DNA from: a virus | Lineage: Duplodnaviria; Heunggongvirae; Uroviricota; Caudoviricetes | Virus record (IMG/VR): IMGVR_UViG_2703718784_000007 | Length of the DNA stretch: 26,417 bases | Reading direction: 5' to 3' (one strand) | In this document: positions 1-26,417 of the stretch, piece by piece | Layout of the letters: the number at the start of each line of letters is the position of its first letter | How positions within the stretch are numbered: the first letter of the stretch is position 1 | Program-made: the position numbers and the translations under genes | Notes under the pieces: generated by a model | What the model saw: only the letters and a program-made list of their open reading frames with translations | Told to the model about the DNA's origin: nothing | Database searches by the model: none

Positions 1-300
1 TCGAGTCCTCGATGGCGGTCCATTATCTGCATCATGCGTTGTTAGCTCTGATGAGTGAATCATTGTCTTTTGAGCAACAGGCTATCATATAAGATAGTCT
101 CAGATTTCCTTGTTTATTCTCGCCGGATGCTTCGTAGATATTTGCAGGCATCTGTATGCAGGGGTATTATTGCGGCATATATCATCCGGAAAAATAAAAA
201 CTACATGCTGATCCGGAGATGATAGTTACAAGTCCTCCCGGATCCCGCATATTTACTATATTTTATAGATAATTGTTCTTGTTAATATGGAGATGGATAA

Positions 301-729
301 ATGTATTGCCGTGCTGTACCGGTTCTTGTTTTGATATTAGCCAGTCTGACAACTGGCTGCACAAAAGATGTATCGACAAATAATTATGATGCTTCGCTGC
401 ATCACTCAGATAAATTAATAAAGTCGCAAAATTTGAGCTTATCGGAACGTACCCCTGATGCCAGTGAAGAAATCCGGCAGTATGCCATTCAGGTCAGGGA
501 AGCCATAGAAGAACAGTTAAAGGATGCGGGTAAGTATTCAGGAAAAGAGTGTTCACTGAGAATGTATATGGCCCCGAATGGTCTTCTGCTACAGGTTAAA
601 AGAGAAAGCGGTGATCCCGATTTATGTCGTGAAGCGATGAATGCAGTAAAGAATGCTGATATACCATCACCACCGTCTTCAGGAGTATATAAAGCATTTA
701 GAAATGGCGTGCTGGATTTTAAACTCTGA
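301..729 (+). CDS. Lipoprotein with TolA C-terminal (domain III)-like domain; candidate moron
   Basis: ATG at 301 with GGAG upstream; N-terminal signal peptide ending in lipobox-like LTTGC; C-terminal ~90 aa closely resembles E. coli TolA domain III as recalled (GKxCxLR..APxGxLL..GDPxLC...IPxPPS...LDFK). Not verified by database search. Confidence 0.8.
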   Translation: MYCRAVPVLVLILASLTTGCTKDVSTNNYDASLHHSDKLIKSQNLSLSERTPDASEEIRQYAIQVREAIEEQLKDAGKYSGKECSLRMYMAPNGLLLQVKRESGDPDLCREAMNAVKNADIPSPPSSGVYKAFRNGVLDFKL

Positions 730-795
730 CTGGGGGAGAAGATTTTCTCCTGTCCAGATGATTTTGGGGTGCTGGAAAGATATTGTGCTGTGAAG

Positions 796-1042
796 TGTTA
801 AATTCCTCACAATTCAGTAAGTTGACAGTTGCCTGTCAGACTGGGCATTTGTTAAAAAAATTTCGCATGGTGAATCCCCCTGTGCGGAGGGGCGACTGGT
901 GAACGGTATGATCTCTTTGATGATCGTAAGCGAGAATACGCGGGTTTAGTGTCACCGGGCTGAACTCACCGGGAGGCACCCGGCACCATGCTCATGGTGA
1001 TACAGAAATGCGGCTTCAGCCCCTCTCTGGAGGGGCTTTCTT
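796..1042 (+). repeat. Copy A of triplicated structured non-coding module (conserved blocks tgttaaat..cctcacaattcag / gcatggtgaatccccctgtgcggaggggc / ctgaactcaccgggaggcacccggcaccatgc, ending in terminator)
   Basis: Direct comparison with copies B and C; long-range 8-bp helix 865-872/984-991 encloses hairpins 877-892 and 969-983. Confidence 0.6.
1018..1042 (+). terminator. Intrinsic terminator-like hairpin (agcccctc-tctg-gaggggct followed by ttctt)
   Basis: Perfect 8-bp GC-rich stem, 4-nt loop, T-rich tail. Confidence 0.65.
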
Positions 1043-1047
1043 ATGGA

Positions 1048-1115
1048 CAAAAAAGCCCGCGCTGGGAGACGCGGGCGGCAAGGAATAAACAATAAAACGT
1101 GAAGTAATATTTCAG
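1048..1115 (-). ncRNA. Candidate minus-strand small RNA, copy A (about 70 nt)
   Basis: Minus-strand sigma70-like promoter: -35 TTGCGC (plus 1147-1152), 18-bp spacer, -10 TATTAT (plus 1123-1128). Minus-strand intrinsic terminator (stem gcccgcg/cgcgggc at plus 1055-1076, followed by a T-run on the minus strand = plus A-run 1048-1054). Same architecture conserved in copy C. Confidence 0.3.
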
Positions 1116-1477
1116 CTGGCGAATAATACCCCATAGTAATCACTCTGCGCAACTGCGCGGCCTTTTTCGAATTGCGGGCTGTAGTCTCCCTTCTGCCGGG
1201 TGGCCTGGTTGCAGATTTCTTCATGGGGTAGGGTTCGGCAGTTAAAGCAGCGATGGCGCTGGGGCGTCGTGCTATAGGCGTTGAGCTGGATACCGGGCGT
1301 TTTGAACAGACTGCGCAGGCAATCAGGGATATATTTATCGGTAGCTGTTTGCAGAAGTAATCTCCCAAAATTCCATTTTTGGAATGCAGTGGTTGTTGCT
1401 GTAGTGTGGGCAAGTTCTGGAACTGGCTTCGTCCATTGCAGATGATTGTTAGCTGGATATCAGTTACCTCATGGAAA

Positions 1478-1711
1478 TGTTAAATGACTCACAATTCGGT
1501 TGATGGACTATTGTCTGATTGATGGAAGTCTTGTAAAAACGAGCCAGCATAGTGAATCCCCCTGTGCGGAGGGGCGTCTGACATGGTCTCCATAGCGATG
1601 GTCACAATACGCAGATTCAGTAGTCAGGCTGAATCTACCGGGAGGCACCCGGCACTATGCTGCTTATGGTGTATACACAGCGATCGGCCCCTCTCCTGAG
1701 GGGCTTTTTTT
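1478..1711 (+). repeat. Copy B of triplicated structured non-coding module
   Basis: Same conserved blocks as copy A; long-range helix 1547-1554/1653-1660 (gcatagtg/cactatgc) carries a compensatory change relative to A and C; hairpins 1559-1574 and 1638-1652. Confidence 0.6.
1687..1711 (+). terminator. Intrinsic terminator (gcccctc-tcct-gaggggc followed by ttttttt)
   Basis: 7-bp GC-rich stem, 4-nt loop, T7 run. Confidence 0.8.
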
Positions 1712-1730
1712 GTGCGGGAAAAGGCTGTGT

Positions 1731-1974
1731 TGTTAAATGTTAAATCCCTCACAGTTCAGATGGTTGATGCTTGCCTGTCTGACGGGGAGTTGTTAAAAAA
1801 GTTCTGCATGGTGAATCCCCCTGAGCGGAGGGGCATATCAGCGCAGGTGTTTCTACTCTATCCTTTCTGTGCGGGTTCAGGTGCTGATACTGAACTCACC
1901 GGGAGGCACCCGGCACCATGTAGTATACAGAGATTAGGCATACATCCAGGCTCCTCATTGCAGGAGCCTTTTTA
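1731..1974 (+). repeat. Copy C of triplicated structured non-coding module
   Basis: Same conserved blocks; helix 1806-1813/1914-1921 (one G-U wobble at its end). Confidence 0.6.
1948..1974 (+). terminator. Intrinsic terminator (aggctcct-cattgc-aggagcct followed by tttt)
   Basis: 8-bp stem, 6-nt loop, T-run. Confidence 0.7.
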
Positions 1975-1979
1975 CATGC

Positions 1980-2047
1980 AAAAAAACCGCTCCAGGGAAG
2001 AGCGGTTGGCAAGGAATAAATAACAAAACGTGAAGTAATTTATTCAG
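1980..2047 (-). ncRNA. Candidate minus-strand small RNA, copy C (about 70 nt)
   Basis: Minus-strand promoter -35 TTGCGC (plus 2079-2084), 18-bp spacer, -10 TATTAT (plus 2055-2060); minus-strand terminator stem aaccgctc/gagcggtt (plus 1985-2007) followed by T-run on the minus strand. Paralogous to the unit at 1048-1115. Confidence 0.3.
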
Positions 2048-2197
2048 CGCCCTAATAATACCTTACAGTAATCACATTGCGCAACTGTATGTAAGGGCGT
2101 ATTTCTTTTTTGCGGGCTGTTTTGTGTGACTTTTGTGTTTCCGGAGGTCAGCCCGAGCCTTCTCTGACTCAGAACATTATTCCGGCCGGGAGGATTC

Positions 2198-4186
2198 ATG
2201 GCATTTAAACACTACGATGTGGTCAGGGCGGCATCGCCGTCAGACCTTGCTGAACGACTGACACAAAAACTGAAGGAGGGGTGGCAGCCATTTGGCAGCC
2301 CTGTCGCCATCACGCCTTATACCCTGATGCAGGCTATTGCGGCGGAAGGTGATGTCACCACGCCGGTGCTGGTTAAACCATCGGGTGACGGGGAGACGGC
2401 TATCAGCAAGACCGGTGAGCCTGAATATTATTATGTTGTCGCGCTGGCGGGTCAGTCAAATGGTATGTCTTTTGGAGAGGGAGTACCGTTACCTGATTCT
2501 TATGATCGCCCTGATCCGAGAATTAAGCAGCTTGCCCGTCGACGTACCGTTACGCCGCGAGGCGTTCCCTGCACCTATAACGATGTTATTCCGGCAGATC
2601 ATTGTCTTCATGATGTGATGGATATGAGTGAAAAAAATCACCCCCGGGCAGACCTCAATAAAGGTCAGTATGGTTGTGTGGGTCAGGGACTGCATATTGC
2701 CAAAAAACTGTTACCGTTTATACCGGCGAATGCGGGCATTCTTCTGGTTCCATGCTGTCGTGGAGGCTCGGGAGTGACTACAGGTAATGAGGGAACATTT
2801 AACGCCTCTTCCGGGGCAAGCCCTGATTCTGCATTGTGGGGAGCTGATAAGCCGCTGTACCAGGATCTGTTAAGTCGCACGAAAGTCGCGCTGGCTAAAA
2901 ATCCCGGAAATATCCTGCTGGCGGTAATCTGGATGCAGGGGGAGAGTGATCTGGCTTCAGGAAGCCAGAGTCATAATGCTCTTTTTACTGGCATGGTACA
3001 GAAATTCCGTGCTGACATCGCTGATATGTCAGGGCAGTGCGTGGGGGGCTCGGCACTGAGCGTTCCGTGGGTTTGTGGCGATACGACGCATTACTGGAAA
3101 GAAAAATATGCTGCGTCTTATGAAACTGTATACGGTGGATATAAAAATAAGGCAGCGCAGAATATTCACTTTGTCCCTTTCATGGTTGATGGAAGCGGGG
3201 TAAATGTGCAGACCAATAATCCGGCAGAAGATCCTGATATTGAAGGTATTGGCTACTCCGGTTCGAAGTGGCGAGACAGTTCTGTCAGCTGGACGTCAGG
3301 TGACAGGGCAAGCCATTTCGGTTCATGGGCGCGGCGTGGAATTATTTCAGATCGTCTTGCAACCGCAATTCTGACCCACGCAGGCAAATACCCGGCGTTT
3401 ATCACCGGGCGGTCAGAAACGGTAGTTGCAGGAGATGAACGGGAAAACGTTACATCCGGAAATTTCCCGTCACCTGTGGAGGATGCTGCGTTATCACAGG
3501 ATGCACCTCAGAGAAGAACGGTTGTTGAGTATAATTCAGCTGTTGAGAAAGACAGCCTCGGTGGTAACTGGGCAGCCCAGCACTGGAATGCCCGGGACGG
3601 TGTCGCCGAGTTTGTTAATGATGAAAGCAGACAGGTGCTGAAGATTAAGCAGCATGAGGGCAAACAGGGACCGTGGATGCTGTCAGCAGGAGTATCAGCT
3701 GAAGATGCCCGTGCTCTGTATGAAAATGGCGGTGAAATAAAACTTGAATTCAGGTTGCCGGATGGTACCCAGGTTGCAGATGACAAATACCTCTTTGGTG
3801 TTTACCTGCCAGTTTCCGGGTGGACTCAGGAAGGCAACGGCAGCAATATGATGGCCTCCTTTTTCACTCAGACAAAAGCCAGTAACCTGGATGTCATGTA
3901 TCACGGTAAAACACAGCCTAATACAAAAATTGAGTCATTCGGTGCGGTTAATAACAACTGGCACACGCTTGTCTTTAAATATAAAGGAGGCGGCAATCAC
4001 CAGGTTATTCCGGTACTTGACGGAGAAGAGAAAACAGGTTTTGCACTGAAAGAAGGTCCGGTCACTTCTGCCTTTACGGTGGATAACATCACAGTGACAG
4101 GTATCAGCGCAAATCAGGGAAAATCTTATCCTGTCATGTTCCGCAGTATCATGGTAAGCATTAACCAGGCAACCTCTTCATCATAA
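2198..4186 (+). CDS. nanS: Prophage sialate O-acetylesterase (NanS-p family; SGNH/SASA esterase domain plus C-terminal domains)
   Basis: 662-aa ORF with GGGAGGA RBS; GQSNG-type catalytic serine motif (VALAGQSNGMSFGEG); size and position immediately upstream of the lysis genes as in Stx-type lambdoid prophages. Confidence 0.85.
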   Translation: MAFKHYDVVRAASPSDLAERLTQKLKEGWQPFGSPVAITPYTLMQAIAAEGDVTTPVLVKPSGDGETAISKTGEPEYYYVVALAGQSNGMSFGEGVPLPDSYDRPDPRIKQLARRRTVTPRGVPCTYNDVIPADHCLHDVMDMSEKNHPRADLNKGQYGCVGQGLHIAKKLLPFIPANAGILLVPCCRGGSGVTTGNEGTFNASSGASPDSALWGADKPLYQDLLSRTKVALAKNPGNILLAVIWMQGESDLASGSQSHNALFTGMVQKFRADIADMSGQCVGGSALSVPWVCGDTTHYWKEKYAASYETVYGGYKNKAAQNIHFVPFMVDGSGVNVQTNNPAEDPDIEGIGYSGSKWRDSSVSWTSGDRASHFGSWARRGIISDRLATAILTHAGKYPAFITGRSETVVAGDERENVTSGNFPSPVEDAALSQDAPQRRTVVEYNSAVEKDSLGGNWAAQHWNARDGVAEFVNDESRQVLKIKQHEGKQGPWMLSAGVSAEDARALYENGGEIKLEFRLPDGTQVADDKYLFGVYLPVSGWTQEGNGSNMMASFFTQTKASNLDVMYHGKTQPNTKIESFGAVNNNWHTLVFKYKGGGNHQVIPVLDGEEKTGFALKEGPVTSAFTVDNITVTGISANQGKSYPVMFRSIMVSINQATSSS

Positions 4187-4260
4187 AACAAAAAAACGCC
4201 AGCGCAGAGGAGAACGGGAGGATAAGTCTGACGCTGGCGGAGGAGTATCCTCATGGAGAA

Positions 4261-4292
4261 CGATATGTAACACATATCGCCTTTCTTTTATT
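4261..4292 (+). terminator. Terminator-like hairpin after nanS-p (cgatatgt-aac-acatatcg followed by cctttcttttatt)
   Basis: Perfect 8-bp stem, AT-rich, followed by a T-rich tract. Confidence 0.45.
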
Positions 4293-4332
4293 GAAAAGTC
4301 ATCGCCATTGTCAACCATAACGGTAAGAAACT

Positions 4333-4515
4333 ATGACATTTGTTCATCAACTGATGCTGTACTTCTGTACGGTGGTATGCGTGCTGTATCTTCTTTCGGG
4401 TGGGTACAGAGTCGTGCGCGATTTCTGGCGCAGGCAGATTGATAAAAGGGCCGCTGAGAAAATCAGCGCCAGTCAGTCAGCCGGAAGCAAACCCGAAGAT
4501 CCGCTCATTCCGTAG
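4333..4515 (+). CDS. Hypothetical small membrane protein (60 aa, one hydrophobic helix then a basic tail)
   Basis: ORF track only; weak RBS; overlaps the 5' part of ORF 4400-4822 in another frame. Confidence 0.3.
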   Translation: MTFVHQLMLYFCTVVCVLYLLSGGYRVVRDFWRRQIDKRAAEKISASQSAGSKPEDPLIP

Positions 4516-4552
4516 TCACTTTCTTGACAACACCTTTCAACGAGAAAATCCT

Positions 4553-4822
4553 ATGTCAGAAATAAAATCGCTGGTAACTGCTGAGGCAGTGAAGGAAGTC
4601 CTGCGCTCTGAAGAAGTCCTGAGCGCACTGAAACAAAAACTCCGCCAGAATCTTGAGGCGCGTCTTGATGCAGAAGTGGATGCCATTCTGGATGAACTGC
4701 TGGGCGCACCGACTGTTCCGGAGCCGGAAGGCATTGCGGATGACAGTGCTGTTTCAGATGGCGTCGGGTCTCAGCCTGACGGTAGTGAAGAGCCTCAGCC
4801 TGACGGCGAAATGATGATGTAA
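4553..4822 (+). CDS. Hypothetical acidic protein (89 aa)
   Basis: Internal ATG at 4553 (MSEIKSL...) of ORF 4400-4822, chosen because the upstream part overlaps 4333-4515; Asp/Glu-rich C-terminus. Confidence 0.45.
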   Translation: MSEIKSLVTAEAVKEVLRSEEVLSALKQKLRQNLEARLDAEVDAILDELLGAPTVPEPEGIADDSAVSDGVGSQPDGSEEPQPDGEMMM

Positions 4823-4896
4823 CCATGCGCAGGGGTGTCGGTGTGAGCTGATGCCCCACTTGTTGTTGTGAGCTTCCGGATTGCGGGAGACGGGGT

Positions 4897-5112
4897 ATGT
4901 ACCAGATGGAAAAAATCACAACAGGTTTGTCATACACCACGTCAGCGGTGGGAACGGGCTACTGGTTCCTGCAGTTGCTGGACAGGGTTTCCCCGTCTCA
5001 GTGGGCGGCAATAGGCGTGCTGGGGAGTCTGCTGTTTGGGCTGCTGACATATCTGACGAACCTGTATTTCAAAATTAAAGAAGACCGGCGTAAGGCGGCG
5101 CGGGGAGAGTAA
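4897..5112 (+). CDS. S: Class II holin, phage 21 S21-type pinholin with dual-start motif
   Basis: 71 aa; Met1 and Met4 starts (MYQMEK...); strong similarity to S21 as recalled ([14 protein letters not shown]...[20 protein letters not shown]). Confidence 0.85.
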
Positions 5113-5116
5113 GCTG

Positions 5117-5650
5117 ATGAGCAGGAAACTCCGCTATGGTTTATCGGCTGCCGTTCTGGCGCTGATTGGTGCAGGGGCGTCTGCGCCTGAAATCCTCGAC
5201 CAGTTTCTGGATGAAAAAGAAGGCAACCACACCACGGCATACCGTGATGGCGCGGGTATCTGGACCATCTGCCGTGGAGCCACCCGGGTGGATGGTAAGC
5301 CTGTTATTCCTGGCATGAAGTTGACGAAGGAAAAATGCGACCGGGTTAACGCCATTGAGCGTGATAAGGCGCTGGCATGGGTGGAGAAAAACATCAAAGT
5401 GCCACTGACTGAACCCCAGAAAGCGGGGATCGCGTCATTCTGCCCGTATAACATTGGCCCCGGTAAGTGTTTCCCGTCGACGTTTTATAAACGAATTAAT
5501 GCAGGCGATCGCAGGGGAGCGTGTGAGGCGATTCGCTGGTGGATTAAGGACGGTGGCAGAGACTGCCGTATTCGCTCAAATAATTGCTACGGTCAGATAT
5601 CCCGTCGTGACCAGGAGAGCGCGCTGGCGTGCTGGGGAATCGACAGATAA
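5117..5650 (+). CDS. R: SAR endolysin (signal-anchor-release lysozyme, R21-like)
   Basis: Starts 4 nt after holin stop; N-terminal Gly/Ala-rich weakly hydrophobic SAR segment (LSAAVLALIGAGASAP); EG...D...T catalytic region typical of T4-lysozyme-like SAR endolysins. Confidence 0.9.
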   Translation: MSRKLRYGLSAAVLALIGAGASAPEILDQFLDEKEGNHTTAYRDGAGIWTICRGATRVDGKPVIPGMKLTKEKCDRVNAIERDKALAWVEKNIKVPLTEPQKAGIASFCPYNIGPGKCFPSTFYKRINAGDRRGACEAIRWWIKDGGRDCRIRSNNCYGQISRRDQESALACWGIDR

Positions 5651-5740
5651 GCAGAATATTTTGCTGAAAAATGACGTTGACCAACGCGGACGGATAACAC
5701 GAAATCCTGCGAACTGGCAAAACCTAGTGAATAAAAGTAA

Positions 5741-5775
5741 AAACCCCGTTTGTTGGCAGCAAGCGGGGTTTTGTG
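5741..5775. terminator. Hairpin with A-tract before and T-tract after (aaaccccg...cggggtttt), possibly a bidirectional terminator, between R and Rz
   Basis: 8-bp stem with a 15-nt loop; weak as a canonical terminator. Confidence 0.3.
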
Positions 5776-5808
5776 TTTCCTGACTCCGGAAAAGTCAAAG
5801 GAGAAAGT

Positions 5809-5946
5809 GTGTTTAATTTTAGCAAACTGATTCGGGAGATTCGAGTGATGGCTGAAAAATTATCCACCTGGAAGTTCATCCTTATCTGGCTGGTGTTTGT
5901 GATTATGGCCTCCGGTTATTTCATCGGTCAGATACGCTGGTGGTGA
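5809..5946 (+). CDS. Hypothetical small hydrophobic peptide between endolysin and Rz (45 aa from GTG 5809, or 32 aa from ATG 5848)
   Basis: AGGAGA 4 nt upstream of GTG; hydrophobic core [18 protein letters not shown]; stop TGA 5944-5946 lies 1 nt before the Rz ATG. Below the ORF-track size cutoff. Confidence 0.3.
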
Positions 5947-5947
5947 A

Positions 5948-6442
5948 ATGAACCGCGTTCTGTGTGTGGTCATTATTGCCTTGCTGGTGGCCTGTGGTGC
6001 GCTTAGTCTGGGGCTGAATCATTACCGTGATAACGCCATCACCTACAAAGCGCAGCGCGATAAAAAAGCCAGAGAGCTGGAGCTGGCAAACGCAACCATT
6101 ACTGACATGCAGCAGCGCCAGCGTGATGTTGCTGCGCTTGATGCCAGATACTCAAGGGAATTAGCCGATGCGAGAGCTGAAAATGAAACTCTGCGTGCTG
6201 ATGTTGCCGCTGGTCGTAAGCGCCTGCGGCTCAACGCCACCGGCCCCGGTACCGTGCGTGAAGCCACCGGCACCTCCGGCGTGGATAATGCAACCGGCCC
6301 CCGACTGGCAGACACCGCTGAACGGGATTATTTCAACCTCAGAGAACGGTTGATGACAATGCAGAAGCAGCTGGAAGGGGCGCAGGAATATATACGCACT
6401 CAGTGCACTAAGCTGGCTTTTTATTATCCGGAGGATACATGA
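5948..6442 (+). CDS. Rz: Rz i-spanin
   Basis: Strong similarity to lambda Rz as recalled ([16 protein letters not shown]..., ...[23 protein letters not shown]); N-terminal TM helix. Confidence 0.9.
6168..6353 (+). CDS. Rz1: Rz1 o-spanin lipoprotein, embedded in the +1 frame of Rz
   Basis: Lipobox LVVSAC, proline-rich ([27 protein letters not shown]), matching lambda Rz1; fully nested within Rz. Confidence 0.8.
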
Positions 6443-6663
6443 AGAAATTACGGGTAACCGTAGAACCTTTTCAGGGAACAATTCCGTTCCGTATTTTGCA
6501 GCGTGGTCGTGTTCTTGTTGAAGGTTCGTTCAGTGGTAAATGTACGCAATTACACTCCCGGACCTTTCAGGTGAATGCCACGAATGAAGAGCTAACCGTT
6601 GAGTGTACGATGAATGCCGCTAAATGCCGCATGGTATCCGCTGCATTACAGCCAGTGTGTTGA
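6439..6663 (+). CDS. Hypothetical protein (74 aa), start overlaps the Rz stop
   Basis: ATGA overlap with Rz stop; GGAGGA RBS 5 nt upstream; no recognisable domain. Confidence 0.45.
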
Positions 6664-6971
6664 GCGACCTTATTATCCATGGCGCGGTATTGTCGCCGTA
6701 TTCCCGTATTAACAGAGACCGCAGCCCGACAGGGAGACTCCTCTGCGCGAGTGTGCGGGGATAATCAAAAACGATACACACCGGGGTTTACCGCGTTAAC
6801 GGAGCGCGGCGTTGTCCCCTCATGGTCGCTGGTCCGGTGCGATGGTGGAAGAAACCGGACGATGTGTTACCTCGCAAGCTCTGTTATGTCATGTGTCTGA
6901 TTTGTGATTTAAGTCGGATAATTGTCGTTGCCATTAAGCAGAGGATTGATGACCGACAGGGTGGCATTGTT

Positions 6972-6988
6972 AGAATAAGACTTATTCT
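6972..6988. promoter_or_regulatory. Perfect 17-bp palindrome AGAATAAG-A-CTTATTCT immediately upstream of the TonB-like gene (candidate operator or RBS-sequestering hairpin)
   Basis: 8-bp arms around one central base; AT-rich; ends 14 nt before the ATG at 7003. Confidence 0.3.
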
Positions 6989-7002
6989 TATCTGTGCCGG
7001 GA

Positions 7003-7335
7003 ATGAAAATGAAAAGAAATCTTCCGTTAATTATTTTGTTGTCTTCTCTGGTTATGGGCTGTACGCAACATAAAACAGATATGCCCCGACAGTTGGTTAA
7101 GGCATTACCACAATATCCGGCCTATGCAGCGGCAAATTATATAAAGGGACGGGTTGATGTGAAGTTTGATATTGGTGCTGATGGTACTGTCACCCGAATT
7201 GAGTTTATCCGTTCAGAGCCGCACCATCTGTTTGATGAGCAGGTTGTAAAAGCGATGGCAAAATGGCGATTTGAGAAGGACAGGCCGCGTAAAGGCGTGA
7301 AGAAAACGTTTATCTTTAGTCCTTCTGCACCCTGA
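7003..7335 (+). CDS. Lipoprotein with TonB C-terminal-domain-like fold; candidate moron
   Basis: Signal peptide with lipobox LVMGC (MKMKRNLPLIILLSSLVMGC); remainder resembles the TonB C-terminal domain as recalled (PQYPA.A......G.V.VKFD...DG.V.....I.S.P...F...V..AM..WR.E). Start chosen at ATG 7003; GTG 6994 or ATG 7009 also possible. Confidence 0.8.
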   Translation: MKMKRNLPLIILLSSLVMGCTQHKTDMPRQLVKALPQYPAYAAANYIKGRVDVKFDIGADGTVTRIEFIRSEPHHLFDEQVVKAMAKWRFEKDRPRKGVKKTFIFSPSAP

Positions 7336-7466
7336 TTATTTCATCAGAAATTAATTATCACTCTGTTGTTATTCTGTACATCCCGGCAGGGTAAGTCTTG
7401 TTCCGTCGGATATGAAGATGAAATATTGTTGGAGGACAGTGGGTACCTGCTCCTGTAACCGAACGT

Positions 7467-7667
7467 TCATTTCTCGTTATTTGTCATGCTGGCCGGGCGC
7501 AGATGCGTTGCATCTGTTGCCAGCCTTCTCCTGCAGGCTTCAATAACCCACGCTGAAAAGTTACCGGACCCTTTATGCTCAAGGGCGATGTTGATCTGTT
7601 CAATCATGTGATTGGGGAAACGGATATTGCGGGTTGTGGTTCTGCGGGTCCGGTTTTTCGATGACAT
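7467..7667 (-). CDS. Ribbon-helix-helix (Arc/MetJ/CopG-like) DNA-binding protein, orphan
   Basis: Internal ATG at 7667 of minus ORF 7467-7727, with AAGGAAA RBS; N-terminal beta-strand motif RNIRFPNHMIEQI followed by two helices; the ORF-track GTG start at 7727 would overlap the HNH gene. Confidence 0.55.
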   Translation of the reverse strand: MSSKNRTRRTTTRNIRFPNHMIEQINIALEHKGSGNFSAWVIEACRRRLATDATHLRPASMTNNEK

Positions 7668-7708
7668 ATTTATTTCCTTTACTGATTGCCATATGACGGG
7701 GATTTTAC

Positions 7709-8074
7709 ATGGCTCAGCTTCGTACACTCCAGAGCAGAATCAAAACACTGAATACCCGACGGGTGAATATTCTGAAGGGTGAACAGCGTCGTGTCAGTGG
7801 CAGTGCACGTGTTTCCCTCAAGCGTCATATCTGGCTCAGGGACGCCGGGCAGTGCTGTCTCTGTGGTCGTGTGGTTGACCTCTGTGACAGTGAACTCGAT
7901 CACCGAATTGCACTTCAGTTCGGTGGTGGTAATGAGGAGACGAATCTCTGGACGCTCTGTACCGAATGCCATCGACAAAAGTCTGTTCGTGAAGCGGCGA
8001 GTGGTATGCCGGACCCGACACTGCCGGAGGTGTCCGGAGGTAGTGGCAGAGCGGACGACATCATCGGACTGTAA
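7709..8074 (+). CDS. HNH endonuclease (terminase-associated, HK97 gp74-like)
   Basis: Cys-pair zinc finger and HNH motif (CCLCG...DHRIALQFGG.N...NLWTLCTECHRQK); located immediately upstream of the cos region and terminase genes. Confidence 0.85.
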   Translation: MAQLRTLQSRIKTLNTRRVNILKGEQRRVSGSARVSLKRHIWLRDAGQCCLCGRVVDLCDSELDHRIALQFGGGNEETNLWTLCTECHRQKSVREAASGMPDPTLPEVSGGSGRADDIIGL

Positions 8075-8363
8075 CCCGACCCGGGGGGGTATCATCCGGC
8101 GTAAAAAACTATCGCTCCGGACACCGCGCCCCCTCTCACGCAGAGAAAAAATTCCCGTTTCAGGGCAGTTAACATGTTAACTGGCTGTCCGGGCATTTTT
8201 GCGGTTTTTATCTTTATTATTCAGTTTGTTGCGTGGAAAAAATGTTAACAGGCTTTTTCAGCAAATGTTAACCAGGCAGCAGTTAACATTTGCGGCATGA
8301 GACGCCGGGAAAAATGGGCTGAACCATACCCGGCTGAGTGCGTTCTGGACCCGGGAGGAGGCT
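8075..8363. other. cos / packaging-initiation region (candidate cosN-cosB) with multiple GTTAAC(A) motifs
   Basis: Non-coding gap between HNH and TerS; perfect palindrome gttaacatgttaac (8168-8181), further tgttaac motifs at 8243-8250, 8266-8272, 8282-8288 forming an inverted pair; G-rich tract near 8087-8100. Confidence 0.5.
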
Positions 8364-8927
8364 GTGCTGACAACGCAAAAACGAAAATTTGCGCTGGCGC
8401 TCATGTCCGGGAAAAACAAAACAGCGTCAGCCATTGCCGCCGGTTATTCGGCGAAGACAGCCAGGGTTAAAGGCTCGCAGCTGGCAAAAGATCCGGAGGT
8501 GCTTGCGTTTATAGCCCGTAAACAGTGCGAGACGGTGGAGGTGGATGAGGTTCCTGTTTACCGGCAGAAAAAATCAGAGCAGGAGGATAAACCCCGTCGC
8601 CGTGAGGCGGCTGCAATACCACAGCCGGACGAAACAAATCCGGAGATGCCACCGCCCGTGGTGATATCTCCTGGTATTGAGTATATGGAGGACGGTCTTC
8701 CCGATCCTGTGAAAGCGATGGGGCGTCTTCTGGTGGAGAACATTAATACCGACCCCAGGCTGGCGCTGGATGCGGCTTATAAGCTGGCGCAGTTCACGCA
8801 CCACAAAAAAGGGGATGCCGGTAAAAAATCGGCAAAAGGTGACGCGGCGAAAAAAGCGGCTAACCGTTTTGCGGTGCCACCACCACCCCGCCTGGTGGTG
8901 AATAATGATAATGAGGGCAACGGATGA
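8364..8927 (+). CDS. Terminase small subunit
   Basis: GTG start with GGAGGAGG RBS; N-terminal HTH-type motif (ASAIAAGYSAKTARVKGSQL); stop overlaps the TerL start. Confidence 0.8.
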   Translation: MLTTQKRKFALALMSGKNKTASAIAAGYSAKTARVKGSQLAKDPEVLAFIARKQCETVEVDEVPVYRQKKSEQEDKPRRREAAAIPQPDETNPEMPPPVVISPGIEYMEDGLPDPVKAMGRLLVENINTDPRLALDAAYKLAQFTHHKKGDAGKKSAKGDAAKKAANRFAVPPPPRLVVNNDNEGNG

Positions 8928-10585
8928 TACCAGTGTGGAGCACGGCCTGCCCGGACTGGGCAGAGCGTCTGAAAAAGGGGCTGTCGATTATTCCGTCTCC
9001 GATTTACCCGGAGCAGGCCGCACATGCCCTGGCGATTTTTAAACAACTGCGGATTGTGGATGCACCGGGCAGCCCGACGTTCGGGGAGTCCTGTGCAGCG
9101 TGGGTGTTTGACCTGGTGGCGGCCCTGTTTGGCTCCTACGATGCGCAGACCGGTGTACGCCATATAAAGGAAGTGTTCATTCTGATACCGAAAAAAAACA
9201 GCAAGTCCACGCTGGCCGCGGGGATCATGATGACGGCGCTGTTACTGAACTGGCGGCAGGCGGCGGGCTACACCATTCTGGCCCCGACCGTGGAGGTGGC
9301 GGCTAACGCCTTCAACCCTGCCAGGGATATGGTTCGACGGGACGATGATCTGGATGACCTCTGTCAGGTGCAGACACATATCCGGACCATCACCCATCGG
9401 GTGACGGACACCACCCTTAAGGTGGTGGCTGCCGATCCGAATACGGTGTCCGGTATCAAGTCCGTGGGGACGCTGATTGATGAACTGTGGTTATTTGGCA
9501 AGCAGTACAAAGCGGAGGACATGTTACGTGAAGCCATAGGCGGCCTTGCCTCCCGCCCGGAAGGGTTTGTGGTGTATACGACCACCCAGTCGAATGAGCC
9601 GCCAGCCGGAGTGTTCAGACAGAAACTGCAGTACGCCCGGGATGTCCGTGACGGCAAAATTCATGATCCGCACTTTCTGCCGGTGATATTTGAACACCCT
9701 CCTGAAATGGTGGAAAGCGGGGCTCACCTGCTGATGGAAAACCTCGCCATGGTCAATCCGAATCTCGGTTATTCGGTGGATGAGGCTTTTCTGTACCGGG
9801 AGTACCGTAAAGCCCGGGAGGCTGGTGAGGAAGCATTTCGTGGCTTCATGTCAAAACACGCCAATGTGGAAATCGGTCTTGCCCTGCGTTCTGACCGCTG
9901 GGCGGGCGCGGATTTCTGGGAGCAGCAGGGCAGGCGCGTCAGCCTGGACGATATCCTGCAGCGCGCTGATGTGGTGACGGTGGGGATTGACGGCGGGGGC
10001 CTGGATGATCTGCTGGGAATGTACGTGATTGGCCGTGACAGGGAAACCCGCGAATGGCTGGGCTGGGGCCATGCCTGGGCGCATGAAACCGCGGTGCTCA
10101 GACGGAAGAGTGAGGCATCCCGGTTTCAGGATTTTGTGGCCTGTGGAGACATGACGATTGTCCGTCGGGTCGGGGATGACACGGCGGAAGTGGCGGAGTA
10201 TGTGCGTCGTATCCATGAGGCTGAGTTACTGGATCATATCGGTATTGACCCGTCAGGTGTGGGGCAGATTCTGGATTCACTGGCGGAAGCCGGGATCCCC
10301 GACGGAATTGTTGTGGGGATAAGCCAGGGCTGGAAGCTGGGCGGGGCCATCAAAACCACCGAGCGCAAACTGGCTGAGGGAGTGCTGGTGCATGGTGGTC
10401 AGCCACTGATGGCCTGGTGCGTTGGCAATGCCCGGGTGGAGACTAAAGGTAACGCCATCCTTATTACCAAACAGGCCAGCGGACGGGGGAAAATTGACCC
10501 GCTGATGGCGCTGTTCAATGCGGTATCCCTGATGTCCCTGAATCCGGGGCCGAAAAAGAAAGAATATGCGGTTTTTTTCATATAA
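8924..10585 (+). CDS. Terminase large subunit (HK97-like)
   Basis: 553 aa; ATGA overlap with TerS; position and size; ATPase and nuclease regions not verified by search. Confidence 0.85.
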   Translation: MIPVWSTACPDWAERLKKGLSIIPSPIYPEQAAHALAIFKQLRIVDAPGSPTFGESCAAWVFDLVAALFGSYDAQTGVRHIKEVFILIPKKNSKSTLAAGIMMTALLLNWRQAAGYTILAPTVEVAANAFNPARDMVRRDDDLDDLCQVQTHIRTITHRVTDTTLKVVAADPNTVSGIKSVGTLIDELWLFGKQYKAEDMLREAIGGLASRPEGFVVYTTTQSNEPPAGVFRQKLQYARDVRDGKIHDPHFLPVIFEHPPEMVESGAHLLMENLAMVNPNLGYSVDEAFLYREYRKAREAGEEAFRGFMSKHANVEIGLALRSDRWAGADFWEQQGRRVSLDDILQRADVVTVGIDGGGLDDLLGMYVIGRDRETREWLGWGHAWAHETAVLRRKSEASRFQDFVACGDMTIVRRVGDDTAEVAEYVRRIHEAELLDHIGIDPSGVGQILDSLAEAGIPDGIVVGISQGWKLGGAIKTTERKLAEGVLVHGGQPLMAWCVGNARVETKGNAILITKQASGRGKIDPLMALFNAVSLMSLNPGPKKKEYAVFFI

Positions 10586-10611
10586 CCCTGTTCACCCTGT
10601 AACCATCATGG

Positions 10612-10631
10612 ACCGCTGCGGCGGTTTTTTT
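10612..10631 (+). terminator. Weak terminator-like hairpin (accgc-tgcg-gcggt followed by T7) between TerL and the capsid fusion gene
   Basis: 5-bp GC stem followed by a T-run. Confidence 0.35.
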
Positions 10632-10648
10632 ATTTTCAGGAGGCTGAT

Positions 10649-12586
10649 GTGACTCTTAAACGGGCCTGCTCCCTGCTGACGGTGAAATCCTTCAGTGAGG
10701 ATGAGCGGGTGATCACCGGGATTGCGTCAACGCCTTCTCCGGATCGGGATGGTGACATCCTGGAGCCGGAGGGCGCGGAGTTTGGCAGTGCGATCCCGTT
10801 TCTCTGGCAGCATGACCATTCCCGCCCGGTGGGGCAGTGTACGGTGCGCCGGGTCAGCGAAGGGCTGGAAATCACGGCAACACTGGCGAAGCCCGTGCCG
10901 GATATGCCATCGCAACTGGCTGCCCGGCTGGATGAGGCCTGGGCGGCCATTAAGACCGGGCTGGTCAGGGGGCTGTCCGTGGGCTTCCGTCCTCATGAAT
11001 ACACCTTTCTGGACGGAGGCGGACTGCATTTTCTGCGCTGGGAACTGATGGAGGTGTCTGCCGTCACCGTGCCCGCGAATGCGGAATGCACCATCCGGAC
11101 CATTAAATCTTACGACCGCCAGTTTTCTGCCGCGTCCGGCAACCGGAAACCGGTGGTGAAAATCGCATCTTCTGCCGGCGCTGCGGCACAGTCAACAACC
11201 GTTTTTCATAAGGAAAAGACCATAATGAATATTGGCGAACAGATTAAAAGTTTTGAAAACAAGCGTGCAGCGCTGGCAGCCTCCCTTGAGGAGGTCATGA
11301 CCAAAGCCGCAGAGGAAGGGCGCACGCTGGGTGTGGAGGAGGAAGAGCATTACGACAACACCGCAGCGGAAATCCGTCAGGTGGATGCGCACCTGAAGCG
11401 CCTGCGTGAACTGGAAGCCGGTAAGGCCGCCACGGCGCAGCCGGTGAAACAGGCCGGTAACGGGAATGTGGCCGCGGTGGCTTCTGCGCCGGTGATCCGT
11501 GTGGAGCAGAAACTGGATAAGGGGATTGGTTTCGCACGTTTTGCCAAATCACTGGCTGCGGCTAAAGGTGTCCGCTCTGAAGCCCTGGAAGTGGCCCGTC
11601 GTCAGTATCCGGATGACAGTCGTCTGCATCATGTCCTGAAATCGGCAGTGGGCGCGGGGACCACCACGGATCCGCAGTGGGCAGGCAGCCTGTCTGAATA
11701 TCAGGAATACGCACAGGACTTTATTGATTACCTGCGTCCTCAGACCATTATCGGGCGATTTGGTCAGGGCGGGATCCCTGCACTTCGTCAGGTGCCGTTC
11801 AATATCCGTGTGCACGCCCAGGTGTCCGGCGGTGCTGCCGGCTGGGTGGGTGAGGGTAAGGCAAAACCCCTGACGAAGTTTGATTTTGAATCCATCACCT
11901 TCAGTCATGCGAAGGTGTCGGCCATTGCGGTACTGACGGAAGAATTGATCTGTTTTTCCAGTCCGGCTGCTGATGCACTGGTCCGTAATGCGCTGGCGGA
12001 AGCGGTGGTGGCGCGTCTGGATACAGACTTTGTGGACCCGAAAAAAGCGGCGGTGGCAGATGTCTCCCCGGCGTCCATCACCCATGATGTGAAGGGCACG
12101 GCATCAAGCGGTAACCCGGATGCGGATGCAGAGGCTGCGTTTGGACAGTTTGTGGCAGCAAACCTGCAGCCCACCGGTGCGGTCTGGCTGATGTCCAGCA
12201 CCAATGCCCTGGCACTGTCCATGCGTAAAAATGCGCTGGGTCAGAAAGAATACCCGGACATGACCCTGCTGGGTGGCTCCTTCCAGGGGCTGCCGGTGAT
12301 TGTCTCCCAGTACGTGGGTGACCAGCTGGTGCTGGTGAATGCCCCGGATATTTATCTGGCGGATGACGGCGGCGTGGCAGTGGATATGTCCCGCGAGGCA
12401 TCACTGGAAATGCAGTCTGAGCCGACCGGCGACAGTACCACGCCGTCGCCGGTGGAGCTGGTTTCCATGTTCCAGACAGGCAGCGTGGCCATCCGTGCGG
12501 AGCGCTGGATCAACTGGCGTCGTCGCCGTACCGCGGCGGTGGCGGTGATCACCGGAGTGAACTACGGCAGTGCGTCCGGCGGCTGA
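10649..12586 (+). CDS. Prohead protease - scaffold (delta-like) - major capsid protein fusion, HK97 family
   Basis: GTG start with AGGAGG RBS; N-terminal ~150 aa with HK97 prohead protease hallmarks (HDHSRPVGQ, GLSVGF, EVSAVTVPAN); central coiled-coil segment; C-terminal ~400 aa MCP-like; internal in-frame ATG at 11225 preceded by AAGGAAAAG. Confidence 0.85.
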   Translation: MTLKRACSLLTVKSFSEDERVITGIASTPSPDRDGDILEPEGAEFGSAIPFLWQHDHSRPVGQCTVRRVSEGLEITATLAKPVPDMPSQLAARLDEAWAAIKTGLVRGLSVGFRPHEYTFLDGGGLHFLRWELMEVSAVTVPANAECTIRTIKSYDRQFSAASGNRKPVVKIASSAGAAAQSTTVFHKEKTIMNIGEQIKSFENKRAALAASLEEVMTKAAEEGRTLGVEEEEHYDNTAAEIRQVDAHLKRLRELEAGKAATAQPVKQAGNGNVAAVASAPVIRVEQKLDKGIGFARFAKSLAAAKGVRSEALEVARRQYPDDSRLHHVLKSAVGAGTTTDPQWAGSLSEYQEYAQDFIDYLRPQTIIGRFGQGGIPALRQVPFNIRVHAQVSGGAAGWVGEGKAKPLTKFDFESITFSHAKVSAIAVLTEELICFSSPAADALVRNALAEAVVARLDTDFVDPKKAAVADVSPASITHDVKGTASSGNPDADAEAAFGQFVAANLQPTGAVWLMSSTNALALSMRKNALGQKEYPDMTLLGGSFQGLPVIVSQYVGDQLVLVNAPDIYLADDGGVAVDMSREASLEMQSEPTGDSTTPSPVELVSMFQTGSVAIRAERWINWRRRRTAAVAVITGVNYGSASGG

Positions 12587-12600
12587 GTCTGATAAGGAGG

Positions 12601-12622
12601 ACGGGAGGCGTGCGCCTCCCGT
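12601..12622 (+). other. Strong GC-rich stem-loop just after the capsid gene stop (acgggagg-cgtgcg-cctcccgt), no U-tract
   Basis: 8-bp perfect stem with 6-nt loop, 15 nt after the stop; candidate mRNA stabiliser or weak terminator. Confidence 0.4.
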
Positions 12623-12797
12623 AACAGGTTATGGCAAAGATCCGATATCTGCAGGGCACGCATGATGCCCGGGCCGGGGATATCCGTGATGTGGCACAGC
12701 CGTGTGCGGAGGTGCTGGTTCGCCTGGGAAAGGCGGAGTACATCACGGTGCGACGTCCGGCAGGTCAGAAAAAGAAACGTGATGCGGAGCATGGCGA

Positions 12798-14162
12798 ATG
12801 TGGAACCTTTTACGGCGAACCCGAAAAAACCAGAAATCAGGACGTGACGTAAGAGAGGCGGGCTGGACCAGCCTGTTTCAGGCGGTGGCTGAGCCCTTTT
12901 CCGGTGCCTGGCAGCAGGGCGTGAAAGCCGATCCTGAAGCCGTCCTCTCCTTTCATGCGGTGTTTGCATGTATTTCGCTGATATCCCAGGATATCGCCAA
13001 AATGCGGCTGCGTCTTATGCAGACGGATGCGCAGGGGATACGCAGGGAAACGCGCCGGGGGGATATTGCCCGCCTCTGTCGTCGTCCCAACGCCCAGCAG
13101 AACCGCATCCAGTTTTTTGAACTGTGGCTGAACGCCAAACTGCGTCACGGCAATACGGTGGTGCTGAAAATCCGTAATGCCCGGGGGCAGATCAAAGAAC
13201 TGCGTATTCTGGACTGGAACCGGGTTGAACCTCTGGTGGCGGATGACGGCGAGGTGTTCTACCGCATCACGCCGGACCGGAACTGCGGGATCACTGAGGC
13301 GGTGACGGTGCCTGCCCGGGAAGTGATCCACGACCGGTTTAACTGTTTTTTTCATCCGCTTATAGGATTGCCGCCGGTGTATGCCGCCGGGCTGGCGGCC
13401 ACGCAGGGGCATCATATTCAGGAAAATTCGACGTCTTTTTTCAGAAATGGCGGCAGGCCGTCCGGGGTGATTGAGATCCCCGGCAGTATTACGGAAGAAA
13501 ATGCGAAAAAACTGAAGAGCAACTGGGACAGCGGGTATACAGGCGAAAATGCGGGGAAAACGGCCATTCTGAGCAACGGGGCAAAATACAACCCCACGAC
13601 GTTTTCACCGGTGGATGCGCAGACGGTGGAACAACTGAAGATGACCGCTGAAATTGTCTGTTCGGTGTTCCGTGTCCCGGCCTACAAGATTGGCGTGGGA
13701 CAACCGCCTTCCAGTGACAACGTGGAGGCGCTGGAGCAGCAGTATTATTCCCAGTGCCTGCAGACACTGATTGAGTCCATTGAGCTGTTACTGGATGAGG
13801 CGCTGGAAACGGGGGAAAACGAGAGTACGGAATTTGATGTCACCACGCTGCTGAGAATGGACAGTGAGCGGCGCATGAAAACGCTGGGGGATGCGGTGAA
13901 AAATACGCTTCTCACGCCCAATGAAGCCCGAAAACGGGAGAACCTGCCGCCCCTGGCAGGAGGCGATGCACTGTATCTTCAGCAGCAGAACTACAGTCTG
14001 GAAGCGTTGTCCCGCCGTGATGCCCGTGAGGATCCGTTCGCGTCGTCCGGTAAAACAGCTTCCGTGCCTCAGGCGGTCGCTGCATCTGACGGTAATAAGG
14101 CAATCACTGAAACAGAGCATGACGCGGTGAAGGCGATGTTCAGGGGGATTCTGAAAAAATGA
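12798..14162 (+). CDS. Portal protein (HK97 family)
   Basis: 454 aa; first ATG after an in-frame stop at 12780, GGAG RBS; motifs typical of HK97-type portals (AVFACISLISQDIAKM, FFRNGGRPSGV, NAGKTAILSNG). Confidence 0.85.
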   Translation: MWNLLRRTRKNQKSGRDVREAGWTSLFQAVAEPFSGAWQQGVKADPEAVLSFHAVFACISLISQDIAKMRLRLMQTDAQGIRRETRRGDIARLCRRPNAQQNRIQFFELWLNAKLRHGNTVVLKIRNARGQIKELRILDWNRVEPLVADDGEVFYRITPDRNCGITEAVTVPAREVIHDRFNCFFHPLIGLPPVYAAGLAATQGHHIQENSTSFFRNGGRPSGVIEIPGSITEENAKKLKSNWDSGYTGENAGKTAILSNGAKYNPTTFSPVDAQTVEQLKMTAEIVCSVFRVPAYKIGVGQPPSSDNVEALEQQYYSQCLQTLIESIELLLDEALETGENESTEFDVTTLLRMDSERRMKTLGDAVKNTLLTPNEARKRENLPPLAGGDALYLQQQNYSLEALSRRDAREDPFASSGKTASVPQAVAASDGNKAITETEHDAVKAMFRGILKK

Positions 14163-15253
14163 ATGAACGTGAACTGTCCATTATCCGTGCGCTGGGTGAA
14201 GAATTTTCCGCGGTGCTGGCGGATTTACAGCGCACATTTGAGGAGAAAATAGCCGCGCAGGCACAAACGTTTGAAGAAAAACTGGCTTCCCTGTCTGTGG
14301 TATTACAGAAGTGCGTGACGGGCGATGATGTGCGTCCGATGCTTGAACAGATAGTGAAGGAGGCGGTAAGCCATATTCCTGTTCCGCGTGACGGTCGTGA
14401 CTACGATCCGGAAGTACTGCAGAAGGCGGTGAATGATGCGGTCGCAAATATTCCGCAGCCGGCGGACGGTAAAAGTCTCACCCCGGATGATNNNNNNNNN
14501 NNNNNNNNNNNNNNNNNNNNNNNNNNGCGTCCGATGCTTGAACAGATGGTGAAAGAGGCGCTAAGCCATATCCCTGTTCCGCGTGACGGTCGTGACTACG
14601 ATCCGGAAGTACTGCAGAAGGCGGTGAATGATGCGGTCGCAAATATTCCGCAGCCGGCAGACGGTAAAAGTCTCACCCCGGATGATNNGCGTCCGATGCT
14701 TGAACAGATGGTGAAGGAGGCGGTAAGCCATATTCCTGTTCCGCGTGATGGTCGTGACTATGATCCCGATGTTCTGCAGAAGGCTGTTCTGGATGCGGTG
14801 AGTGCCCTGCCGGCTCCGCAGGACGGGCGTGATGCCACGGCACTGGAAATACTCCCCGCCATTGACGATCAAAAATCCTTTCCCCGGGGCACGTATGCCA
14901 CACACCTGGGCGGACTCTGGCGGGCGTATGAAAAAACGCACGGGATGCGGGGATGGGAATGTCTGGTTGACGGGGTGGCGGATATTGACGTCAGCATGAC
15001 GGGTGAACGGTTGTTCTCTGTGGTGGTCCGGCAGAGCAGTGGCCAGCGTACGGAAAAAACATTTTCCCTGCCGGTGATGCTCTACCGCGGTGTGTTCAGA
15101 GCCGGTGAAACCTACCACCCCGGCGATACGGTGACGTGGGGCGGCTCGCTGTGGCACAGCAACAGTATGACCGGTGATAAACCCGGAGAAGCTCATTCAT
15201 CAGGCTGGACCCTGGCTGCAAAACGTGGGCGGGATGCTGGAGGCGGAAAATGA
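14159..15253 (+). CDS. Hypothetical phage structural protein with N-terminal coiled coil and tandem ~54-aa repeats; sequence interrupted by assembly gaps
   Basis: ATGA overlap with portal stop; three visible copies of RPMLEQ.VKEA.SHIPVPRDGRDYDPEVLQKAV.DAV...P.P.DG...; N-runs at 14492-14526 and 14687-14688 lie inside the repeats, so length and frame are provisional. Confidence 0.6.
   Translation: MNERELSIIRALGEEFSAVLADLQRTFEEKIAAQAQTFEEKLASLSVVLQKCVTGDDVRPMLEQIVKEAVSHIPVPRDGRDYDPEVLQKAVNDAVANIPQPADGKSLTPDDXXXXXXXXXXXXRPMLEQMVKEALSHIPVPRDGRDYDPEVLQKAVNDAVANIPQPADGKSLTPDDXRPMLEQMVKEAVSHIPVPRDGRDYDPDVLQKAVLDAVSALPAPQDGRDATALEILPAIDDQKSFPRGTYATHLGGLWRAYEKTHGMRGWECLVDGVADIDVSMTGERLFSVVVRQSSGQRTEKTFSLPVMLYRGVFRAGETYHPGDTVTWGGSLWHSNSMTGDKPGEAHSSGWTLAAKRGRDAGGGK
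14332..14830 (+). repeat. Tandem 162-bp (54-codon) coding repeats, at least 3 copies
   Basis: Copies begin at 14332, 14527 and 14689 (gcgtccgatgcttgaacag...); period 162 bp between copies 2 and 3. Confidence 0.75.
14492..14526. other. Assembly gap (35 N) inside the tandem repeat; second 2-N gap at 14687-14688
   Basis: N characters in the sequence. Confidence 1.
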
Positions 15254-15576
15254 CGGCATTACTGACACTGGAAGAGATCAAGGCACATCTGCGTGTCGAC
15301 CATGACGCGGATGATGACATGCTGATGGAGAAGGTTCGTCAGGCTACCGCCGTGCTGCTGGCCTACATTCAGGGCAGCCGGGATAAGGTGATTCGTGAGG
15401 ACGGTGAACTGATCCCGGGCGAGGCATTAACCCGGATGAAGGGGGCTGCCATGCGACTGACCGGGATGCTGTACCGGAATCCGGATCTTGCGGAGCGGGA
15501 AGAACTGCTTCAGGGGGAGCTGCCGTTTTCTGTTTCCGTGCTGATTTACGATTTGCGTTGTCCGACGGTGTTATGA
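15250..15576 (+). CDS. Head-tail connector protein (phage gp6-like)
   Basis: ATGA overlap with upstream stop; N-terminus LTLEEIKAHLRVDHDADDDML typical of gp6-like connectors. Confidence 0.7.
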   Translation: MTALLTLEEIKAHLRVDHDADDDMLMEKVRQATAVLLAYIQGSRDKVIREDGELIPGEALTRMKGAAMRLTGMLYRNPDLAEREELLQGELPFSVSVLIYDLRCPTVL

Positions 15577-15585
15577 GGAGGGGGA

Positions 15586-15936
15586 ATGGCAATATATGCA
15601 GGTCGTCTGACACAGATGATAAGTGTTCTGAACCCGGTGTTAACCCGTAATGCTGCCGGAGAAATGACGGAAGAATGGGTGTCATGCGGGAAAATTCATG
15701 CGGATATCCGTGGCAGGAGCAGCCGGGAGCGGATGCAGTCCGGTGCGGAAATGGCGCAGGCGGAAATCCGCATCTGGGTGCGCGGTCAGTCCGGTCGGGA
15801 AATCACGGCAGCGTCACGACTTCATGTGCTGAGTGGTCCATGGCGTGACCGGATCCTGAACGTTGTCGGGCTGCCCGTGCCGGATGCGACCGGCGGGCGT
15901 CTGGAAATTCTCTGTCGGCTGGGAGGGGAAAAATGA
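15586..15936 (+). CDS. Head closure / head-tail adaptor protein
   Basis: GGAGGG RBS; size and position after the gp6-like gene. Confidence 0.6.
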   Translation: MAIYAGRLTQMISVLNPVLTRNAAGEMTEEWVSCGKIHADIRGRSSRERMQSGAEMAQAEIRIWVRGQSGREITAASRLHVLSGPWRDRILNVVGLPVPDATGGRLEILCRLGGEK

Positions 15937-16379
15937 TCGAAACCCTGCTGGATTTTTCGGGGCTGGAGGACATCAGCCGCGATTTGCAGCTTCTGAGTGG
16001 TACGGAAAATAACCGGGTGCTGCGTGAGGCAACCCGTGCGGGTGCGAATGTGCTGAAAGAAGAAGTGGTGTCACGGGCACCGGTGCGCAGGGGAAAACTG
16101 CGCCGCAATGTGGTGGTCCTTTCCCGGCGCTCCCGCGATGGCGGGATGGAATCCGGTGTCCATATCCGTGGTGTTAATCCGGACACCGGTAACAGCGATA
16201 ACACCATGAAGGCGGATAACCCGCGGAATGCTTTCTACTGGCGGTTTGTGGAAATGGGGACCGTGAATATGCCACCGCACCCGTTTGTGCGCCCGGCGTT
16301 TGATGTGCGCAGTGAACAGGCAGCGCAGGTGGCGATTGTGCGGATGAACTGGGCCATTGATGAGGTACTGAGACGATGA
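15933..16379 (+). CDS. HK97 gp10-family tail component
   Basis: ATGA overlap; motif NAFYWRFVEMGT...PPHPFVRPAF characteristic of the gp10 family. Confidence 0.7.
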   Translation: MIETLLDFSGLEDISRDLQLLSGTENNRVLREATRAGANVLKEEVVSRAPVRRGKLRRNVVVLSRRSRDGGMESGVHIRGVNPDTGNSDNTMKADNPRNAFYWRFVEMGTVNMPPHPFVRPAFDVRSEQAAQVAIVRMNWAIDEVLRR

Positions 16380-16720
16380 CGGAGGCGGATTTGTATCCTC
16401 ATCTGGCGCATCTTGCCGGCGGGCAGGTGTACCCGTATGTGGTCCCCCTGCTGGATGGCAGGCCGTCGGTGGCGCTTCCGTGGGTGGTTTTCAGCCTGAT
16501 TTCATCGGTGTCTGCGGACGTGATGGGCGGGCAGGCGGAGTCCTCAGTGTCGGTGCAGATAGACGTTTATGCCGGGACTGTGACGCAGGCGCGTCAGATA
16601 CGTCAGGACGCCCGTGAAGCCATAATGCTGCTGGCCCCGGGAGCCGTCAGTGAAATGCAGGACTATATTCCGGAAAACCGCTGTTACCGTGCAACCCTGG
16701 AGTTTCAGGTCACGGTGTGA
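16376..16720 (+). CDS. Tail completion / tail terminator-like protein
   Basis: Overlapping start; position immediately upstream of the major tail gene. Confidence 0.55.
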   Translation: MTEADLYPHLAHLAGGQVYPYVVPLLDGRPSVALPWVVFSLISSVSADVMGGQAESSVSVQIDVYAGTVTQARQIRQDAREAIMLLAPGAVSEMQDYIPENRCYRATLEFQVTV

Positions 16721-16749
16721 CTTTTTCTTTTTTCCCACAAAACCCATAC

Positions 16750-16770
16750 CCCGCCGCGTGCGGGTTTTTT
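16750..16770 (+). terminator. Terminator-like hairpin (cccgc-cgcgt-gcggg followed by T6) upstream of the major tail gene
   Basis: 5-bp GC stem followed by tttttt; likely partial or attenuating within the operon. Confidence 0.4.
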
Positions 16771-16786
16771 ATTATCAGGAGGCAGA

Positions 16787-17503
16787 ATGTCTGCTTTGTA
16801 TGAACGCTCACAGCTGACGCAGGTGATGATTTCATCTGCCCCGGCGACTGCTGAAACTATGGATAAGGCGGAATATCTGCGCCTGGACTGCACCATCAAG
16901 GAAGTCCAGTTCACCGCCGGTCAGAAACAGGATATTGATGTGACCACGCTCTGCTCCACAGAGCAGGAGAACATCAACGGTCTGGGGGCGTCGTCCGAGA
17001 TTTCCATGTCGGGTAATTTTTATCTGAATCAGGCCCAGAACGCCCTGCGTGATGCTTATGACAATGACGCGTTGTATGCGTTTAAGGTGCAGTTTCCGTC
17101 CGGTAAGGGCTTTAAATTCCTGGCGGAAGTGCGTCAGCACACCTGGTCATCCGGTACCAACGGCGTGGTGGCTGCAACGTTCTCACTGCGTCTGAAAGGC
17201 AAACCGGTGTCCTTTGTGGTACCGCTGGCGTTTGTGAAAAATCTGGAAAAGACACTTACCGTGAATACCGGTGCGCTGCTGACAATGTCAGTCAGTGCCA
17301 ACGGGGGAATGCCGCCGTATAAATACGCCTGGAAGAAGGATGGTCAGCCGGTTGACGGGCAGACGACAGACACCTTCAGTAAGCCCGGTGCGCAGTCCGC
17401 TGATGCGGGGAAATATACCTGCGTGGTGACCGATTCGGCAGAGAAAGCACAGAGTGTGACGTCTGTTGAATGCACCGTGACAGTGAGCGCAGCCGCCGGA
17501 TAA
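16787..17503 (+). CDS. V: Major tail protein with C-terminal Ig-like domain
   Basis: AGGAGG RBS; position before G/GT; C-terminal ~80 aa Ig-like (PPYKYAWKKDGQPV...GKYTCVVTD). Confidence 0.8.
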   Translation: MSALYERSQLTQVMISSAPATAETMDKAEYLRLDCTIKEVQFTAGQKQDIDVTTLCSTEQENINGLGASSEISMSGNFYLNQAQNALRDAYDNDALYAFKVQFPSGKGFKFLAEVRQHTWSSGTNGVVAATFSLRLKGKPVSFVVPLAFVKNLEKTLTVNTGALLTMSVSANGGMPPYKYAWKKDGQPVDGQTTDTFSKPGAQSADAGKYTCVVTDSAEKAQSVTSVECTVTVSAAAG

Positions 17504-17517
17504 GGGGATGGGTCATC

Positions 17518-17892
17518 ATGAAAAAGGATCTGAAAACGCTGGCGCTGGCCAGACTGTCAGGGTTTCGTCATAAAACGGTGAAGGTGCCGGAATGGGGTAA
17601 TGTCAGCGTGGTGCTGCGGGAGCCTTCGGCAGAGGCCTGGTATCTGTGGCAGGACGTGCTCAATGGTGATGGAGAGGATGACGATACCCTGTCGGTGGTG
17701 GCGAAAACCCGCCGTAACCTGGAAGCGGATGTGACGCTGTTCTGCGATGTCCTGTGTGATACGGACCTGCAGCGGGTGTTCACTCCGGACGACCGTGAGC
17801 AGGTGCTGGCCGTCTATGGTCCGGTACATGCCCGGTTGCTGCGTCAGGCACTGGAACTGATCGCTGATGCAGAGTCGGCCAGAAAAAAGTAG
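17518..17892 (+). CDS. G: Tail assembly chaperone G
   Basis: ATG at 17518 (MKKDLKTL...); ends at TAG 17890-17892 just after the slippery site. Confidence 0.8.
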   Translation: MKKDLKTLALARLSGFRHKTVKVPEWGNVSVVLREPSAEAWYLWQDVLNGDGEDDDTLSVVAKTRRNLEADVTLFCDVLCDTDLQRVFTPDDREQVLAVYGPVHARLLRQALELIADAESARKK

Positions 17893-18197
17893 CCCGCCCG
17901 GAAATTCGCTTTCTGATGCGACTTGCGCTCCGTCTGGGGCGCACCTTATCCGAACTGCGCCACAGCCTGAGTGCGAGCGAGGCGATGATGTGGATGGAGT
18001 TCGACAGGGTATCCCCGCTGGGTGATGAGCGCGGGGATATCCGTAATGCACAGATCGTGAAAGCGGTTTTCGGGGCACAGGGGATGAATGTTGCACTGAA
18101 GGACGCCATGCTCTGCTGGGGCGAGGATGAGGATAAGCCGGAGGTGGATCCGTTTGCGGCGCTGGAAGACGCGCTGAGCTTTGCAGCACAGTCATGA
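17518..18197 (+). CDS. T: Tail assembly chaperone GT, produced by programmed -1 ribosomal frameshift
   Basis: The downstream ORF (track 17916-18197) is open in the -1 frame from 17889 with no independent RBS; shift site A AAA AAG at 17883-17889. Confidence 0.7.
17883..17889 (+). promoter_or_regulatory. Slippery heptamer A AAA AAG for the G to GT -1 frameshift
   Basis: Heptamer sits in the G frame as A|AAA|AAG, 1 codon before the G stop; same heptamer class as E. coli dnaX. Confidence 0.7.
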
Positions 18198-18244
18198 ATG
18201 ATGAGAACCGCTGAGGCGGTTTTTTTACGCCCGGAGAAAGGTGA

Positions 18245-21200
18245 ATGGCGACGTTACGTGAACTGATTATCAAAATTTCGGCAAATTCACAGTCATTCCA
18301 GTCGGAGATCCAGCGGGCATCCCGTATGGGCAGTGAATATTACCGGACCCTGCAGAATGGCGGACGTCAGGCTGCTGCGGCAGCCAGGGAGCAGCGCCGG
18401 GCTCTGGCTGAGCTGAACAGCCAGTTGACGGAAATCCGCGCTTCGGCTGTCGGAATGACCGGTGCGTTTGCCGGTGCCTTTGCCACCGGACACCTGATTT
18501 CGCTGGCGGATGAATGGAGCTCCGTGAATGCCCGTCTGAAACAGGCGTCGCAGTCATCAGATGAATTTTCGTCATCACAGAAAGTACTGATGGATATCAG
18601 CCAGCGGACAGGCACCGCATTTTCGGATAATGCGGCCCTGTTTGCCCGTTCGGCTGCCTCGATGCGTGAATATGGTTACAGTGCTGATGATGTGCTGAAG
18701 GTGACGGAGGCCATTTCGACAGGGCTGAAAATTTCCGGTGCCAGTACGGCAGAGGCGGGTTCGGTGATCACCCAGTTCAGCCAGGCGCTGGCACAGGGTG
18801 TGTTACGCGGTGAGGAATTTAATTCGGTCAATGAAAGTGGGGACCGGATCATTCGCGCACTGGCTGCAGGCATGGGCGTGGCCCGTAAAGATCTGAAGGC
18901 GATGGCGGACGATGGTCAACTGACGGCGGATAAAGTCGTTCCCGCGTTAATCAGCCAGCTGGGGATATTGCGTGATGAATATGCAGCCATGCCGGAAACG
19001 GTGGCTGACGGGATCACGAAGGTGGAAAACGCCTTTATGGCCTGGGTGGGTGGCGCGAATGAGGCCAGCGGAGCGACGAAAACGCTCTCCGGCGTGCTGA
19101 ACGGTGTGGCCGGAAATATTGATACCGTGGCAACAGCTGCGGGTGTGCTGGTTGCTGTCGGGGTCGCCCGGTACTTTGGCAATATGGCATCCGGTGTGGG
19201 AAAGGCCACGACAGAACTGCTTGCTGCGAAGTCTGGCACTGTTGCCCTGGCAGCGGCGCAGGCAGATGCTGCGGTTCAGGTGCAACGTAAGGCGGCGGCT
19301 GACGCTCTGGCGGCAGAACGTGCCTGGCAACTGGCACAGGCAGAACTCGCCGTGGCCAGAAATACCAGTGCGGAGGCGCTGGTCACACAGAATGCCGTCG
19401 CAAAACGTCGGGCCATGATTGTGGCCAATGCTGCACTGGTGCAGTCGAATCATGCAGTGGCGGCCTCGGGGAAGGCGCTGGAGAATGCCACGTCGGTTAC
19501 GGGAATGCTGAAAAGTGGCGCTGCATCCCTGCTTTCTCTGGTCGGCGGGATACCCGGTTTACTGATGCTTGGGGCCGGTGCCTGGTACACGGTGTACCAG
19601 CGTCAGGAACAGGCCAGGGAGTCCGCGCGCCAGTATGCATCGACGATTGATGAAATCCGGGCAAAGCTGCCAGGAATGACCCTTCCGGAACTGGCTGATA
19701 ATGAGGGTAAAACCCGCGAAGCACTGGAAGAGCAGAATCGTCTGATTGCTGAGCAGGAAAGTAAAGTCCGGGGACTGAAAACACAGATTGCTGACTATCA
19801 GCGCTGGCTGCAGGAAAATCCACAGGGTGGTTCAGGTGCGGAGATTATAACCCACGGCCTTGCTGAGGCAACCGGCAGGCTGGCGGTTGAACAGTCACGA
19901 CTGACACAGATGCAGGAAAGGGCGAGGTCTGTACAGGAAACGCTGGCGTCACTGGAGTACAACCGTGTAGCGAGGATACGTGAGGAGGCGGCAGAGCAGA
20001 ACAGGGCATACCAGGCATTACTGCAGATGAATGTTCAGCATACGGAATTCAACCGCCTGCTGGGGCTGGGTAATGAACTGCTGCAACAGCGTCAGGGACT
20101 GGCGAGTGTACCGCTGCGACTGCCACAGGCCACTCTGGATGATAAACAGCAGAGCGCCCTGAATAACACAGAGCGTCAACTTGCCCTGTCCCGGCGGAAA
20201 GGGGAAGAAAAAGAGCGTGCCCGGCTGGGGTATGCGGCGGATGACCTTGGTCTGGTGGGGGATACGTATCAGGAGGCGAGGCAGCGTTACATCCGTAATT
20301 CGATGGAAGCCTGGCGCAATAATGAGGCGAATAAACCCAAATCCCGGGGCGGAAAATCTGAGACGGAAAAAGCGGAAGACAGTTTTTCCCGTCTGCTGAA
20401 GCAGCAGAAGGAACAACTGGGACTGGCAGGGAAGAATACAGAACTGGCAAAACTGAAATACCAGACCTCGCAGGGCGAGCTGAAAACCCTGACGGAGATA
20501 CAGAAGCAGGAGCTGCTGCGCAATGCTGCCCTGATTGACCAGAAGAAAATCCGGGAGCAGTTACGGGCCCGGGAGGAGACCCTGAAAAATGATAATGCAG
20601 ACGCAAGGGCATCAAATGACGCAGAGCTGCTGGGGTACGGGCAGGGTGAGCGGGGCCGTGAACGGATGCGGGAGCTGCAGCAGATTCGTGACGGCTACCG
20701 CCAGAAGGATGCGGACCTGCAGTCTCAGTATCAGACAGGGGATATCAGTGAGGATTTTTACAGACAGGCGCTGGCGCAGAATGCGCAGTATCTGAGTGAA
20801 CGCCTTAAAGACCAGGAGGCTTTTTATGCCGAATCGGATGCGCAGCGTGCTGACTGGCAGAAAGGACTGCAGGAGGGGGTCAGCAACTGGGTGGACAGCG
20901 CATCAGATTACGCTTCACAGGCAGCACAGCTTGCGACAGACGGTATCTCAGGGATGGTAAGTAACATCACGGATATGCTGAACGGAAATAAAGTGGAATG
21001 GCGCAGCTGGGCTGCATCAATCCTGCAGGAAATATCAAAAGTTCTTATGAATGCGGCCATTGTCAACGGCATTAAGATGGCGGCAAACAGTATGTCCGGT
21101 GCAGGAGGATTTTTCGGCAGTATAGGCAACTGGCTGGGTGGCGCGGTGGCAAATGCAAAAGGCGGCGTTTATACCTCGGCAAACCTGAGTGCATACAGTA

Positions 21201-21511
21201 ACAGTATTGTGGACACGCCCACGTACTTTGCCTTTGCAAAAGGGGCAGGGCTGATGGGGGAGGCCGGACCTGAAGCCATAATGCCCCTGACCCGGGCAGC
21301 GGATGGTTCACTCGGCGTGCGTGCGGTGGGCAGCATGAACGGCAGTGCGGGTCTGGTGTATTCTCCGGTGTACCACATCGCCATTCAGAATGACGGCGCT
21401 AACGGGCAGATAGGGCCGGAAGCGGCGGGCACCCTTGTGCAACTGATTGACCAGCGGGTACAGGCGGTGATGCTGTCCATGCGACGTGACGGGGGAATGC
21501 TGAGTGGATGA
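18245..21511 (+). CDS. H: Tail tape measure protein
   Basis: 1088 aa; Ala/Gln-rich coiled-coil composition; position after G/GT. Confidence 0.9.
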   Translation: MATLRELIIKISANSQSFQSEIQRASRMGSEYYRTLQNGGRQAAAAAREQRRALAELNSQLTEIRASAVGMTGAFAGAFATGHLISLADEWSSVNARLKQASQSSDEFSSSQKVLMDISQRTGTAFSDNAALFARSAASMREYGYSADDVLKVTEAISTGLKISGASTAEAGSVITQFSQALAQGVLRGEEFNSVNESGDRIIRALAAGMGVARKDLKAMADDGQLTADKVVPALISQLGILRDEYAAMPETVADGITKVENAFMAWVGGANEASGATKTLSGVLNGVAGNIDTVATAAGVLVAVGVARYFGNMASGVGKATTELLAAKSGTVALAAAQADAAVQVQRKAAADALAAERAWQLAQAELAVARNTSAEALVTQNAVAKRRAMIVANAALVQSNHAVAASGKALENATSVTGMLKSGAASLLSLVGGIPGLLMLGAGAWYTVYQRQEQARESARQYASTIDEIRAKLPGMTLPELADNEGKTREALEEQNRLIAEQESKVRGLKTQIADYQRWLQENPQGGSGAEIITHGLAEATGRLAVEQSRLTQMQERARSVQETLASLEYNRVARIREEAAEQNRAYQALLQMNVQHTEFNRLLGLGNELLQQRQGLASVPLRLPQATLDDKQQSALNNTERQLALSRRKGEEKERARLGYAADDLGLVGDTYQEARQRYIRNSMEAWRNNEANKPKSRGGKSETEKAEDSFSRLLKQQKEQLGLAGKNTELAKLKYQTSQGELKTLTEIQKQELLRNAALIDQKKIREQLRAREETLKNDNADARASNDAELLGYGQGERGRERMRELQQIRDGYRQKDADLQSQYQTGDISEDFYRQALAQNAQYLSERLKDQEAFYAESDAQRADWQKGLQEGVSNWVDSASDYASQAAQLATDGISGMVSNITDMLNGNKVEWRSWAASILQEISKVLMNAAIVNGIKMAANSMSGAGGFFGSIGNWLGGAVANAKGGVYTSANLSAYSNSIVDTPTYFAFAKGAGLMGEAGPEAIMPLTRAADGSLGVRAVGSMNGSAGLVYSPVYHIAIQNDGANGQIGPEAAGTLVQLIDQRVQAVMLSMRRDGGMLSG

Positions 21512-21845
21512 GATTAAGACCCTTCACTGGTGTCCCCGGGAAGGGATGCAGGTGACGGAGAAACCGTCGGTGATGACGGTGAAGTTTGGCGACGGTTATC
21601 AGCAGCGTCGTCCGGCAGGACTGAATGCGCAACTGAAGACCTTTCAGGTGGTTTTTCGGGTGACAACGGATGCTGAGCGGGAGGCACTGTCCGCGTTTCT
21701 GTCATGGCATGGTGGTTACCGGGCTTTTTTGTGGAAGCCCCCGAAACATAACCGGACGGTCAGGGTGGTGTGCCGGGAGTGGAGTATTACGGATAACGCC
21801 CGGTACAGTGATTTCAGTTGCACGATAGAGCAGGTAGTTAGATGA
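21504..21845 (+). CDS. M: Minor tail protein M
   Basis: Similarity to lambda gpM as recalled (VKFGDGYQQR.PAGLNA.LKT..V.F.V....E...L..FL..HGG...FLW.PP); start overlaps the H stop. Confidence 0.8.
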   Translation: MDEIKTLHWCPREGMQVTEKPSVMTVKFGDGYQQRRPAGLNAQLKTFQVVFRVTTDAEREALSAFLSWHGGYRAFLWKPPKHNRTVRVVCREWSITDNARYSDFSCTIEQVVR

Positions 21846-22043
21846 GAATTATCCTATAAATCATTCTTTATTGTTTAGTTGTTAATTATTTTTAATCTGT
21901 CTTGTCAGAAAGTGCGAAATCGATCCTGTATTTACATTTTGTTACGTAATATAAATTGAACTAAGAATTTGTATTAAAATATTTTAATTTTTGTTCATGA
22001 CATCTGAATGCATGAATAGTTCAGTTTAAATAAGGATTAAATC
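21846..22043 (+). promoter_or_regulatory. Strongly AT-rich upstream region of the porin gene (candidate own promoter)
   Basis: Visibly AT-rich relative to flanking phage genes; AAGGA RBS before ATG 22044; no confident -35/-10 assignment. Confidence 0.3.
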
Positions 22044-23138
22044 ATGAAAAAAATGACAGTGGCACTTTCTGCTGTAGCAGTTGCAGTGATGTTTGCTGCG
22101 GGGGCGCAGGCAGCAGAAGTTTATAATAAAGATGGTAATAAACTGGATCTTTACGGGCGTGCAACCGCTCTGCATTACTTCTCGGATGATAAAGGTAATG
22201 ACGGAGATCAGACTTACGCTCGTCTCGGCTTTAAAGGCGAAACGCAGATTAATGATCAACTGACCGGATTTGGTCAGTGGGAATACCAGTTCTCTGGTAA
22301 CAAAACGGAATCTGAAGGTTCCGCGGGAAATAAAACCCGTCTGGCATTTGCAGGTCTGAGATTTGCTGATGTTGGTAGCATTGATTACGGTCGTAACTAC
22401 GGTATTGCTTACGATGTCGGATCATATACTGACGTACTGCCAGAGTTTGGTGGTGATGGCTGGACTCAGACCGATAACTTTATGACTGCCCGAACTTCCG
22501 GAGTTCTGACCTACCGTAATACAGATTTCTTTGGGCTGGTTGATGGTCTGAATTTTGCGGCGCAGTATCAGGGCAAAAATGAGCGCGATGACCTCCAGAA
22601 GGCCAATGGTGATGGGTATGGTTTCTCAGCCAGCTATGAGTTTGATGGTTTTGGTCTCGTAGCGGCGTACACGAAATCTGACCGTACTGATAAGCAGGTT
22701 AATGGAGGAAGCTCTGTTGCCAGTGGTAAATATGCTGAAATGTGGGGGGCTGGTCTGAAATATGATGCCAATAATCTGTATATTGCGACAATATATTCAG
22801 AGACCCAAAATATGACGGCTTTTGGCGATAAGGTTAACGGCATTGCGGATAAGGCAGAAAACGTTGAAGCTGTAGCGCAATATCAGTTTGATTTTGGTTT
22901 ACGTCCATCACTGGCATTCCTGCAGTCTCGTGGGCAGGAGGTTATAGTTGGTGGGAAAAACTATGGGGATCAGGACCTGGTTAAATATATTGATGTTGGA
23001 GCAACATATTACTTCAACAAAAATATGTCTACCTATGTTGATTATAAAATTAACCTGATTGACGAAAACAAATTTACTCAGAAAGCCGGTATTACTACAG
23101 ATGATATTGTTGCTGTGGGTATGACTTATCAGTTCTGA
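22044..23138 (+). CDS. Outer membrane general porin (OmpC/OmpF/PhoE family); moron inside the tail module
   Basis: Signal peptide [38 protein letters not shown]; porin hallmarks (FGLRPS..., C-terminal ...YQF); located between tail genes M and L. Confidence 0.9.
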
Positions 23139-23312
23139 TTGTTGCTGGTAAGTTAATGGTTACAGGCCGTCTGCCCTTACAGGCGGTCTGTATCAATGAA
23201 AACAGTGTTTTCATTGGTCACTGCAATCAGCAATTGCCATCTGGCATATGCTGATTTAACTTTCTGTTATTACCTTTATTGGTTTTATTTTAAATTGGAC
23301 TTTTATTGTTCG

Positions 23313-23336
23313 GGGCGCGGTTGCGCCCCTTTTTTA
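23313..23336 (+). terminator. Intrinsic terminator of the porin gene (ggggcgc-ggtt-gcgcccc followed by tttttt)
   Basis: 7-bp GC stem, 4-nt loop, T6. Confidence 0.7.
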
Positions 23337-23347
23337 TGGGCGGATAT

Positions 23348-24046
23348 ATGCAGGATATTCACGAAGCAAGCCTGAACGAGTCGGTTAAATCAGAGCAGTC
23401 ACCGCGGGTGGTGCTCTGGGAAATCGACCTGACTGTGCAGGGCGGTGAACGGTATTTTTTCTGCAATGAGCTGAATGAAAAAGGGGAGCCGGTGACCTGG
23501 CAGGGGCGGAAGTATGAGGCGTACCCGATTGAGGGCAGCGGCTTTGAGATGAACGGAAAGGGCAGCAGTGCCCGCCCGTCGCTGACGGTGTCCAATCTGT
23601 TCGGCCTTGTCACCGGGATGGCGGAGGATTTGCAGAGCCTGGTGGGTGCCACGGTGGTCCGCCGCCGGGTGTATGCCCGTTTTCTGGATGCGGTGAATTT
23701 TGTGGCGGGGAATCCGGAGGCCGACCCGGAGCAGGAGCTGACGGACCGGTGGGTGGTGGAGCAGATGTCATCGCTGACAGCCATGACGGCCTCGTTTGTG
23801 CTGGCGACACCGACGGAGACGGACGGGGCGCTGTTTCCCGGTCGCATCATGCTGGCGAACACCTGTATGTGGGATTACCGGGGCGATGAATGCGGGTATA
23901 ACGGTCCGGCAGTGGCGGATGAGTTCGACAACCCCACCACGGATATCCGGAAGGACAGATGCAGTAAATACATGCGCGGGTGTGAGATGCGCGGCATGGC
24001 GGTTAATTTTGGCGGTTTCCTTTCCATTAATAAACTTTCGCAGTAA
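23348..24046 (+). CDS. L: Minor tail protein L
   Basis: Start at ATG 23348 (MQDIHEASLNE...), since the track start 23306 overlaps the porin terminator; close similarity to lambda gpL as recalled (…GFLSINKLSQ end). Confidence 0.9.
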   Translation: MQDIHEASLNESVKSEQSPRVVLWEIDLTVQGGERYFFCNELNEKGEPVTWQGRKYEAYPIEGSGFEMNGKGSSARPSLTVSNLFGLVTGMAEDLQSLVGATVVRRRVYARFLDAVNFVAGNPEADPEQELTDRWVVEQMSSLTAMTASFVLATPTETDGALFPGRIMLANTCMWDYRGDECGYNGPAVADEFDNPTTDIRKDRCSKYMRGCEMRGMAVNFGGFLSINKLSQ

Positions 24047-24056
24047 ATCCTGTTTT

Positions 24057-24800
24057 ATGACACAGACTGAATCAGCGATTCTGGCGCATGCCCGGCGGTG
24101 TGCGCCTGAGGAGTCGTGCGGCTTCGTGATAAGCACGCCGGAGGGCAACCTGTACCAGCCGTGCGTGAATATCTCTGCAGAGCCTGAGGCATATTTTCGT
24201 ATTGCACCGGAAGACTGGCTGCGGGCAGAGATGCAGGGGGAGATTGTGGCGCTGGTCCACAGTCATCCCGGTGGTCTGCCCTGGCTGAGCGAGGCTGACC
24301 GGCGGCTGCAGATAAAAAGCGCACTGCCCTGGTGGCTGGTCAGCCGGGGGGAAATTCACCGGTTCCGCTGTGTGCCGCACCTGACCGGACGGCGCTTTGA
24401 ACACGGTGTGACGGACTGTTACACCCTGTTCCTGGATGCATACCATCTGGCGGGGATTGAGATGCCGGATTTTCACCGCGAGGATGACTGGTGGCGCAAC
24501 GGTCAGAACCTGTACCTGGACAACCTGGCGGAAAACGGCTTTTACCGTGTGTCTCCGTCCTGTGCACAGGCAGGCGATATCCTGCTGTGCTGCTTTGGCG
24601 CATCGGTGCCGAATCATGCCGCCATTTACTGTGGCAACGGTGAGCTGCTTCACCATATACCTGAACAACTGAGTAAACGGGAGAGGTATTCAGAGAAATG
24701 GCAACGACGAACGCATTCTGTCTGGCGTCACCGCCACTGGTCCGCATCTGCCTTCACGGGGATTTACAACGATTTGGTCGCCGCATCAGCCTGTATGTGA
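24057..24800 (+). CDS. K: Tail tip assembly protein K
   Basis: Start at ATG 24057 (MTQTESAILAHARRCAP...), in frame with track ORF 23796-24800, whose upstream part overlaps L; similarity to lambda gpK N-terminus as recalled. Confidence 0.85.
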   Translation: MTQTESAILAHARRCAPEESCGFVISTPEGNLYQPCVNISAEPEAYFRIAPEDWLRAEMQGEIVALVHSHPGGLPWLSEADRRLQIKSALPWWLVSRGEIHRFRCVPHLTGRRFEHGVTDCYTLFLDAYHLAGIEMPDFHREDDWWRNGQNLYLDNLAENGFYRVSPSCAQAGDILLCCFGASVPNHAAIYCGNGELLHHIPEQLSKRERYSEKWQRRTHSVWRHRHWSASAFTGIYNDLVAASACM

Positions 24801-25378
24801 ACACGGCAGCGGAGGCTATCCGTGCCCTGTCGCTGCAGGTGCCGGGATTCCGCTGTCAGATGAACGAAGGCTGGTACCAGATACGTATTGCCGGTGAGGA
24901 TACCGCGCCGGAGGCGGTGTATGCCCGTCTTCATGAACCGCTGAGCGGGAGGGCCGTGATTCATATTGTACCGCGGCTGGCAGGGGCCGGGGGAAATGGT
25001 GTTTTTCAGGTGGTGCTGGGGGCAGCAGCCATCGTGGGCTCTTTCTTCACCGCCGGTGCAATGATGGCGTTGTGGGGCGCAGCCCTGAGTGCCGGAGGGC
25101 TGACTGCCACCACGATGCTGTTCTCACTGGGTGCCAGCATGATACTGGGTGGTGTGGCCCAGATGCTGGCCCCGAAGGCAAAGACGCCGGAGTACAAAAG
25201 CACGGATAACGGCAGACAGAACACGTATTTTTCGTCACTGGACAACATGATTGCCCAGGGGAACCCGATGCCGGTGCCTTACGGTGAAATGCTGGTTGGC
25301 TCACGACGGATATCCCAGGACATCAGCACCCGTGATGAGGGCAGTGACGGGAAAGTGGTGGTTATCGGGCGAGGATGA
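24698..25378 (+). CDS. I: Tail tip assembly protein I
   Basis: Similarity to lambda gpI as recalled (RICL.GDLQRFGRRI.L...T.AEAIRAL...); overlaps the end of K by 103 nt. Confidence 0.9.
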   Translation: MATTNAFCLASPPLVRICLHGDLQRFGRRISLYVNTAAEAIRALSLQVPGFRCQMNEGWYQIRIAGEDTAPEAVYARLHEPLSGRAVIHIVPRLAGAGGNGVFQVVLGAAAIVGSFFTAGAMMALWGAALSAGGLTATTMLFSLGASMILGGVAQMLAPKAKTPEYKSTDNGRQNTYFSSLDNMIAQGNPMPVPYGEMLVGSRRISQDISTRDEGSDGKVVVIGRG

Positions 25379-25382
25379 AAAT

Positions 25383-25545
25383 AAAAAAATCCCGCAGTGC
25401 TCGGCGCCTGCGGGAAGAGAACGATGTTGACTAACCTGTTGGCGTTTTATTTTTATTTACCCGCAAAAAATGTAACGCAGCGTCATTATTGTGGCTACAG
25501 GTAATTTGCAGAAATGTGAATAAATTCAGACTTTTTATCCGGTAG
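25383..25545. repeat. Copy 1 of duplicated ~160-bp non-coding element in the I-J spacer
   Basis: Direct repeat of 25614-25768; hairpin tcccgcag/ctgcggga at 25390-25415 preceded by an A7 tract (a terminator when read on the minus strand). Confidence 0.6.
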
Positions 25546-25613
25546 CGGGGGAGCGGAAGCCAGGCGGGTATCTGTGGAAGAAGACAGATAACATCGTGCC
25601 GGGTTTAAGGGAT

Positions 25614-25768
25614 AAAAAAATCCCGCAGAATCAGCGGAGCTGCGGGAGAGAACGATGAAGATTAACGTTATGGAGTTATTTTTCAGGCATCAAAAATGTA
25701 ACGCAGCGTCATTATTGTGGCTACAGGCAATTGCCGGAAATGTGAAGAATTTCAGAAATTTTATTCCG
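25614..25768. repeat. Copy 2 of duplicated ~160-bp non-coding element in the I-J spacer
   Basis: Same conserved blocks (aaaaaaatcccgcag...ctgcgggagagaacgatg...aaaaatgtaacgcagcgtcattattgtggctacagg...gaaatgtgaa); hairpin 25621-25647 has an identical stem and a different loop. Confidence 0.6.
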
Positions 25769-25776
25769 TCATGACA

Positions 25777-25806
25777 CAGGCACCCTCCGGGGTGCCTGTT
25801 GTTTTT
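25777..25806 (+). terminator. Intrinsic terminator about 50 bp upstream of J (caggcacc-ctccgg-ggtgcctg followed by ttgttttt)
   Basis: Perfect 8-bp GC-rich stem, 6-nt loop, T-rich tail. Confidence 0.6.
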
Positions 25807-25856
25807 GGGCATAAACAGATTCAGACATCAGACATCAGACAGGAGAGGGGGACAGA

Positions 25857-26417
25857 GTGGGTAAAGGGGGCGGCAAGGGGCACACACCGCGTGAGGCGAA
25901 GGACAATCTCAAATCCACGCAGATGATGAGCGTGATTGATGCCATTGGTGAGGGACCGGTGGAAGGCCCGGTGAAGGGACTGCAGAGTATTCTGGTGAAC
26001 AAAACCCCGCTGACGGACACGGACGGTAATCCCGTGATACACGGTGTGACCGCCGTCTGGCGTGCCGGGGAGCAGGAGCAGACACCGCCGGAAGGCTTTG
26101 AGTCCTCCGGGGCGGAAACCGCACTGGGCGTGGAGGTGACGAAGGCAAAGCCGGTGACGCGCACCATCACGTCAGCGAACATTGACCGTCTGCGGGTCAC
26201 CTTCGGGGTGCAGTCACTGGTGGAGACCACCTCAAAGGGTGACCGTAATCCCTCTTCTGTCCGGCTGCTGATTCAGCTTGAGCGTAACGGTAACTGGGTG
26301 ACGGAGAAGGATGTCACCATTAACGGCAAGACCACCTCGCAGTACCTGACGTCGGTGATTCTGAATAATCTCCCTGAGCGCCCCTTTAATATCCGGATGG
26401 TCAGGGAGACGGCGGAC
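25857..26417 (+). CDS. J: Tail fibre / central tail tip protein J, N-terminal part (truncated by window end)
   Basis: GTG start with AGGAGAGGGG RBS; open to the end of the window (187 codons); close similarity to lambda gpJ N-terminus as recalled (GKG..KGHTPREAKDNLKSTQ..SVIDAI.EGP.EGPV); absent from the ORF track because it has no stop. Confidence 0.9.
   Translation, partial: MGKGGGKGHTPREAKDNLKSTQMMSVIDAIGEGPVEGPVKGLQSILVNKTPLTDTDGNPVIHGVTAVWRAGEQEQTPPEGFESSGAETALGVEVTKAKPVTRTITSANIDRLRVTFGVQSLVETTSKGDRNPSSVRLLIQLERNGNWVTEKDVTINGKTTSQYLTSVILNNLPERPFNIRMVRETAD

Follow-up and report, generated by a model that had tools for sequence, protein, structure and literature searches.

A two-unit array between tail genes I and J that probably encodes PasB-type small RNAs antisense to the tail operon

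Introduction

What, if anything, is encoded in the 478 base pairs that separate tail genes I and J in a tailed virus genome (IMG/VR record IMGVR_UViG_2703718784_000007)? The stretch of DNA examined here, called the window below, is 26,417 nucleotides long. An original prediction, made from its letters, held that the gap between the two genes carries a duplicated element, that each copy ends in an A7 tract and a hairpin that is a terminator when read on the minus strand, and that the two copies specify paralogous small RNAs.

The analysis described here supports this view and gives the RNAs a family. The spacer very probably holds an array of two head-to-tail PasB-type small RNA genes, both on the minus strand and both antisense to the tail operon. 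That degree of confidence applies to the explanation in its entirety: the family identity of both units in the window, their expression, their activation by CRP, and the action of their RNAs in trans.

The spacer and its two units

The limits of the spacer are set by its neighbors. On the left, tail assembly gene I (24698-25378, plus strand) is a 226-amino acid open reading frame that matches Pfam Lambda_tail_I with an E value of 2.6e-14; its stop codon, a TGA, is at 25376-25378. On the right, host-specificity gene J begins with a GTG at 25857 and runs past the end of the window, which contains its 5' part (25857-26417, plus strand). VT1-Sakai, E2348/69, and others carry a J annotation over the homologous region. 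The spacer itself is exactly 25379-25856. In most prophages of the Stx and lambdoid kinds, I and J are separated by a single unit of about 240 bp. The original prediction spoke of an "insert", a word that suits the second unit, which is extra, but not the spacer as such, as a one-unit spacer of about 240 bp is normal in this phage group.

Three direct repeats, with a period of 226-231 bp, relate the two units. The longest spans 78 nt at 87% identity (25466-25543 versus 25692-25769), the next 40 nt at 75% (25413-25452 versus 25644-25683), and the shortest 17 nt at 100% (25381-25397 versus 25612-25628). A covariance model built from homologues finds only two matches in the whole 26-kb window, both of which are these units and both of which lie on the minus strand. 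The boundaries, the repeats, and the two model matches together bear out the claimed duplication.

Unit 1 (25383-25462, minus strand) is a predicted small RNA gene of 80 nt, a diverged paralogue of what is called here type 2, whose 5' end is predicted from its alignment with PasB, for which that end has been mapped. Covariance model R1 matches it at 25383-25464 on the minus strand (64 bits, E 3.2e-12). It is 72% identical to unit 2, 73% to EcOnc22, and 66% to PasB. Its single-stranded 5' region, GGGUAAAUAAAAAUAAAACGCCAACAGGUUAGUCAACAUCGUUCUCU, is unlike that of unit 2 and does not contain the CUCC(A/U)UAAC block. Unit 2 (25614-25688, minus strand), with a predicted length of 75 nt, is of the EcOnc22/23/24 type and carries the single-stranded blocks CUCCAUAAC and GUUAAUCUUC. 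It is 97% identical to the EcOnc22 gene of Sakai prophage Sp15 and 74% identical to PasB, and model R1 matches it on the minus strand with 77 bits (E 5e-15).

Each unit ends in its own terminator. That of unit 1 (25383-25415, minus strand) has arms at 25390-25397 (TCCCGCAG) and 25408-25415 (CTGCGGGA) around a 10-nt loop, followed by U7 at 25383-25389, which appears as A7 on the plus strand. That of unit 2 (25614-25647, minus strand) has arms at 25621-25628 and 25640-25647 around an 11-nt loop, with U7 at 25614-25620, again A7 on the plus strand. Read on the minus strand, both hairpins thus consist of an 8-bp G+C-rich stem and then U7, and structure prediction folds both RNAs as an open 5' region followed by the terminator hairpin. 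Sequence and fold therefore agree with the claim of two A7/hairpin terminators with differing loops. A terminator scan recovered the hairpin of unit 2 as a shorter version with five pairs and a U tail; it missed the hairpin of unit 1 because the 10-nt loop exceeds the 8-nt limit of the scan.

Between the units lies a linker (25544-25611), which stands where the last unit has a plus-strand terminator and the leader of J. It is homologous to the linkers of four-unit arrays (score 48; reached in 0 of 2000 shuffles). The possibilities that it is a decayed 3' end of I, or a decayed terminator and J leader, were considered and set aside, with shuffle tests giving no significant similarity to either. 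One weak hint of decay was seen separately, with GACAGAGTGG in the linker of another array (21 of 3000 shuffles).

Identity of the encoded RNAs

Homologous units in other I-J spacers encode a minus-strand, Hfq-dependent small RNA that is already known from publications. Indeed, it has been found twice. In O157 Sakai, EcOnc22/23/24 were recognized by an Hfq-CRAC peak and a Northern band of about 85 nt, and were destabilized in a Δhfq strain (Tree et al., 2014, Mol Cell, PMC4104026). Table S2 of that paper places the three in prophages Sp15, Sp14, and Sp11, and Table S3C gives the sequence of their Northern probe, which is in the sense of the tail operon (PMC4104026). The first 23 nt of this probe match the window exactly at 25644-25666.

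The published coordinates refer to NC_002695.1, and their offset to NC_002695.2, measured with AgvB, is +137 to +146. After this correction, all three EcOnc RNAs fall in Sakai I-J spacers. An uncorrected reading on NC_002695.2 would put the Hfq peak beside J, over the plus-strand terminator; the AgvB offset and the probe sequence rule this placement out. The Sp11, Sp14, and Sp15 copies are identical to one another, loops included.

In EPEC E2348/69, PasB was described as an 83-nt RNA from the antisense strand of the I-J spacer of prophage PP6, with 37 RIL-seq interactions, a number that ranks it 15th in EPEC, and with Hfq-dependent chimeras that join it to many unlinked mRNAs (Pearl Mizrahi et al., 2021, Sci Adv, PMC8550237). 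The PasB probe (Table S6, PMC8550237) reproduces the hairpin of the E2348/69 spacer, read in the sense direction. Both Northern probes therefore map in the sense of the tail operon, and must detect an antisense RNA. These experiments, done on homologous units, bear out the proposal that the window holds two paralogous minus-strand small RNAs. A point against is that Tree et al. do not list EcOnc22-24 as having a Rho-independent terminator (PMC4104026).

The two published names seem not to have been linked to each other before. Table S6 of the EPEC study lists no EHEC homologue for PasB (PMC8550237), and a recent preprint on its distribution (Zhu, Shabalina and Storz, 2026, bioRxiv 10.64898/2026.05.13.724894) is silent on the EcOnc names, on CRP, and on promoters. 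RefSeq carries no annotation at the element. Rfam covariance models, those for AgvB, AsxR, and STnc100 included, gave no relevant match in 25000-26200 at E values up to 10; the same library does recover both AgvB and STnc100 from control loci, and it finds STnc100 at another place in the window. Identity with AgvB, AsxR, PasA/C/D, or HnrS (which is EcOnc10-12) was rejected, as these belong to different loci and Rfam has no match in the spacer.

How, then, do the units in the window compare with what has been described? With EcOnc22/23/24 they share the locus and the strand, and unit 2 has the near-identity and the probe match given above. Each Sakai spacer, however, holds one unit where the window holds two, and the paper of Tree et al. 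gives neither a promoter, nor targets, nor a placement between I and J (PMC4104026). With PasB they share position (in PP6) and strand, the hairpin stem, the U7 tail, a CRP-like site, and a TAnnnT hexamer; PasB itself is of a different subtype, with 8 extra nucleotides in its 5' region. According to the preprint, a genome typically has a single PasB variant, and tandem duplication is argued against in the case of PasA and PasD; it describes no tandem arrays of the PasB type (bioRxiv 10.64898/2026.05.13.724894). The diverged second copy, the arrays of two to four units, and the CRP-like site in each unit seem not to have been described previously.

Other small RNAs of the same prophages (AgvB, AsxR, PasA/PasC, PasD/STnc100, HnrS, StxS) are likewise short, associated with Hfq, and often present in several copies per genome. 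They occupy other loci, however, and differ in sequence: AgvB and AsxR are convergent RNAs at the moron site that follows PR', and the remaining Pas genes are neighbors of Q and the lysis genes.

Outside phages, duplicated small RNA genes are familiar. OmrA/OmrB of E. coli, PrrF1/PrrF2 of Pseudomonas, and LhrC1-4 of Listeria are chromosomal, head-to-tail duplicates of the Hfq type, each copy with its own promoter and terminator, in which a shared 3' module is combined with a diverged 5' region; the members of each set answer to one shared regulator and have overlapping targets. The units in the window differ from such sets in lying inside a phage tail operon, antisense to it, and their family reaches four copies with at least three distinct 5' regions.

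Promoter, 5' end, and a CRP-like site

The original prediction pointed to a minus-strand AATAAT as the -10 element of each unit. The hexamer is present, at 25485-25490 for unit 1 and 25711-25716 for unit 2. A better candidate lies 15 nt downstream of it, a TAnnnT hexamer that reads TACATT on the minus strand in both units (25469-25474 and 25695-25700). When unit 2 is aligned to the E2348/69 locus, this hexamer gives the best -10 fit to the mapped 5' end of PasB, itself an estimate from RNA-seq coverage. Its T1, A2, and T6 are kept in essentially all of 145 units, except for two in which they are displaced by an indel, whereas AATAAT is degenerate in at least 10 of the 145. AATAAT was therefore demoted to an alternative.

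The choice of hexamer sets the length of the RNA. Starting from TAnnnT, the predicted RNAs are 75-80 nt; starting from AATAAT, they would be 90-95 nt, which is close to the 90-100 nt first proposed. Thus, the proposal of small minus-strand RNAs stands, while their favored length is shorter. For an RNA of the EcOnc22 type the two predictions are 75 nt and 90 nt, and the reported band of about 85 nt fits neither exactly.

A scan for sigma-70 promoters returned no site in 25200-26000. The lack of a strong sigma-70 promoter fits dependence on an activator, and each unit carries a candidate for the binding site of one. This is a CRP-like sequence, at 25515-25530 in unit 1 (TGTGAATAAATTCAGA) and at 25741-25756 in unit 2 (TGTGAAGAATTTCAGA), of the form TGTGA-N6-TCAGA, which matches the core TGTGA-N6-TCACA at 9 of 10 positions. 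Only 0.79 matches of this quality are expected per window, and those with an intact TGTGA occur in the window only within the two units. Further, no unit of any array lacks the site or has it at another offset, and its center is a fixed 48.5 nt from the first base of TAnnnT in all units. In a set of loci chosen by similarity of the I protein, 59 of 62 units have it. Some of the loci in the full set were collected by a search pattern that itself includes the CRP-like motif; the set anchored on the I protein is free of this bias but consists of close relatives.

Class I CRP sites are centered near -61.5, -71.5, -82.5, or -92.5. Here, the center lies at -59.5 from the coverage-based 5' end of PasB, at -60.5 to -61.5 if transcription starts 1-2 nt further downstream, and at about -60.5 from the inferred start of unit 1. 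If the upstream hexamer were used, it would lie near -45, which is not canonical. The putative site resembles those of class I CRP promoters (of the lac type) and of CRP-activated small RNAs such as CyaR in its core, in the general form TGTGA-N6-TC(A/G)(C/G)A matched at 9 of 10 positions, in its A/T-rich flanks, in the weak -35 that accompanies it, and, if TAnnnT is the -10, in a center that would lie about 60-61 nt ahead of the coverage-based 5' end of PasB. A circumstantial sign comes from expression: PasB is higher in overnight LB than in DMEM, two conditions that also differ in growth phase and aeration, and Spot 42, which CRP represses, shows the reverse.

The terminator and leader before J

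The spacer ends with signals on the other strand. A plus-strand intrinsic terminator (25776-25806) was found by the terminator scan, where it was predicted; it reads ACAGGCACCC-TCCG-GGGTGCCTGT and then TGTTTTT, with 10 pairs in the hairpin at 25776-25799 followed by the T tract. It is conserved in 81 of 94 unique spacers, with a compensatory variant (ACAGGCATCC/GGATGCCTGT), and a 340-bp class of spacer has an unrelated terminator before J in its place. Downstream of it, in the J leader, a heptad repeat occupies 25822-25842 on the plus strand. Three copies of CAGACAT were claimed there; two are full heptads, and the third reads CAGACAG. Among related loci the number of copies is 0, 2, 3, or 4.

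Does this terminator insulate J from I, as was suggested? It is both real and conserved. In lambdoid phages, however, late transcription modified by Q should read through it, so any insulation of J would be limited to transcription that is not antiterminated. Most likely, then, the terminator before J stops transcription that has not been antiterminated by Q.

Distribution and conservation

At the sensitivity used here, 1,823 of 5,426 complete E. coli genomes, about a third, carry the family, with up to 11 copies of the element in one genome. Arrays of two to four diverged units are found in about 80 of the 5,426, mostly in Shiga-toxin strains other than O157. In two-, three-, and four-unit arrays alike, each complete unit has its own terminator and its own CRP-like site. 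Strain S19-651 (CP075852) has a two-unit spacer 99.8% identical to that of the window, and STEC1587 (CP129259) has four units. A motif scan of species-representative genomes returned only two tiny contigs (labelled Asaia and Parendozoicomonas), which are probably contamination.

The element is also confined to one place. Among 126 model matches in 100 loci, 125 are units in I-J spacers; the remaining one falls within gene L of a single viral contig, where it is a scar of recombination.

Within a unit, the most conserved parts are the minus-strand promoter-like elements and the single-stranded blocks of the RNA. The stem is also maintained: in 51 distinct homologues, pairing is kept in 92% of stem cells, a share that falls to 40-44% once the partner is shifted by one position. 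Some of the changes are compensatory, and units called type 3 have a wholly different stem. The loop of the terminator behaves differently. One pair of sequences disagrees at 5 of its 10 loop positions yet matches completely over the 120 nt to either side, and loop divergence is 13% where divergence of the body is below 2%.

Alternative explanations

A loop that changes far faster than its surroundings, on a stem that stays constant, suggests a different role, in which the RNAs would act mainly in cis. During lytic growth, they would anneal to the late transcript where it spans the I-J spacer and is complementary to them. Pairing could begin by contact of the loop of the terminator hairpin with that of its mirror hairpin in the mRNA, and would lead to cleavage or to changed expression of J; the sequence of the loop would set which phage transcript is recognized. 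The RNAs are, of course, fully complementary to the spacer by construction, and the many copies in some genomes make cross-talk between prophages conceivable. Rapid change in the loop is, however, equally expected from relaxed constraint. Further, the identity of the three Sakai copies, in their loops as well, means that co-resident prophages need not differ. Transcription late in the lytic cycle would meet the small RNA promoters head-on, and may silence them just when the target exists. The chimeras of PasB with unlinked mRNAs point instead to action in trans. A mainly cis role is accordingly judged unlikely.

It is still less probable, indeed very improbable, that the spacer chiefly supplies the tail operon with transcription signals, namely hairpins that form the 3' end of I mRNA and a terminator by which J is uncoupled, the minus-strand RNAs being by-products without function. 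The conservation of the terminator before J by compensatory changes, and its replacement by an unrelated one in one class of spacers, do suggest selection for termination at that point. The A7/hairpins, though, have no T-run on the plus strand, which means no termination on that strand there. Nor would signals of the tail operon lead one to expect conservation to peak in minus-strand promoter-like elements and single-stranded blocks of an RNA, that RNA to be abundant on Hfq and to rank as it does among EPEC interactions, or whole units, promoter included, to be duplicated up to four times. Least credible is a small mobile or REP-like DNA element, or a gene for a short protein. The element is, to be sure, repeated, intergenic, and present in a third of E. 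coli genomes, and one phage record has a "hypothetical protein" annotated over the end of I and the hairpin. It is not, however, a repeat that moves, as the copies are all between I and J, save the scar in gene L, and neither terminal inverted repeats nor target duplications were seen. As for a protein, the short open reading frames of the two units (25397-25504 and 25655-25774) do not share a frame across the conserved block, the lengths of the units vary by numbers that are not multiples of three and so break any frame, and Pfam finds nothing in these reading frames. The original judgment that the spacer is non-coding holds.

Proposed mechanism

The preferred explanation is thus a pair of trans-acting small RNA genes. 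Each unit would be a self-contained, moron-like cassette, with its own promoter and terminator between phage genes. In the 5' to 3' direction of the minus strand, the proposed cassette consists of the CRP-like site (TCTGA-N6-TCACA in this orientation), a weak -35, the TAnnnT -10, and a transcript of 75-80 nt. With its open, A/U-rich 5' region, its 8-bp G+C-rich hairpin, and its U7 tail, this transcript would present a classic Hfq-binding module. Intact signals suggest that both units in the window are expressed. If cAMP-CRP activates them from a class I position, the RNAs should accumulate in lysogens when glucose is absent.

The RNAs would then act in trans, their conserved single-stranded blocks pairing with target mRNAs. 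In unit 2, the putative pairing blocks are AACUCC(A/U)UAAC, which resembles an anti-Shine-Dalgarno sequence, and GUUAAUCUUC. Unit 1 has ACGCCAACAGGUUAGUCAAC in their place, and would therefore recognize a different set of targets. This, in turn, means that duplication would widen the regulatory reach of the prophage. The RIL-seq tables for PasB yielded no shared target motif (PMC8550237), and a scan of the translation start regions of the window's own genes found none better than shuffled controls. During lytic growth, perfect complementarity may also allow some effect in cis on the late I-J transcript.

Implications

Joining PasB with EcOnc22-24 makes a single family of two separate discoveries, one in EHEC and one in EPEC, that had been given different names. 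Having neither an Rfam model nor a RefSeq annotation, this family is invisible in routine annotation. Its conserved CRP-like site offers a concrete hypothesis on when lysogens make the RNA. Arrays whose pairing regions differ are, further, a natural experiment in the multiplication and change of target of a regulator carried by phages.

A more speculative idea, and an improbable one, is that the locus is an expandable array. Here, all units would remain under the same cAMP-CRP control as their pairing regions, together with the quickly evolving terminator loops, diverge; by loop-loop contact, the loops could recognize the mirror hairpin in the late tail transcript of their own or of a competing prophage. 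If this were true, the array would serve both the reprogramming of the host and competition between prophages.

A Known Prophage Small RNA in Two Diverged Copies

Tail genes I (Pfam domain Lambda_tail_I) and J are separated by a spacer that runs from the TGA stop codon of I (25376-25378, plus strand) to the GTG at 25857 (plus strand) with which J starts. It is built from two direct copies of one unit, here called unit 1 and unit 2, with a period of 226-231 bp. The copies match one another in blocks of 78 nt (87% identity), 40 nt (75%) and 17 nt (100%). At the start of each stands an A7 run, and after it come TCCCGCAG, a loop (10 nt in one copy, 11 nt in the other) and CTGCGGGA; read on the minus strand, this is an 8-bp stem and then U7. 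A terminator scan places a plus-strand terminator at 25776-25806, and CAGACAT heptads (25822-25842) lie in the J leader, between that terminator and the J ribosome-binding site. Short ORFs in the two copies read in different frames, and none matches a Pfam family. The original prediction had described these repeats, hairpins, terminator, heptads and frame-shifted ORFs, and all are present at the coordinates it gave. Among related loci, the heptad is absent from 54, and is present twice in 58, three times in five and four times in three.

The prediction had also proposed that the units encode paralogous minus-strand small RNAs, antisense to the tail operon. This is correct, and homologues have been published under two names, EcOnc22-24 in EHEC and PasB in EPEC. 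Tree et al. (2014; PMC4104026) reported the Hfq-CRAC peaks EcOnc22, EcOnc23 and EcOnc24 in the Sakai prophages Sp15, Sp14 and Sp11, with a Northern band of ~85 nt that is destabilised in Δhfq. Their coordinates refer to NC_002695.1, and shift by +137 to +146 on NC_002695.2 (AgvB control; comparison locus L010, 1.94 Mb). On the current Sakai record, each of the three peaks falls within an I-J spacer, antisense to the tail genes, and after correction for the offset the peak falls in the I-proximal half of the spacer. Used uncorrected on NC_002695.2, the coordinates in Table S2 of that paper put the small RNAs in the wrong place, by a distance that exceeds the length of the RNAs themselves. The published Northern probe (GGGAGAGAACGATGAAGATTAAC...; PMC4104026) settles the position. 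It is given in tail-operon sense and its nucleotides 1-23 match window 25644-25666 exactly; the RNA that it detects is therefore on the minus strand, immediately before the terminator of that strand. In the stored probe sequence the last 10 nt mismatch the genome slightly, which is taken as a difference that arose in copying or extracting the text.

PasB was mapped by Pearl Mizrahi et al. (2021; PMC8550237) to 83 nt on the minus strand of NC_011601.1 (1466343 to 1466261). The RNA needs Hfq for stability, takes part in 37 RIL-seq interactions, and reaches a higher level in the “non-activating” condition. The sequence of the PasB probe from that work, AATCCCGCAGTGATCGCGGAGCT, coincides with the hairpin in the I-J spacer (240 bp) of E2348/69 prophage PP6. 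Unit 2 is 97% identical to EcOnc22 and 74% identical to PasB; units 1 and 2 are 72% identical to each other.

The connection between EcOnc22-24 and PasB seems not to have been made before. Table S6 of PMC8550237 gives no EHEC homologue of PasB, and a preprint on Pas distribution (Zhu, Shabalina and Storz, 2026; bioRxiv 10.64898/2026.05.13.724894) contains neither the EcOnc names, nor promoters, nor CRP. A literature search for work on the function of PasB or EcOnc22-24 found none, and Rfam has no family for the spacer element. The recently characterised HnrS, also a multicopy small RNA of prophages, was considered as a candidate for this element; it is EcOnc10-12, located elsewhere.

A Candidate CRP-Dependent Promoter

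With the 5' end of PasB carried over by alignment as the reference, the predicted transcripts are 80 nt for unit 1 (25462 to 25383, minus strand) and 75 nt for unit 2 (25688 to 25614, minus strand). Both fold into an open A/U-rich 5' region, a terminator hairpin and U7. The candidate -10 is TACATT, at 25474 to 25469 and 25700 to 25695 (minus strand) in units 1 and 2, respectively. This belongs to a TAnnnT hexamer whose T1, A2 and T6 are kept in essentially all of 145 units (in two it is displaced by an indel). The original prediction had pointed to a -10-like AATAAT, 15 nt further upstream. That hexamer is indeed present in both units (25490 to 25485 and 25716 to 25711, minus strand), and is TATAAT in many relatives, but is degenerate in at least 10 units and is kept as an alternative only. 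A generic promoter scan of the spacer region returned no site.

Upstream of these hexamers stands TGTGA-N6-TCAGA (25515-25530 in unit 1, 25741-25756 in unit 2), a 9/10 match to the CRP core. The whole window is expected to hold 0.79 such matches, and those with TGTGA intact occur only in the two units. The distance from the centre of the site to the first base of TAnnnT is 48.5 nt in all units. This would put the centre about -60 from the PasB 5' end, near the classical class I position.

One set of at least 120 loci from viral contigs was retrieved with a pattern that included the CRP-like motif, and conservation of the motif in that set is therefore partly built in. A second, unbiased set of 80 loci was fetched by similarity to protein I alone. 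Here, 47 unique spacers hold 62 units, and 59 of these have the 9/10 core. The other three form the class of 851-bp spacers (L159, L182, L210), where an antisense gene sits exactly at the position of the small RNA promoter and CRP-like site, with the small RNA body and terminator left downstream. Judged from its translation by eye, the gene looks like a Cu,Zn superoxide dismutase (sodC-like).

cAMP-CRP is the likely activator of the unit promoters. Overnight static LB gives more PasB than exponential DMEM, and the reverse holds for Spot 42 (about five-fold more in DMEM), a contrast that growth phase confounds. Spot 42 is repressed by CRP.

Distribution, Arrays, and Loops

The element does recur between I and J in other phages and prophages. 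By BLAST, homologous spacers occur in 147 phage records, almost all of them from Stx-converting or related phages and mostly with a single copy of ~240 bp, and in 803 of 5,426 complete E. coli genomes. The window carries, in doubled form, the spacer that is usual between I and J in this phage group. A more sensitive search found the small RNA family at 5,545 places in 1,823 of the 5,426 genomes, with up to 11 per genome. Among species-representative genomes, the motif was seen only in Asaia platycodi (L013, a 546-bp contig) and Parendozoicomonas haliclonae (L014, a 460-bp contig); because these contigs are very short and the taxa unrelated, contamination of the assemblies by E. coli or phage is likely.

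Spacers of 230-269 bp hold one unit, those of 420-489 bp two, those of about 715 bp three, and those of 900-929 bp four, as in the 922-bp spacer of STEC1587. In all arrays, each unit brings an A-run with hairpin of its own, and likewise a CRP-like site at a fixed offset. At least three unit types can be distinguished by their 5' region. Unit 1 of the window is “type 2,” in which ACGCCAACAGGUUAGUCAAC replaces the CUCCUUAAC..GUUAAUCUUC blocks. This type is carried by 84 of the 5,426 complete genomes, 12 of them at ≥99% identity to the window, and type 3 by 78; where the serotype is given, the carriers are mostly non-O157 Shiga-toxin strains. The 2026 preprint (bioRxiv 10.64898/2026.05.13.724894) describes one PasB variant per genome as typical, disfavours tandem duplication for PasA and PasD, and contains no PasB-type arrays.

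An alignment of eight versions of the spacer shows an invariant stem, highly variable loops, a conserved GAAGATTAAC..TAAGGAG stretch, a strongly conserved block AAATGTGAA...TCAGA..TTTTATT, and a conserved plus-strand terminator. In 100 loci, a covariance model of the small RNA gave 126 hits. Pairing in the terminator stem is kept in 92% of cells of the alignment (40-44% with the 3' partner slid by one column), with few compensatory changes; in one locus G-C has become A-U, and type 3 units have a wholly different stem, TCTCCCGT/ACGGGAGA. The most conserved unpaired parts are GUUAAUCUUC and AACUCCUUAAC, the latter resembling the anti-Shine-Dalgarno sequence of 16S rRNA.

The loops diverge by 13% where body and promoter differ by <2%, and in one pair of units five of 10 loop positions are changed between 120-nt flanks that are identical on both sides. 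Relaxed constraint explains part of this fast change. The changes fall in clusters, in the window loops (25398-25407 and 25629-25639) and in homologues. Elsewhere, in a viral contig (L070, 1620-1700), ~85 bp comprising the 3' end of I, the terminator hairpin and part of the small RNA lie inside tail gene L; this looks like a recombination scar.

Termination Before J and Other Features

Of 94 unique spacers, 81 have the plus-strand terminator; one variant pairs a C to T change with a compensatory G to A, and in the class of 340-bp spacers an unrelated terminator replaces the usual one. Thus, termination upstream of J seems to be under selection. In lambdoid phages, Q-modified late transcription should read past such a terminator. 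We infer that its likely role is to halt transcription other than that modified by Q.

The left end of the window carries another multi-copy small RNA cluster, three tandem STnc100 (PasD-family) genes on the plus strand (836-1048, 1518-1713 and 1778-1979), which score 172, 121 and 164 bits, above the Rfam gathering threshold. The motif TGTTAAAT..CTCACA precedes each (796-811, 1478-1493 and 1738-1753). The PasB-family model has a weak match (1049-1122, minus strand; 15 bits, E 0.09) immediately downstream of the first copy and pointing towards it; this may belong to the convergent small RNAs that have been described for the PR' moron site. A complete gene for an OmpC/OmpF-type porin (22044-23138, plus strand; Pfam Porin_1, E 4e-143), placed directly before L in the tail cluster, looks like a moron.

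A Proposed Mode of Action

What is added here is the link between EcOnc22-24 and PasB, the diverged extra unit and the arrays, the conserved CRP-like site at a putative class I distance, and the conserved terminator before J. The published homologues are short, Hfq-bound, Hfq-dependent RNAs that form chimeras with many mRNAs (PMC4104026, PMC8550237). By this model, both window units would be expressed from activator-dependent promoters, with cAMP-CRP as the putative activator. A cis-antisense effect of the small RNAs on the late I-J transcript is conceivable as well. Under the proposed action in trans, the RNAs would pair through their open 5' blocks, and the targets of unit 1 would differ from those of unit 2.
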